Source of the DNA: Gemmatimonadales bacterium
Lineage (GTDB): Bacteria; Gemmatimonadota; Gemmatimonadetes; Gemmatimonadales; GWC2-71-9
Assembly (NCBI GenBank): GCA_041615815.1
Contig: JBFJCP010000005.1
Span: forward strand, 32,001 to 96,000
Length of the DNA: 64,000 nt
Direction of reading: 5' to 3'
Below, in pieces: positions 1 to 64,000 of this stretch (position 1 is the stretch's first letter; every line of letters begins with the position of its first letter). The position numbers and the translations under genes were made by a program. Below the pieces are notes generated by a model, which ran no database searches, was not told the origin of the DNA, and saw nothing but the letters and a program-made list of their open reading frames with translations.

Positions 1-1
1 G

Positions 2-466
2 CAGTCCGTGTTGATCGTGGCCGGTGGCGCGGTGTTCGCGTACTACCCGGCGGCGGCCGTGCGGCCGGTGACGACCGATGCCATCGCGTGGGCGGCGACG
101 TTGGGGCTGATCGGCGCGCTGGTGTTCACGGTGCTCGATACCGCGATCCTCCGACCCGTGAATCTCTATCACTGGACGTGGGATGAGATCGGTGGGGGCA
201 GTGGGTTCTGGTATATCTCGGTGTGGTGGATGGGCGCCGCCGTCCTCGCGTGGCTTGGCTCGTGGGCATACGCACGGGCCGCACGTGGACAGGGGGGCGT
301 CAACCTTCCGATGCTCGCGGGTCAGACCGTGGGTGTCGCCATCCTCCTGTTTGCGATCCTCGTGCTAACCGGTCTTGCACCGTTCCACAGCGCCATCGCT
401 GCGCTCGCCGTTTCCCTCGCGCTCATCGTCCAGGTTCCGCTCGCTGCGATGCTTGCCCGGCGGTGA
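2..466 (+). CDS. Hypothetical multi-pass membrane protein, 5' truncated by window edge
   Basis: Frame open from window start; several hydrophobic segments; WTWDEIGGGSGFWY motif; stop overlaps next GTG. Confidence 0.7.
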   Translation, partial: QSVLIVAGGAVFAYYPAAAVRPVTTDAIAWAATLGLIGALVFTVLDTAILRPVNLYHWTWDEIGGGSGFWYISVWWMGAAVLAWLGSWAYARAARGQGGVNLPMLAGQTVGVAILLFAILVLTGLAPFHSAIAALAVSLALIVQVPLAAMLARR

Positions 467-705
467 CCGAGGCCGATCGCGGGCGGCCTGTCCGCCTGAT
501 CGGATGGCTGCTCACGCCCCTGGTGGCGTGGGCAGCTTCGTTTGTGGGGGGGTGGTTTGGGGCGGTCGTCACCAGCGGCCTCCAGTCCGACGCGGCGCGG
601 CTCGCCGGTCTTCTGGGTGGGGCGGCGTTGGGAGGGGCGGCGGGCATCGCGGTCTGGGTGTTTGTCCTGCGCCGTCGAGGCGCCCGCTCGACGGACGACG
701 CGTGA
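463..705 (+). CDS. Small two-TM membrane protein (80 aa)
   Basis: GTGA overlap with upstream stop; two Gly/Ala-rich hydrophobic helices followed by RRR. Confidence 0.6.
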   Translation: MTEADRGRPVRLIGWLLTPLVAWAASFVGGWFGAVVTSGLQSDAARLAGLLGGAALGGAAGIAVWVFVLRRRGARSTDDA

Positions 706-718
706 GTGGCGCCGAGGC

Positions 719-1627
719 TCAGCGATCTCGTTCCCGCGAGGTCATGGCGTCGTACACCAGCCCGACCCACTGATCGGGCTCGAAGTATCCGCCGCCCCAG
801 GCGCCATCGAAGCGAGCAGTCGGTTTCGCCGCGACGATCTCTTCCTTGGTTTTCCCCTCCGCGATCAGGCGGCGCATGTGCTCGCGCACGGTCACGAGCA
901 TGTCCCGGTATGCCAGAAGATCGCCTCTGGTGGCAAGCGCACCGTGCCCGGGGATGATGGCCGTTTGGTCGTTCGCGATGCCGAGGACGCGGTCCACCGC
1001 GGCGACCACACCATCCAGCGTTCCGCCGCTCGATGCGTCGATGAAGGGATACATCCCGTGAAAAAACACGTCGCCCATGTGGACGACGTTGGCGCGCTCA
1101 AAGTGAATGATGGCGTCGCCGTCCGTATGGGCGGCTGCGACATGAAACACTTGAATCTCGTCGCCATTCCAATGAAACGTGACGCCGTCGGAGAAGGTGA
1201 TGACCGGTAGCGCGCCTGGCGGCGATGCCGGTGACGCTTGATTGAAGGCTACGATGAACTGGTCGACGCTCATTCGCTGGCGGACGTTCTCGTGTGCCAC
1301 AATGAGGGCGCCGGCCTCACCGAGATTTTCGTTTCCCCCAGTGTGGTCCCCATGCCAATGGGTGTTGACGACGAACCGGATGGGGTGTTCGGTGAGCGCG
1401 CGAACGGCTCCCACGATCTTCTCGGTGATCGGGGCGTATTGATCGTCCACCAAGAAGGCGCCATCGGGCCCCACGGACACCCCGATATTGCCGCCCTGAC
1501 CGGTCAACATGTGGACCCCGCGGCCGGCTGACTGAGAGCGGATCTGCACGTCTTGCGGGTTTTGCGCCGCCAAGAGTGAGACGGTGGTGAAGGAGAGGAT
1601 CAGGACATAGGAAGGCCCACGAGCCAT
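719..1627 (-). CDS. Secreted MBL-fold metallo-hydrolase (cyclase/glyoxalase II-like)
   Basis: NTHWHGDHTGGN motif, AHTDGD, HMGD, IPGHG; N-terminal signal peptide from ATG 1627. Confidence 0.88.
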   Translation of the reverse strand: MARGPSYVLILSFTTVSLLAAQNPQDVQIRSQSAGRGVHMLTGQGGNIGVSVGPDGAFLVDDQYAPITEKIVGAVRALTEHPIRFVVNTHWHGDHTGGNENLGEAGALIVAHENVRQRMSVDQFIVAFNQASPASPPGALPVITFSDGVTFHWNGDEIQVFHVAAAHTDGDAIIHFERANVVHMGDVFFHGMYPFIDASSGGTLDGVVAAVDRVLGIANDQTAIIPGHGALATRGDLLAYRDMLVTVREHMRRLIAEGKTKEEIVAAKPTARFDGAWGGGYFEPDQWVGLVYDAMTSRERDR

Positions 1628-1774
1628 GGGATCGCTCCGAAATTGAAGGTCGCGGAAGGGAAATCGGGTCGCGTGCACACTGGAACCACCTTGGGAACCG
1701 GGTGTCCTCACAGGCCCGCCGGTGTCCAGGTCAAGGTATCTTTCCTCTCACACTGAAGCTAACGGGGCATCCCC

Positions 1775-2959
1775 ATGCACGGGATCGTAGAACCCGCGGT
1801 CTTCGAACGGATGGTAACGCTCCGCCGTGAGTTTCATCGCCATCCCGAGTTGAGCTGGCAAGAACGCCGGACCGCCGAACGAGTTGCCACGGCCCTGGAG
1901 GCGCTAGGGATTCCGTGGCGGTCGGTGGCCGGTACCGGGATCGTCGCCGATCTCCCCGGACCATCCGGCGTGCCGCGGATCGCCCTGCGCGCGGACATGG
2001 ACGCGCTCCCCATTCACGAGGAAACCGAGCTGCCATTCGCCTCCGAGCACGAGGGTGTCATGCATGCGTGCGGCCACGACGGCCACACCAGCATCCTGCT
2101 CGGCGCAGCCGAACTCCTGACTCGGGATCGAGAATTGCCTGCACCTGTGCGCCTGGTGTTTCAGCCAGCGGAGGAGGTCGGGGCAGGCGCGCAGGCGCTC
2201 GTGCAGGCCGGTGTGCTCGACGACGTCGCCGCGATATTCGGAGGGCACATCGACCCTCGGTACCCGCGCGGTCACCTCGTCATCTCCGACGGGATTGTGA
2301 ACGCCTCATCCGACGCGTTTCGGATGACCGTGACCGGGCGTGGTGCGCACGGGGCGAGACCGCACGAAGGGATCGACGCTCTCGTCGCCGCGGCGAGCAT
2401 CGTGTTGCAGCTCCAAACCCTGGTGTCTCGCGAGGTCAATCCCGCGGATCCGGCCGTGCTCTCCGTGGGGCGTTTCAACGCCGGCACCGCGAGCAATGTG
2501 TTGGCTGCCCGTGCGGACCTGGGTGGAACGATTCGCGCGCACGACCCCGCGGTACGGGATCAACTCATCGAAGGGCTCCACCGCGTCGCGGAGGCGACCG
2601 CGAACGCCACGCGCACGACCGCCCTCGTCGAGATCACCGAAGGGACGCCCGCGGTGCGCAACACCCCGCGGATGGCGGCCATGGCCCGAGAGGCGGCCGG
2701 ACGGATCGGCGACGTGCCGGTGGAGCCGCTTCGGGACGCCAACCTCGGCGGTGAGGACTTTGGGTGGTATTTGGACGCGGTTCCAGGCTGTTTCATTCGG
2801 TACGGTGCCGGAGTCCCGGATACCGAGCCTGCCCCGGCCCACTCCAGTCGCTTCATGTTCGATGAAGCGGTGCTCGCGTATGGCGCTCGATGGCTGTACG
2901 AGATGGCACGCATGGTCGGTGAACACGTCCGAACCGGTGCATCGCTCGACGACCGGTAG
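1775..2959 (+). CDS. M20 family amidohydrolase (candidate N-succinyl/N-acyl-L-amino acid desuccinylase)
   Basis: HRHPEL, RADMDALP, MHACGHDGH, FQPAEE, GAHGARPH, GGEDF, AHSSRF motifs. Confidence 0.9.
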   Translation: MHGIVEPAVFERMVTLRREFHRHPELSWQERRTAERVATALEALGIPWRSVAGTGIVADLPGPSGVPRIALRADMDALPIHEETELPFASEHEGVMHACGHDGHTSILLGAAELLTRDRELPAPVRLVFQPAEEVGAGAQALVQAGVLDDVAAIFGGHIDPRYPRGHLVISDGIVNASSDAFRMTVTGRGAHGARPHEGIDALVAAASIVLQLQTLVSREVNPADPAVLSVGRFNAGTASNVLAARADLGGTIRAHDPAVRDQLIEGLHRVAEATANATRTTALVEITEGTPAVRNTPRMAAMAREAAGRIGDVPVEPLRDANLGGEDFGWYLDAVPGCFIRYGAGVPDTEPAPAHSSRFMFDEAVLAYGARWLYEMARMVGEHVRTGASLDDR

Positions 2960-2975
2960 GTGCCCAGGGCAGCGT

Positions 2976-4100
2976 TCACCGGTTCTCGAACACCTCCTGG
3001 TGCACCGTGAGGTGTTCGAGCCGGTCGCGATTCACTTCGACACCGAGGCCCGGCCGGTCGAACGGGACCGTGATCAGTCCATCGGCCATCGTCCACTCCG
3101 GCGCCACGATGTCCTCATGCCAGTATCGGCTCGACGGGCTCACGTCGCCTGGGATTGTGAAGTTTGGGAGCGATGCGAGCGCCACATTGTGAGCCCGGCC
3201 GATTCCCGACTCCAACATGCCACCACACCACACCGGGATAGCGTGTGCAGCCGCGATATCGTGAATCGCGAGGGCTGCGGTGAGCCCTCCCACCCGACCG
3301 GCCTTGATGTTGATGATCCGACCGCTCCCCAAGTGGATCATATCCGCCGCCCGGTCAGGTGACGTGATCGACTCGTCGAGGCAGAGCGGCGTGCGCAATT
3401 GGCGCTGAAGCTCCGCATGACGCAGCAGGTCATCGGTCCCCAACGGTTGCTCGATCATCATGAGGTTGTACGGATCCAAGGTCTGCAGACGCTCGGCGTC
3501 TTCCAGGCGATACCCGCCATTGGCGTCGGCCATAATCGGGGCGTCTGGTCCCGCGGCCTCCCGGGCGGCGCGGATATACGGCTCGTCGGCACCGGGTGCG
3601 ATCTTCACCTTGATGCGGCGATACCCCGCCGCCAGGGCGGTCCCGACCCGATCGGCCAGATCTGACGGCCGCTCCTGGATCCCGAGCGAAATCCCAGTCG
3701 CGATCTGCTGCCTCGCACCCCCGAGTGAGCCGGCCAGGGAGACCCCGAGTTTCATGGCGGCGAGGTCCCACGACGCCATTTCCACGCAAGCCTTGGCCAT
3801 GCGGTGTCCGCGGAACGCGTCGTCGAGTGCTCGCGCGAGCGCCTGCGGGTTCTCGAAGGTCCGACCCACTACCACCGGGGCGATCCATTCGCGAAGCGCC
3901 AGCCAGGCGGTGTCGATCGTCTCTGGCGAGTAGTTGGGCCGTTCGCCGGCCACACACTCGCCCCAGCCCACCGCTCCGTCGGCGTCGACCACCTCCACCA
4001 GCGCGATCCGCCTCGCCTGCGAGACGCCTGACGAGATGCGAAACGTCTCCTTGAGATCCATCCGAATCTCGCGAACGACGATGCGATCCAGCCGAAACAT
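2976..4100 (-). CDS. menC: NSAR/OSBS-subfamily enolase-superfamily enzyme (N-succinylamino acid racemase / o-succinylbenzoate synthase)
   Basis: KVK, DAN, IEQP, LDES, NIKAGRVGG, WCGGMLES motifs; adjacent GNAT. Confidence 0.85.
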   Translation of the reverse strand: MFRLDRIVVREIRMDLKETFRISSGVSQARRIALVEVVDADGAVGWGECVAGERPNYSPETIDTAWLALREWIAPVVVGRTFENPQALARALDDAFRGHRMAKACVEMASWDLAAMKLGVSLAGSLGGARQQIATGISLGIQERPSDLADRVGTALAAGYRRIKVKIAPGADEPYIRAAREAAGPDAPIMADANGGYRLEDAERLQTLDPYNLMMIEQPLGTDDLLRHAELQRQLRTPLCLDESITSPDRAADMIHLGSGRIINIKAGRVGGLTAALAIHDIAAAHAIPVWCGGMLESGIGRAHNVALASLPNFTIPGDVSPSSRYWHEDIVAPEWTMADGLITVPFDRPGLGVEVNRDRLEHLTVHQEVFENR

Positions 4101-4103
4101 GGG

Positions 4104-4913
4104 TCAGCTCTCTCGCGTCAGGATGTAGCGGGAGGCGGCGACGTCGTCACGCACGAATCCACGCACTTCGTACCCGCTGGCTAGGTAGTGTTGGAAGATC
4201 CGCCGGGTGAACATGCGCCAGCTGCGAGCGGCGTCGGGATCGCGCTGCTTGAGTGCTTGAATGTCCTCGGGCACTTCGAGCCATACGCTCGGTGCGGTCG
4301 GGAGCGCCTCGACGACCGAATCTGTGAGGGTGAGCGTCACGCCGGGCGGATGGACGGGGGAGGGGCGTGGGGTCTTCTCCTGTAAGTTCCATGCGACCAC
4401 GAAGCGATCACTCCCAATCACGCTATCCGTCGTGCTGTGTGGGCTCTGGCCGTACATGTCCGGGACATACTCCACTACCCGGGCGCCCAGTCGATTCAAG
4501 TTCAGGTGCGCGTTACGCGCCACGAGCGGGTCGTACGTCCAATACATGCGCTCGACACCCAGTGCCAGGAGACGGGACTGCTGGTAGTGCTTGAGGCGGC
4601 GGCCAATGCCCCGATCTCGTAGCGAAGCGGTCACCGCCAGCATGTGTGACCAGTGGGCAGGTGTACCGTCTCTGAGGCCCGTCAACCCGTACACGAAACC
4701 CACGAGCCGCCCGCTTTGGTCAAAAGCGCCGGCAGCGATACCACCCACCATTTGCGAGACCTTGAGCATGGCGGGGGGGACGAGCTCGCGAAAGTCATCT
4801 CCCCACGTTTCTCGTTGCAGCGCCACCGCGGCCTCGAAATCTGCTTCGGTTGCCAGGTCGCGAATGCGGGGATCGGAGGTCTCGCTCGAGGGCGGGTGCG
4901 CGTTGTCGGTCAT
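4104..4913 (-). CDS. GNAT acyltransferase (candidate D-amino acid N-succinyltransferase)
   Basis: WSHMLAV..RDRGIGRRLK acyl-CoA motif; WTYDPLVARNAHLNL typical of NSAR-linked GNATs. Confidence 0.82.
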   Translation of the reverse strand: MTDNAHPPSSETSDPRIRDLATEADFEAAVALQRETWGDDFRELVPPAMLKVSQMVGGIAAGAFDQSGRLVGFVYGLTGLRDGTPAHWSHMLAVTASLRDRGIGRRLKHYQQSRLLALGVERMYWTYDPLVARNAHLNLNRLGARVVEYVPDMYGQSPHSTTDSVIGSDRFVVAWNLQEKTPRPSPVHPPGVTLTLTDSVVEALPTAPSVWLEVPEDIQALKQRDPDAARSWRMFTRRIFQHYLASGYEVRGFVRDDVAASRYILTRES

Positions 4914-5039
4914 CCAAGGTTTCCCGTTGGTTGAGAAGATGTCGGAGGGGTGGTACGGGGGACAAGAGCGAGTCTGGGAACCGGATTCACCCGTAGCTTG
5001 TTTTTCTGTATTGAATCAGTCCAATGTTTTCGCTTGGGG

Positions 5040-5068
5040 TTGACACAAGGGATTGTGGCAATCACCGT
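5040..5068 (+). promoter_or_regulatory. Putative promoter TTGACA-17-CACCGT overlapped by dyad TTGACACAA-GGGA-TTGTGGCAA
   Basis: Consensus -35; 8/9 inverted repeat; upstream of SD GGAGG 5107-5111. Confidence 0.5.
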
Positions 5069-5115
5069 TACGCTCTCCAACGGTCGCCCTACGCAACTCT
5101 CTTCCTGGAGGCGTG

Positions 5116-5691
5116 ATGCGCATCGAGTCCCGCATCGCCGGTTTCCTCTCCGTGGCCGCGCTGGCACTGACAGCGTGTTCCGGCGGGGAGCAGCAGACGC
5201 AGGCGAATCCCTGTAACCCGTGCGCGGCCGCTGCGACAATCGACGCCGCGCTCATTACGCAAGGCACCAACACGCTGCATACCGAAACGCCCACGGCGCA
5301 GCTCGTGGCCCGGGGCACGGAGTTGTGGAACGACAAGTCGCTCTCCGCGAGCGGTGGCGTCGCCTGCTCCACGTGCCACGTGAACAACTACGCTCAGATG
5401 CAGGCGACGTTTGCCGAGGCCTACCCACACCAGGTGGCCATGGCCAAGCAGCGCGCCGGCCTCGATCAGGTGACGGCGGCCGAAATGGTGCAGCTCTGCG
5501 TGGTCATCCCGATGGGTAGCGAGCCGCTCGCATGGAACTCCGTGGAGCTAGCCGCGCTGACGGCCTACGTCCGGAATATCCAAGGCGGCTTCGACCCGTC
5601 GATGGCCACCGCCAATCCGTGTAATCCATGTGCCGGAAATCCATGTAACCCCTGCGGGGGGAACCCCTGCAATCCGTGTGGGGGTGGGTAG
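5116..5691 (+). CDS. Monoheme c-type cytochrome lipoprotein (TsdA/SoxA-like domain) with N- and C-terminal NPC repeats
   Basis: Lipobox LTAC; CSTCH; MVQLCVVIPMGSEPL..ELAALTAYV; 8 NPC units; SD GGAGG. Confidence 0.8.
   Translation: MRIESRIAGFLSVAALALTACSGGEQQTQANPCNPCAAAATIDAALITQGTNTLHTETPTAQLVARGTELWNDKSLSASGGVACSTCHVNNYAQMQATFAEAYPHQVAMAKQRAGLDQVTAAEMVQLCVVIPMGSEPLAWNSVELAALTAYVRNIQGGFDPSMATANPCNPCAGNPCNPCGGNPCNPCGGG
5611..5688 (+). repeat. Coding tandem repeat ANPCNPC-AG-NPCNPC-GG-NPCNPC-GGG
   Basis: AAYCCNTGY units with synonymous codon variation. Confidence 0.9.
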
Positions 5692-5797
5692 GCAACCACC
5701 TGGGCTCGTGCTGACGATACCGGGGTTGACAGGCCGAGCGAGCGTGGTCAGGGTACTGGCTCGGAAGAAGACTCGATCACCCGTCCTTGGAGGAGCG

Positions 5798-6007
5798 ATG
5801 CGTAGCGCCAAACGGACAGCCTATCTCTTTGCCGCCCTCCTGTTCGCCGTGGGCGCATGCTCAGGTGGCCAGGAGGCTGGCGCCGGTGAGGCGGCCAACC
5901 CCTGTGCGGCCAACCCGTGCGCAGCCAACCCGTGTGCGATGGCTGACTCGATGCCGACGAACCCTTGCGCGGCCAATCCGTGCAACCCCTGCGGTGGGGG
6001 GCACTAG
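5798..6007 (+). CDS. 69-aa Cys-rich lipopeptide with six NPC repeats
   Basis: SD GGAGGAG, ATG 5798, lipobox VGAC, ANPCAANPCAANPC...NPCAANPCNPCGGGH. Confidence 0.8.
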   Translation: MRSAKRTAYLFAALLFAVGACSGGQEAGAGEAANPCAANPCAANPCAMADSMPTNPCAANPCNPCGGGH

Positions 6008-6052
6008 CCGATCGGACGCTGGCGTTGTGGGGTTGATCAGCACGCCCGAGCA

Positions 6053-7288
6053 TTGAGCACGCTGCACCACGTGGCCCGGCGTCGATGCGCCGGGCTGTGT
6101 GTTTCGGTTCTGTTCCTGGTTTCGATCGTCGCGTGCGTTGACCGGGCGGCCGTCGGGCCCGGGGACCAGCGGGTTTTTGCCACGCTGGACGCCTTTGTTG
6201 GCGCCTACTGGGAACGTCCCATTCCGCTCCAGGGCACCCCACCCGACCGTTTTTCCCTCATCGAGGTTTCGTTGAGTCCCAGCGACTGTGGGCGGTGTCA
6301 CATCCCCCAGTACGAGGATTGGCAAACCACGCTCCACGCGGCTGCCTATTCGCCGGGGCTCTCGGGCCAACTCGTCGATCACGAGGCGAGGAATTATGCG
6401 TTTGTCCGGTCGTGTCTTGCGTGCCATGCACCGCTGGGCGAGCAGTCCGCCTGGGTGCCGGACGCCGGCGGGCGACTGGTGCGAAATCCGTCTTTCGATG
6501 CGGCCTTGCAGCAGAAGGGATTGGTGTGCGCCGCGTGCCACCTGCGGGGCTGGCAGAGGTACGGACCCCCGCGACGCGACGGCTCGCTGGATCCGGCACC
6601 GCCCGGAACGGCGCACGCCGGCGCCATCCGCAGCTCGTATTTCGAGGACCCTCGCTTCTGTGGCAGCTGTCACCAGTTTGCACAGCCGGCCCCGAACGGA
6701 AAATCACTCCAAAACACGCTTGTCGAGTGGCAACAGAGCCGGTACGCTCGCGAGGGCATCGTGTGCCAGACGTGCCACATGCCCGATCGGCGCCATCTTT
6801 GGCGAGGGATCCACGACTCCGCCATGGTGGATAGCGGAGTGACGATCCGCTGGATCGAGCCTACCCGGGGCGAGATCGCCCTTCGCGTGACGAATACGGC
6901 CACGGGACACCGCTTCCCCACGTATGTGACCCCCAAGGTGCAAGTCGTCGTGGAGCTCCTGGACACAGCGCGGGTGCCCCTCGCCGGTGCGGTGAGCGAA
7001 GGCGTGATCGGGCGTGCCGTGGTCTCGACGAGTAGTGGCTGGGTGGAACAATGGGATACCCGGCTACCGCCTGACAGCAGCATGGCGGTGTCGGTGCCGC
7101 GGCAGCCCGCCGCACGGTTTGCGCGCGGGCAGGTGCACGTGTTTCCCGATGGTTTTTATAACACCATGTTCGCCGGAATGCTGGCGCGTTCGCTGAGCGA
7201 TACGGCGCGGGTGTTGATCACTGAAGCCCATCGCCGAACCGTCGAGAGCTCGTACCTGTTGTTCGATTCCACGATCGCCCTGCCCTGA
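6053..7288 (+). CDS. Pentaheme c-type cytochrome lipoprotein (c554/c552-like multiheme family); start uncertain (TTG 6053 or GTG 6071)
   Basis: CGRCH, CLACH, CAACH, CGSCH, CQTCH; lipobox IVAC; TNTATGHRFPT C-terminal motif. Confidence 0.85.
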   Translation: MSTLHHVARRRCAGLCVSVLFLVSIVACVDRAAVGPGDQRVFATLDAFVGAYWERPIPLQGTPPDRFSLIEVSLSPSDCGRCHIPQYEDWQTTLHAAAYSPGLSGQLVDHEARNYAFVRSCLACHAPLGEQSAWVPDAGGRLVRNPSFDAALQQKGLVCAACHLRGWQRYGPPRRDGSLDPAPPGTAHAGAIRSSYFEDPRFCGSCHQFAQPAPNGKSLQNTLVEWQQSRYAREGIVCQTCHMPDRRHLWRGIHDSAMVDSGVTIRWIEPTRGEIALRVTNTATGHRFPTYVTPKVQVVVELLDTARVPLAGAVSEGVIGRAVVSTSSGWVEQWDTRLPPDSSMAVSVPRQPAARFARGQVHVFPDGFYNTMFAGMLARSLSDTARVLITEAHRRTVESSYLLFDSTIALP

Positions 7289-7295
7289 GACCGGG

Positions 7296-8195
7296 TCAGC
7301 TCGCGGGGACGATCATCACCCGGTTGCTGGTGAACAACGGAATCAACAGACGGTCTCGCCGCGCGTCGTATCCGATATCGGCGGGTGCCTCGACGCTGTC
7401 CACCACCGTGGTGAATTGGCCGCCGGGACCCATTCGATAGACGGCCTGTCCCTCCCAGCTGGACACCAACAGGGCGCCCTGCGACGTTCGCACCACCCCA
7501 TCCAACTGGCCCGCAGGCGGTCTTGGCAGCCCACTGGTTTGCCCGTTGGTGGGGTCGATCTGAAACACGGCCCCCGACCCGAAGGAAACGAGCACCAGGC
7601 GATCGGGTCCGGCGGCCAGCCCGTTGGGTCGGCCCAGCGGATCACCGGCCGTGATACGCGTGGGTGTGCCGTCTGGGTCGAAACGGTAGACCGCGTCTGT
7701 TCCGGACGGCGCGAATCCGTCCGGTCCAGCGCGCAGGCCGCTGTCGCTGACGTAGACCACGCCGCTCGTATCCACTGCGATATCGTTCAGGAACGACGAG
7801 CCGGGAACGTTCCAGCGACCGATTGGGGTTCCCGTGACACGGTCGAACAGCCGGACGGCGGTGATGTCGGCGACGAACAGCGTGTCGCCACTCATTCCCA
7901 TGCCCTTGGGCGCGTTGAGCGTGACTCCCGCACCGGCACCGTCGATCCATTTGAGCGTCTGGACGCTGCCATCGGGTTGGAGCCGTGAGATGAAGCCGTT
8001 GCCATCGGTGGCCAGTGGGCCGCCGTTGATATTGGAGACGAGGTAGACGTCCGCGATCGAATCGTGCAGTACCGATTCCGGTGTCTGAAAGCCGACCTCG
8101 GCCACGATGATGGGAAGCTCGCCGGACTCCTCCGCTCGGTCGGTACCGCAACCCGCGCCGACGGGGACGAGGAGCACGAAGTACAGGATGCGCAT
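7296..8195 (-). CDS. SMP-30/gluconolactonase-like beta-propeller lipoprotein
   Basis: TPESV, LNAPKGM, FLNDIAV, PNGL, LDGV, PADIG blades; lipobox GAGC; GGAG upstream. Confidence 0.82.
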   Translation of the reverse strand: MRILYFVLLVPVGAGCGTDRAEESGELPIIVAEVGFQTPESVLHDSIADVYLVSNINGGPLATDGNGFISRLQPDGSVQTLKWIDGAGAGVTLNAPKGMGMSGDTLFVADITAVRLFDRVTGTPIGRWNVPGSSFLNDIAVDTSGVVYVSDSGLRAGPDGFAPSGTDAVYRFDPDGTPTRITAGDPLGRPNGLAAGPDRLVLVSFGSGAVFQIDPTNGQTSGLPRPPAGQLDGVVRTSQGALLVSSWEGQAVYRMGPGGQFTTVVDSVEAPADIGYDARRDRLLIPLFTSNRVMIVPAS

Positions 8196-8338
8196 GAGCA
8201 TGACTCCATTTACGAGATCGGGTCTGGGGCCCCAACATACGCCCTGGCGGACGGGCCGGCCACGGGATCGAGGAGGTGTGACGAATGCCACGGTGGGCCT
8301 CGGATGCCCGGGCTAGCTTGCCGGGCATCGAAGGCACA

Positions 8339-8752
8339 GTGAAGGCGTCCGCCGTCGTGGGCGGGACGGGAATGCTCCTTGTCGGACTGTCCTTGCTCTC
8401 AGCGGGCGCCTGCGGTTCCGATCGTCCGGGGTCTTCCTCGAGAGAGGTGCCTCGGGTGTTGGCCCCGACTCCCGCCGCGTTCGCGCGCGGCGAGTCACTC
8501 TACCTCGCTCACTGCGACCGGTGTCATGGTCACCGGGCCACGGGCTCGGAGATCGGACCGCCGCTGGTGCATTCGACGTACGAGCCCCGCCATCACGCGG
8601 ACGCGGCGTTTGTCTTGGCTGTGCGGAACGGTGTTCGAGCCCACCACTGGCCGTTCGGAGACATGCCGCCGGTCCCTGGGCTCAGCGAGGACGACGTCGC
8701 CTCGATCGTCGCGTATGTCCGATGGCTTCAGCGTGAGGCGGGCATCAACTGA
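8339..8752 (+). CDS. Monoheme cytochrome c lipoprotein with His-His motifs
   Basis: Lipobox AGAC; CDRCH; GPPLVH..YEPRHH; AHHWPFGDMPPV (Met distal ligand candidate). Confidence 0.82.
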   Translation: MKASAVVGGTGMLLVGLSLLSAGACGSDRPGSSSREVPRVLAPTPAAFARGESLYLAHCDRCHGHRATGSEIGPPLVHSTYEPRHHADAAFVLAVRNGVRAHHWPFGDMPPVPGLSEDDVASIVAYVRWLQREAGIN

Positions 8753-8782
8753 CGCGCACCCGTTTGAGCTGAGGAGGTTCTC

Positions 8783-9175
8783 ATGCGTTCACCAACCCGT
8801 GGTCTCATTGCCCTGACGGCGCTCGTGTTCGCCGCGCCGGCGGCCCTGGTGGCACAAGACACCAAGGTTGGGGTGGAAGCAACGCTGGCACAGGATGTCG
8901 TGGACCGGATGCCTGTGGGAGCCGCCACGACGTTCGCCCCCGACGTGGGCAAGGTGTACCTCTGGACCAAGGTCCACGGGGCCGACGGCACCCAGATCTC
9001 GCACGTGTGGATCCACGGATCTCACGAGGCGGTGGTTGAGTTGCCCGTGGGCGGTTCGCCGTGGCGCACTTGGAGCAGCCGCACGATCAATCCGGAGTGG
9101 ACCGGTGAGTGGCGGGTCGAAGTGCGGAACGCCGCTGGTGATGTGCTCGAGACGATCACCTTTACGATTGGGTGA
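8783..9175 (+). CDS. Secreted DUF2914-like beta-sandwich protein
   Basis: Signal peptide; VYLWTKV, HVW, WRTWS, GEWRVEV; SD GAGGAGG. Confidence 0.78.
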   Translation: MRSPTRGLIALTALVFAAPAALVAQDTKVGVEATLAQDVVDRMPVGAATTFAPDVGKVYLWTKVHGADGTQISHVWIHGSHEAVVELPVGGSPWRTWSSRTINPEWTGEWRVEVRNAAGDVLETITFTIG

Positions 9176-9198
9176 CGCCCTCGCTGTCCCATGCTGAC

Positions 9199-9230
9199 GC
9201 GGCCGCGGGTGCTTGCCCGCGGCCGCTTTC
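9199..9230. terminator. Probable intrinsic terminator, possibly bidirectional
   Basis: Perfect 11-bp stem GCGGCCGCGGG-tgcttg-CCCGCGGCCGC then TTTC, between convergent genes. Confidence 0.65.
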
Positions 9231-9247
9231 GCTTGCGGCTTGCGCGG

Positions 9248-9973
9248 TCAGGGTGTGAAGGCGTTGACCACCGTGGCCACGCCGAGGTTGAAGAGGGTCC
9301 AGAGTCCGGCAACGACGAGCAACGGTGACGTGAGGCTTCGCGAGCCAGTTTTGACTTGGTTGCCCAAGGCCAGCAAGAACACGTTCCACGCGCCGAACAG
9401 TGTAAACCGGCTGGCCAACACGTAGCGGAACGTTTGGGGGGTGTCGTCGAAGAGGAAACTCAGCGACCAGTTGCTCGGATCGGGCACTTCGAAACCCGGC
9501 ACACCGGCTCGCATGAGTCCCACCGTGAGGAGGATGCCCGCCAACTGGGGGAGATAGCTGTGCATGACGATCGCGAACTCGTCTGCGAACCGCAGGGGCG
9601 ACGCGGCGGTGGCTCCGAAGACCCACAGGAGAATCAACGAAACGACCGTGAGACTCACGACGGCGAAGACCGTTCCCAGGCCGAAGATGAGCAACCGCGC
9701 CTTGGGGGTCGCCGCTCCCTCGACCATCGCCCGCGCATTCTCGTCGGTGAACCGCTCGGGCGAACGGGCCTGGAACGCGGCCGCTCGTTGGCGGGCCGCG
9801 TCTTCCAGTGCTGCCCGGGGAGGGCCGAACGCGCCCACCGCGGAAGCCAACACGATGAGCAAGAGCGGAACGCCCCACCGGGGGCGTCGTGCCAGGTCCT
9901 CGAACACCTGACGAGGCTCGTCGAACGTGCGGAGCGCGAGCCACCAACTGGGTCGTGACCGATCGTCGGACAT
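9248..9973 (-). CDS. Yip1-family membrane protein
   Basis: TFDEPRQVFEDLARRPRWGVPLL N-terminus, 5 hydrophobic segments. Confidence 0.7.
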   Translation of the reverse strand: MSDDRSRPSWWLALRTFDEPRQVFEDLARRPRWGVPLLLIVLASAVGAFGPPRAALEDAARQRAAAFQARSPERFTDENARAMVEGAATPKARLLIFGLGTVFAVVSLTVVSLILLWVFGATAASPLRFADEFAIVMHSYLPQLAGILLTVGLMRAGVPGFEVPDPSNWSLSFLFDDTPQTFRYVLASRFTLFGAWNVFLLALGNQVKTGSRSLTSPLLVVAGLWTLFNLGVATVVNAFTP

Positions 9974-9984
9974 GGTGACGCCGT

Positions 9985-10941
9985 TCAACAGGCCTGCTGC
10001 GGCGCGTAGGGGCCTCGGACGGCTCGACTCACCACCTGGATTTGGGTGACGGTCCAGTCTGCCTGCGTGCCCACGGGGCCGATCACCGCGTATCGTGCGT
10101 CCCCGTCCACCAGGATGCCCGTGACTCGTGGCCGCAACTCGACGATCACGTCGTAGCAACCGTTGGGTGGGCGCACCGCCGCCCGCAGCGTCTGGACCGG
10201 TCTGGCATCAAGCGATTCATAGACCGTATATCCCTCTCGGGTGATGGGCGGGCTGCCCGCTTGCACGCCGTCCTCCTCTGGATTCGCGAGCAGGGCCAGA
10301 GCGCCTTGAGCATTCTGCGGCGACATTCCGATCCGTAGTCCGGCCCAGGTGCGGTTGGGGACACGGAATGTCAGGGCGTAGACGCGTCCATTCAGGGCGT
10401 CCACGACCAGATCCGATCCGTACGAATACCGCGCCAAGCTTGGGGCGGTGGGGTGGGCTTCTGGTGGTTGGGTGCCCAACATGGCGAACACCGTGGTGAC
10501 GGGGGTGTTGGGCTCGATGGGTAGGGGACGGACCTCTCCCTGGTATGGCACCGGATGGGGTTGCGCGACGAATTGCGGACCGGACGTGAACAACACGAAG
10601 AGACCCAGGACCGCGACGAGTGCGGCGCCGACGAGAATGGTCCGGGGACGCCCCAATTGCCACAGGAACTCCATGATCCGGCTGGTCTCGACCACCGGTG
10701 TGCGCGGCTGGGCCGTGACCGGTGTTGGTCCCCCGGGCGGCGTCCGGTCCAGCACGGGAGCGCCGTCACGCTTGATCGTCCCCGCTCCGTCGCGCTCCTC
10801 ACGGCGTTTGGTCGCGCGGGCGAGCTCCCGCATGATCACGGCCTCACCGCCCCCCGCTTTCTCGCGGGCGCACGCAGGACAACCACGAGGATTCTCGTCG
10901 TTGTAGGGGATCTTGTGCGTGGGACAGCGGACCAGGGCCAT
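9985..10941 (-). CDS. Hypothetical bitopic protein with N-terminal zinc-ribbon-like motif
   Basis: CPTH-x10-CPAC at N-terminus, single TM, C-terminal soluble domain. Confidence 0.7.
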   Translation of the reverse strand: MALVRCPTHKIPYNDENPRGCPACAREKAGGGEAVIMRELARATKRREERDGAGTIKRDGAPVLDRTPPGGPTPVTAQPRTPVVETSRIMEFLWQLGRPRTILVGAALVAVLGLFVLFTSGPQFVAQPHPVPYQGEVRPLPIEPNTPVTTVFAMLGTQPPEAHPTAPSLARYSYGSDLVVDALNGRVYALTFRVPNRTWAGLRIGMSPQNAQGALALLANPEEDGVQAGSPPITREGYTVYESLDARPVQTLRAAVRPPNGCYDVIVELRPRVTGILVDGDARYAVIGPVGTQADWTVTQIQVVSRAVRGPYAPQQAC

Positions 10942-10949
10942 GGCGACGG

Positions 10950-11510
10950 CTAGATTCGGGGCAGGGTCACGCCTTGCTGCGCTTGATACTTCCCGCGCTT
11001 GTCGGCGTAGGACACTTCACAAACATCGTCCGCATCTGCCTCGAAGAATAACACCTGTGCGATGCCCTCGTTGGCGTAGATCTTGGCGGGCAGGGGGGTG
11101 GTGTTGGAGATCTCGAGGGTCACGTGCCCTTCCCATTCCGGCTCGAAGGGCGTCACGTTCGTGATGATCCCGCAGCGGGCGTAGGTGCTCTTCCCGACAC
11201 AAATGGTGAGCACCTGACGGGGAATCCGAAAATACTCCACCGATCGGGCCAGCGCGAAGGAATTCGGAGGGATGATACACGAGTCTCCCTGCACCTCGAC
11301 AAACGACATGGGATCGAAGGCTTTGGGATCCACCACCGGGGAGTGCGCATTGGTGAAGATCCGGAATTCTCGGGCCACACGCATGTCATATCCGTACGAC
11401 GACAGCCCGTAGCTGATGACGTCGGCACGAACCTGGGAGTCGGCGAAGGGCTCGATCATGCCGTGTTCCATCGCCATGGTGCGGATCCAGCGGTCAGATT
11501 TGATGGACAT
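10950..11510 (-). CDS. dcd: dCTP deaminase
   Basis: [36 protein letters not shown]. Confidence 0.95.
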
Positions 11511-11588
11511 AGGGCTCCAAACGATAACGGTCGTCTGATGGGTCGCCGAAAGATACGTAGCCTTAGCCGTTGCGCCACTTGAGTTTGC

Positions 11589-11618
11589 TTGACACCCCGT
11601 CTCACCCGTGGGTAATTT
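11589..11618 (+). promoter_or_regulatory. sigma70-type promoter of nuo operon (TTGACA-18-TAATTT)
   Basis: Near-consensus hexamers in dcd/nuoA divergent region. Confidence 0.65.
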
Positions 11619-11631
11619 GAGTCCGCCGAGA

Positions 11632-11649
11632 TAGTGAAATTTTTCACGA
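11632..11649. promoter_or_regulatory. Rex-like operator TAGTGAA-ATTT-TTCACGA
   Basis: Matches TTGTGAA-N4-TTCACAA at 12/14, between promoter and nuoA. Confidence 0.65.
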
Positions 11650-11661
11650 GCTGGGAGACGG

Positions 11662-12018
11662 ATGCTCCGCGAGTACATACCGCTGCTCTTGTTGATCGGA
11701 TTCGTGATTGCCAATGCGGTGGCCATGTTGGCGGTTTCGGTGCTCGTCTCCCCGCAACGGCCCACCGTCGTGAAGGCCACTCCGTACGAGTCGGGCATGC
11801 CCCCGCTCGGTGGCACACGGGAGCGCTTCAGCGTGAAATTCTATCTCGTGGCCATGTTGTTCATCGTGTTCGATATCGAGGCGGTGTTCATGATTCCGTG
11901 GGGGGTCGCGTACCGGCAGCTCGGGCTCTTCGGGCTCGTGGAAATGCTGATCTTCATCCTCATCCTGTTCGTGGGCTACATCTACGCGTGGAAGCGGGGA
12001 GCGCTGGAATGGGATTGA
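11662..12018 (+). CDS. nuoA: NADH-quinone oxidoreductase subunit A
   Basis: [28 protein letters not shown]. Confidence 0.95.
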
Positions 12019-12650
12019 TCGCAAAGAACCCGACCACTTCGGGAGCGCCGGGTGGCGCATCCCGCAACGTGGTATCGCAGGTTTCGCCCAACTGGCTGAC
12101 GACGCGGCTCGATTTTCTGGTCAACTGGGCGCGGGCCAACAGCCTGTGGCCCATGCCGTTCGGCACGGCGTGCTGTGCCATCGAATTCATGGCGACGGCG
12201 GCCGGTCGGTTCGATCTCGCCCGATTTGGCATGGAGCGCATGAGCTTTTCCCCGCGCCAGGCGGACGTCCTCATTTGCGCGGGCCGATTGCCCTTCAAGC
12301 TCGCCCCGGTGATCCGGCGGATCTATGATCAGATGCCTCAGCCCAAATGGGTGATCTCCATGGGCGCGTGCGCGTCCTCCGGTGGGATCTTCGACAATTA
12401 CGCCATGGTGCAGGGGATCGACACCGTGGTGCCTGTGGATGTCTACGTGCCGGGGTGCCCCCCGCGCCCGGAAGGCTTGCTGTACGGCATCCTGTTGCTG
12501 CAGAAGAAGGTCAAGGGCGAAACGCTGCTCGATCCCACCATTCGGGACGAGCATCTCGTCGAGGCCGGTGGCTTGCGAATGCCAGCGCGCCTGGTGGATG
12601 AGCTGTCCGAGCCCTTCGGCAATTCCATTCACCAGACCCGCTCCGCGTAG
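12009..12650 (+). CDS. nuoB: NADH-quinone oxidoreductase subunit B
   Basis: [31 protein letters not shown]. Confidence 0.95.
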
Positions 12651-12656
12651 CACTCG

Positions 12657-13307
12657 GTGAACGCATCCGTCGACGCCCTGCGGCGTCAGTTCGGCGAGGC
12701 CATCCTGCGTGCCTCCGAGTCGTGTGGGACCACCATCGTGCACGTCGCGGGAGGCCGGGCGCGCGAGATCCTGGCCTGGCTCAAAGACACCCCGCAGCAC
12801 GAGTACAACTATCTCGTGGACATCACCGCTGTGGAATATCGTGACCCCGAGCGTGACCTGGAGGTTGTGTATCTGGTGCGCTCTCTCGAGCGACAGACCG
12901 AACTGCGGATCAAGGTCGACCTTCCCAAGACGAATGCACTCGAGGTGGACTCGGTGGTGGGGTTGTGGCGAGGCGCCGATTGGATGGAGCGTGAGGTGTA
13001 CGACATGTTCGGCGTGCAGTTCCGGGGACACCCGGACCTCCGCCGCATCCTGATGTGGGAGACGTACGCCGAGGGCTATCCGCTCCGGAAGGACTTTCCG
13101 CTCCGGGGCCGGTTCTCCCGCTCGGAGCAGGTGCGGCAGGCGCTCAACGCGAATCCCGAAGCGCATTATTCCCTCGAAGAGCTGTCCATCTTCGGTGCCT
13201 ATCACGACCTGCCCATGGACATGCGGGAGCGCTTGGCGCGCGGTGGTCGGGGAGAAATCCCCGAACCTCGCGTCCCGGATGAGGTTGGACCGGACGAGCA
13301 TGAGTAA
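12657..13307 (+). CDS. nuoC: NADH-quinone oxidoreductase subunit C
   Basis: EREVYDMFG, GHPDLRRIL, PLRKDFP. Confidence 0.95.
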   Translation: MNASVDALRRQFGEAILRASESCGTTIVHVAGGRAREILAWLKDTPQHEYNYLVDITAVEYRDPERDLEVVYLVRSLERQTELRIKVDLPKTNALEVDSVVGLWRGADWMEREVYDMFGVQFRGHPDLRRILMWETYAEGYPLRKDFPLRGRFSRSEQVRQALNANPEAHYSLEELSIFGAYHDLPMDMRERLARGGRGEIPEPRVPDEVGPDEHE

Positions 13308-14583
13308 GAAGCGGACCGTCGAATTAGGCGTGGCCACCACCGGGGTGGACGCCCAGGGCCGGGCGGCACGCGTGCCCCTCGGTGTCGTCACGGAGCCACC
13401 GCCGGAGCCGGACTTCAATGCGGAACACATGTTGGTGAACCTCGGCCCGCAGCACCCCGCTACCCACGGGGTCCTACGACTGGTGGTCGAGCTCGACGGC
13501 GAGGTGGTGATCCGGGTCATCCCGCACGTCGGGTATTTGCACTCGGGGTTCGAAAAGCTGGGCGAGTACCGGCATTACAACCAGATCGTCCCGCTCACGG
13601 ATCGAACGGACTACCTGGGGCCCATGGCCAACAATGTCGGTGTGGTGCTGGCGGCGGAAGCATTGATGGGGATCGAGGTCACGGAGCGTTGCAAGGTCCT
13701 GCGGGTCATCGCGTGCGAGATGAGTCGCATCATCTCCCATCTCGTGTGGCTCGGAACGACCGCCATCGACATCGGCGCCTTCACGCCCTTCCTGTGGACG
13801 TTCTACGAACGTGAGCGGATCTACAATCTGCAGGAGATGTGGACCGGAGCCCGTCTTACGACGAGTCTCACCCGGGTAGGGGGGCTGATGGCCGATATCC
13901 CGGACGGGTTCGTGGAGGGGCTCCGAGAGGCCTGCCGGCTACTGCCCAACGTGCTGGATGAGGTGGACCGACTCCTCACACGCAACGCCATTTGGTGCTC
14001 GCGCACGCAGGGGATCGGGGTGCTGACCGGTGAGGAGGCGATCAACTATTCCCTCTCGGGTCCGATGCTTCGGGCCAGCGGCGTAGCGTACGACGTGCGA
14101 AAAGACCGTTCGTACCTGGACTACGAGACCTACGACTTCGACGTTCCGATCGGTGAGCACGGCGATGTCTACGACCGGTATCTCGTTCGACTGGAAGAGA
14201 TCAGGCAATCCGTCCGGATTCTGGAGCAGGCACTCGATCGGTTACCGGATGGTCCCATCAATGTGGACGATCCGCGCGTCATTCTTCCCCCCAAGTCGGC
14301 AGCCATGAACGACATGGAAGCGATGATCTTCCACTTCAAACAGGTCATGGAGGGCGTTCCCGCTCCAGTGGGCGAAGCCTACGTATCGATTGAGAATGGG
14401 AAGGGAGAGCAGGGGAACTACTTCGTGTCCGACGGAACGGCCAAGCCGGTTCGATGGAGGATCCGCCCGCCATCGTTCATCAACCTGGCGGTGCTCCCGA
14501 AGATGTCCGAAGGGCACCTGCTGTCGGATCTCATCGCCATCAATGCCAGTGTGGACATCGTCATGGGCGAAGTGGATCGGTAG
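13300..14583 (+). CDS. nuoD: NADH-quinone oxidoreductase subunit D
   Basis: NLGPQHPATHGVLRL, GYLHSGFEK, DIVMGEVDR. Confidence 0.95.
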   Translation: MSKKRTVELGVATTGVDAQGRAARVPLGVVTEPPPEPDFNAEHMLVNLGPQHPATHGVLRLVVELDGEVVIRVIPHVGYLHSGFEKLGEYRHYNQIVPLTDRTDYLGPMANNVGVVLAAEALMGIEVTERCKVLRVIACEMSRIISHLVWLGTTAIDIGAFTPFLWTFYERERIYNLQEMWTGARLTTSLTRVGGLMADIPDGFVEGLREACRLLPNVLDEVDRLLTRNAIWCSRTQGIGVLTGEEAINYSLSGPMLRASGVAYDVRKDRSYLDYETYDFDVPIGEHGDVYDRYLVRLEEIRQSVRILEQALDRLPDGPINVDDPRVILPPKSAAMNDMEAMIFHFKQVMEGVPAPVGEAYVSIENGKGEQGNYFVSDGTAKPVRWRIRPPSFINLAVLPKMSEGHLLSDLIAINASVDIVMGEVDR

Positions 14584-14596
14584 CCGCGGGACGCCA

Positions 14597-15094
14597 ATGA
14601 CCGTACGCGAGACTACGTACGAGCCGGTCTTCACCGGCGACAGACGCCGCGAGCTGGAGGCGCTCCTGGGACGCTATCCCGTCAAACAAGCGGCTCTGCT
14701 GCCGGCGTTGTGGATGGTGCAGGAGGATCGGGGTTGGATCTCCGACGCGGCCATGGCGGAGGTGGCGGACGTGCTCGATCTGACCCCCGCGTACGTCAAG
14801 GGAGTCGTCACGTTTTACACGATGTACCACCAGCATCCCGTGGGTGAACACTTCGTGCAAGTGTGTACCACGACACCCTGCAACATCTGTGGTGCGGAGG
14901 ACGTGGTCCGAGCCCTGTTGGAACACACGGGTTGTGGGGAGCTCGGGGCCACGTCCCCGGACGGCAAGTTCACCGTGATCGAAGTCGAGTGCCTGGGCGC
15001 GTGCGGTTTTGCCACACCGATTTTGATCGACGACGACTTCATCGAGGACGTGACACCGCAGCAGGTGCCGGCGCTCGTGGCGAAATACCGATGA
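14597..15094 (+). CDS. nuoE: NADH-quinone oxidoreductase subunit E
   Basis: VVTFYTMY, CTTTPC, ECLGAC 2Fe-2S ligands. Confidence 0.93.
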   Translation: MTVRETTYEPVFTGDRRRELEALLGRYPVKQAALLPALWMVQEDRGWISDAAMAEVADVLDLTPAYVKGVVTFYTMYHQHPVGEHFVQVCTTTPCNICGAEDVVRALLEHTGCGELGATSPDGKFTVIEVECLGACGFATPILIDDDFIEDVTPQQVPALVAKYR

Positions 15095-15245
15095 GCACGA
15101 GCCGTTCGAGCCACGACGTGTCCGCCGCTCGGCCCACCCGGGCGTCTGGCGAGGTGCGGCGTGCTTCTCGCGCGGCTGCCCTCTCAACGGCGGGCGGGTG
15201 TGCAGGCGGCCGCCGTCGTCGGGGATCGGGAAGGGAGGAGTCCTA

Positions 15246-16553
15246 GTGGGCTATCCACATGAGCCGCATCCCAACGAAACCCTCGTCCTGAGCGAACACT
15301 TCGGCAACGCGGACGCACGATCGTACGATGGCTGGGTCCGACGGGGCGGGTACCACGCCCTCCAACAAGCGCTCGCGATGGAGCCGGCAGAGATCATCGA
15401 TCAGGTGAAGGCCTCCGGGCTGCGTGGGCGTGGTGGCGCGGGCTTCCCGACGGGACTCAAGTGGTCCTTCATGCCGAAGGAGAAGTCGAAGCCCCACTAT
15501 CTCTGCTGCAACGCCGACGAATCAGAGCCGGGGACATTCAAGGATCGAGAGATCATGCGGTGGACACCGCATCAGCTCATCGAGGGATGCGCCATCGCCC
15601 AATACGCCATCCAGGCGGAGATCACGTACATCTATATTCGTGGCGAGTTCACCGAGCCTCTGGCCATCATGCAGGCTGCGCTCGACGAGGCGTATGACCG
15701 GGGCGTGCTCGGCGCCAATGCCATGGGCACTGGCACGCGCATCGACATGTACATCCATCGCGGTGCGGGGGCGTACATCTGCGGAGAGGAAACCGCCCTC
15801 ATGAACTCCATTGAGGGCAAACGGGGGAACCCACGGGTCAAACCACCGTTCCCCGCTGCGTACGGTGTGTTCGGCATGCCCACCACGATCAACAACGTGG
15901 AGACCCTGGCCGCCGTGCCGCATATCCTCAACCGGGGCCCCGAGTGGTACAAACAACTCTCACGCTCGAGTCCGAAGAGCACGGGCACCAAGCTGCTCAG
16001 CGTGTGCGGGCACGTCCGGAAGCCCGGGAACTACGAGTTGGAGATGGGCTTTCCGCTCCGTGAGCTGATTTACGAGCTGTGTGGGGGTATGCGCGACGGG
16101 CGCACGCTCAAGGCGTGCATTCCCGGCGGTTCTTCGGTCCCGATCCTCGACCGGGACGAGTCCGAGGGTTGTTTGTTGGACTACGAGGGAGTGGTGGATG
16201 CCGGGTCGATGCTGGGCTCCGGCGGCGTGATCGTCTTCGACGATAGCGCGGACATGGTCTATCAGATCATGCGTCTGGCGCGGTTCTATGCTCACGAGTC
16301 GTGCGCGCAGTGTACCCAATGCCGGGAGGGGACCGCGTGGACCGTGCGCATCCTGGAGCGGATTCTGGCCGGGGAGGGGGAAATGCGGGATCTGGATCTC
16401 TTGCTCGACCTCGCGGAGCAGATGACCGGCCGCACCATTTGCGTCCTGAGTGATTCCTGCGCTGCCCCCGTCGTGAGCGGTATCAAGAAATTCCGGAGTG
16501 AGTTCGAGGCCTACATCCAGGGCGCCCGGCGCCCGGCGCTGGCGGTCGTGTAG
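15246..16553 (+). CDS. nuoF: NADH-quinone oxidoreductase subunit F
   Basis: GLRGRGGAGFPTG, NADESEPG, YICGEET, SCAQCTQCREG; SD GGGAGGAG. Confidence 0.95.
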   Translation: MGYPHEPHPNETLVLSEHFGNADARSYDGWVRRGGYHALQQALAMEPAEIIDQVKASGLRGRGGAGFPTGLKWSFMPKEKSKPHYLCCNADESEPGTFKDREIMRWTPHQLIEGCAIAQYAIQAEITYIYIRGEFTEPLAIMQAALDEAYDRGVLGANAMGTGTRIDMYIHRGAGAYICGEETALMNSIEGKRGNPRVKPPFPAAYGVFGMPTTINNVETLAAVPHILNRGPEWYKQLSRSSPKSTGTKLLSVCGHVRKPGNYELEMGFPLRELIYELCGGMRDGRTLKACIPGGSSVPILDRDESEGCLLDYEGVVDAGSMLGSGGVIVFDDSADMVYQIMRLARFYAHESCAQCTQCREGTAWTVRILERILAGEGEMRDLDLLLDLAEQMTGRTICVLSDSCAAPVVSGIKKFRSEFEAYIQGARRPALAVV

Positions 16554-16556
16554 GAC

Positions 16557-18143
16557 ATGACGCAACCCGACCTCGTGACCCTCACCATCGAAGGCGTCGA
16601 GGTGACGGTTCCCAAGGGAACCACGATCCTCGAAGCGGCCAAGCAGGCCGGCGTGCTGATTCCCCATTACTGCTATCACCCGGGGCTCCCGATCGCCGGC
16701 GTGTGCCGCATGTGTTTGGTGGAAGTCGAGGGCATGCCCAAGCTGCAGATCGGCTGCCAAGCCCTGGTGGCGGACGGACAGGTGGTTCGCGTCTCCTCGC
16801 CGGAGCCGCAGGAGGCGCGGCAGAGTGTGCTGGAGTTCCTTTTGATCAACCATCCGCTCGACTGTCCGATCTGTGACCAGGCCGGCGAGTGCGAGCTGCA
16901 AGACTTCGTCTTCCAAGAGGGCCGGCCGCGGACCCGCTACACGCCAACGTATCCCAAGCGGTATAACCCCGCCGAGGATTTTGGCGGTGACGTCATCTAC
17001 GTTCCCAATCGCTGTATCCTCTGCACCCGATGTGTGCGATTCATGGATCACGTGGCCGAAGATCCGATCCTCAACGTCTCAGAGCGGGGGGATCGGGCGT
17101 TCATCGGCATACACCCCGACCGTGCACTGGATCACGCCTGGGCCGGGAACGTGGTAGATCTGTGTCCGGTGGGATCACTGCTCTCCAAAGACTTCCTGCA
17201 CAAGGCCCGCGCCTGGGAGCTCGATAAGACTGCGAGCATCTGTACCGGTTGCTCACAGGGCTGCAACGTCAATCTCGATTCCCGGAACAACGTGGTGGTA
17301 CGTGTTCGTCCGCGGGCCAACCAAGAGGTCAATCGGTACTTCATCTGTGACCACGGGCGGCTCCACTATCGCTGGATGAACCGGGGAGATCGCATCGAGG
17401 CACCGCTCGTGCGCCAGGGTGGGGAGCTGGTGGCGACGGATTGGGACCACGCGTTGTCGACCACCGGGGCCGCGCTCAACGGTGCTGCCGGAAAAGCCGT
17501 GGCGTTGGTATCGCCTGGTGCATCCTGCGAGGCTCTCTTCCTGGTCAGCCGGGTGCTGCAACAGTTCGAGTGCCGCGGGGCGTTTCGGGTGCCGCGGGTA
17601 AACGGCGAGCAACCGCTACCGGGAGTTCCTGGACTGGCCTTGCGGTCCGAACGGGCACCCAACGTGACCGGCGCAACGCTGCTCGGCTACGAGGACGACT
17701 TCGCCGCGGCACTGGAGGCCATTGCCGATGCCAGCGTCGTCCTGGTGCTCGACGAGTCGCTGGAGGAGGTCTCGCCGGAGCTTCTCGAAGCTCCTGGCAC
17801 GTTCATTTACCTCGGGACGGTCATGCCGGAGGCGGCGCGCGGCGCCCACGTGGTCCTTCCCGTCGCCAACGTCGCGGAGGAAGACGGCACATTCGTGAAT
17901 CGCGACCACCGGGTGCAGCGGTACGTCCAGGCCAAGGCCACACCGGGCATGGCTCGACCGGCCTGGTGGGTGCTGAGCGAGCTCGTGAGTGAGCTCGAGG
18001 GCGGGGACGTGCCTACCGAGGCCGCAGCGGTCTTTGCGCGCCTCGCGACGGAGCACGCGACCTTTGACGGTCTGTCGTATGGCCAGCTCGGCTATCGGGG
18101 GGTGATGCTGGCCGATGCGCGCGCGCCCGAGGTCACCCGATGA
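16557..18143 (+). CDS. nuoG: NADH-quinone oxidoreductase subunit G (short form)
   Basis: CYHP..CRMC, HPLDCPICDQAGEC, CILCTRC, CTGCSQGC. Confidence 0.9.
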   Translation: MTQPDLVTLTIEGVEVTVPKGTTILEAAKQAGVLIPHYCYHPGLPIAGVCRMCLVEVEGMPKLQIGCQALVADGQVVRVSSPEPQEARQSVLEFLLINHPLDCPICDQAGECELQDFVFQEGRPRTRYTPTYPKRYNPAEDFGGDVIYVPNRCILCTRCVRFMDHVAEDPILNVSERGDRAFIGIHPDRALDHAWAGNVVDLCPVGSLLSKDFLHKARAWELDKTASICTGCSQGCNVNLDSRNNVVVRVRPRANQEVNRYFICDHGRLHYRWMNRGDRIEAPLVRQGGELVATDWDHALSTTGAALNGAAGKAVALVSPGASCEALFLVSRVLQQFECRGAFRVPRVNGEQPLPGVPGLALRSERAPNVTGATLLGYEDDFAAALEAIADASVVLVLDESLEEVSPELLEAPGTFIYLGTVMPEAARGAHVVLPVANVAEEDGTFVNRDHRVQRYVQAKATPGMARPAWWVLSELVSELEGGDVPTEAAAVFARLATEHATFDGLSYGQLGYRGVMLADARAPEVTR

Positions 18144-19351
18144 CGCCCGAGCTCAAGGGGTTCCTCCTTCTCGCCACGCTCCGCATTCTCGTCATCTTCA
18201 CGGCGCTCAATGTGGGGGTGATGCTCGTGATCTGGGCGGAGCGGCGGGTGAGTGGTCTCATGCAGGATCGCTTGGGTCCTAACCGCGTCGGTCCCGCGGG
18301 CCTCCTGCAATCGGTGGCTGACGGCATCAAGAACTTCATGAAGGAAGAGACCTTTCCGTCGCAGGCGGAGCCGTGGCTGTTCCTGCTTGCGCCCAGCTTG
18401 TCGTTTGTGCCCGCACTGCTGCTCTTCGCCGTGATTCCAGTGGCGGCGCCGTTGCCGGTCTCGTTGGACATTTCGGTCCCGCTCCTGGGCCGTTTCGTGT
18501 ACGATGGGGCCATGCCGATGCTGATCGCCGATCTGCCGATCGGATTCCTCTTGATCCTGGCGATCTCGAGCCTGGGCGTGTACGGGATTGTCCTGGCGGG
18601 TTGGGCGTCGAACAGCAAGTACGCGTTTCTGGGTGGGCTGCGCGCGAGCGCTCAGATGATCAGCTACGAGGTCGCCCTCGGCATGAGTGTGATCGGGGTC
18701 TTGATTCTGGCGGGAAACGTCACGCTCTCGGACGTGGTGGCGGCACAACAGCAATCGGTCTGGTTCGTCATCGCGCTGACCGTGGGGTTCCTCATGTTCA
18801 TGATCTCGGCGTTGGCGGAGACCAATCGCCTCCCCTTCGACTTGCCGGAGGCCGAGGCCGAGTTGATCTCGGGATATCATACCGAGTACAGCTCAATGAA
18901 GTTTTCGTTCTTTTTCATCGCGGAATACGCTGCACTGATCACGATGTCCGCGCTGATCGCCACGTTGTTCTTTGGCGGTTGGGACATTCCATTCACCAGC
19001 TGGGATGAGGGCGAGCCGAGTGTCCTGCGGTCGCTTGCCACGCTGGTGGCGTTCAGCACCAAGACACTGTTTTTCATCTTCACCTATATCTGGATCCGGT
19101 GGACGCTGCCCCGCTTCCGATACGATCAACTCATGTCCCTGGGCTGGAAGTTCATGCTTCCCCTGGCGCTCATCTACATCGTCTTGATCGCCGTGGTGGT
19201 CTGGGTGCTCGACGATGCTGGCGTGGGCTTCGGGGCGACGTATGGACTGATCCTTTTTGCCGTGAACGCCGTGCTCTTGCTGACCCTGATCTGGGGAGTG
19301 GATCGGGGACGGCTGCTTAGCGGCACACGTCCGCGTGCGCGAGAGGCCTGA
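18140..19351 (+). CDS. nuoH: NADH-quinone oxidoreductase subunit H
   Basis: QDRLGPNRVG, SAQMISYE, ETNRLPFDLPEAE, LPRFRYDQLM. Confidence 0.95.
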   Translation: MTPELKGFLLLATLRILVIFTALNVGVMLVIWAERRVSGLMQDRLGPNRVGPAGLLQSVADGIKNFMKEETFPSQAEPWLFLLAPSLSFVPALLLFAVIPVAAPLPVSLDISVPLLGRFVYDGAMPMLIADLPIGFLLILAISSLGVYGIVLAGWASNSKYAFLGGLRASAQMISYEVALGMSVIGVLILAGNVTLSDVVAAQQQSVWFVIALTVGFLMFMISALAETNRLPFDLPEAEAELISGYHTEYSSMKFSFFFIAEYAALITMSALIATLFFGGWDIPFTSWDEGEPSVLRSLATLVAFSTKTLFFIFTYIWIRWTLPRFRYDQLMSLGWKFMLPLALIYIVLIAVVVWVLDDAGVGFGATYGLILFAVNAVLLLTLIWGVDRGRLLSGTRPRAREA

Positions 19352-19857
19352 TGCCGATCGGTGTGAAAGTCGTACAGCGTCCGGGTGCAGAAGTGAACTA
19401 TCTGCGAGCCGCGCTGAAAGGGATGGCGCTGACGTTCCGACATCTGTTCCGTCCCAAGGTGACCATGCAGTATCCGGAGGAGAAGGCGACGCCGGAGTGG
19501 TCCATTTCACCCCGGTGGCGCGGAACGCACCGCATGCTCACCGACGAGCAGGGGCGGGCTAAGTGCGTCGCCTGCGGCCTTTGTCCCCAGATCTGTCCTG
19601 CAAACTGCATCAAGCTCGTGCCCGGCGAGGACGAGGAAGGGCATCGATATCCACTGATCTACGAGATCGACGAGTTCCGCTGCATCTTCTGCGGGTACTG
19701 CCAGGAGGTATGTCCGGAGGAAGCGATCCACGTGGGTGTGCACTACGAAAACTCCGAATACGAGCGCCAGCGCTTCGTCTACGACCTGGAGCGTCTGTGT
19801 GCTCAGACCCATCCGGTGTCGTCGTTGTGGGATCCGGCGGATCCCCAGGGCGAGTGA
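19351..19857 (+). CDS. nuoI: NADH-quinone oxidoreductase subunit I
   Basis: CVACGLCPQICP and CIFCGYCQEVCP. Confidence 0.95.
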   Translation: MPIGVKVVQRPGAEVNYLRAALKGMALTFRHLFRPKVTMQYPEEKATPEWSISPRWRGTHRMLTDEQGRAKCVACGLCPQICPANCIKLVPGEDEEGHRYPLIYEIDEFRCIFCGYCQEVCPEEAIHVGVHYENSEYERQRFVYDLERLCAQTHPVSSLWDPADPQGE

Positions 19858-19858
19858 C

Positions 19859-20374
19859 GTGACGCAGATCGTTTTCTGGGTGTTCGCCGGGGCGGCGATC
19901 GTCTCGGCGTTTCTATGCATTACCCGCCGGAGCCCGGTGGCCAGTGCGCTCTGGTTGGTGAACACCCTTTTTTCCCTGGCGGCGCTCTTCGTGCTGCTGG
20001 AAGCGCACTTCATCGCCGCCATTCAGGTTTTGGTATATGCCGGCGCCATCATGGTCTTGTTCCTCTTTGTGATCATGCTGTTGAATCTCGGTCGCGGCGA
20101 ACCCAGTGACATGGTGGGATGGGTTGGCCGGTTCGTGATGCTCGCGATTGGAGGGTTGCTCGCCGCGGAGTTGTGGGTGGTCACGAGCGTGATTCCCGTG
20201 GATGCCATCCGCCTCCCGGCCGGAACCATCGTGCAGATGACGCAGGAGCAAGGGGCCGTGGGGGTGATCAGCGGACCACTGTTCCGCGACTACCTCGTGC
20301 CGTTCGAAATCACCTCGATCTTGTTACTGGCAGCCATCGTGGGTGCGGTGGTGCTCGCCAAGAGGCGGCTGTAG
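19859..20374 (+). CDS. nuoJ: NADH-quinone oxidoreductase subunit J
   Basis: [26 protein letters not shown]. Confidence 0.93.
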
Positions 20375-20666
20375 TGCTACTCGGTGAATCGCTTGCGGTC
20401 TCGGCCATTCTGTTCAGCCTTGGTGTGGCGGGCGTGCTCCTGCGCCGAAACGCGATCATCATCTTCATGTGCGTCGAGCTGATGCTCAACGCGGTGAATC
20501 TCTCGTTCGTCGCGCTGGCGCAGCAGTTGGGACACAGCGGTCAGGTCATCGTGTTCTTTGTGATGGCCGTGGCCGCTGCGGAAGCGGCGGTGGGACTGGC
20601 CATCATCATCGGCATCTACCGACATAAGCCGACGGTCAACGTCAAACAGATCAACCTCCTGAGAGG

Positions 20667-20670
<4 letters not shown>
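20374..20670 (+). CDS. nuoK: NADH-quinone oxidoreductase subunit K
   Basis: [29 protein letters not shown]. Confidence 0.93.
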
Positions 20671-22643
<1,973 letters not shown>

Positions 22644-22649
22644 CGCGCC

Positions 22650-24176
22650 ATGAACTACGGGGCCTGGGTGCTGGACCTGTTGTTGATCGTCCCACTGGTT
22701 GGTGGGCTGCTCCTGATGTTGCGACCGGCACGCGAGGCCAAAGTCCTGGCACTCATCGTAGCCCTCGTCGAGTTTCTCCTCTCCGCACCCTTGTGGTGGA
22801 TGTTCGACCCTGGGACCGCGGCCATGCAGTTCGAGGCGGTGCATGCGTGGATTCCGAGCTGGGGAATCACGTACCGTGTGGGGGTCGACGGTATCTCACT
22901 GTTCATGGTGTTGCTCACTACGCTCACCATGCCGCTCGCCGTACTCGGCAGCTGGAGTTACATCAAGGACCGCCAACGAGGTTACTACGCGCTGTTGCTG
23001 ATGCTGACCACGGGTATGCTGGGTGTCTTCGTCGCACTCGATCTCTTTGTGTTCTACGTTTTCTGGGAGATCATGCTCATCCCGATGTATTTCATCATCG
23101 GGGTGTGGGGTGGTGCCCGCCGTCTCTACGCCGCGATCAAGTTCTTCGTGTACACGTTCATGGGATCGCTGCTCATGCTGGTAGCGATCCTCTCGTTGTA
23201 TTACCTGGTGGGGCGTGCTACCGGCGTTTACTCGTTCAGCTACGAGCATATTCTCGCCAACGCGAGCGTTGCTGACCGATGGGGATTCTGGTTGTTCGGC
23301 GCCTTCTTTCTCGCGTTCGCGATCAAAGTACCGATGTTCCCCTTTCACACCTGGCTCCCAGATGCACACGTCGAGGCACCCACGGCCGGCTCCGTGATCC
23401 TCGCAGGGATCCTGTTGAAAATGGGGACGTACGGTTTCCTGCGGTTCGCGCTGCCGTTTTTCCCCGAGGTGGCGTTGCATCCAACCATCGTGACCGTCGT
23501 TGTGGGTCTTGCCGTCATCGGGATCATCTATGGCGCACTGGTGGCGATGGTCCAGCCGGACTTCAAGAAACTGATAGCCTATTCGTCCATCAGTCACCTG
23601 GGCTTCGTGATGTTGGGGATCTGGGCGCTGACGCTACAGTCGGTACAGGGCGCCATCATCATCATGATCAATCACGGGATCTCCACCGGCGCGCTCTTCT
23701 TCTTGGCAGGCATGTTGTACGAGCGGCGGCACAGCCGGGCCATTGCGGATTTCGGAGGCATCGCCCGCGTCGTGCCGGCGTTTGCAGCGGTGCTGACCGT
23801 CGTGGCGCTCTCGTCCATCGGGTTGCCCGGCACCAATGGATTCATCGGTGAGTTCCTGGTGTTGCTCGGATCGTTCCCGGAGTATCCTTGGGCCACGGCC
23901 GCCGCCACGACGGGTGTGATCTTCGCCGCCGCCTACCTGCTGTGGGCACTCCAACGCATCATCTACAACAAGTTGGACGATCCCGAGAACGAGCGAATGC
24001 CCGATCTCAGTCGGCGGGAGCTAGCGGTGTTGGCACCGCTGCTGGCGTTGATTCTGTGGGTGGGGCTGTATCCCGCACCGTTTCTGTCGAGAATCGAGGC
24101 GTCGGCCAATGCTCTGATCGAGCAGGTGCGGAACGACGAGCCGCAGATGGTCTTGGTCGAAGAGGAGGGCCGATGA
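22650..24176 (+). CDS. nuoM: NADH-quinone oxidoreductase subunit M
   Basis: FWEIMLIPMY, KVPMFPFHTWLPDAHVEAP, LPGTNGFIGE. Confidence 0.95.
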   Translation: MNYGAWVLDLLLIVPLVGGLLLMLRPAREAKVLALIVALVEFLLSAPLWWMFDPGTAAMQFEAVHAWIPSWGITYRVGVDGISLFMVLLTTLTMPLAVLGSWSYIKDRQRGYYALLLMLTTGMLGVFVALDLFVFYVFWEIMLIPMYFIIGVWGGARRLYAAIKFFVYTFMGSLLMLVAILSLYYLVGRATGVYSFSYEHILANASVADRWGFWLFGAFFLAFAIKVPMFPFHTWLPDAHVEAPTAGSVILAGILLKMGTYGFLRFALPFFPEVALHPTIVTVVVGLAVIGIIYGALVAMVQPDFKKLIAYSSISHLGFVMLGIWALTLQSVQGAIIIMINHGISTGALFFLAGMLYERRHSRAIADFGGIARVVPAFAAVLTVVALSSIGLPGTNGFIGEFLVLLGSFPEYPWATAAATTGVIFAAAYLLWALQRIIYNKLDDPENERMPDLSRRELAVLAPLLALILWVGLYPAPFLSRIEASANALIEQVRNDEPQMVLVEEEGR

Positions 24177-25684
24177 CACCCGTCATCGACCTCACCGCAC
24201 CCGGTGGGATCGCCTTGGCCCTCTTGCCAGAGCTGATCCTCACCGGGTGGAGCCTCGTGGTGCTGCTGGCCGTGTCCTGGCGCCACGAGACCGAGGAAGA
24301 TCAACGATTCGTCGGACGGCTCACGCTGCTCGCCCTGGTCACCACGTTGATCGTCGTGTTGTGGTTCTGGATCTCGGGTGTCCGCGCCGAAGGTCTACCT
24401 TCGATGATTGCGCTGGACGGATTCCGATACGCGACCTCGACCATCTTCCTCATCGGCGCCATTGCGGCGGTACTCTTGTCGCTGGGGTATCTCGGGCGTG
24501 AGCAGCTAGTGGTGCCGGAGTATTACGTGCTGGTGCTACTCGCCACGGTGGGGATGATGTTCATGGGTGGGGGCGCCGATCTGATCGTCATCTTTCTTGG
24601 CCTCGAGCTCATGTCGGTTTCCGTGTACGTGCTATCGGGGATCAATCGTCGAAGCGTGTTCGCCGCCGAGGCCGCCCTCAAGTACTTCCTGCTCGGCGCC
24701 TTTGCATCGGGGTTCTTCTTGTACGGCATCGCCCTAATTTACGGCGCGACCGGGACGACGAGTCTGAGCCTCATCTACGTGCAAATCGTGGGGCTCGGCC
24801 TCTCCAGCAACATCATGCTGCTGGTGGGCACCGCCATGCTCATCATCGGATTTGGCTTCAAGGTGGCGGCGGTTCCATTCCATATGTGGACGCCCGATGT
24901 CTATGATGGGGCGCCGACCCCGGTAACCGCCTTCATGGCGGCCGCGGTGAAAGCCGCTGGGTTCGCCGCGCTGATCCGCGTGCTCCTCCAGGCATTGGGG
25001 CCGAGTGACGTGGTCTGGGCCCAAGGCATATGGTGGCTCGCGGTGCTCACCATGCTGGTCGGGAACCTGGTGGCCCTGGCGCAACGGAAGCTGAAGCGTA
25101 TGCTGGCGTACAGCTCCATTGGGCACGCGGGTTATCTGCTCGCTGCCGTGACCGCGGGCACGGAGCTCGGAGCGGCGGCCTTCCTGTATTACGTGTTTGC
25201 GTACACCTTGATGACGGTGGGCGCCTTCGCCATTCTCGCCGCCGCCGGGCGCGATGGTGAACGGGAGGTGACCATCGACGACCTCAGTGGGCTCGCCGCG
25301 CGCCGTCCGTGGATGGCGTTCGGGATGGCCGTCTTTATGCTCTCCCTGCTTGGGTTTCCCGGTACGGCCGGCTTCATCGGGAAGTGGTTCATTCTGTCCG
25401 CGATCATCGATGCAGATTACGTTCTGTTGGCGGTGATCTTGGTCGTGGCAAGCGTTATTTCGGCGGGATACTACCTCCCGGTGATCATGGTCATGTACAT
25501 GAAACCGGCGCGTTCACCAGAGGCCCACGAGGGAACCGCATTGTTCGGCATGGCCAGGTGGGTCGTGGGTGTTGCGGCCGTGTTCCTCCTTGTCTTTGGG
25601 TTCTGGCCCAATCGCGTCATGGACCTCGCGAGAAACGGGAGCGAAGAGCTCGTGCCCCCCGCCGTGATCAGCGCGTCGCAGTAG
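24173..25684 (+). CDS. nuoN: NADH-quinone oxidoreductase subunit N
   Basis: EAALKYFLLG, FKVAAVPFHMWTPDVYDGAP, KRMLAYSSIGHAG. Confidence 0.95.
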   Translation: MTPVIDLTAPGGIALALLPELILTGWSLVVLLAVSWRHETEEDQRFVGRLTLLALVTTLIVVLWFWISGVRAEGLPSMIALDGFRYATSTIFLIGAIAAVLLSLGYLGREQLVVPEYYVLVLLATVGMMFMGGGADLIVIFLGLELMSVSVYVLSGINRRSVFAAEAALKYFLLGAFASGFFLYGIALIYGATGTTSLSLIYVQIVGLGLSSNIMLLVGTAMLIIGFGFKVAAVPFHMWTPDVYDGAPTPVTAFMAAAVKAAGFAALIRVLLQALGPSDVVWAQGIWWLAVLTMLVGNLVALAQRKLKRMLAYSSIGHAGYLLAAVTAGTELGAAAFLYYVFAYTLMTVGAFAILAAAGRDGEREVTIDDLSGLAARRPWMAFGMAVFMLSLLGFPGTAGFIGKWFILSAIIDADYVLLAVILVVASVISAGYYLPVIMVMYMKPARSPEAHEGTALFGMARWVVGVAAVFLLVFGFWPNRVMDLARNGSEELVPPAVISASQ

Positions 25685-25721
25685 CGCGCCGCGTTCTTTC
25701 CCCCCGCTTCAGGAGGACGTC

Positions 25722-27095
25722 GTGAACGTCCCGCCCGTCATCTTCCGCCAGTACGACATTCGTGGCGTCGTTGGACGCGACATCACTAGTGCGGTTGCGC
25801 ACGCCATTGGTGCTGCTCTCGCGACGCTAGCTGCAACGAAGATCGGGAAGCCGCCCCGACTCGCGGTGGGGCGGGACAACCGACCGTCTGGCTCGGAACT
25901 CGCCCGTGCCGTCTGCGAGGGCATCGCCAGCACCGGCGGCACCGCCATCGACATCGGGATGCTCCCAACACCCGCTCTGTACCTGGCGCTCGCGGAGTTG
26001 GCGGTGGATGGCGGCATCCAAGTGACGGGATCGCACAACCCGCCGGAGTTCAACGGCTTCAAGATGGCGGCGGCGGGCGAAACCATTCACGGAGAGGCGA
26101 TTCAACAACTGCGTCGCCTGATCGAAGACGACGCGACGCACGTGGGCAACGGCGGGATCGCATCCGACGAGACGGTGCTCGAACGGTACGTGAATGCCAT
26201 CGTGCAACGGAATGGCCCACTGGCACGGCCAATTCGCGTCGTCGTGGACTGTGGCAACGGCATCACCAGCGTCGTTGCAGAAGCGGCACTCACGCGCATC
26301 GGAGCAGACGTCATTCCGCTCTATTGCGAGTCGGACGGGACCTTTCCCAACCATCATCCCGATCCGACGGTGCCGGACAATTTGGCAGATCTCGTCGCAG
26401 CGGTCCGCCGCACCGGTGCCCACCTCGGGATTGCCTTCGACGGGGACGGTGATCGCATTGGGGCCGTCGACGAACAGGGTGAGATCATCTTCGGTGATCA
26501 GCTCCTCATTCTGTTTGGCCGGGACCTCGTGGATCGCATGGGGCCGGGTCATCACGTGATCTTCGACGTCAAATGCTCGAATGTGCTCGCGCAGCAGCTG
26601 GAGAAGGCCGGATTGGTCCCCACCATTTGGAAGACCGGCCACTCCCTGATCAAAGCGAAGATGAAAGAGCTTGGCGCGCCGCTCGCAGGCGAAATGAGCG
26701 GCCACATGTTCTTTGGGGGTGACTACTACGGCTTCGACGACGCGCTCTTCGCCGCTGCTCGGCTTCTGGCATACCTCGCCACACGCCAGGGAGGGTTGGG
26801 GACGCAGCTCGCGGACGTCCCCCGGACCGTGGCAACGCCCGAGCTTCGAATCGACTGTGCCGACGACGCCAAGTTCGCCGTCGTGGAAGCAGCCGCACGG
26901 TACTTTGCCGACCGTTATGAGGTCTTGACCCTGGACGGCGTGCGTATCGCGTTCCCCGATGGCTGGGGTCTCCTGCGCGCATCGAATACACAGCCCGTCC
27001 TCGTGCTCCGATTCGAGGCAGGCTCCCGCGAAAACCTCGAGGCGTACCGCGGCGAGGTCGAGGGTTGGCTGCAGGAGCACGGCGTCACGGTGTAA
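25722..27095 (+). CDS. Phosphomannomutase/phosphoglucomutase
   Basis: FRQYDIRG, TGSHNP, FDGDGDR, GEMSGH, RASNTQP. Confidence 0.93.
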   Translation: MNVPPVIFRQYDIRGVVGRDITSAVAHAIGAALATLAATKIGKPPRLAVGRDNRPSGSELARAVCEGIASTGGTAIDIGMLPTPALYLALAELAVDGGIQVTGSHNPPEFNGFKMAAAGETIHGEAIQQLRRLIEDDATHVGNGGIASDETVLERYVNAIVQRNGPLARPIRVVVDCGNGITSVVAEAALTRIGADVIPLYCESDGTFPNHHPDPTVPDNLADLVAAVRRTGAHLGIAFDGDGDRIGAVDEQGEIIFGDQLLILFGRDLVDRMGPGHHVIFDVKCSNVLAQQLEKAGLVPTIWKTGHSLIKAKMKELGAPLAGEMSGHMFFGGDYYGFDDALFAAARLLAYLATRQGGLGTQLADVPRTVATPELRIDCADDAKFAVVEAAARYFADRYEVLTLDGVRIAFPDGWGLLRASNTQPVLVLRFEAGSRENLEAYRGEVEGWLQEHGVTV

Positions 27096-27098
27096 CGC

Positions 27099-29690
27099 AT
27101 GTGGCTCCGGCGGAAGTGGTGGCAGGTTTTCGGTATCGGAGTGCTGGGCGTGCTCGTGGTTGGTCGATGGCTGGCGGTCTCGAGCGCGCATCGTCTATGG
27201 TGGGAAGCCGTCGGCGGCGGCACCACCCATCGCGCGATCGCCAGCCTGCAACAGATGCTGCTGGTGACGGCCTTCGCCGCGGCCCTCGTGTGGTGCGTCG
27301 GCAACTTCTACCTGGCCTATCGTTCCGTCGGCGCGGTGCGGGTCCCCCGCCGCCTCGGCAACCTCGAAATCTCCGAAGCGTTGCCGCGTCGGTATCTGAT
27401 GATTGCCGCGATCCTGTTCGGCGTCCTCCTCGCCCTCGCGCTGAGTCATGGTGCGGACGAGTGGTGGCACGCCCGCGCGCTGGCGGGCCTGGTGAACACC
27501 GTGGGCGTGGCCGATCCGATCCTGCAACGTGACGCCTCGTTCTACCTCTTCGTGCTGCCATGGCAACGAACCGTCCACAGCTTCGTCACCGTCTTGAGCG
27601 GCATCGTCCTTGGCGTGGTGGCCGTGCTCTACGCGGCGGTTGGCGCCGTCCGATGGCAGGAGCGCCACGTGCGGGTCACACCGTTGGCACGCCGCCATCT
27701 GGGGGGCTTGCTCGCCGCCTTTGCGCTCGCCCTGGTTTGGGGCTATCGGCTGGAGCCGATGGAATACATAGCGGGAATCCACAATGTCCCCCTCGATGAC
27801 GTCCTAGTCGGCGTGCGGCTGCCGGCCGCTCGCATCCTCAGCATCATTGCGCTCGTCGCCGCCACCGCATCGATCGCGTGGATTTGGATTCCCCGCGCCG
27901 TGCTCGTCGTGGTACCGTGGATCGTACTGGGCGTCGTGTCGTTCTTCGGGCACTACGTGGTCCCGGCGTTTGCGGGATCAGTACGCCCAGCTGGTGAGCT
28001 CACCCTCGACGTGGTGGAGGCTGTTCGCCCCACGCTGCTGGAAATGGCCTACGGGGCCCGTCCAGTCGAAGTGATCGCGTCACCACCGGTCGAGCCGGAT
28101 CCTTCCATCCTCCTTCGCGAGGGTCCCCGGTTGAGCGCGGTCCCGGTCTGGGATGCGTTCGCGGCCACGGTATTGTTGAACCGGTCGGCGCCGCGGCGTC
28201 CCTTCACTCGGTTTTCCCGGGCTCACCTCGTGGCGGTCCCGCACACCGACGGATCGCTGGTCCCGGTGTTGATCGGTGTTCGCGAAATCGATCTCGAGGC
28301 AGCGCGAGCGGCTGGGGCGGAAATCACCTGGGAGCGGGTGCACGGCGACCCCTATGGCTACGCCTCGGGCGCGGTCGCGATCGCGGCCCATCGCGTATCG
28401 CCGGCGGGACTCCCGCTGTTCGTCGCGGGGTTTGGCCCGGGTGTCGGCCTGAGTGACGAGCCGGTGGATCTCGCGCTGCGAGAGAGCGAGATCTTTTTTG
28501 CGCCATCGACGACCGAGTTCGCCGTCATGCCAGCCAGGACGGCCGGTATCATCGGTGTACGAGCGGGCGGGCTCTTCCGCCGGTTGGCGCTGGCGTGGGC
28601 GCTCCAGAGCCCCAAGCTCGTCACATCCGGCATGGTCACGGACTCGTCGCTCGTACTCTGGCACCGGTCGGTGGCCGAGCGCCTCGAGCGCTATGCTCCG
28701 TTTGCAGAATTCGGCGACCCCTATCCCGTCGTCGTCGAGGGTCGGATGTACTGGATCGCGCCGGGATACGTGATGTCGGAGGGATTCGCGGCGACGCCGC
28801 GCGCCGAGTGGCGCGGGCGCAGCGTCCGCTACTTCCGCTCCAGCCTCGTCGGAGTGGTGGAAGCCTCTTCGGGGTCCACGCAGGTGTTCCTGGGCGGGGA
28901 TCCAGACCCCCTGAGCGCGGGTTGGGCCGAGCTCGCACCGGATATCGTGCAAGATGCCTCGCAAGTACCGGAACCCCTCCGTTCGTTCCTTCGCTACCCA
29001 CGAGAGCTGTTCGACGTGCAGCTGTCCATTCTGCGCCAGACAAGATTGGCCGCGGACGTACCAGTGGATCCGCTCGTGCCGTTTGGCGCCTCCGACCCGA
29101 GAGCGCGGGCGCACACGGAGGTGCATTGGTGGCTCGGCCCAACGGCGCTGGACTCACTCGCCCGCCTGCGGCTGATGTCGACCTTCGAGGTCGGTGATCC
29201 TGCCGTCATCGTGGCGGTGGTGGAAGGGACCGTGGTCGACGGCGCGCTTCAGCTCGCGCTCGTTAGACTGCCGGCTCCGTTTGACGCGGAAGGGCCGTCG
29301 GTGCTGCCGCGCCGGCTCGCCCTGATGCGTCCGCCGGGGATGGACGGCGTGGATGGCGCCGTGCGAACGGTTGTGCTCGAGGACGGCGTGCTTCGGCTCC
29401 AACCCCTCTACAGTGGATCCGCCAACGACCTGAATGGCGCGCCACGGCTGATCGAGCTGGGTGTGGCCTGGGGAAACCAGGTGGCTCGGGGCCCCACGCT
29501 GGCCGATGCGGTGGCGGCGATGCCGAGTGGCGGGGCGCTCGGGACCACTCAGGTACCGCGCTGGAGTGAAGCCCGTCAGTGGTTCCGGCGGCTCGACTCA
29601 GCACGGCAAGTGGGTGACTGGACGGCCTTTGGGCGTGCCTACGATCGCCTGAAGCGGTTGCTCGGCGCTACGGTGGATAGCGCGCCCTGA
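27099..29690 (+). CDS. UPF0182-family membrane protein (divergent)
   Basis: DPILQRDASFYLFVLP, N-terminal TM bundle, GDPYPVV..YW, RYFRSS, LRYP, GDWTAFGRA. Confidence 0.78.
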   Translation: MWLRRKWWQVFGIGVLGVLVVGRWLAVSSAHRLWWEAVGGGTTHRAIASLQQMLLVTAFAAALVWCVGNFYLAYRSVGAVRVPRRLGNLEISEALPRRYLMIAAILFGVLLALALSHGADEWWHARALAGLVNTVGVADPILQRDASFYLFVLPWQRTVHSFVTVLSGIVLGVVAVLYAAVGAVRWQERHVRVTPLARRHLGGLLAAFALALVWGYRLEPMEYIAGIHNVPLDDVLVGVRLPAARILSIIALVAATASIAWIWIPRAVLVVVPWIVLGVVSFFGHYVVPAFAGSVRPAGELTLDVVEAVRPTLLEMAYGARPVEVIASPPVEPDPSILLREGPRLSAVPVWDAFAATVLLNRSAPRRPFTRFSRAHLVAVPHTDGSLVPVLIGVREIDLEAARAAGAEITWERVHGDPYGYASGAVAIAAHRVSPAGLPLFVAGFGPGVGLSDEPVDLALRESEIFFAPSTTEFAVMPARTAGIIGVRAGGLFRRLALAWALQSPKLVTSGMVTDSSLVLWHRSVAERLERYAPFAEFGDPYPVVVEGRMYWIAPGYVMSEGFAATPRAEWRGRSVRYFRSSLVGVVEASSGSTQVFLGGDPDPLSAGWAELAPDIVQDASQVPEPLRSFLRYPRELFDVQLSILRQTRLAADVPVDPLVPFGASDPRARAHTEVHWWLGPTALDSLARLRLMSTFEVGDPAVIVAVVEGTVVDGALQLALVRLPAPFDAEGPSVLPRRLALMRPPGMDGVDGAVRTVVLEDGVLRLQPLYSGSANDLNGAPRLIELGVAWGNQVARGPTLADAVAAMPSGGALGTTQVPRWSEARQWFRRLDSARQVGDWTAFGRAYDRLKRLLGATVDSAP

Positions 29691-29739
29691 TGGTGGCTTG
29701 CTGCCAGCACGGTCCCCCAGTACCTTGCACGGCTCTGTC

Positions 29740-30693
29740 ATGGCCAATCCCGGGACCATCGTCATCGCGTTGGGGGGCAACGCCCTCGCGCCGGCCGGTA
29801 CTTCTGCGACGATCCACGAACAATTCCGTCACACTCGGACGTCGCTGGCTGCCGTGGTGGCGCTTGCCCACGAGGGCTGGCACATTGCGATCGTTCACGG
29901 CAACGGCCCTCAGGTGGGTGACGCGCTGGAGCGCAACGAGCGGGCCATGCCGGCCGTGTCGCCACTCCCGCTGGGTGTGCTGGTCGCTGCCACCGCGGGT
30001 TGGATCGGATACATGATTCAGCAATCGCTCCAGAATGCGTTGCGCGCGGCGGGTCTACACCGCGACGTCCTGACCGTGATCACGCAAACGGAGGTGGAGC
30101 CCCGCGACCCGGAACTCGCGCGTCCCACGAAGCCGATCGGTCACGCCCTCGAACCGGAGCAGACCGCGGCGCTCGGGGCCCGCGGCGTCGCCGTGGGTCG
30201 TGATGGGCGAGGTCGGTGGCGGCGATTGGCGCCGAGTCCGGTTCCGGTGAACGTGGTCGAAGCCGAGGCCGTGCGCCAACTCGTGGACGAAGGCAAGATC
30301 GTCATCGCGGCGGGTGGGGGTGGACCACCGGTCTATGCGGACCATCACGGCGCGTGGGAGGGGGTGAATGCGGTCGTCGACAAGGATCGCGCGGCGGCCA
30401 TTCTGGGGCACCGGATTCACGCCGACTCACTCCTGATCTTGACGGACGTGGACGCCGTGTATCGGGGATGGGGGACCGACGCTGCCGAGGCGCTACGGCG
30501 TCTGCATCCGGATGAGGCCACGGCGCTGATCGAGAGTGGTGAGTGCGGGGTCGGCATGCACTCAAAGGTCGAAGCGGCCGTGTCGTTCGTGCGAGCCGGC
30601 GGGCGTCGGTCGATCATCGGCCACCTGGAACACGGCTTGGAGGCCATGCGCGGCGAAACGGGGACGGTGATTACCGAGGAGTCTGGCGAGTGA
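29740..30693 (+). CDS. arcC: Carbamate kinase
   Basis: IALGGNAL, HGNGPQVG, PTKPIG, GGGGPPV, AVVDKD, ILTDV. Confidence 0.88.
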   Translation: MANPGTIVIALGGNALAPAGTSATIHEQFRHTRTSLAAVVALAHEGWHIAIVHGNGPQVGDALERNERAMPAVSPLPLGVLVAATAGWIGYMIQQSLQNALRAAGLHRDVLTVITQTEVEPRDPELARPTKPIGHALEPEQTAALGARGVAVGRDGRGRWRRLAPSPVPVNVVEAEAVRQLVDEGKIVIAAGGGGPPVYADHHGAWEGVNAVVDKDRAAAILGHRIHADSLLILTDVDAVYRGWGTDAAEALRRLHPDEATALIESGECGVGMHSKVEAAVSFVRAGGRRSIIGHLEHGLEAMRGETGTVITEESGE

Positions 30694-31829
30694 ACCTACA
30701 CGAATATCAGGCGCGGGCGCTGCTGCAAGCAGCCGGGGTGCCCGTTCCCGACGGTGCCGTGGCGAGTACCCCCGTCGAGGTGGAGACGGCGGCCAAGGCC
30801 TTGGGTGGTGCGGTTGTCGTGAAGGCCCAGGTGCACGCCGGTGGCAGGGGCAAAGCGGGCGGCGTCAAGCTCGCGAAGTCCGCGACGGAGGCGCGACAAC
30901 ACGCCAAGCAGATCCTCGGGATGACCATCAAGGGTCTGACCGTCGAGAAGGTGCTGGTGGTCCCGACCGTCGACATCGTGTCGGAGAGCTATGTCGGGGT
31001 CATCGTGGATCGGGCCAGTCAGGTGCCGGTGTTGATGGTGAGTCCCGCTGGGGGGATCGATATCGAGGAAGTGGCCGCCAAGACACCCGAGAAAATCTTT
31101 CGTAGTGCGATCGATCCTCGCTACGGGCTCCTGTCCCACCAGGCAATGGGTCTCGCCTTTCGTCTCTACGACGACGTCCGGCATGTGCGCGCGGCCGCCA
31201 CCATCATGCGACAGCTCTATCACGCCTTCCAGGCGGCGGGTGGATCGCTGATGGAGATCAATCCCCTGGTGCTCACCGCGGACGGTGCCGTGGTGGCGTT
31301 GGACGCCAAACTGGCGGTGGACGACAACGAACTCGGCCGCCGTCCAGGGATCGCCAAACTCCGTGATCTCTCAGCTGAAGAGCCGGCGGAGGTGGAGGCA
31401 CGCGAGGCTGGCCTCTCCTATATCAAGCTCGATGGCCGTGTGGGGTGCTGTGTGAACGGGGCGGGGCTCGCCATGGCCACGATGGACTTGGTGAAGTACT
31501 ACGGGGGTGAGCCAGCCAACTTTCTGGATATCGGTGGTAGCAGCAGTCCCGAGAAGGTGATCACGGCCCTCAAGATCATCACCAGCGATGCCAACGTCCA
31601 GTCGATCCTGTTCAACATTTTCGGTGGGATAACGCGTTGCGATGACGTGGCCAACGGGATCGTGGCGGCCACATCCAAGAGCCAACTGGACCGCCCTATG
31701 GTGATTCGTCTCACCGGAACCAACGAAGATCAAGCCGTTGAGATTCTGCGTGCCGCCGGGTTCGAGGCCCTGACCGACATGGACGACGCGGTGAAGAAAG
31801 CCGTCAGACTGGCGAGTGAGGCGGCATGA
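30690..31829 (+). CDS. sucC: Succinyl-CoA synthetase beta subunit
   Basis: [40 protein letters not shown]. Confidence 0.96.
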
Positions 31830-32695
31830 GCATCTTCATCGATCGAGCGACGAAACTGGTGGTCCAAGGCATCACCGGCCGGGACGGGTCCTTCCACGCC
31901 CAACAGATGCTGGAGTACGGAACCCAACTGGTGGCGGGGGTGACGCCGGGTAAGGGGGGCCAGGAGTTTGCAGGCCGAGTACCGATCTTCAACACGATGG
32001 CCGACGCGGTGGATGCCACCGGGGCGAACACGTCAGTCATCTATGTGCCTGCGCGGTTTGCGGTCGACGCCATCTATGAGGCGGCGGACGTTGGGATCCG
32101 GGTCATCGTGTGCATCACCGAGGGCGTCCCCGTCCTCGACATGACGCGGGTCATGCCATACCTGCGAGAGCGCAGCGCGCGACTCGTTGGTCCCAACTGT
32201 CCCGGGCTCATCGCCCCAGGGAAGTCCAAGGTGGGCATCATTCCAGGGCAGATTTGTCGAGAGGGTCGAATCGGGGTGGTCTCCCGGAGTGGGACCCTCA
32301 CGTACGAGATCATCCACCAGCTTTCGCGCGCAGCGTTCGGGCAGTCGACGTGCGTTGGCATCGGCGGCGATCCGATCATCGGAACGAACTTCGTGGATTG
32401 CCTGGCAGCGTTCGAGGCGGATGCGGAGACGCAGGGCGTCGTGATGATTGGTGAGATTGGCGGTACTGACGAACAGGAAGCGGCGCGGTACGTGGCGGAG
32501 CACATGCAGAAACCGGTGGTGGGATTCATTGCCGGACAGACGGCCCCGCCCGGCAGGCGTATGGGGCACGCGGGAGCCATCATCTCGGGCTCGTCAGGCA
32601 CGGCTGCGGAGAAGATGGCCGCGTTCGAGTCTGCTGGCATCAGCGTGATGAAACGCCCGGCCGACGTCGTGCCGTTGATGCGGGAACGTCTTTAA
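31826..32695 (+). CDS. sucD: Succinyl-CoA synthetase alpha subunit
   Basis: [27 protein letters not shown]. Confidence 0.96.
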
Positions 32696-32701
32696 GCGCA
32701 G

Positions 32702-33604
32702 ATGAAGCTCATCGAGTTGCTCACACCGGAGCGGGTCCTCGTCCCACTCGTCGCGGACCGGCTCGACGACGCTGCCCGCCAGCTCGTTGAGGCGATCGTC
32801 GCCTCCGGGGCCACCGTTGACGCCGCAAAGCTCCAGGAGCTCATCGCGGCAGAAGTACCCAGTCAGGTCGTGAGTTTGGGCGATGCCTTCTTACTGCACC
32901 TGAGGACGGATGCCGTGCCGCAACTCGTGGCGGCGCTCGGGGTCACCACGGAACCCATCCAGCGGGATGAGGAGGCCGGAAGCAAGGCGGCGCGAGTGAT
33001 TCTGGTTGTCGTGGGTCCACCCAAAGAAGCCTCATCGTATCTGCAAACCCTCAGTGCCTTCTCGCGCGTGTTGAGCCAACCGGAAGTCGCGGACGCCATC
33101 CTCGCTGCCAAGACCCCGGCCGACGTGCTGGATGTTGCCTCGCTCTCGGACATCGAGCTCCGCGGATACCTCACGGTTCGAGACGTCATGGTGCCTCGAA
33201 TGCTGTCGGTCCGGCCGGATACCACCCTTGGAGAGGCTTCGCGCGTGATGGTGGCGCACCGGGTTTCGGCCGTGCCGGTGGTCTCGGATTCCAATGAGCT
33301 GCTCGGCATGGTGACCCACCGCGAAGTGCTGCGGTACTTGCTGCCGGTGTTCGTTAAGCGGATGAGTGGTCCCGCGGCCACGGCGCCGGATGGGTCGGGC
33401 GAGGCCAGGGGCGATCCCCACGATCTCCCGGTTCGGGAGGTGATGGACCGGAGCGTGCTTTCGGTCTCCGAGGAGCAGACCCTCGCTGAGGTCGCGACCC
33501 TGATGGTGAACAAAGACCTGGAACGCTTTCCCGTGGTACGGGAAGGAACTCTGATCGGGTTTCTGACCCGTGAGGACGTGGTCCGTCGAATCTTTGGCCG
33601 CTAG
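32702..33604 (+). CDS. PTS EIIA-like domain fused to CBS pair
   Basis: N-terminal EIIA-2-like region (LLHLRT; YLQTLSAFSRVL); TVRDVM..PVV..GMVT and VREVM..FPVV..GFLTRED. Confidence 0.72.
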   Translation: MKLIELLTPERVLVPLVADRLDDAARQLVEAIVASGATVDAAKLQELIAAEVPSQVVSLGDAFLLHLRTDAVPQLVAALGVTTEPIQRDEEAGSKAARVILVVVGPPKEASSYLQTLSAFSRVLSQPEVADAILAAKTPADVLDVASLSDIELRGYLTVRDVMVPRMLSVRPDTTLGEASRVMVAHRVSAVPVVSDSNELLGMVTHREVLRYLLPVFVKRMSGPAATAPDGSGEARGDPHDLPVREVMDRSVLSVSEEQTLAEVATLMVNKDLERFPVVREGTLIGFLTREDVVRRIFGR

Positions 33605-33618
33605 GAGGCCTAGTCATC

Positions 33619-34068
33619 ATGGCGCAGGCCGTTCAACACACGCTGGCAATCATCAAGCCGGACGCCGTGGCCTCCGGCAAGGCGGGAAAGATCCTCGAAC
33701 ATCTCGAGTCGGCGGGCTTCGTGGTTCGGGCGGCGAGACTGGTTCGCCTATCAATGGCCGAGGCCGAAGCATTCTATGCCGTGCACCGCGAGCGGCCGTT
33801 CTTCGGTTCGCTCGTGAAGTTCATGACCTCTGGGCCCTGCCTCCCCATCGTCGTGGAACGCGCCAACGCCGTGCCGCACTTGCGAACCGTGGTGGGCGCG
33901 ACCGATCCGGCGGAAGCGGATTCCGGAACTGTTCGCCACCGCTACGGCGAATCGAAAGAGCGCAATGCGATCCACGCATCGGATTCTCCGGAGAACGGGG
34001 AGAAGGAGATCGCGTTCTTTTTTGCCGCCAGCGAGCTCCAGCGGCTGTGGGGAGCGCTCGCTCGTTGA
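33619..34068 (+). CDS. ndk: Nucleoside diphosphate kinase
   Basis: IIKPDAV, FYAVHRERPFF, GATDP, NAIHASDS. Confidence 0.96.
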   Translation: MAQAVQHTLAIIKPDAVASGKAGKILEHLESAGFVVRAARLVRLSMAEAEAFYAVHRERPFFGSLVKFMTSGPCLPIVVERANAVPHLRTVVGATDPAEADSGTVRHRYGESKERNAIHASDSPENGEKEIAFFFAASELQRLWGALAR

Positions 34069-34093
34069 CGCAAGTTAGTGTGCTAGTTAGCTT
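34065..34093 (+). promoter_or_regulatory. sigma70-type promoter TTGACG-17-TAGCTT
   Basis: Ideal spacing; -10 ends 8 nt before yceD ATG. Confidence 0.6.
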
Positions 34094-34101
34094 TACAGGC
34101 T

Positions 34102-34602
34102 ATGTTCACGATAGACCTCGCTGGTGTGGGCAGCGGCCCGGTTACGACCGACGTCGAGATCCCGGCCGATCATGCGGTTCTCCAGGATCTGGCTGTTCGC
34201 TTCGCCGGTCCCGTGCGTGTTACCGGGCGACTCACCGAGTCGGGACCCGGACGCTATTACTGGCAGGCCGAGGTTGCGGGGTTCGTGCATGCGACGTGTC
34301 GTCGCTGCTTGACGCCGGTGGATGTGCCGTTGCAGGCGCCGGTCAACGTTTTGTTTTGTGAAGACCCCGGTGCGGATGACGCTTCCATCTACGTCATCCC
34401 GGCCCAGAGTCGAGAGCTCGATCTCAGCGAGGCCATCCGGGAAGAGCTCCTGCTCGCGCTTCCGGAATACGTCCTCTGTCGCGACGACTGTCGGGGATTG
34501 TGCGCGGGCTGTGGCAACGATTTGAACACGGGAGCCTGCACCTGCGAGCCGGACACCGACCCGCGGTGGTCGGTGTTATCCTCGCTCAAGCGGCCCCAAT
34601 GA
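34102..34602 (+). CDS. yceD: YceD/DUF177 family protein
   Basis: CRRCL, LCRDDCRGLCAGCG, DPRW; upstream of rpmF. Confidence 0.88.
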   Translation: MFTIDLAGVGSGPVTTDVEIPADHAVLQDLAVRFAGPVRVTGRLTESGPGRYYWQAEVAGFVHATCRRCLTPVDVPLQAPVNVLFCEDPGADDASIYVIPAQSRELDLSEAIREELLLALPEYVLCRDDCRGLCAGCGNDLNTGACTCEPDTDPRWSVLSSLKRPQ

Positions 34603-34622
34603 TACGAGAAAGGTAGATCGTC

Positions 34623-34805
34623 ATGGCTGTTCCCAAGCGCAGGACATCCAAGAGCCGGAAGCGGAAGCGCCGCACGCACGACAAGGCTGCCATCCCCGCC
34701 GTCCAACCGTGTCCGCGATGTGGCGATCCCCGCCGACCGCACCGGGTGTGTCCCAGTTGCGGCTACTATGGGGGAGAGCAGCGGGTCACCGTCGAGGACG
34801 TCTAA
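34623..34805 (+). CDS. rpmF: 50S ribosomal protein L32 (Zn-ribbon type)
   Basis: [24 protein letters not shown]. Confidence 0.96.
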
Positions 34806-34808
34806 TCC

Positions 34809-35801
34809 ATGCCCCGTATCGCACTGGACGCCATGGGAGGGGACCGAGTCCCACAGACGCCCGTGGCGGGTGCGGTAGACGCGCTTCGCGAACTTCCGGC
34901 ATCGACGGAGATTCTCTTGGTCGGCCAGCGCGATCGCATCGAGGCCGCCTTGGCCACGCAGGAGGGGCCCCGGGACCGCGTGACGATCGTGGACGCGCCG
35001 GAGCAAATCGGGATGAGCGAACAACCCCTGGCCGCGCTGCGCGGGAAGCCGCGCTCCTCGATCCGGATAGGGCTGGAGCTCCAGAAGAAGGGTGAGGCCG
35101 ACGCGTTCATCTCCGCCGGGAACACCGGCGCGATCATGGCTGCCAGCCTCCTGCTCCTCGGACTCCATCCAGGGGTCGAGCGTCCGGCCATCGCCACACT
35201 CTTTCCCACCGGTGCCAAGCCGGTCCTGGTGCTGGACAGTGGGGCGAATATCGATTGCTCGCCCAAGGAACTGTGCGGCTTCGCCCATCTCGGCTCGGTC
35301 TATGCGCGAGACGTACTCGGACGGGCGGCTCCGATCGTGGGACTTCTCAACATCGGGGAGGAACCCGAGAAGGGAAACGCCGCGGTCCGCGAGGCGTACG
35401 CGCTTCTCCGCGACGATCCCGGCCTTCGCTTCGCCGGCAACGTCGAGGGGCGTGACATCCTCAAGGGTGCCTGTGACGTCGTCGTGTGCGACGGTTTCGT
35501 CGGCAACGTCGTGCTCAAGTTCTACGAATCCGTGGCGGATGTTTTTCGCGACTTCTTGCGCCGGGAAATGGACCCGATCGTTCTGAAGAGCTCTGCGATG
35601 CAGCGCGTGTTCCGCGTACTCGATTACGCTGAGTACGGTGGGGCACCGCTGCTGGGTGTGCAAGGTGTATCCATCATTTGCCACGGTGCGTCACCACCGC
35701 AGGCCATCAAGAACGCGATCCGTGTCGCGCTACAGGCGGTCGAAAGCGACGTCAGTCGCCATATCGGCGCGGAACTCGCCAGCGACGGAGCCGCCGCATG
35801 A
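34809..35801 (+). CDS. plsX: Phosphate acyltransferase
   Basis: ALDAMGGD, SAGNTGA, NIGEE, CDGFVGN, YGGAPLLG. Confidence 0.95.
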   Translation: MPRIALDAMGGDRVPQTPVAGAVDALRELPASTEILLVGQRDRIEAALATQEGPRDRVTIVDAPEQIGMSEQPLAALRGKPRSSIRIGLELQKKGEADAFISAGNTGAIMAASLLLLGLHPGVERPAIATLFPTGAKPVLVLDSGANIDCSPKELCGFAHLGSVYARDVLGRAAPIVGLLNIGEEPEKGNAAVREAYALLRDDPGLRFAGNVEGRDILKGACDVVVCDGFVGNVVLKFYESVADVFRDFLRREMDPIVLKSSAMQRVFRVLDYAEYGGAPLLGVQGVSIICHGASPPQAIKNAIRVALQAVESDVSRHIGAELASDGAAA

Positions 35802-36787
35802 AACGACCTCTTGCCGAGCTCGCGGCCACTGGACGGTACGTGCCGTCCAAGGTGCTCACCAACGCGGATTTCGAGCGAATGGTGGATACGTCCGACGAAT
35901 GGATTCGCGAACGCACTGGGATAAGCGAGCGTCGGATCTCAGAGCCCCACGAGACCGTTGCGTACATGGCCAAGATGGCGTGCGAGCAGGCGCTCGAGGC
36001 GGCCGACGTCGCCGTGGACGATGTCGACACGATCATCTTGGCCACCGCATCCCCCGACCGGTTCTTGCCAGCCACGGCCTGCGATGTGCAGGCGGAGCTG
36101 GGGGCGACGAACGCTGCGGCGTTCGATCTCGGTGCGGCCTGCAGCGGTTTCTTGTACGGGCTCACGGTGGCGGAGGGGATGATCAGTACGGGCGCGACCG
36201 AGAACGCACTCGTGATCGGCGGGGAACGGATGTCGACGATCGTCGATTACACCGATCGGGCCACCGCCGTCCTCTTTGGCGATGGTGCGGGAGCCGCACT
36301 CGTCCGCCCGGTGCGTAACGGCGCCCGAGGCATTCTCTCCAGCTACATGAAATCCGATGGCAAGCTCGGAGATCTCTTGTATCGTCCCGGGGGAGGCGGA
36401 AACCATCCGCCGGATCCCACCCTCATCGACGACCGGGGGTATTTCGTCAAGATGGCCGGGCGCGAGGTCTTCAAATCGGCGGTCCGATCGATGGCGGATG
36501 CCTGTGATCGTGCCCTCGAGCGAGCCGGTGTGTCCGGAGAGGACATCGACATTCTGATTCCGCATCAGGCCAACATTCGGATCATCGAGGCTACGGCCAA
36601 GCATGCGGCGATCCCGATGGACAAGGTGTACGTGAATGTGGATCGGTATGGAAACACGTCGGCGGCGTCCATCCCCATCGCCCTCGATGAATGTGTGCGT
36701 TGCGGCCTGATCCAGGCCGGTGCCCTCGTGCTGCTCTGTGCGTTCGGGGGTGGATTCACGTGGGCCAGCGTCGTGCTCCGGTGGTAA
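35798..36787 (+). CDS. fabH: Beta-ketoacyl-ACP synthase III
   Basis: AACSGF, FGDGAGA, PHQANIRI, GNTSAAS. Confidence 0.95.
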   Translation: MKRPLAELAATGRYVPSKVLTNADFERMVDTSDEWIRERTGISERRISEPHETVAYMAKMACEQALEAADVAVDDVDTIILATASPDRFLPATACDVQAELGATNAAAFDLGAACSGFLYGLTVAEGMISTGATENALVIGGERMSTIVDYTDRATAVLFGDGAGAALVRPVRNGARGILSSYMKSDGKLGDLLYRPGGGGNHPPDPTLIDDRGYFVKMAGREVFKSAVRSMADACDRALERAGVSGEDIDILIPHQANIRIIEATAKHAAIPMDKVYVNVDRYGNTSAASIPIALDECVRCGLIQAGALVLLCAFGGGFTWASVVLRW

Positions 36788-37719
36788 AGGCAGTTCTCCT
36801 CTGCCCCGGTCAGGGGTCTCAACGGGTGGGGATGGGGAAGGATCTCGCCGAACGATTCTCCGCTGCCCGAGACACCTTTGCCGCGGCCGACGAGGCGCTC
36901 GGGATGTCGCTGTCGCGGCTCGCCTGGGAGGGTCCCGAAGAGGAACTGACCCTCACGCACAACGCGCAGCCAGCGATTCTCGTGCACAGTCTGGCGGTCT
37001 TCGCGGTCGTCACCGCCGCGGTCGAGCCTCAGCTGGCGGCGGGGCATTCACTGGGGGAGTACACCGCGTACGCTGCGGCGGATGCCCTCGCGTGGGCCGA
37101 TGCCGCGCGACTGGTGCGGCGTCGGGGCGAGCTCATGTTGGATGCAGGCAAACAGCGTCCGGGGACCATGGCAGCCGTGATTGGATTGGACCCGCAGGAG
37201 GTGGTGGCGGCGTGCGAGGCGCAGAGTGGGGAGGGACGAGTGGTGGTAGCGGCGAACTTCAACGCGCCAGATCAAACGGTGATCTCGGGAGATCCCGCCG
37301 CGGTCACGCAGGCGAGCGAGCAGCTGCAAGCAGCCGGGGCAAGACGGGTCCTGCCACTCAAGGTGAGTGGCGCATTTCATTCGCCGCTCATGATGCCGGC
37401 GCAGATGGGACTGCGTCACGAGCTGGACCAGGTGGAGCTCCGCGAGCCAACGTGTCCGGTGATCGCCAACGCCACGGGCGAACCGGTGACCACCAGTGCC
37501 GATGCCCGGCGACTGCTGAACGAGCAGTTGACGTCGCCCGTGCGGTGGGTCTCGTCGATGGAACACGCTGCGGCTGCGGCCGATGACGATGTCCTGTTCG
37601 TCGAGATCGGTCCCGGGACGGTTTTGGCAGGATTGCTCAAACGCATCGTTCAGGGATCGCAGGCCATCAGTTTGGCCAGCGCCGAGCACGTGGAGGGGTT
37701 CTTGGAGCAGCACGGATGA
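36781..37719 (+). CDS. fabD: Malonyl-CoA:ACP transacylase
   Basis: PGQGSQ, GHSLGE, SGAFHS. Confidence 0.95.
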   Translation: MVKAVLLCPGQGSQRVGMGKDLAERFSAARDTFAAADEALGMSLSRLAWEGPEEELTLTHNAQPAILVHSLAVFAVVTAAVEPQLAAGHSLGEYTAYAAADALAWADAARLVRRRGELMLDAGKQRPGTMAAVIGLDPQEVVAACEAQSGEGRVVVAANFNAPDQTVISGDPAAVTQASEQLQAAGARRVLPLKVSGAFHSPLMMPAQMGLRHELDQVELREPTCPVIANATGEPVTTSADARRLLNEQLTSPVRWVSSMEHAAAAADDDVLFVEIGPGTVLAGLLKRIVQGSQAISLASAEHVEGFLEQHG

Positions 37720-38456
37720 TCGACCTGCGAGGCCGAGTTGCCGTCGTCACGGGAGGGTCACGCGGCATCGGTTTGGCCATCGCCGAGCGACTGGCGACGC
37801 ATGGCGCTCACGTCGCGCTGTTTGGTCGAGATGAAGCGCGAGCGCGTTCGGCGGCTGAGGGGCTCGGCGGTGAGGGCCGGGGGATGGGAATTGCGGCTGA
37901 CGTCGGCGATCCCGCGCAAGCCGAAGCTGCGACGGCGACGGTGGAGCGCGAACTCGGACCGGTCGACATCTTGGTGAACAATGCTGGCGTGACGCGTGAC
38001 GGTGTGCTGGTCAGGATGAGCCACGAGGACTGGGACACCGTGCTGGACGTCAACCTCCGGGGCGCGTTCACGCTGATGAAGTTGGTGACACGGGGGATGA
38101 TGAAGCGGCGGTGGGGACGAATTGTCAACGTCACGAGCGTCGTGGGTCTCACCGGCAATCGTGGGCAAGCCAATTACGCAGCCTCCAAAGCCGGGCTCAT
38201 CGGCCTCACCAAGGCGGCGGCGAAGGAATTGGCGACGCGCAACATCCTCGTCAACGCCGTTGCACCCGGATTCATCGACACGGACATGACTCGCGATCTG
38301 CCCGATGAAGCCAAGCAAGCGTTGCTACAACAAATTCCCTTGGGACGGCTCGGCACGGCAGCGGAAGTCGCCGGTGTCGTACTCTTCCTTGCGTCGGACC
38401 TGGCGAACTACATTACAGGCCAAGTGCTGGTAGTCGATGGTGGAATGGTCACCTGA
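37716..38456 (+). CDS. fabG: 3-oxoacyl-ACP reductase
   Basis: [25 protein letters not shown]. Confidence 0.95.
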
Positions 38457-38482
38457 ACAAACCTGTGAGAGGCAGGGGTGAA

Positions 38483-38731
38483 ATGACCGACATGGCGCAA
38501 TTGCAGGAGAAGGTCAGAGACATCATCGTCGAGGAATTGGGTGTCGAGCGAGACAAGCTCTCCGACGGTGCAAGTTTCATGGAGGATCTTGGCGCCGACA
38601 GCCTCGATACCGTCGAGCTCGTGATGGCGTTCGAAAAAGAATTCGACATCGATATCCCGGACGAGGAGGCCGAACAGCTTCGTACCGTTGGTGATGCCAT
38701 GAAGTACCTCCACGAGAAGCTGGGGAAATAG
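38483..38731 (+). CDS. acpP: Acyl carrier protein (start 38483 or 38492)
   Basis: [14 protein letters not shown]. Confidence 0.95.
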
Positions 38732-38735
38732 TCCG

Positions 38736-39977
38736 TTGGCACGGCGCGTCGTCGTCACCGGGTTGGGGATCCTCTCTCCGCTCGGCAAGTCGACAGCAGA
38801 ATCGTGGCAGGGGCTGATTGCGGGACGGTCCGGAGCCGGTCCCATCGAACGGTTCGATCCGTCCAACCTCGATGTGCGGTTCGGGTGCGAGGTCGAGAAC
38901 TTCGATCCGTTGGAATTCATGGATCGGAAAGAGGCAAAGCGGTGCGACCTGTACGCGCAGTACGGCATCGCGGCGGCGGAGCAGGCCATGCAGGATGCCT
39001 GCTTCAATGGAAGGCGACCGGCCGACGATCGGATCGGCGTCATCGTGGGAAGTGGCATCGGCGGGATCTGGACGTTCGAGGAGCAATGCAAGCTCTACCT
39101 CGAGAAGGGACCCAACCGCGTTTCGCCATTCTTCGTTCCCATGTTCATCCCCGACATGGCGTCCGGTTTGATTTCTATCCGGCTGAGCGCCCGAGGGCCG
39201 AACTACTGCACCGTCTCGGCCTGCGCTTCGTCGGCGCATGCCATCGGTGAGTCGTTTCGGCTGATCCAAAACGGGACGGCCGATGTGATGGTGACCGGGG
39301 GGGCCGAAGCGGCCATCACGCCCTTGTCGATTGCCGGGTTTTCCAATATGAAAGCCCTCTCGACTCGCAATGACGACCCCCAGCGAGCGTCCCGTCCATT
39401 CGATCGCGACCGGGACGGGTTTGTCATGGGCGACGGCTCGGGGATTGTGGTGTTGGAGGAACTCGAACATGCGTTGGATCGGGGGGCACGAATCTACGCC
39501 GAGGTCATCGGGTACGGCATGAGCGCCGATGCCCATCACATGACTCAACCTGCCCCCGGTGGTGCAGGGGCCAAGCTCGCGATGCGTGCGTGTTTACGTG
39601 ATGCACGGCTCGAACCCGCGGACGTCGACTATATCAACCCTCACGGCACCTCCACGCCCCATGGCGACGTGGCCGAGATCAACGCCGTCAAGGATGTCCT
39701 CGGTGACCACGCGTCCCAGCTGGTGATCAGCTCAACCAAGTCGATGACGGGGCACCTGCTCGGCGCCGCGGGGGGCCTGGAGTTCGGTGTGTGTGTGCTT
39801 GCGATTCAACAGGGCATCATTCCGCCCACCATCAACGTCGAGCATCAAGATCCCGAATGCGATCTCAATGTGGCGCCCAACCAAGCGGTGCACCGCGACG
39901 TACGTGTCGCGTTGTCCAACTCTTTCGGATTCGGTGGCCATAACGTCACGCTCGCCGTCCGTCGTTACCAATCCTGA
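38736..39977 (+). CDS. fabF: Beta-ketoacyl-ACP synthase II
   Basis: RRVVVTGLG, SACASS, HGTST, KSMTGHLLG, NSFGFGG; TTG start. Confidence 0.95.
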   Translation: MARRVVVTGLGILSPLGKSTAESWQGLIAGRSGAGPIERFDPSNLDVRFGCEVENFDPLEFMDRKEAKRCDLYAQYGIAAAEQAMQDACFNGRRPADDRIGVIVGSGIGGIWTFEEQCKLYLEKGPNRVSPFFVPMFIPDMASGLISIRLSARGPNYCTVSACASSAHAIGESFRLIQNGTADVMVTGGAEAAITPLSIAGFSNMKALSTRNDDPQRASRPFDRDRDGFVMGDGSGIVVLEELEHALDRGARIYAEVIGYGMSADAHHMTQPAPGGAGAKLAMRACLRDARLEPADVDYINPHGTSTPHGDVAEINAVKDVLGDHASQLVISSTKSMTGHLLGAAGGLEFGVCVLAIQQGIIPPTINVEHQDPECDLNVAPNQAVHRDVRVALSNSFGFGGHNVTLAVRRYQS

Positions 39978-41188
39978 TGCCCAGCGCGCCGATGGAAGAT
40001 CCGGGCCTCGGTGCCATCGCCGAGAAGGTGAACGCCGGGGAGCGTTTGACGCCGGATGACGCCCTCCGGCTCTTCGAGAGTGACGATCTCTTGGGCCTCG
40101 GCGCCCTGGCGGACGCCGCAAATCGCCGGACCAACGGGGATCGGGTCTTCTTTTCCGCCAATCAGCATCTCAATCCCACGAACGTTTGCGTGCTTCGAAA
40201 AACGTGCGTGTTCTGCTCCTTTGCGAGAATGCCGAAGGAAGAAGGAGCGTATACGCGGTCCCTGGAGGAGGTCTTTGCAGAGGCGGAGGCGGCACGCTAC
40301 AATCCGACGCGCGAATTTCACATTGTTGGGGGCCTGCATCCCAAGCTGCGCCTTTCCTATTACACCGACTTGATTCGAGGACTCAAGGAGCGACATCCCG
40401 ACGTCCACATCAAGGCGCTGACGGCGGTCGAGATCGCCCATCTCGCCCATGTGGAGCGGACCGCGACCGTCGACGTGCTGCAAGCCCTGCAGGCGGCGGG
40501 ACTAGACACGCTGCCCGGTGGCGGTGCGGAGGTCTTCGGTCCGGCCGTTCGGGACACCATCGCCGATCGGAAGCTCGACGCCGAGGACTGGCTTCGCGTC
40601 CATCGCGAAGCCCACGCACTTGGGATCGCTACCAACTGCACCATGCTCTACGGTCACGTCGAAACGCTGGCGGATCGGGTCGAGCATCTCTCACAGCTGC
40701 GTGACTTACAGGACGAGACCGGGGGATTTCTCACGTACATCCCACTGGCCTACCATCCGGATCACAACGAGTTGGGGGCGGAGCTCGGTCGGGAGGGAAC
40801 CGCCACGACGGGTTTCGAGGATCTGAAGAACATTGCCGTCGGTCGGATGTTTCTCGACAACATCCCGCATGTGAAGACCCACTGGCCCATGGTCACGCCG
40901 TTCATCTCGCAGATCGCCCTGGCGTTCGGGTGCGATGACGTCGAGGGCACGGTGGTGTATGAGCGCGTGTACCACGACGCCGGCGCACGAACCCCAATGA
41001 TGCTGTCCTATGGTGATATCGTTCGGATGATCCGTGGTGCCGGCCGGGAGCCGGTGGAGCGCGATTCGCTGTATCGTACCGTGAGGACCTTTGCACCGGA
41101 CGACCCGATTTTTGATCCCATGAGCGAGGACGGTGCCGTCGCAACCTCTCCAGCATTGGTGGAGCTGGTCGGGACGGGGCGGGCGTAA
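39977..41188 (+). CDS. mqnE: Aminofutalosine synthase (radical SAM, CofH/MqnC family)
   Basis: HIVGGLHP, HIKALTAVEI, PGGGAE, TMLYGHVE, LQDETGGF; next to mqnA/mqnC. Confidence 0.85.
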   Translation: MPSAPMEDPGLGAIAEKVNAGERLTPDDALRLFESDDLLGLGALADAANRRTNGDRVFFSANQHLNPTNVCVLRKTCVFCSFARMPKEEGAYTRSLEEVFAEAEAARYNPTREFHIVGGLHPKLRLSYYTDLIRGLKERHPDVHIKALTAVEIAHLAHVERTATVDVLQALQAAGLDTLPGGGAEVFGPAVRDTIADRKLDAEDWLRVHREAHALGIATNCTMLYGHVETLADRVEHLSQLRDLQDETGGFLTYIPLAYHPDHNELGAELGREGTATTGFEDLKNIAVGRMFLDNIPHVKTHWPMVTPFISQIALAFGCDDVEGTVVYERVYHDAGARTPMMLSYGDIVRMIRGAGREPVERDSLYRTVRTFAPDDPIFDPMSEDGAVATSPALVELVGTGRA

Positions 41189-41193
41189 GGCCG

Positions 41194-42057
41194 ATGGCTC
41201 GAGACCCTCTTCCGACGGATCGCCACCACGCGCGGATGCGGGTCGGCCGCATCGGCTATGTGAACTGCTATCCGGTCTACGGTGCCATCGACCGACGGAT
41301 CGTGACCGTCGATGCGGACCTGGTAACGGGAACGCCTTCCGAACTGAACGGTCTTCTTGCAGCCGGCGAGCTCGAGGCTTCCGTCGTCTCGGCTGTCGAG
41401 TATGCGCGCAATGCCGGTGCTTACCACCTTCTGCCTGACCTGGCGATCTCGTGTGATGGTCCGGTCCGCAGCGTCGCGTTGTTTTCGCGCTGCGCAGCAC
41501 CGGAGCTCGACGCCGCTACCGTGCTGGTGTCCGAATCGTCGCGCACGTCCGTGTACCTCCTCGAGCTGCTCTGTCACGATGTGTGGAAGGTCCGGCCGAC
41601 CTTCGTGGACGCCCGCGCCGAAGCGGCGGACATCGACGGGCTGGCGGCCCTGCCGCACCAGGCAGTGCTGGTGATCGGCGACGCGGCGCTCCTCTTAGCC
41701 ACCCGTGGCCAGTATCCCTATCGCTATGATCTCGGCGAGGTCTGGAAGACGTGGACCGGCCTGCCGTTCGTGTTTGCGGTGTGGGCGGCCCGGCGTGAGG
41801 CAGACCAGGGCCACGTGCGCGACGTCCACCGCGGACTGTGTGACGCACGCGACTGGGGACTAGATCACCTCGACCTCCTGGCGGACCAGGCGGCGGATGC
41901 CACGGGGATCGATCGCGACGAGTGCCGCACCTACCTCAGTGGATTGGATTACGCGCTCAGCTATCGACACCTGGAAGGCCTGACGAGCTTTTTCCGGCGG
42001 CTGGCCCAACACGGCAGGGTGCGGGAAGGGTCACTGGCATTCTTGTCGGTGGCGTAG
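41194..42057 (+). CDS. mqnA: Chorismate dehydratase (futalosine pathway); start may be 41236
   Basis: RVGRIGYVNC, SRTS, IGDAAL, DLGEVWK..TGLPFVFAVW. Confidence 0.88.
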   Translation: MARDPLPTDRHHARMRVGRIGYVNCYPVYGAIDRRIVTVDADLVTGTPSELNGLLAAGELEASVVSAVEYARNAGAYHLLPDLAISCDGPVRSVALFSRCAAPELDAATVLVSESSRTSVYLLELLCHDVWKVRPTFVDARAEAADIDGLAALPHQAVLVIGDAALLLATRGQYPYRYDLGEVWKTWTGLPFVFAVWAARREADQGHVRDVHRGLCDARDWGLDHLDLLADQAADATGIDRDECRTYLSGLDYALSYRHLEGLTSFFRRLAQHGRVREGSLAFLSVA

Positions 42058-42067
42058 GAAGGAGCCA

Positions 42068-43123
42068 ATGGCCGTGATCGACCGCAGCACACCCGAGTTT
42101 CGCGATTACCTCGAGCTGTACGAGCGGGCCCCGTTGCTGGAACTGGGGACGCTAGCCGACCAGCGGCGACGTGAGCTCCATCCCGAGCGCGTCGTCACGT
42201 ATATCGTGGATCGAAACATCAACTACACCAACGTCTGCGTGGCAGACTGCAAGTTCTGCGCGTTTTACCGTCGCCCCAAGCACGACGAGGGGTACGTGCT
42301 GTCGTTCGAGGAGATCGGTGCCAAAATCGACGAAGCCAAGACGCTGGGGGCCGTACAGATCCTGATTCAAGGCGGACACAATCCCTATATCCCCTTCGAG
42401 TGGTACCTAGAGCTGCTCCGGTACATCAAAACCCATCATCCCATCCACATCCACGGGTTTTCGCCCTCGGAAGTGGATTTCTTCTCTACGCGCTTCCGCG
42501 TCCCGGCCGACGAGGTGATCCGCGAGCTTCAGCATGCGGGCTTGGACTCGATCCCTGGCGGTGGGGGCGAGATCCTCGTGCAGGAGGTCCGCGATCGGGT
42601 GGCCGGAAAGAAGGCGGGCGCGGACCGGTGGCTCGAGATCATGGAGATCGCGCACCGGGCGGGGATGAAGACGTCCGTGACGATGATGTACGGCCTGGGT
42701 GAATCGCTAGCCGATCGTGTGGAGCACCTCATGCGGGTTCGTGACGTGCAGGCCCGGAGTGGCGGTTTCACGGCGTTCATTACCTGGCCGCTTCAGCCCG
42801 AGCACACCGAGATGGAAGGCACGCCCAAGACGGACGCCGTGACCCATCTCCGTACGGTCGCCATCTCGCGGCTGATTCTCGACAACGTTCCAAACCTCCA
42901 GGCGTCTTGGGTGACGATGGGTCTCAAAGTGGGACAAATCGCCCTCCGGTTCGGCTGTAACGACTTCGGCTCCTTGATGATCGAGGAGAATGTCGTTTCG
43001 GCTGCCGGGACCACACACTCGGCCACGCTGGAGGAGATCGTTCGTCACATTCGAGACGCTGGTTTCACTCCCGCCAGACGGCGGCAGGATTATTCCATTA
43101 TTGGAGAGTCCGTCGCCGCGTAG
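42068..43123 (+). CDS. mqnC: Cyclic dehypoxanthinyl futalosine synthase
   Basis: DRNINYTNVCVADCKFCAFY, QASWVT, DFGSLMIEENVV. Confidence 0.92.
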   Translation: MAVIDRSTPEFRDYLELYERAPLLELGTLADQRRRELHPERVVTYIVDRNINYTNVCVADCKFCAFYRRPKHDEGYVLSFEEIGAKIDEAKTLGAVQILIQGGHNPYIPFEWYLELLRYIKTHHPIHIHGFSPSEVDFFSTRFRVPADEVIRELQHAGLDSIPGGGGEILVQEVRDRVAGKKAGADRWLEIMEIAHRAGMKTSVTMMYGLGESLADRVEHLMRVRDVQARSGGFTAFITWPLQPEHTEMEGTPKTDAVTHLRTVAISRLILDNVPNLQASWVTMGLKVGQIALRFGCNDFGSLMIEENVVSAAGTTHSATLEEIVRHIRDAGFTPARRRQDYSIIGESVAA

Positions 43124-43171
43124 CGTTCTACGGGTCGAGAGACTAGCAGCGGAAAGGACAAGAGCGAGATC

Positions 43172-43597
43172 GTGAGCGCCAAGCCCATACTCATCGTCGT
43201 TGGGGCCGAGAGTGATCGCGATCGGGTCGCGTCGGCGTGCACGGTTCTCGACGAGGCTCGAGTAGCGTACGACTTCGTGGTTTCCTCCGCGCATCGCCAG
43301 CCCGAGCAAACGGCGGAGCTCGCGCGCGGGGCGAGCGCCAGTGGCTACAAGGTCATCATCGCGGCCGCGGGACTCGCGGCGGCTCTCCCCGGGGCCGTGG
43401 CGGCCCTCACCGACCTCCCCGTGATCGGCCTTCCCCTCGACGTCGGTCCCTTGCGGGGGGTCGACGCACTGTACGCCATCGCCCAGCTTCCGCCAGGATG
43501 TCCGGTGGCCACGGTCGGCATCGGTAATGCCAGGAACGCCGCGCTGTTGGCGCTGCGAATCCTCGGCCACGAGCCGGCGAGCCCCCGGTTTACCTGA
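43172..43597 (+). CDS. purE: AIR carboxylase/N5-CAIR mutase family protein
   Basis: SAHRQP, AGLAAALPG, PVIGLP, PPGCPVATV, NAA. Confidence 0.85.
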   Translation: MSAKPILIVVGAESDRDRVASACTVLDEARVAYDFVVSSAHRQPEQTAELARGASASGYKVIIAAAGLAAALPGAVAALTDLPVIGLPLDVGPLRGVDALYAIAQLPPGCPVATVGIGNARNAALLALRILGHEPASPRFT

Positions 43598-43725
43598 GCG
43601 GACCGCCGTATTAGTTTGCGCTCGCGCCGGGGGCGATCCCCGCGGCGCCCTCGGGCCGGGGCCCCGGGTCCCGTGGACTCTCAACGCAACCAGAGCATCA
43701 TCATCGAGGTCTTCGCGCCCCAGCC

Positions 43726-44682
43726 ATGATTCGGGTCAGCGAACTTTCAAAGTACTTTGGCGGAACCCGTGCGCTCGGTCCGGTCTCGTTCGAGATCGCT
43801 CCTGGCGAGACCATCGGGTTCCTTGGACTCAACGGTGCCGGGAAGACGACCTTGCTCCGTATCCTCGCCTGCGACCTCAGACCGTCGGCCGGGTCCTTCG
43901 CGGTGGGGAACGTAGACGGGATTGCCGATCCGCACGCGGTGCGAAAACGGATTGGGTTCTTGCCGGAGTCACCGCCAGTTTACCCCGACATGACGGTGGG
44001 CGATTACCTCACGTTCGCTGGTCGGATCCGGGGCCTGCCACCGTCAGCGACGACGTCTCGAGTCCGCGAGGTCGAAGAAGTCACCCACACCATCGATGTG
44101 CACGACGAGTTGATCCGTCATCTGTCCCATGGATTCCGCCAACGCATCGGGGTGGCACAGGCGATCGTTCATCAACCCGAGTTCCTGATTCTCGACGAAC
44201 CGACCAACGGACTGGATCCGGCACAGGTCGTTGAAATGCGTGCCATGATTCAGGACCTCAAGGGCAAGCATACGATTCTGATTTCCAGTCATATCCTCCC
44301 CGAAATTCGCGAGACGTGCGACCGGCTCATCGTTCTCGGGGACGGGCGTCTGTTGGCATCGGGATCCGAGGACCAACTCACGTCCCGCCTCGAGTTGCGT
44401 CGCATCGTCGTGGCGGTTCGTGCGCCGGTAGGCGATGACGCGGTTGCCGGTGCCATCCGACGATGCATCGAGTCCGTGGCTGGGGTGACGCGCGTATTAG
44501 CCAGTGGCCGTGATGACGGTGCCTTGAGCTTCCATATCGACGCCACTGGCGACTGCCGAGCCGCCGTATGCCGGGCCTTGGTGGAAGGCGGCCACGACGT
44601 CCTGCGTCTCGATCGCGCCACCTCCGAGCTCGAAAGCGTGTTCCTCGAGCTGGTACATGGGGGAGAACATGCGAGCGGTTAG
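43726..44682 (+). CDS. ABC transporter ATP-binding protein (GldA-like)
   Basis: GLNGAGKTT, LSHGFRQR, LDEPTNGLDP, SSH. Confidence 0.9.
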   Translation: MIRVSELSKYFGGTRALGPVSFEIAPGETIGFLGLNGAGKTTLLRILACDLRPSAGSFAVGNVDGIADPHAVRKRIGFLPESPPVYPDMTVGDYLTFAGRIRGLPPSATTSRVREVEEVTHTIDVHDELIRHLSHGFRQRIGVAQAIVHQPEFLILDEPTNGLDPAQVVEMRAMIQDLKGKHTILISSHILPEIRETCDRLIVLGDGRLLASGSEDQLTSRLELRRIVVAVRAPVGDDAVAGAIRRCIESVAGVTRVLASGRDDGALSFHIDATGDCRAAVCRALVEGGHDVLRLDRATSELESVFLELVHGGEHASG

Positions 44683-45400
44683 CATCATTTTTCGCCGCGA
44701 GCTCGGTGAATACCTGCATTCGCTCCTCGGCTATCTCGTTGCCGCGGTGGTGCTGTTGATCGATGGATTGTTGTTCTTTGCACAGGGCCTCGGCCCCGCT
44801 GCGGGTGAGCGTCTCTCCGGTGAGGTCTTGTCGCGGTTCTTTTACAACACGAGCGGGCTGGTGGCCATCGCGGCGGTCGCGCTTGCCATCCGGTTGATCG
44901 CGGAGGAGCGTCAAGCTGGCACGCTGGTGCTGCTCAGTTCCTCCCCGGTGCGCGAATGGGAGGTCGTGGCAGGCAAGTTCCTCTCGGCGTTCGCTTTCCT
45001 CGGTGGCATCACGATGGTGAGCTTGTACATGCCGCTGTTGGTGATGGTGAACGGCAAGATCTCACTCGGTCAGGTCTTCGTGGGGTATCTTGGCTTGCTC
45101 CTGATCGGCGCCGCGTGTCTGGCCATCGGCGTATTCGCCACGGCACTCACCAGGCACCAGCTCCTCGCGGCTGCCCTTGGCGCGGCGATCACGGGCACGA
45201 TGTTTCTCTTCTGGCCGCTTTCGATCGTCGTAGATCCCCCACTGTCGCGGGTGTTTGCCGCATTGTCCATGCACGCGCGCCACTTCCAGGGGTTCCAGGT
45301 CGGTACGCTCCACCTCCGCGATGTCGTGTACTACCTCGCCGTGACGTACTTCTTCCTGCTGCTGGCCACCAAAACCTTGGAAGCCAAGCGATGGGAATGA
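44669..45400 (+). CDS. ABC-2 permease (GldF-like)
   Basis: IFRREL, IAEERQAGT..L, VVAGKF, 6 TMs. Confidence 0.85.
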   Translation: MRAVSIIFRRELGEYLHSLLGYLVAAVVLLIDGLLFFAQGLGPAAGERLSGEVLSRFFYNTSGLVAIAAVALAIRLIAEERQAGTLVLLSSSPVREWEVVAGKFLSAFAFLGGITMVSLYMPLLVMVNGKISLGQVFVGYLGLLLIGAACLAIGVFATALTRHQLLAAALGAAITGTMFLFWPLSIVVDPPLSRVFAALSMHARHFQGFQVGTLHLRDVVYYLAVTYFFLLLATKTLEAKRWE

Positions 45401-47280
45401 AGGCTGCGGCACCCTGGTGGCTCACCTGGGCCTTGGCAGGCGGCGTCCTCGGCGTGTTCTTCGGCGAGCGCGTGCTGGGGGACGTCGCCGTCGGGCGCGC
45501 GGTCCTCACGGGTGGCGGCACATTGGTTCTCCTTGGGGCGACGGCGTGGCGAGCTTGGTCGTGGCGGCGGGCGACGGCCGAGGCCCGCTTTGTCGAGCTC
45601 ATGCTATTGGTGGCATCGGTGGGGGTGGTGATTGCGGTACTCGGGTTGCTGGCGGGATCGGAAGATGGTATGAGCTTGCTCGGTATCGAGGTGGCCGATC
45701 CCCAGAGCGATGCTCGCTTGCAAACCGTGGTGCAAATCCTTTCGGTGCTGCTGCTGACGATCTCCTTGCTCCCCGCACTGGCCGGGCAATGGGCGTTGAT
45801 GGCGCACCGACATGCCGGAAGCGACGCCGTCGCGGTGGAATCGCTGCGCATACGACAGACGGCGGTCAATGCGCTGACGGTTGCCTTGGCGGGCGGCTTT
45901 CTCTTGCTGGCGGGGTACGTGGCGTCGGAGCGGGATCAGACGATCGACTTGAGTTACTTCAAGACCTCGGCACCGGGGACAGCCACCCAGAATCTCGTGC
46001 GGAGCATGAGTGGCACGGTGCGGGTCCTTCTGTTCTTTCCTGACGTGAATCCCGTCAAAGACGAGGTGCTTGGCTACTTCCGGAGCTTGGCGAACGCCGT
46101 CCCCAACCTGGAGGTCGAGACGATCGATCGCATGATCGTGCCGCAGGTGGCTCGGGAGTACCGGGTGCGCGAGGACGGGGCCGTGATCCTCGAACGCGAG
46201 GGCCGGACAGAGCGGCTCATGCTGCCCACTGAGCTCAATGCCGCACGAAATCGTCTGCGTCGTTTCGATCGAGATGTGCAGGAGCGGCTTCACCGACTCG
46301 CACGGGGCATTCGCATGGCCTACTTCACGGTCGGTCATGGCGAACTGGGTGATCAAGTGCCCGGTGATACAACGGGAACCCAGGACCCGTTTCGGACTCC
46401 CAACGCGCTCAAGGGGCTGCTGCAACTGCTCAACTACAGCGTGCAGCCTCTGGGGCTCCGGGAGGGATTAGGGAATGAGATTCCCGAGGACGCGGCTGTG
46501 GTCTTCGTACTCGGACCGCGCCGGCCGTTCCTGACAGAGGAGCTGGATGCGGTGGACCGGTATATCGCCGGCGGTGGCTCGGTGCTGCTGGCGCTGGAGC
46601 CCGAGAGCGAGTTCCAGTTGGGTCCGCTGGCCGCCCGTCTCGGTCTGGAGTTTCGTGACGTCGTGCTGGCTGACGATCGACAGCATCTCAGGCGACGCGG
46701 CAACGTCTCGGATCGTCAATTGATCGTGACAGACCGCTTCTCCGCGCACGAAGCGGTGACGACTTTGAGCCGCAGCCAGGTCGGATCGGGCATCGTGTTC
46801 CTGGGTGCCGGCTACCTAGAGGCACGGGACCCCGCGTCCGTGCGTCGCAGCTTCGTCGTGCGATCGCTGGCGAGCACATTCGCGGACGCGAATCGCAATT
46901 TCCAGGCTGATGGCGGGGAGGCCCGGAACGCGTACAACCTCGTGGCGGCCGTCGAAGCCCTCCCCGACACCGGGGCCGTAGGTGACACCGAGCCGGCATC
47001 CATGCGTGCGCTCGTCTACTCCGACGCCGACATGTTCAGTGACGGGGTGTTACAGGCAGTGGCGCTCAACGCCGCGCTCGTTGCGGATGGCGTGCGGTGG
47101 CTCGGGCGCGAGGAAGAGACTGCTGGAGCGATCGAGTCCGAAGAGGACGTGGCGATTGTGCACACGCGCACGCAGGACGTGGTGTGGTTCTACAGTACCA
47201 TCGTGGGTGCCCCTGCGGCAGTGCTCGTGTTCGGCATGATCGCCGTATTCCGTCGGCGCCGTCGCGGGAGGCGGGTATGA
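45397..47280 (+). CDS. GldG-like ABC auxiliary membrane protein
   Basis: N-terminal TMs, YFTVGHGE, IPEDA..LGPRRP..GGSVLL, C-terminal TM + RRRRR. Confidence 0.78.
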   Translation: MKAAAPWWLTWALAGGVLGVFFGERVLGDVAVGRAVLTGGGTLVLLGATAWRAWSWRRATAEARFVELMLLVASVGVVIAVLGLLAGSEDGMSLLGIEVADPQSDARLQTVVQILSVLLLTISLLPALAGQWALMAHRHAGSDAVAVESLRIRQTAVNALTVALAGGFLLLAGYVASERDQTIDLSYFKTSAPGTATQNLVRSMSGTVRVLLFFPDVNPVKDEVLGYFRSLANAVPNLEVETIDRMIVPQVAREYRVREDGAVILEREGRTERLMLPTELNAARNRLRRFDRDVQERLHRLARGIRMAYFTVGHGELGDQVPGDTTGTQDPFRTPNALKGLLQLLNYSVQPLGLREGLGNEIPEDAAVVFVLGPRRPFLTEELDAVDRYIAGGGSVLLALEPESEFQLGPLAARLGLEFRDVVLADDRQHLRRRGNVSDRQLIVTDRFSAHEAVTTLSRSQVGSGIVFLGAGYLEARDPASVRRSFVVRSLASTFADANRNFQADGGEARNAYNLVAAVEALPDTGAVGDTEPASMRALVYSDADMFSDGVLQAVALNAALVADGVRWLGREEETAGAIESEEDVAIVHTRTQDVVWFYSTIVGAPAAVLVFGMIAVFRRRRRGRRV

Positions 47281-48239
47281 GGGCGGCCGCCGTTCACGGC
47301 GTGCTACTGATCGCGGCCTTGGTCGCGGCCTATCTGACGTGGACCAGGGACGAGTCCGCGACAGCACGCAGCGAGGGTGATATTGTCGTATGGCGCCTCT
47401 CGCTCGGGACGATCGACTCGCTCGTGTACGCGCGAGCTGACAGCCGTCTTCTGCTGCGCTGGCGAGGTACGGGAGATTCGTCGTATCTCTGGGCGACGCT
47501 GCGGTCGGACTCGGACACGGCCGGACCCCAGGAGTTTCCCGTGGGCGACGCGGGTGACCGATTATTCGAGCAATTGGCGCCGTTGCGTGCCCTCAGGGAC
47601 CTCGGCGTCCTCGACAGCGCCCAAAAGGCGACCTATCAGCTGAACGCTCCAGAGCGTTCACTGACGGTGTTCACCAGGGAGGGGGAGCGCCGATTGGCAT
47701 TGGGTGGCGTCGTGTTCGGGGCGGGGCACCGCTACGCCCTCGATCCCAGCGCGGACCGGGCTTTGATCATTTCGAATGATGTCATTCGACCACTCGAGGC
47801 TGGACAACCCGCCTTGCGGCTCCGCCGGTTGCACAGCTTCGACCTCGGCGCAGTGGGTTCGGTCACGATCCGTACGGAGCGCGATGAGCGGACCATGGAA
47901 CGGCGCGGAGGTACGATTCCCGAGACGTCGACGTGGACAGCTGTGGGATCGTCGGAGCAGGCGGATCAGACGTTTGCGAATTTCATGCAACGGGCTGAGC
48001 GCCTCACCGTCTCGGACTTCTTCCCGCGACTCCGGTTGGACACTCTACAGTTCGTCATGCGAATCGAGTATTTCGATCGGGGGCGGGAACCGATCGGCTT
48101 CCTGGACCTGGCGCGCGCGCCCAGCGCGTCGGGCGAGACGTTCGACTTCTTCATTCTCACTGAACGCACGCGCATTCCCGGCAAGATCTTTCGCACGCTG
48201 GGCGAGAGCGTGATGCAAGATCTCAGCGAGATTTTCTGA
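47277..48239 (+). CDS. DUF4340-like periplasmic protein
   Basis: Single N-terminal TM, YQLNAP motif, position after GldG-like gene. Confidence 0.6.
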   Translation: MRAAAVHGVLLIAALVAAYLTWTRDESATARSEGDIVVWRLSLGTIDSLVYARADSRLLLRWRGTGDSSYLWATLRSDSDTAGPQEFPVGDAGDRLFEQLAPLRALRDLGVLDSAQKATYQLNAPERSLTVFTREGERRLALGGVVFGAGHRYALDPSADRALIISNDVIRPLEAGQPALRLRRLHSFDLGAVGSVTIRTERDERTMERRGGTIPETSTWTAVGSSEQADQTFANFMQRAERLTVSDFFPRLRLDTLQFVMRIEYFDRGREPIGFLDLARAPSASGETFDFFILTERTRIPGKIFRTLGESVMQDLSEIF

Positions 48240-48387
48240 GTGCGCCCCTCGCCGGAGACCGCTCCGCGAGTGGATCCACGTCGGTACGAGCCCCCATAAG
48301 ACACGGAGGAAGCAGTGTTAGCGGAGAAGACTCTCTGCGACCACTCCGTTCGCCTCCCGGCCCGATGGCCGTCGGCTCCGCCACCGG

Positions 48388-49863
48388 CTACCGTCCCGCC
48401 ATGACGCGCTCGATGGCCTCCACGGTTCGGGGAGCTCCTGCCGAGAGGTTTTCGTATCCGTCGTTCGTCACGACGATCACGTCCTCGATCATGATGGCGA
48501 TGTTCCGGTCCGGGATGTAGAGCTTGGGCTCGACGGTAAACACCATCCCGGGTTCGAGGGGCCTGCTGTAGTCTCGACTGTCGAGGGCATCCAGGCCGAT
48601 GTGATGGCCAAGATCGCGAACGCCGGTCCCCCGAGCCCCGCTGTAGTCAGTGAGTCCGCCGCCGTGAGCCAGCCAATACGTGGGTGACGGCATGATGCCC
48701 CACACTCGTTGCGGGCGCATCGTGCCAATGTCTTCGAAGCGCTCGAGCCCGTGCTGGCGGAAGACCCGTGCCGCCGCGCGAATGACGTCGGTCATCATGA
48801 TACCCGGCTGCACCACCGCCAGTGCCGAATCTTGAGCCTCCAGCACGATCTCATAGTAGCGCCGTTGCTCGGGTGAGAACCGGCCGGACACAGGGAACGT
48901 TCGGCAAATGTCCGACGCGTACATCTGATACTCGGCTGCACCGTAGTCCACGAATAGGAGATCGCCGTCCTGCATCACCCGATCGTCGAAGTCGTATGCC
49001 TCGGATCGGAGCGTGTAGAGCGAGATGGAGGCTGGTCCGGAGGACACGATGGGCCCAAACGATGCCCGGGGCGCACCCTCGCGTTTCCACACCCATTCCA
49101 TGTGTCCCGCGATGGCCAGATCCCGAAGCCCCGGGCGCGTGGCTCGCATCGCTTCGACAAGGCCAGTCACGCTGATCTCCGCCGCCCGGCGCAGCGCGGC
49201 GATTTCATACGGATCCTTCACCAGCCGCAAGCGATCGATGAGTGGAGTCACGTCCGCGACGCTGATATTGGGGAGACGCTCCAGGATGGCGCGTTCCAGT
49301 TGTTGGCGATAGGTGTGCGCGGCGGTGAGGCCCGACGGGACATAGAGGGTGCTCATATCTCTGGTGAAAAGCACGGTATCGGCGTCACCGACGAGTGCCG
49401 AGAGATGACGGAGCAACTCGTCGATAGGATACGACTCCGCAATCCCCGTGCGGCGTTGCACTTCGGGTCCTGGGCTGAGACGCTGCACCGGCCTGTTCCA
49501 CGCGGCGTGCCGAAAGCGATCGTCATCCTGCGGGTATTGGGCGCCAGCGAACTGATACGGCTCGGGCAGAAAAAGTGCCTCTCGGATGCCAGTCGGTCCT
49601 GGAGCAATCACCAGAACGGCGTACGGTGATTGGATGCCCGTGAGATACCAAAAGGACGGATCCTGGCGTGGTTCCCGGTCCCGAATGCGGTAAGCGCCCG
49701 GGACGATGATCGGTGCATTGCGGGCGAGGGCGGCGAGCCGCGCTCGCCGCTGGACAAAGACGTCGGGCGGAAAGAAGGGGTCGGCCTGCGCATCGGCGCG
49801 TTGGACGGCACCGTCCCCCAAGACCGCGAGCATGACCACGACGCCGATCGGTTTCCAGGTCAC
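48388..49863 (-). CDS. Secreted M24 (Xaa-Pro aminopeptidase-like) metallopeptidase, atypical active site
   Basis: FWYLTG, LRLVKD, VDYG..ASDICRT, LGHHIGLD, TVEP, IEDV; GTG start with GGAGG; signal peptide. Confidence 0.85.
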   Translation of the reverse strand: MTWKPIGVVVMLAVLGDGAVQRADAQADPFFPPDVFVQRRARLAALARNAPIIVPGAYRIRDREPRQDPSFWYLTGIQSPYAVLVIAPGPTGIREALFLPEPYQFAGAQYPQDDDRFRHAAWNRPVQRLSPGPEVQRRTGIAESYPIDELLRHLSALVGDADTVLFTRDMSTLYVPSGLTAAHTYRQQLERAILERLPNISVADVTPLIDRLRLVKDPYEIAALRRAAEISVTGLVEAMRATRPGLRDLAIAGHMEWVWKREGAPRASFGPIVSSGPASISLYTLRSEAYDFDDRVMQDGDLLFVDYGAAEYQMYASDICRTFPVSGRFSPEQRRYYEIVLEAQDSALAVVQPGIMMTDVIRAAARVFRQHGLERFEDIGTMRPQRVWGIMPSPTYWLAHGGGLTDYSGARGTGVRDLGHHIGLDALDSRDYSRPLEPGMVFTVEPKLYIPDRNIAIMIEDVIVVTNDGYENLSAGAPRTVEAIERVMAGR

Positions 49864-49939
49864 GAGTGGGTTCCTCCGGATGAATGGATGCAACCGGGCG
49901 CACTTACGCCTCCGGTGGGCGTGAATATCTTTACGCGCC

Positions 49940-51091
49940 ATGCACACCGCCACCCGGACCCACGGCTTCACGGAGTCGGTCATTCGCGGGATGACACGCT
50001 TGGCCCGTGAACACGATGCGATCAATCTCGCCCAGGGATTTCCGAATTTTCCAGCGCCCGACGTGATGAAGGAAGCTGCGGCTCGGGCCATCCACGACGA
50101 CATCAATCAGTATGCGATCACCTGGGGCGCCAAACGACTGCGTGACGCCCTTGCCAAGAAGTACCGAGCGTGGTACGGCATGCCGGTGGATCCCGAGCGC
50201 GAGATCACCGTGACCTGTGGTGCGACGGAGGCGATGGCCACGACGTTACTCTCGATCGTCGACCCGGGTGACGAAGTGATCGTCCTCGAGCCGTTTTACG
50301 AGAATTACGGGCCCGACACCATCCTCTGCGATGCCAAGCCGGTGTTCGTGCCCATGCCCGTGGCCGCTCCCTTGGACCTCGACCGCTTGCGCGCGGCGTA
50401 TTCGGCACGCACCAGAGCGGTCATCGTCAACACCCCCAACAATCCGACGGGGCGCGTGTTGGCACGCGAGGAACTGGCTGGAATTGCCGCTTTGTGCCAG
50501 GAGTTCGATGCCTACGCCGTCACGGACGAGATCTACGAGCACATCTACTACGAGGGCGAACACGTCCCGATCGCTACGCTGCCGGGGATGCGGGAGCGCA
50601 CCATCACCATTAGCGGCGCGTCCAAGACGTTCAGTGTCACGGGGTGGCGCATCGGGACCATCATCGCTCCGGCGAAGGTCACGGATGCGATCCGGAAGGT
50701 GCACGATTTCTTGACGGTGGGAGCCCCCGCACCCCTCCAAGAGGCTGTCGCGACGGCGCTCGAGCAACTGGGATCGGAATACTACGACGGTCTCGCAGCC
50801 GACTACCGGGCGCGACGGGACATTCTGTACCAGGGGCTGAGGAATGCCGGCTTCCGGTGCGTAGCGCCGCAGGGTGCTTACTACATGATGGCCGACTTCT
50901 CGGATCTTCGAGAATTGCCGGATGATGCTTTTGCGGCGTGGCTGACTCGGGAGATCGGCGTGGCCCCGGTCCCGGGTTCGAGTTTCTACCATCGGGCGGC
51001 GCTCGGGCGATCTACCGTCCGGTTTGCATTCTGTAAGACGGCCGATCTGCTGGAGGAGGCCGTGCGACGCCTGCAAGCCGTCCGGACCTAA
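49940..51091 (+). CDS. PLP-dependent aminotransferase class I/II
   Basis: INLAQGFP, NTPNNPTG, DEIY, SKTFSVTGWRIG, RFAFCK. Confidence 0.92.
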   Translation: MHTATRTHGFTESVIRGMTRLAREHDAINLAQGFPNFPAPDVMKEAAARAIHDDINQYAITWGAKRLRDALAKKYRAWYGMPVDPEREITVTCGATEAMATTLLSIVDPGDEVIVLEPFYENYGPDTILCDAKPVFVPMPVAAPLDLDRLRAAYSARTRAVIVNTPNNPTGRVLAREELAGIAALCQEFDAYAVTDEIYEHIYYEGEHVPIATLPGMRERTITISGASKTFSVTGWRIGTIIAPAKVTDAIRKVHDFLTVGAPAPLQEAVATALEQLGSEYYDGLAADYRARRDILYQGLRNAGFRCVAPQGAYYMMADFSDLRELPDDAFAAWLTREIGVAPVPGSSFYHRAALGRSTVRFAFCKTADLLEEAVRRLQAVRT

Positions 51092-51134
51092 CGGCCAGCT
51101 ACCGCCCACCCCTCTCACCGCCTATCATCCGACC

Positions 51135-51614
51135 ATGGCGGTGCGTATTGGCATGGGGTACGACAGCCACAGGTTCGGCGCGGATCGCGCCTTGGTCCTG
51201 GCGGGCGTGGAGATTCCCCACGAGAGGGGGCTGACGGGTCATTCCGACGGTGATGCGGTCGCACACGCCGTCACGGATGCGCTCCTGGGCGCCGCGGCCC
51301 TTGGCGATATCGGTCGGCTGTTTCCGGACACGGACCCGAGGTGGCGCAACGCCGACTCGATGGGCATGCTGGCCGACGTGATCGAACGCCTGGCCACCTC
51401 CGGCTTCCGCGTTGCAAACGTGGACGTCACGGTCGTGACGGAGGCCCCCCGGCTTGCGCCCCACATCGATCGCATGCGCTCGCGTTTGGCGGAGGTCCTC
51501 GGCCTGCCCGTCGGATGCGTCTCGGTGAAGGCGAAAACCAACGAGCAAATGGACGCGGTTGGCGCGGGACAGGGTCTGCTAGTGTTGGCCGTCGCGGCCG
51601 TGGAGGGTGAGTAG
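51135..51614 (+). CDS. ispF: 2-C-methyl-D-erythritol 2,4-cyclodiphosphate synthase
   Basis: GYDSH, HSDGD, DIGRLFPD, KAKTNE. Confidence 0.95.
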   Translation: MAVRIGMGYDSHRFGADRALVLAGVEIPHERGLTGHSDGDAVAHAVTDALLGAAALGDIGRLFPDTDPRWRNADSMGMLADVIERLATSGFRVANVDVTVVTEAPRLAPHIDRMRSRLAEVLGLPVGCVSVKAKTNEQMDAVGAGQGLLVLAVAAVEGE

Positions 51615-51616
51615 CG

Positions 51617-52312
51617 CTGCTCGAGGATCTCCTGCAACGCCTGCTGGCACTCCCAGTGTCCGCGGTCTACATCGTGATCGGTGCGCTCGCGGCGACCGAG
51701 AACGTGTTCCCGCCGGTTCCTGCGGACACGGTCGTCGCCCTCGGTGTGTTTCTGTCTCACTTCGGCGAGATTTCCGCCAGCGTCGTCTTCGCGGTCACGT
51801 GGACTACGAATGTCGGCGCCGCCGCCGCCGTCTACGTGGCCGCGCGGACGCTCGGGCGGAGCTTTTTCACCGGCCGGCTCGGCCGGCGATTGCTGCGGCC
51901 ACGTGCGCTGGGGCGGTTGGAGGATTTGTACAAGAGACACGGTGTCTGGGGAATCTTCGTGAGCCGCTTCATTCCGGGTGTCCGCGCGGTGGTTCCGCCG
52001 TTTGCGGGGATTGCCGGACTGGGGGCGGCCAGGGCGCTGATCCCCATGGCGCTTGCGTCCGCGATTTGGTATGGAGCCATCACGATCGCGGTCGTGCTCC
52101 TGGCCACGCGGTTGAGCGACGTGGCGCGGCTGCTCGCGGGTTTGAACCGTGTGGCCATTATCGCGGCGGTGGGCGCGGCGGTATTCGTCGTTGTGTTTGC
52201 GCTCGTCCGGCATCAGATCACGGGCCGCGGGAAGGAACGCGGCGGCGGGCGGACGGCGCCGAGCGTTTCGAGTCCCGACGGCGGTGACCACCGGGGGACT
52301 GCAGACGGGTGA
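51617..52312 (+). CDS. DedA family membrane protein (probable CTG start; first canonical start GTG 51656)
   Basis: ENVFPPVPAD, SRFIPGVR, FAG. Confidence 0.8.
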   Translation: MLEDLLQRLLALPVSAVYIVIGALAATENVFPPVPADTVVALGVFLSHFGEISASVVFAVTWTTNVGAAAAVYVAARTLGRSFFTGRLGRRLLRPRALGRLEDLYKRHGVWGIFVSRFIPGVRAVVPPFAGIAGLGAARALIPMALASAIWYGAITIAVVLLATRLSDVARLLAGLNRVAIIAAVGAAVFVVVFALVRHQITGRGKERGGGRTAPSVSSPDGGDHRGTADG

Positions 52313-53223
52313 GCGCGTTGCAAGCGGAGTGGGACCGAGCGTTTTGGATCGAGGGATTCGAGGACTATCTCCGCGCGGAAGCCGGGAGCAGCGGCAACAC
52401 GGTGGATGCGTATCTGCGCGACACACGGCGCTTAGCGGCGTTCGCCCGTTCGAAAGGCGTCGAGGGGCCGGAGCGAGTTACCCCAACCGTGCTGCGTGAT
52501 TTTGTATTCCAATTGAAGGATCTCGGGTTGGCCGCCACGAGCATCCGGCGGCAGATCTCCGTGGTGCGAACGTACTTCCGGTTTCTCGTCGGGGAAGGCC
52601 GCCTTTCGTCGGATCCGAGCACGCAGCTGGAAACTCCCAAGACCTGGCGCAAGCTTCCCGACGTCCTGTCTGCTGAAGAAGCCGAAGCGCTCTTGGGGGC
52701 ACCGAGTGCTGACGAGCCCCTGGTCTGGCGCGATCGGGCGTTGCTGGAAGTGGCGTATGCCACCGGTGTTCGCGTCTCCGAGCTGGTTGGCCTGGTGCTG
52801 GGAGACGTCTGGTTCGACGATGGGCTGATTCGCGTCATGGGGAAAGGCGCCAAAGAGCGGCTGGTACCGATTGGACGTCGCGCGCTCGGTGCTGCCGCCG
52901 TCTACGCTCGCGAGACCCGCCCGACCCTGGATCGTGGGAAGACCGCGGACCGTTTCTTTCTCAATGCGCGCGGTGGTCCGCTGAGCCGGGTAGGGGTGTG
53001 GGGCATCGTCAAACGCTGTGCACGGCGGGCGGGCATCGCCAAGCGGGTGTCCCCGCACACGCTGCGGCACACGTTCGCCACTCACCTCTTGGAAGGCGGT
53101 GCCGATCTGCGGGCGGTGCAGGAAATGCTCGGGCACGCGGACCTCTCGACGACGCAGATCTATACGCACGTGGACCGCGACTATCTGCGAACGGTGCATC
53201 AGACCTACCACCCACGCGCATGA
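52309..53223 (+). CDS. xerD: Site-specific tyrosine recombinase
   Basis: RDRALLE.YATGVRVSEL, GKGAKER, SPHTLRHTFATHLL, LGHADLSTTQIYTH. Confidence 0.9.
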   Translation: MSALQAEWDRAFWIEGFEDYLRAEAGSSGNTVDAYLRDTRRLAAFARSKGVEGPERVTPTVLRDFVFQLKDLGLAATSIRRQISVVRTYFRFLVGEGRLSSDPSTQLETPKTWRKLPDVLSAEEAEALLGAPSADEPLVWRDRALLEVAYATGVRVSELVGLVLGDVWFDDGLIRVMGKGAKERLVPIGRRALGAAAVYARETRPTLDRGKTADRFFLNARGGPLSRVGVWGIVKRCARRAGIAKRVSPHTLRHTFATHLLEGGADLRAVQEMLGHADLSTTQIYTHVDRDYLRTVHQTYHPRA

Positions 53224-53807
53224 GAGTCTTCGTACTCGACAACTACGACTCGTTCACCTATAACCTCGTGCAGTATCTGGGAGAGCTCGGGGCGGATCCC
53301 GTGGTGCGGCGAAATGACGCCGTCACCGTGGATGACGTGATGGCATTGCAGCCGGACGCCGTCGTCGTATCGCCCGGTCCCGGCGTCCCGGGACAGGCCG
53401 GGATCAGCATTCCGCTGGTGCGTGCGGCCGCAGACGTCTTGCCGGTGCTCGGGGTTTGTCTGGGGCATCAGGCGATCGCGGAAGCGTTTGGGGGGCGGGT
53501 GATGGCCGCCGCGCGACTCATGCACGGAAAGACGTCGCCGATCGTCCATCGCGGGGGCGGGCTCTTCGCTGGTCTCCCCACACCGCTCGTCGCCATGCGC
53601 TACCACTCCTTATTGGCGGACCCGTCGGTCATCCCCGTTGAGCTCGAGGTCACCGCGTGGACAGAGGACCGTGCGCCGGGTGAGGAGATCATGGGCCTCG
53701 CGCACCGCACGAAGCGTGTGTGGGGTGTGCAGTTCCATCCGGAATCGGTGGGAACCGTCGAGGGACGAGCGCTGATCGGCAACTTCCTGAGGCTCGCGAT
53801 GGGGTGA
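53220..53807 (+). CDS. Anthranilate/aminodeoxychorismate synthase component II (PabA/TrpG glutamine amidotransferase)
   Basis: DNYDSFTYNL, SPGPG, GVCLGHQ, RYHSL, QFHPES. Confidence 0.92.
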   Translation: MRVFVLDNYDSFTYNLVQYLGELGADPVVRRNDAVTVDDVMALQPDAVVVSPGPGVPGQAGISIPLVRAAADVLPVLGVCLGHQAIAEAFGGRVMAAARLMHGKTSPIVHRGGGLFAGLPTPLVAMRYHSLLADPSVIPVELEVTAWTEDRAPGEEIMGLAHRTKRVWGVQFHPESVGTVEGRALIGNFLRLAMG

Positions 53808-53896
53808 CGGGCCGTGCTCCGCAGGGGCGGAGAGGGCTGCTAGCTGCGGCTGTCGGCCGCCGCGCAGCGGCAAATAAGTCATGATATTATAAGTAG

Positions 53897-56350
<2,454 letters not shown>

Positions 56351-56351
56351 C

Positions 56352-57170
56352 ATGAGCATCGGACGGTCGCCGGCGCCGGTGCTGATGGCCGGCCCGTGCG
56401 TCCTCGAGACGGAGACGGTCAATCTCTCCGTTGCCGACGTCCTGGCCGAGCTCGCTGCGAAGCTCGGCCTTCGCGTCGTATTCAAGGGGAGCTTCGACAA
56501 GGCGAATCGCTCGCGGCTGGCGTCGCCGCGCGGGCCGGGGCTGGAGACGGGTCTCACGGCGCTTCGCCGCGTCCGCGATATCAGCGGTCTGCCGGTGATG
56601 ACGGACGTCCACGAGGTGTGGCAAGTGGGATTGGTGGCTGAAGTAGTCGACGTGCTGCAGATCCCGGCGTTTCTGAGCCGCCAGACCGATCTCTTGATGG
56701 CCGCCGGTGGGAGTGGGCGTGCGGTGAACATTAAGAAGGGGCAGTGGATGTCACCAGAGGCTGTGCAGGGCGCCGTCGAGAAGGTACGGGCAGCGGGGGG
56801 AAATGAGATAACCGTCACAGAGCGGGGCACGGCTTTCGGGTATGGTGACCTCGTCGTTGACATGCGGAGCTTCGCTCGTCTGCGACGAGCCACTGGCGTG
56901 CCGGCCCTCTTCGATGCCACCCACGCGGTGCAGCAACCAGGTTCGGGGCCGGCAGGAGTCACGGGAGGGGCTCGGGAGCACGTCCCGGTGCTTCTCTTGG
57001 GCGCGGCGGCCGCCGGCGCCGACGGCTTCTTCATTGAGACGCATCCCGCACCGGCCACCGCGCCGAGTGACGCGGCCACTATGTGGCCGTTGGGGGAGCT
57101 CGCGCCGCTGGTGGAGCGAGCTCTCGACGTCTGGCACGCAGCCCGAGTCAAAGGAGCCATGACATGCTAG
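56352..57170 (+). CDS. kdsA: KDO 8-phosphate synthase
   Basis: AGPCVLE, KGSFDKANRS, QIPAFLSRQTD, KKGQ, DATHAVQ. Confidence 0.93.
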   Translation: MSIGRSPAPVLMAGPCVLETETVNLSVADVLAELAAKLGLRVVFKGSFDKANRSRLASPRGPGLETGLTALRRVRDISGLPVMTDVHEVWQVGLVAEVVDVLQIPAFLSRQTDLLMAAGGSGRAVNIKKGQWMSPEAVQGAVEKVRAAGGNEITVTERGTAFGYGDLVVDMRSFARLRRATGVPALFDATHAVQQPGSGPAGVTGGAREHVPVLLLGAAAAGADGFFIETHPAPATAPSDAATMWPLGELAPLVERALDVWHAARVKGAMTC

Positions 57171-57736
57171 ACCCACTGATTGCCAAGCGCGTGCAGCTCG
57201 TGGGTCTCGACGTGGATGGTGTCATGACGGACGGTGGGGTGTATATGGGGGAGGTGGCGTCCCAGCCCGTCGAGCTCAAGCGGTTCGATATCCGGGACAA
57301 CATCGGGGTTCGGTTTCTGCGTGCGGCTGGGATCAAAGTGGTGATCGTGAGCGGACGGGTCTCGCCAGCCACGCGGCTTCGAGCAGAGGATTTGGGGGTG
57401 GACGAAGTGATCCAAGACGATCAGGCGCAGAAACTCCCAGCCTTCGAGGAAATGTTGTCACGTTTCGGGGTGCGAATCAAGGACTGCGCGTTCGTGGGAG
57501 ACGATCTCCCGGATCTTCCGATTCTCCGGCGCGTGGGTTTGGCCGTGGCGGTGGCCAACGCCACGACGGAAGTGCTCGCGGCGGCGGATTACACCACCGA
57601 GGCGAGCGGTGGCCGAGGAGCGGTCCGTGAGTTTGCGGAAGAACTGCTGCGGGCCCGAGACCAGTGGGAAGAGGTCATGCAACGATATCTGGCGGAGCGT
57701 GGTGACGTCGCGGGGAGGAGCCTCGGTGTGGGGTAG
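57164..57736 (+). CDS. kdsC: KDO 8-phosphate phosphatase (HAD)
   Basis: DVDGVMTDG, SGR, GDDLPD, GGRGAVRE. Confidence 0.9.
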   Translation: MLDPLIAKRVQLVGLDVDGVMTDGGVYMGEVASQPVELKRFDIRDNIGVRFLRAAGIKVVIVSGRVSPATRLRAEDLGVDEVIQDDQAQKLPAFEEMLSRFGVRIKDCAFVGDDLPDLPILRRVGLAVAVANATTEVLAAADYTTEASGGRGAVREFAEELLRARDQWEEVMQRYLAERGDVAGRSLGVG

Positions 57737-58277
57737 TCGCGTGACCATTCCCCTCGTGGTGGTCCTGGGGGCCATCGCGCTGGCGTGTGGCGGCACGGCG
57801 GGTCCTCCCACGACCGTGGCGGCGGCGGACACCGCGGATCAAGTGCTCTTTGGCCTGAACCACAATCTGACTATCGATGGTGTGCTCCGCATTCGTCTGC
57901 AAGCGGATTCCGCGTGGTTCTACGACGCGACGCAGACGGCCGAACTCTTTGGGGTAACCGTGGAGTTCCTCTCGCCGGAAGGCAAGCTCACGACGACGTT
58001 GACCTCCACTGACGGCACGTACTACTGGCGCACCGGCGACATGCAGGCTCGGGGGAACGTCGTGGCCGTGACACCGGACAAGAAGCGGCTCACCACGGAG
58101 ATCCTCAACTACAGCCGCCCGCGTCACGAGATCAATGGGCCCGAGGCCTTCGTATTCGATGCCCCCGATCGACACTTGGAGGGCGACGGCTTCACGGCGG
58201 ATCCCGAGTTCGAGAACGTGGAAGCAACGGGCGCCCGGCGGGGAACGATTCGCAGCGTGGAGCTCCGGAGACAATGA
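57726..58277 (+). CDS. lptC: LPS export periplasmic protein LptC (lipoprotein-like signal; start uncertain)
   Basis: ALAC lipobox, beta-jellyroll-like sequence (GNVVAV, LTTEIL, GDGF), operon position. Confidence 0.72.
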   Translation: MWGSRVTIPLVVVLGAIALACGGTAGPPTTVAAADTADQVLFGLNHNLTIDGVLRIRLQADSAWFYDATQTAELFGVTVEFLSPEGKLTTTLTSTDGTYYWRTGDMQARGNVVAVTPDKKRLTTEILNYSRPRHEINGPEAFVFDAPDRHLEGDGFTADPEFENVEATGARRGTIRSVELRRQ

Positions 58278-59536
58278 CCCGGGCGATCGTGGCAGCGACC
58301 GCGTGGTGGGTGGTGGCCTGGTCGGTTCCCGCGCAGGCGCAGCAGGGTGCCTGCCGGCCGGTGTTGGATCGGGCAACGACCATGCGATCGCAAGCCGGGG
58401 GCGTTCGGTCGTTCTGGAGTGGTGGAGTTTGGGCGCGGTGTGCCAATCAACCAACGACGATGTATGCCGACAGCGTGGCGTGGTACGGTGATCTCAACCG
58501 CATGGATTTCGTGGGGCGCGTAGCGTTTCAGGATTCCACGGTCTCGCTCGATGCGCAACGGGCCAACTACTACCCGGGCGACGAACGTATCGAGGCGTTC
58601 GGCAGCGTCCGGCTCGTGAATCGGGTCACCGGATCGGTGCTGACCGGTCCGCGTCTCACCTATTGGCGTGCGGCGGCCGGGTTGCGTCCGTTCAGCGAGC
58701 TCTATTCCTCCGGGCGTCCCCGCGTCGAGTACCGCACTCCAGCAGACACCTCCGCGGAGCCGTACGTGATCGACGGTGACCGGGTGCGCCTCCGGGGTGC
58801 AGGACTCGCGTTCGCGGCGGGCACCGTCACGATCACCCGCAGCACCATCGACGCCAAGAGCGACAGTGCGATGCTGGACGTGGATCGCGGGCTCGGTGCG
58901 CTGGTGGGGCGCGCGGAAACGGCGGGTGGCGGAGATACCGCACGATACCGCATCGGCGGCGATCGGCTCGATTTTCGACTCACCGGCGGATCCGTGAGTT
59001 GGGTCCAGGCTCGAGAGGGAGCGGAAGCGCAAAGCGCGGATTGGCGCGTGCTCGGCGATACGATCGAATTCGTTCTGGAGGACGATCTCGTGCAAGCGGG
59101 AGCCGCGTGGGGCGACTCCAAGCAGCCCCAGGCGATTTCCGCGACGCAGACGATCGAGGCAGATTCGCTCGCCATCGACGCGCCGGATCAGATCCTCACC
59201 GAGGTCCGCGCATTCGGGCGGGCGAAAGCGACGGCTCGCGATACCGTGCGGTTGGAAAACGATTGGATGTCCGGGGACACCGTCATTGCGCGTTTCGATA
59301 GCGTCGCCACCGGCAACCGTCAGCTCACACGCCTCGAGGCACGCAACAATGCCCGTGCGTTCTATCACGTATACGATCTCGCCAACCCGGGACGTCCGCC
59401 CGCGATCAACTACAGCCGGGGTCGACACATCACTGCTCGATTCCGTGAGGATGGGGGGCTCGATCGGGTCGACGTCGTAGGCGCGGCGGACGGTGTGTAC
59501 CTCGAGCCGGTACCGGCAGGACGGCAGCAACCATGA
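58274..59536 (+). CDS. Long LptA/OstA-like periplasmic protein
   Basis: Signal peptide; repeated ADS/GDT..I units; between lptC and lptB. Confidence 0.7.
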
Positions 59537-60714
59537 TAGAGCGGCTCCGGCTTGCACTCGCGGGGAAGGATCCCTCGTTGGCGTTAGCGGTGGCGTCGTT
59601 GCTTCGAAGCGCCGACTCTGAGGGTGCCACGCCCCTCGAGCAATTGGCCGTGGTGTATCGGGAGGCTTACCTGGAGCTCCAACAACGTCAGTTGGGCGAT
59701 GCTTCCAGGCAACGCGGCGTCCTATCCGTGGACGAGGTCCGGCGGCACCTCGCGGCGTCGGTGCTCCCCCGACTCGTCGGGGAAGGCATTCTGGAGAGGC
59801 TTCCCCACCCGCTGGAGCCGGCAGCGCCGATACGCGCTGCCCGGGGACTTTGGGATCAGCTCGCTCCGCAGCGGGATCGGGCACGGGAGCATTTGCTCGA
59901 GTTGGCGCTGGAAGCCGTACGACGAGCGGAGGCGGCGGGGACGGAAACACCGGAGGCGGGTGGCAGTACCCTCTCGGCGCTCGGACTCACCAAGGTCTAC
60001 CGGCGGCGCACGGTGGTCGATCGAGTGCACCTCGATGTGCGCCAGGGTGAAATCGTGGGTCTTCTGGGTCCCAACGGGGCGGGGAAGACCACAACCTTCT
60101 ATATGATGGTGGGGCTCGTGCGTCCCGATGAGGGCCGCATCTTCATCAACGACGAGGACATTTCGAGCCTCCCGATGTATCGCCGGGCGCGTCGCGGCAT
60201 CGGGTATCTCGCGCAGGAGCCGTCGATCTTCCGCAAGCTGACCGTCGAGCAGAATGTGCTGGCGATTCTCGAAACGCTCCGGTTGTCGGACACGGAACGG
60301 CACCGGCGGCTCGAAACCCTACTGGACGAGCTTTCGATCAAACATCTTCGCAAGACCAAAGCCTACAAACTCTCGGGAGGAGAGCGCCGTCGGCTCGAGA
60401 TCACGCGGGCCCTGGTGACCCAGCCGAAGTTCATGCTGCTGGACGAGCCATTTGCTGGGGTGGATCCCATCGCCGTTCACGATATCCAGACCATCGTGGC
60501 CGGGCTCCGCGGGCGGGGCATTGGGCTCCTGGTCACCGACCACAATGTCGAACAAACGCTGGACATCGTGGACCGGGCCTACATCATGTTCGAGGGTCAG
60601 GTGCAGGTTGCCGGGACGGTTCGAGACCTGGTGTTCAACGATCGCGTCGCGGACCTCTATCTCGGTCCGACGTTGACGTCGCGACTGCGGCAGCGGCTCG
60701 GGGAGGCGGCATGA
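59533..60714 (+). CDS. lptB: LPS export ABC ATPase with N-terminal extension
   Basis: [49 protein letters not shown]. Confidence 0.92.
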
Positions 60715-62177
60715 AGACTTCGCTGCAACAGAGCGCCGTATTGCGCCAAGAACTGCGGATGAATCCTCGCCTTTATCAGGCGATGGATCTCCTGTACATG
60801 CCGGTACTCGATCTGCAGCAGCACCTCAAGGAAGAGCTCGAGACGAATCCGTTTCTGGAGATGGCCGAGGGCGAGGAGCAAGAGCCGCAAGAGACCAGGG
60901 AGACCGCAGAGCAGAAAGAGAAGGAACGGGAGAAGGAACGCGAAGACGACGAGATGAACTGGGAGGAGATCATCCTCGATGGTTTCCGTGTGGGCGGTGC
61001 TCGGGGTGGATATGAAGAGCGGGAGTTCTACGAGCCCGTTCCGGTGCAAACCCGCGATCTCGCTGATCATCTCCGCGACCAACTCCAACTGCTCGATTTG
61101 AGCCCGCGGCAGCTCTTCTTGAGCGAAGAGTTCATTGGCAACATTGGCGAGGACGGATACCTGCAGGCCACCCTGGAGGAGATCGTTCATGGTGGCAATG
61201 CGGTCTTGGAGGAGCGCTACGATCTGATTCAGGACGGGGCCGGGCCACCCGAGGTGTTCACGCTGGAGGAGGCGGAGCGGCTCCTCAAGATCATCCAGCG
61301 GCTCGACCCTCCTGGTATCGCAGCGCGAGACCTTCGCGAGTGCCTGCTTCTGCAGCTGGAGGAATCGCAGCAGACCGCGACGCTGACCTACCGGCTCGTC
61401 AACGAAGCATTTGACGACCTCATTGCCCACCGGTGGAGTGAGTTGGCCAAGCGGTACGGATTGGAACCGCGGGAGGTGCAGGACGCTGCCGATGAGCTTG
61501 CCAAGCTCGATCCCAAGCCTGGACTCCAGTATCAGAGTACGGCAGATACCTATGTCGTGCCCGACCTGGTCGTCGAGAAGATCGACGACGAGTACCGGGT
61601 GTTTTTGAACGACGGGTGGATGCCACGCCTGCGGATCAGTAAGATCTATCAGGACATTGCGGGAGATCGAAAGAAGTTTCAGGGACAGAACCGCGAGTTC
61701 ATCACAGAAAAGCTCAACAGCGCCACGTGGCTCATTCAGGCGATCGAGCAGCGGCGGCAGACCATGCTCAAAGTGATGAACTTCATCGTGGATCGGCAGC
61801 GTGACTTTTTCGAAAAGGGCATCGAGCACCTCAAGCCACTGACCCTGCGGGAAGTTGCCGACGTTATCGACATGCACGAATCCACGGTGAGTCGAGTCAC
61901 GAACCAAAAATATTGCCAAACACCCCGTGGTGTGTACCCGCTCAAGTTCTTCTTCTCGAGTAGCTTGGGTACCACCACCGGCGAGGACGCGAGCTCGCGC
62001 GCCGTGAAAGCGCAGATCCAGAAACTGGTGACTGATGAGAATACGGGATCACCGCTAACGGACTCTGCCATCGTGAAGGCGCTCAAGGAACGAGGTATCC
62101 AGATCGCTCGCCGCACCGTCGCCAAATACCGCGATCAACTCGGGATTCTCCCTGCCCGTATGCGCAAGCGCGTATGA
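60711..62177 (+). CDS. rpoN: RNA polymerase sigma-54 factor
   Basis: [24 protein letters not shown], RpoN box ARRTVAKYR. Confidence 0.96.
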
Positions 62178-63139
62178 CGCTCGCCGGACCCGGGGACGAC
62201 GTGGAGGTGAGCGTCCTCGTCCCCGCCAAGGACGAAGCCGAAAACCTCCCTGAGTTCCTCCGGCAGGCCGCCGCGACCTTCGCTGCGGTTCCCTATCCCT
62301 GTGAGGTCGTCATCGTGGACGATGGGAGTGTCGATGCGACGCCGTCCGTGCTCCGCCAACTCCGGGCGGAGTATTCGTTTCTCCGGGTGGTCACCCATAG
62401 GAGCCAACGTGGCATTGCCGACGCGCTCAAGTCCGCTGGCGAGACGGCCCAGGGCCGAGTCCTCGTGTTCTATCCGGCTGACCTTCAGTTCGCCCCTGCC
62501 GAGATCCCGGATCTCGTAGCGCCCATACGAGCTGGTGACGCGGACGTGGTGACCGGCACGAAACAGGGTCACTACGAGCGCGCGTTCGTTTCGGGTGTCT
62601 ACAATCGTCTGTGCCGGTTGTTGTTCGGTGTACGTGTCACCGATCTCAATGCGGTGAAAGCGTACCGACGGGAGGTGATGGAAGCCGTACCCGATCGGCC
62701 GGACTGGCATCGCTTCATGGTCGTGATCGCGCAGGCGGATGGTTTTCGAGTCACCGAACGGCCGGTCACGCTTCACCCGCGCCGCGCCGGACATTCCAAA
62801 TTCGGCATCGGGCGAATCCCCGTCGGCATTGTCGATCTGTTGTCCGTATGGTTCCAGCTTCGATTCGGTCGCAAGCCCCTCCTGTTCTTCGGGGTGAGCG
62901 GCGCCGTGCTGTTCGGCCTGGGTTTCCTCGTCGGGATTGCCGCGCTCGTCCTGCGATTTGGCTACGGCATTGGCTTTCGGCCCTTGCTGGATCTGGTGAT
63001 GGTCCTCGTGGTCGTTGGCAGTGTGCTCTTCGGGATCGGATTCATGGGCGAAATGCTGGCAGCCGCCCGGGAAGAGATCCGCGGCCTGACCAGATCGATC
63101 GATCGCCTGGCAGGTGAGTTGCGACGCCGACGCGAGTAG
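62174..63139 (+). CDS. GT2 glycosyltransferase (polyprenol-phosphate type) with two C-terminal TMs
   Basis: VLVPAKDE, VDDGSVD, ADLQ, VTD..KAYRRE, HRF. Confidence 0.85.
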   Translation: MTLAGPGDDVEVSVLVPAKDEAENLPEFLRQAAATFAAVPYPCEVVIVDDGSVDATPSVLRQLRAEYSFLRVVTHRSQRGIADALKSAGETAQGRVLVFYPADLQFAPAEIPDLVAPIRAGDADVVTGTKQGHYERAFVSGVYNRLCRLLFGVRVTDLNAVKAYRREVMEAVPDRPDWHRFMVVIAQADGFRVTERPVTLHPRRAGHSKFGIGRIPVGIVDLLSVWFQLRFGRKPLLFFGVSGAVLFGLGFLVGIAALVLRFGYGIGFRPLLDLVMVLVVVGSVLFGIGFMGEMLAAAREEIRGLTRSIDRLAGELRRRRE

Positions 63140-63148
63140 CTTCCCCTC

Positions 63149-64000
63149 GTGCGCATATTGATGGTGACTCACGCGTATCCCCGATGGGACGGGGACGTGG
63201 CAGGCGTGTTCATCGAACGGCTGGCCATTGCGCTGGTGCGTCGGGGGCATCGCGTCACCGTGATCGCACCAGCGGACGCTGGGGCTGGTGGGCGTGGGCG
63301 GCGGGGTGGTGTGGACGTCGTCCGGGTCCGGTATGCCCCCGCGCGGGGTGAGACCCTGGCGTACCGGGGGACGATGGAACAGGCGGCCAGGTCGCTGTCC
63401 GGCAAGCTGGTGCTCGCTTCGCTTGTCAACGCGCAAGCCCGGGTCGTCGCGCAGCTGTCCCGGTTCGCGGGAGGCCAGATCGTTCACGCCCACTGGTGGG
63501 TTCCGGGTGGCGTGGGGGCATGGCTCGCCCGGTTTACGGGAGGCAGTCGATATGTCGTCACGCTGCACGGCACCGACGTGGCAGTTCTCGAGCGGTCGCG
63601 AAGCGCGCGATTCATGGCCCGCCGGATTCTCAAACGTGCCAGTGCGGTCACGGCGGTCTCGGGCTTCCTTGCCGCACGCGCGGCGGAGGCGATCGGTATC
63701 GAGAGCCGTCAGGTGGTCGTGCAGGCGATGCCCGTGGATACGCAGCGCTTCACGCGGACGAGCGTTGGCGGTGGAGGCGTCGTCACCGTGGGTCGGCTGG
63801 TCCCCCAGAAACGCATCGACCTCATCATCGATGCGGTGGCGCTGCTCCGACAGAAGGGCAGGCCGTTTCGGTTGACCATCATCGGTGACGGCCCGGAGCG
63901 GGCGGCACTCGAGCGTCGGGCCGAGGAGGCAGGCATCGGCACGCTCACGCGGTTTCACGGACAGGTTGAGCCGAACCGCTTGGCAGACACGATAGGGGAC
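63149..64000 (+). CDS. GT4 glycosyltransferase, 3' truncated by window edge
   Basis: RILMVTHAYPR, HAHWW, VVTLHGTD, TVGRLVPQKR, IIGDGPER read from sequence (not in ORF track because no stop). Confidence 0.85.
   Translation, partial: MRILMVTHAYPRWDGDVAGVFIERLAIALVRRGHRVTVIAPADAGAGGRGRRGGVDVVRVRYAPARGETLAYRGTMEQAARSLSGKLVLASLVNAQARVVAQLSRFAGGQIVHAHWWVPGGVGAWLARFTGGSRYVVTLHGTDVAVLERSRSARFMARRILKRASAVTAVSGFLAARAAEAIGIESRQVVVQAMPVDTQRFTRTSVGGGGVVTVGRLVPQKRIDLIIDAVALLRQKGRPFRLTIIGDGPERAALERRAEEAGIGTLTRFHGQVEPNRLADTIGD

Follow-up and report, generated by a model that had tools for sequence, protein, structure and literature searches.

Asn-Pro-Cys repeat arms and two cytochromes in a predicted envelope module of a Gemmatimonadales bacterium

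As cysteine-rich repeat peptides and cytochromes are encoded side by side in a Gemmatimonadales genome, we asked what such a combination might do in the cell envelope. The window analysed, a stretch of 64,000 nucleotides, contains three consecutive plus-strand genes, here g1, g2 and g3. As stated in a preliminary description of this DNA and confirmed in the sequence, they encode a monohaem cytochrome with 8 Asn-Pro-Cys (NPC) units, a 69-residue peptide with 6 units and a pentahaem cytochrome (Table 1). All three had been called lipoproteins; the lipobox is clear in g1 and g2 (Cys21 in both), but the start codon and lipidation of g3 are less certain. Position 5040, given as the start of the module, is actually a TTGACA hexamer at which no gene starts. 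We found no description of a system with NPC arms and cytochromes in the open-access literature, and the module is likely an unstudied system.

Table 1. Features of the NPC locus; positions are counted from the first letter of the window
Feature	Position	Strand	Basis
Predicted ECF-sigma promoter GGAAC-N18-GTT (SigH/SigE/SigR type), upstream of g1	4977..5002	+	Sequence; conserved in relatives
TTGACA-N17-CACCGT, possible weak housekeeping promoter	5040..5068	+	Similar element in two same-genus genomes; weak evidence
g1, SoxA/TsdA-like monohaem cytochrome c, predicted to be a lipoprotein; N- and C-terminal NPC arms	5116..5691	+	PF21342 match, core model, fold matches
g1 N-terminal arm, 2 NPC units (one CxxC)	5206..5223	+	Sequence
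g1 haem-binding motif CSTCH (84-88)	5365..5379	+	Invariant in 50/50 aligned
g1 Met124 to Cys128, predicted distal haem ligand Cys128	5485..5499	+	Both invariant in 50/50
g1 C-terminal arm, 6 NPC units (three CxxC), then GGG-stop	5614..5679	+	Sequence
TTGACA-N17-CAGGGT before g2, possible weak promoter	5726..5754	+	Sequence; weak evidence
g2, 69-residue predicted lipopeptide consisting of an arm with 6 NPC units	5798..6007	+	Sequence; lipobox Cys21
g3, pentahaem cytochrome c, c552/MccSep fold (haem domain and beta-sandwich)	6053..7288	+	Profiles, Foldseek
g3 Gln220-Asn221-Thr222, Gln/Glu at the position of MccSep haem-2 ligand Cys239	6710..6718	+	HMM alignment to 9wt9
g3 Tyr291-Val292, Val/Ala at the MccSep Sec325 position after an invariant Tyr	6923..6928	+	HMM alignment

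The NPC arms and their cytochromes

The 14 NPC units of the locus are not due to chance, because only ∼0.003 would be expected per 260 residues and, among 3600 crudely called open reading frames of this genome (G000), 3589 had no NPC, 9 had one and only g1 and g2 had more. A six-frame scan confined the repeat to the g1/g2 locus. The units mix AAT with AAC, all four proline codons and TGT with TGC, and codons are also mixed across 75 related open reading frames (AAC 468, AAT 363; TGC 605, TGT 226). This rejects a DNA slippage artefact and upholds the earlier view that selection acts on the peptide. Pfam Cornifin matches were under cut-off and compositional. The CxxC dithiols expected from NPCNPC were found as well: such pairs hold 10 of the 14 arm cysteines, and the C-terminal ends read NPCNPCGGG in g1 and NPCNPCGGGH in g2. 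Arms of this kind are also fused to P460, YceI, YHS, sulfocyanin and class I cytochromes.

The 191-residue g1 protein carries two units before and six after a haem domain with one CxxCH. It matched the SoxA/TsdA cytochrome c domain PF21342 (33.3 bits, cut-off 27, E 4.8e-8), and the predicted model of its core (pLDDT 93.6) had SoxA, TsdA and hydrazine synthase gamma as best fold matches. VIA aligned the core with 1h31 at Z 8.8 (rmsd 3.9 over 97 residues) and with 4v2k at Z 7.9 (rmsd 2.9 over 97), and the top 10 Foldseek matches were all TsdA/SoxA (E 0.02-0.06). Cys128 aligns with the cysteine of the SoxA motif 'INACR'. This alignment, the invariance of the residue and the modelled fold indicate that the haem of g1 is very probably Cys-ligated through Cys128, in line with the earlier proposal of such a haem. 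In TsdA and SoxA, an invariant Arg stands four residues before the Cys (Arg119/Cys123 in TsdA), and the haem pair of TsdA is required for S-S synthesis (PMC4423706). In g1, Met124 takes the place of this Arg, as Met does in all 119 homologues with a findable motif, of 120; at the TsdA Ser127 position, four residues after the Cys, homologues have Pro (117) or Ala (2). Thus g1 shares with SoxA and TsdA (1h31, 4v2k, 5lo9) the fold, the CxxCH and the aligned distal Cys, but differs in its lipoprotein nature, its own poly-Cys arms and ∼20% identity. With Met for Arg119, Pro for Ser127, the second haem motif of TsdA absent and a score of 29 bits against the 110 of the SoxA equivalog TIGR04484, we rejected g1 as a true TsdA or SoxA.

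The g2 peptide, with one internal Met, matched no Pfam or NCBIfam model. In 6 of 23 cases, g3 was immediately preceded by an arm-only peptide, with g1 absent.

Read from TTG, g3 has 411 residues, five CxxCH motifs and a lipobox-like IVAC at 25-28; another start, GTG, lies at 6071. Profile matches to the Geobacter sulfurreducens polysulfide reductase MccSep/ExtKL (9wt8/9wt9; E 4.5e-9) and to Thermochromatium tepidum c552 (5ze8; E 1.9e-15), together with a Foldseek match to 5ze8 (E 1.7e-13, TM 0.58), place it with proteins that share its five CxxCH motifs, haem cap and beta-sandwich. Single-sequence PDB searches gave nothing significant; profile and fold searches alone gave matches. Among 50 aligned g3 homologues, the Cys239 position, as defined by HMM alignment to 9wt9 rather than by structural superposition, holds Gln (30) or Glu (20) followed by invariant Asn and Thr, and the Sec325 position holds Val (46) or Ala (4). 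No in-frame TGA occurs in g3, and non-haem Cys is absent past residue 40 in 108 of 120 homologues. Given these substitutions and a score of 38.2 bits against the NF040886 cut-off of 250, g3 was rejected as a true MccSep, from which its linkage to NPC arms and an ECF motif also sets it apart. Its haem-2 site, without the Cys ligand of MccSep, may be open, and the label 'electron wire' given to g3 earlier may undersell it. The same Cys-less site is found in more distant pentahaems from genomes without an armed g1. A terminator-like hairpin (6068-6101) lies within the start of g3, one of 2 such sites against 1.5 expected. Complex prediction of g3 with mature g1 scored 0.01 against a mark of 0.32 with controls that did not fold, and speaks neither for nor against contact between the two.

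Promoter motif and conserved companions

The GGAAC-N18-GTT motif preceded g1 in 32 of 40 Gemmatimonadota loci but only 6 of 1623 background windows, and relocated g3 genes had their own copy in 15 of 20 cases and in 2 of 3 more; outside Gemmatimonadota, only 2 of 27 loci had it upstream. The motif fits the SigH/SigR-type promoter GGAA(T/C)-N18-19-GTT. A GGAAC/GTT-type consensus is described for SigH, SigE and SigR promoters, including those read by envelope-stress SigE (PMC10012870). The dyad that emerged as enriched was GGAAC/GTT rather than one of SigF type. A sigma-70 scan called no promoter, including at the TTGACA element at 5040, and CAnnnT was mildly enriched at spacing 17 (12 versus 1-10 at other spacings).

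Six of the eight intergenic sites scoring at least 15.5 bits in G000 head redox-type units: DUF3179; a secreted Cys protein with a TlpA/ResA-like protein; CcdA; an RclA-like reductase; g1; and MOSC with MsrB. Six of the G000 candidates recur in G002, among 30 of 44 sites examined, and the 13 sites of G499 (reversed control 0) include MsrP, thioredoxin, peroxiredoxin-like and TrxB-like genes. A cupredoxin gene carries the motif in G000 and G002, with a similar protein in G499, and the predicted regulon also includes a MerA/RclA-like enzyme. Across the genome, the N18 spacing of GGGAAC/GTT does not stand out (35, against 18-44 for other spacings), so that the regulon is defined by position, by a matrix trained on these same loci and by a threshold set after looking. 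We infer that the sigma factor reading the motif would be SigH/SigR-like. Among 25 region-4 matches in G000, a SigH-like sigma gene adjoins an RsrA-like anti-sigma gene; the best models, SigH_actino (178 against 251.55) and antisig_RsrA (62.1 against 62.5), were both under cut-off, and a similar site upstream of the sigma gene has a spacer of 16 bases. The promoter motif and the predicted regulon, neither of them part of the preliminary description, point first to thiol-oxidative stress.

The repeats are conserved and co-occur with the cytochromes, and the pentahaem g3 is a conserved companion of NPC arms across phyla. Where g1 is armed, 60 of 70 genomes had g3, versus 1 of 5 where it is armless; g3 was also present in 5/5 armed versus 0/3 armless genomes of a 251-genome sample and in 8/8 armed genomes of a 181-genome sample. 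These counts come from related and hence non-independent genomes, and three of the five positives of the 251-genome sample recur by identical coordinates in a survey behind the first count; in that survey, 10 of 41 armed genomes had no g3, in incomplete assemblies. Neighbours in other phyla included DUF3179, MsrP/MsrQ, NrsF with an ECF sigma factor, rhodanese and AhpD-like genes. A loose NPC-doublet DNA pattern gave 160 matches in 401 Pseudomonadota genomes, many out of frame, and was too noisy for counting. No characterised family turned up for these repeats.

Possible functions of the arms

The explanation that we favour, tentatively and at a little under even confidence, is that the three predicted envelope lipoproteins form a periplasmic thiol buffer that is recycled by way of a haem with a Cys ligand and has g3 for its electron partner. 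Thiol stress would free a SigH/SigR-like sigma factor from its RsrA-like anti-sigma factor and induce the module, and oxidants or reactive sulfur would oxidise or persulfidate the arm cysteines sacrificially. An arm would reach Cys128 of g1, as the SoxY arm reaches SoxA, and the predicted His/Cys haem would exchange the sulfur-sulfur bonds so formed. With Met in the place of the Arg that binds thiosulfate, the substrate is probably the peptide and not a free anion. For two-electron S-S chemistry, g1 with its one haem would have to draw on a second haem protein, as SoxA and TsdA do, and g3 would be that protein; the co-regulated CcdA/TlpA/DUF3179 line would provide reductant. A metal role also fits, because cupredoxin and MerA/RclA-like genes are both in the predicted regulon and because Cys- and Met-rich peptides bind Cu(I).

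A precedent for a sacrificial exported scavenger is MrpX of Azospira suillum, which acts with YedY/MsrP under SigF/NrsF (PMC4436054). The likely common principle is a stress-sigma-controlled exported peptide, rich in sulfur amino acids, that is oxidised sacrificially and recycled, and elsewhere MsrP and NrsF lie near NPC genes or share their motif. However, the NPC module, whose function is predicted, would use Cys instead of Met and haem proteins instead of a molybdoenzyme, and is membrane-anchored. The Met-rich trait of MrpX-type scavengers is seen neither in g2 nor in the arms of g1 homologues (0.6% Met); some arm-only relatives of g2 are rich in Met and Asp and were likened to such a scavenger.

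The arms might instead work as SoxY-like carriers with many binding sites, delivering polysulfide or persulfide to g3 or to the Cys-haem of g1, where it would be oxidised or reduced; in its boldest form, this proposal has an arm cysteine substitute for the Cys/Sec missing from g3. The nearest relatives of g1 and g3 act on S-S bonds (including MccSep, from a preprint). The SoxY C-terminus reads GGCGG, and the NPC arms recall it: the final Cys is at most 6 residues from the end in 115/120 homologues, and GG follows it in 39/120 versus 117/1364 after internal units. A rhodanese adjoins 3 of the scanned loci, and a YeeE-type sulfur-transport gene occurs in 10 of 120 metagenome NPC loci. However, g1 has Met and Pro for the thiosulfate-binding Arg and the Ser of TsdA, Cys239 and Sec325 are missing even in pentahaems without an NPC partner, and the promoter context is one of general thiol stress. 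Unlike Sox loci with SoxX and a SoxYZ carrier arm, the g1 loci had neither sox nor sulfur-respiration genes in the neighbourhoods scanned. We give sulfane-sulfur transfer a minority chance.

Somewhat less probable is a soft-metal sponge, in which Cu(I), Ag(I), Hg(II) or Cd would be bound by the arms, much as by a metallothionein of the periplasm, and the cytochromes would control the redox state of the metal or of the thiols. The density of CxxC (489 CNPC among 1481 units), the Met-rich peptide variants, the cupredoxin genes and the fusion to a sulfocyanin domain speak for it, as does the triggering of zinc anti-sigma systems by thiol-reactive metals. Yet recurring neighbours scanned included no copper ATPase, CueR/MerR regulator or multicopper oxidase, and periplasmic thiols without protection would oxidise. 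Nor would a sponge account for the close association of the arms with a Cys-ligated haem in a fold of sulfur enzymes.

A structural role, with intermolecular disulfides joining the lipoproteins into an envelope mesh or tether, is improbable. It has been proposed for Clostridioides difficile CdeC, the sole NPC-repeat protein that we found in the literature, a structural protein of the spore exosporium with a 6-NPC repeat and redox-sensitive self-assembly, and the portability of the arm resembles that of a clustering tag. The available part of PMC7677010 describes no haem partner for CdeC and gives the relevance of its cysteines and repeats as unknown; its repeats and those of g1 and g2 are probably convergent. 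Armless g1 homologues exist, with g3 in only 1/5 and 0/3 of their genomes, and a pure structural tag predicts no thiol-stress co-regulation.

Bufferins and oxazolins are exported Cys peptides with a signal peptide and a repeated Cys motif, modified by MNIO enzymes under stress-sigma control. That the arms are RiPP-like precursors modified likewise, by MNIO, DUF6969 or an FGE-like enzyme, has the slightest chance of these readings: signal peptides precede repeated Cys cores, and DUF6969 (26/120) and FGE-family genes (13/120) occur in metagenome NPC loci, but the arms are fused to cytochromes, MNIO (PF05114) was absent from G000 (95.7% complete; positive control detected), and DUF6969 was absent from 45/45 armed genomes of this clade and from G000, in a search that missed its control although the model found 14/401 elsewhere. 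With neither gene found in G000, we rejected both systems for this locus. Of 5 other genomes searched for MNIO, 2 had it, and a pentahaem search without positive control found none in 5 DUF6969 genomes.

Implications for periplasmic sulfur chemistry

The periplasm is oxidising, and we know of no general thiol buffer there. A bolder reading, which we consider unlikely, is a split sulfur enzyme: a pentahaem clade of MccSep fold would have lost its Cys and Sec, and a SoxA-fold monohaem its anion pocket, because the reactive Cys comes on a tethered, multivalent NPC arm. The periplasm would then contain genetically encoded polythiols recycled by haem, a pool comparable to the glutathione of the cytoplasm. 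The pentahaem would service this pool in Gemmatimonadota and Myxococcota, and DUF6969 would do so in Pseudomonadota. Small, soluble parts make the proposal open to direct test. If true, a portable, widespread poly-Cys arm that works with Cys-ligated and multihaem cytochromes would represent a new periplasmic sulfur defence or chemistry, with a SigH/SigR-like thiol-stress regulon predicted in Gemmatimonadota. Two large unnamed groups of cytochromes (739 and 2191 matches) would also gain a role, and DUF3179 and DUF6969 a lead to theirs.

A patchily distributed three-gene island

Coordinates and motif counts bore out the three plus-strand reading frames of the preliminary description: a monohaem cytochrome (g1) bearing arms, as we call its Asn-Pro-Cys (NPC) repeat segments, an arm-only lipopeptide (g2) and a pentahaem cytochrome (g3), all predicted lipoproteins. 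The codon variation it had noted within the repeat is likewise present, with mixed codons in the window and in relatives. The island is flanked by opposite-strand genes, GNAT and enolase-family upstream and SMP-30/gluconolactonase-like downstream, and a whole-genome scan found the repeat at no other site of the 4.19 Mb genome. The closest named relatives are Gemmatimonadota. Of 61 genomes scanned (the window's own and relatives), only 3 had the exact NPCNPC pattern, and these belong to a single genus, so the module is patchy. Genes for DUF2914, present just 3' of the module, also lie near g1 in loci L014 and L064.

Features of the window, of its genome (G000) and of related loci
Feature	Location	Strand	Description
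g1	5116-5691	+	191 aa, 8 NPC, one CxxCH
g2	5798-6007	+	69 aa, 6 NPC
g3	6053-7288	+	411 aa, five CxxCH
Cytochrome/DUF2914	8285-9175		class I cytochrome c lipoprotein and DUF2914 protein
nuo-like operon start	11662-16553		NADH dehydrogenase, recognised from ORF translations alone
Sigma/anti-sigma pair	G000:C6 ~116569 (L340:1184-2103)	-	SigH-like/SigR-like ECF sigma, then directly RsrA-like zinc anti-sigma
Secreted Cys protein	G000:C29:20613-21044 (L323:4614-5045)	-	small, Cys-containing, no Pfam match
Double ECF motif	G000:C11:30251-30284		near-palindromic, between cupredoxin and divergent pyridine nucleotide-disulfide oxidoreductase genes
Radical SAM gene	G000:C1:110936-112813		like tetraether lipid synthase Tes (below cut-off), weak motif copy
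AhpC/TSA-family gene	L082:6722-6979, L084:232-795, L088:6711-6962		Entotheonella, split in two, just upstream of armed cytochrome

g3 follows the arms

All 120 top g1 homologues carried at least two NPC units, the query itself including the repeats. When the first sequence was restricted to the core, arms were present at 71 of 76 genome loci; the 5 armless ones are all labelled Pseudomonadota or its families. Loci L275-L280, in the phylum of genome G062, encode another, distinct group of SoxA-like monohaem proteins that lack arms and end in GKH; some are fused to a longer N-terminal domain.

The proposed association of NPC repeats with these cytochromes recurred elsewhere. Within the flanks fetched (up to 8 kb, many shorter), g3 was present at 29 of the 76 g1 loci: downstream on the same strand in 14 Gemmatimonadota loci, upstream on the same strand in one, and convergent in 14 loci of other groups. 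Among the remaining 46 genomes, g3 lay elsewhere in 31 of 41 armed ones (E <= 1e-105), giving 60 of 70 armed genomes in total, and 1 of 5 armless ones had a match, partial and weaker. A close g3 was found in exactly 5 of 251 own-phylum genomes, namely those with armed g1 (G000 included). It was absent from the three with armless g1, where a class I cytochrome adjoins g1; seven others had distant matches only. Across 181 genomes from the phylum of G062, all eight with armed g1 had a close g3 (adjacent in seven), as did two further genomes, one of which has a long NPC array at another site; 25 had a more distant g3. These are raw counts from related, incomplete genomes in partly overlapping samples. 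Together, g3 follows the arms. Where g3 is relocated, 6 of 23 loci have no g1 but a lipopeptide consisting of the arm alone immediately upstream, in some cases with Met/Asp-rich spacers. Lipopeptides preceding the pentahaem gene at L407, L421 and L422 (genomes G713, G690 and G683) have acidic Met-rich repeats largely in place of NPC and may link the Cys-type peptides to Met-type ones resembling MrpX.

The arm itself is a portable element: g2-based searches, together with a scan of metagenomes for the repeat, recovered it on cytochrome P460, YceI, YHS, sulfocyanin and class I cytochrome domains, and also as exported peptides standing alone. QPC, DPC, SPC and KPC variants identify Pro-Cys as the constant part. 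The exact g1-g2-g3 set is rarely seen. Of 76 loci, only L014 and L084 have a g2-like gene near g1, in L084 with an assembly gap between the two; a second armed cytochrome takes its place in L074. Peptide, monohaem and pentahaem are also neighbours in the metagenome loci L098, L119 and L148. In one same-genus genome (L014/L264), QPC replaces NPC in both the g1 N-terminal arm and g2, suggesting gene conversion or co-evolution of paralogues.

Among metagenome NPC loci, the commonest neighbour was DUF6969 (26 of 120), a His-rich family with the motifs YYYHAH and HGHFH on which our literature search found no paper. As a search of 50 of the 75 genomes gave no hit for it in the 45 armed ones of the window's clade, and only L098 has both pentahaem and DUF6969, the data suggest two flavours of arm system. 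DUF6969 repeatedly adjoins xPC-repeat peptides (L240-L253; metagenome loci L093-L169), including a KPC variant in L246.

Haem sites of g1 and g3

The g1 core is a SoxA-TsdA_cyt-c domain (Pfam). Its confident predicted model (pLDDT 93.6) best matched SoxA, TsdA and the hydrazine synthase gamma subunit, with middling Z-scores of 7-9 and Foldseek E-values above 0.001; fold and sequence assignments concur. An invariant Cys128 lines up with the haem cysteine of SoxA, so the predicted g1 haem is probably His/Cys-ligated, which makes the Cys ligation suggested earlier probable. TsdA binds thiosulfate through an Arg located four positions N-terminal to the Cys; both this Arg and the Ser at +4 are invariant there (PMC4423706). 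In contrast, among 120 g1 homologues the Arg position is Met in all 119 with the motif found and the Ser position is Pro in 117, ruling out g1 as TsdA or SoxA.

A profile of 50 g3 homologues matched the pentahaem c552 of Thermochromatium tepidum (5ze8, E 1.9e-15), also the sole significant Foldseek match of the g3 model (pLDDT 91.5), and MccSep, the Geobacter sulfurreducens polysulfide reductase (9wt9, E 4.5e-9). MccSep is reported to have four bis-His haems, a His/Cys239 haem 2 and catalytic Sec325 (bioRxiv 10.1101/2025.11.18.688581), whereas the g3 clade has Gln/Glu and Val/Ala at these positions, bordered by invariant Asn, Thr and Tyr; haem 2 may thus be open. The Cys is also absent from more distant pentahaems without armed g1, so its loss is not specific to NPC partners.

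A candidate regulon and a possible thiol shield

Counting dyads without bias in the regions upstream of 65 loci brought out GGAAC paired with GTT. The 450 bases preceding the first arm contain GGAAC-N18-GTT, a predicted ECF-sigma promoter, in 32 of 40 loci from Gemmatimonadota, the window among them, and in 2 of 27 others (10 loci unscorable; background 6 of 1623 windows). Of the relocated g3 genes, 15 of 20 have a copy in front, and so do 2 of a further 3. The same motif is reported as the actinobacterial SigH/SigE consensus (PMC10012870). Of the eight top-scoring intergenic sites in a matrix scan of G000, six precede redox-type units: DUF3179, a secreted Cys protein with a TlpA/ResA-like gene, CcdA, an RclA-like reductase, g1, and MOSC with MsrB; the other two precede a TPR protein and no called gene. 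Six candidates recurred in genome G002 (30 of 44 sites examined). The 13 sites in genome G499 included MsrP and thioredoxin genes (over cut-off), peroxiredoxin-like and TrxB-like genes (under cut-off), and kinase, dehalogenase and unassigned genes. Against a regulon count the bare motif, not enriched genome-wide, and crude gene calling. DUF3179, which PMC9312934 lists among UxxC/T selenoprotein families, adjoins g1 in 9 of 76 loci.

The SigH-like and RsrA-like models of the sigma/anti-sigma pair scored just or well under cut-off; the sigma gene is preceded by a site resembling GGAAC...GTT whose spacer is 16 bases. The secreted Cys protein has a strong motif copy in G000 and G002, with the TlpA/ResA-like gene behind it and DUF3179 nearby, and a gene similar to the radical SAM gene lies near g1 in L050.

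Our tentative reading, somewhat short of an even chance, is that g1-g2-g3 form a thiol shield recycled through haem, for which we infer every chemical step. The arms would react first; Cys128 of g1 might then exchange an S-S bond, by analogy with SoxA and SoxY; g3 would supply a second haem capacity, because the haem pair of TsdA is described as a two-electron acceptor (PMC4423706); and reductant could come from CcdA/TlpA/DUF3179. MrpX/YedY provides a working precedent (PMC4436054). That the arms are a dedicated sulfane-sulfur carrier seems unlikely, and that they are a soft-metal sponge unlikelier still. A structural cross-linker like CdeC (PMC7677010) is improbable, and a modified peptide slightly more so.

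No description of an arm-cytochrome system was found in the open-access literature, the scope of our search, and in every comparison with a characterised enzyme a residue that defines the enzyme was missing. Each part of the module nevertheless has a distant known relative.
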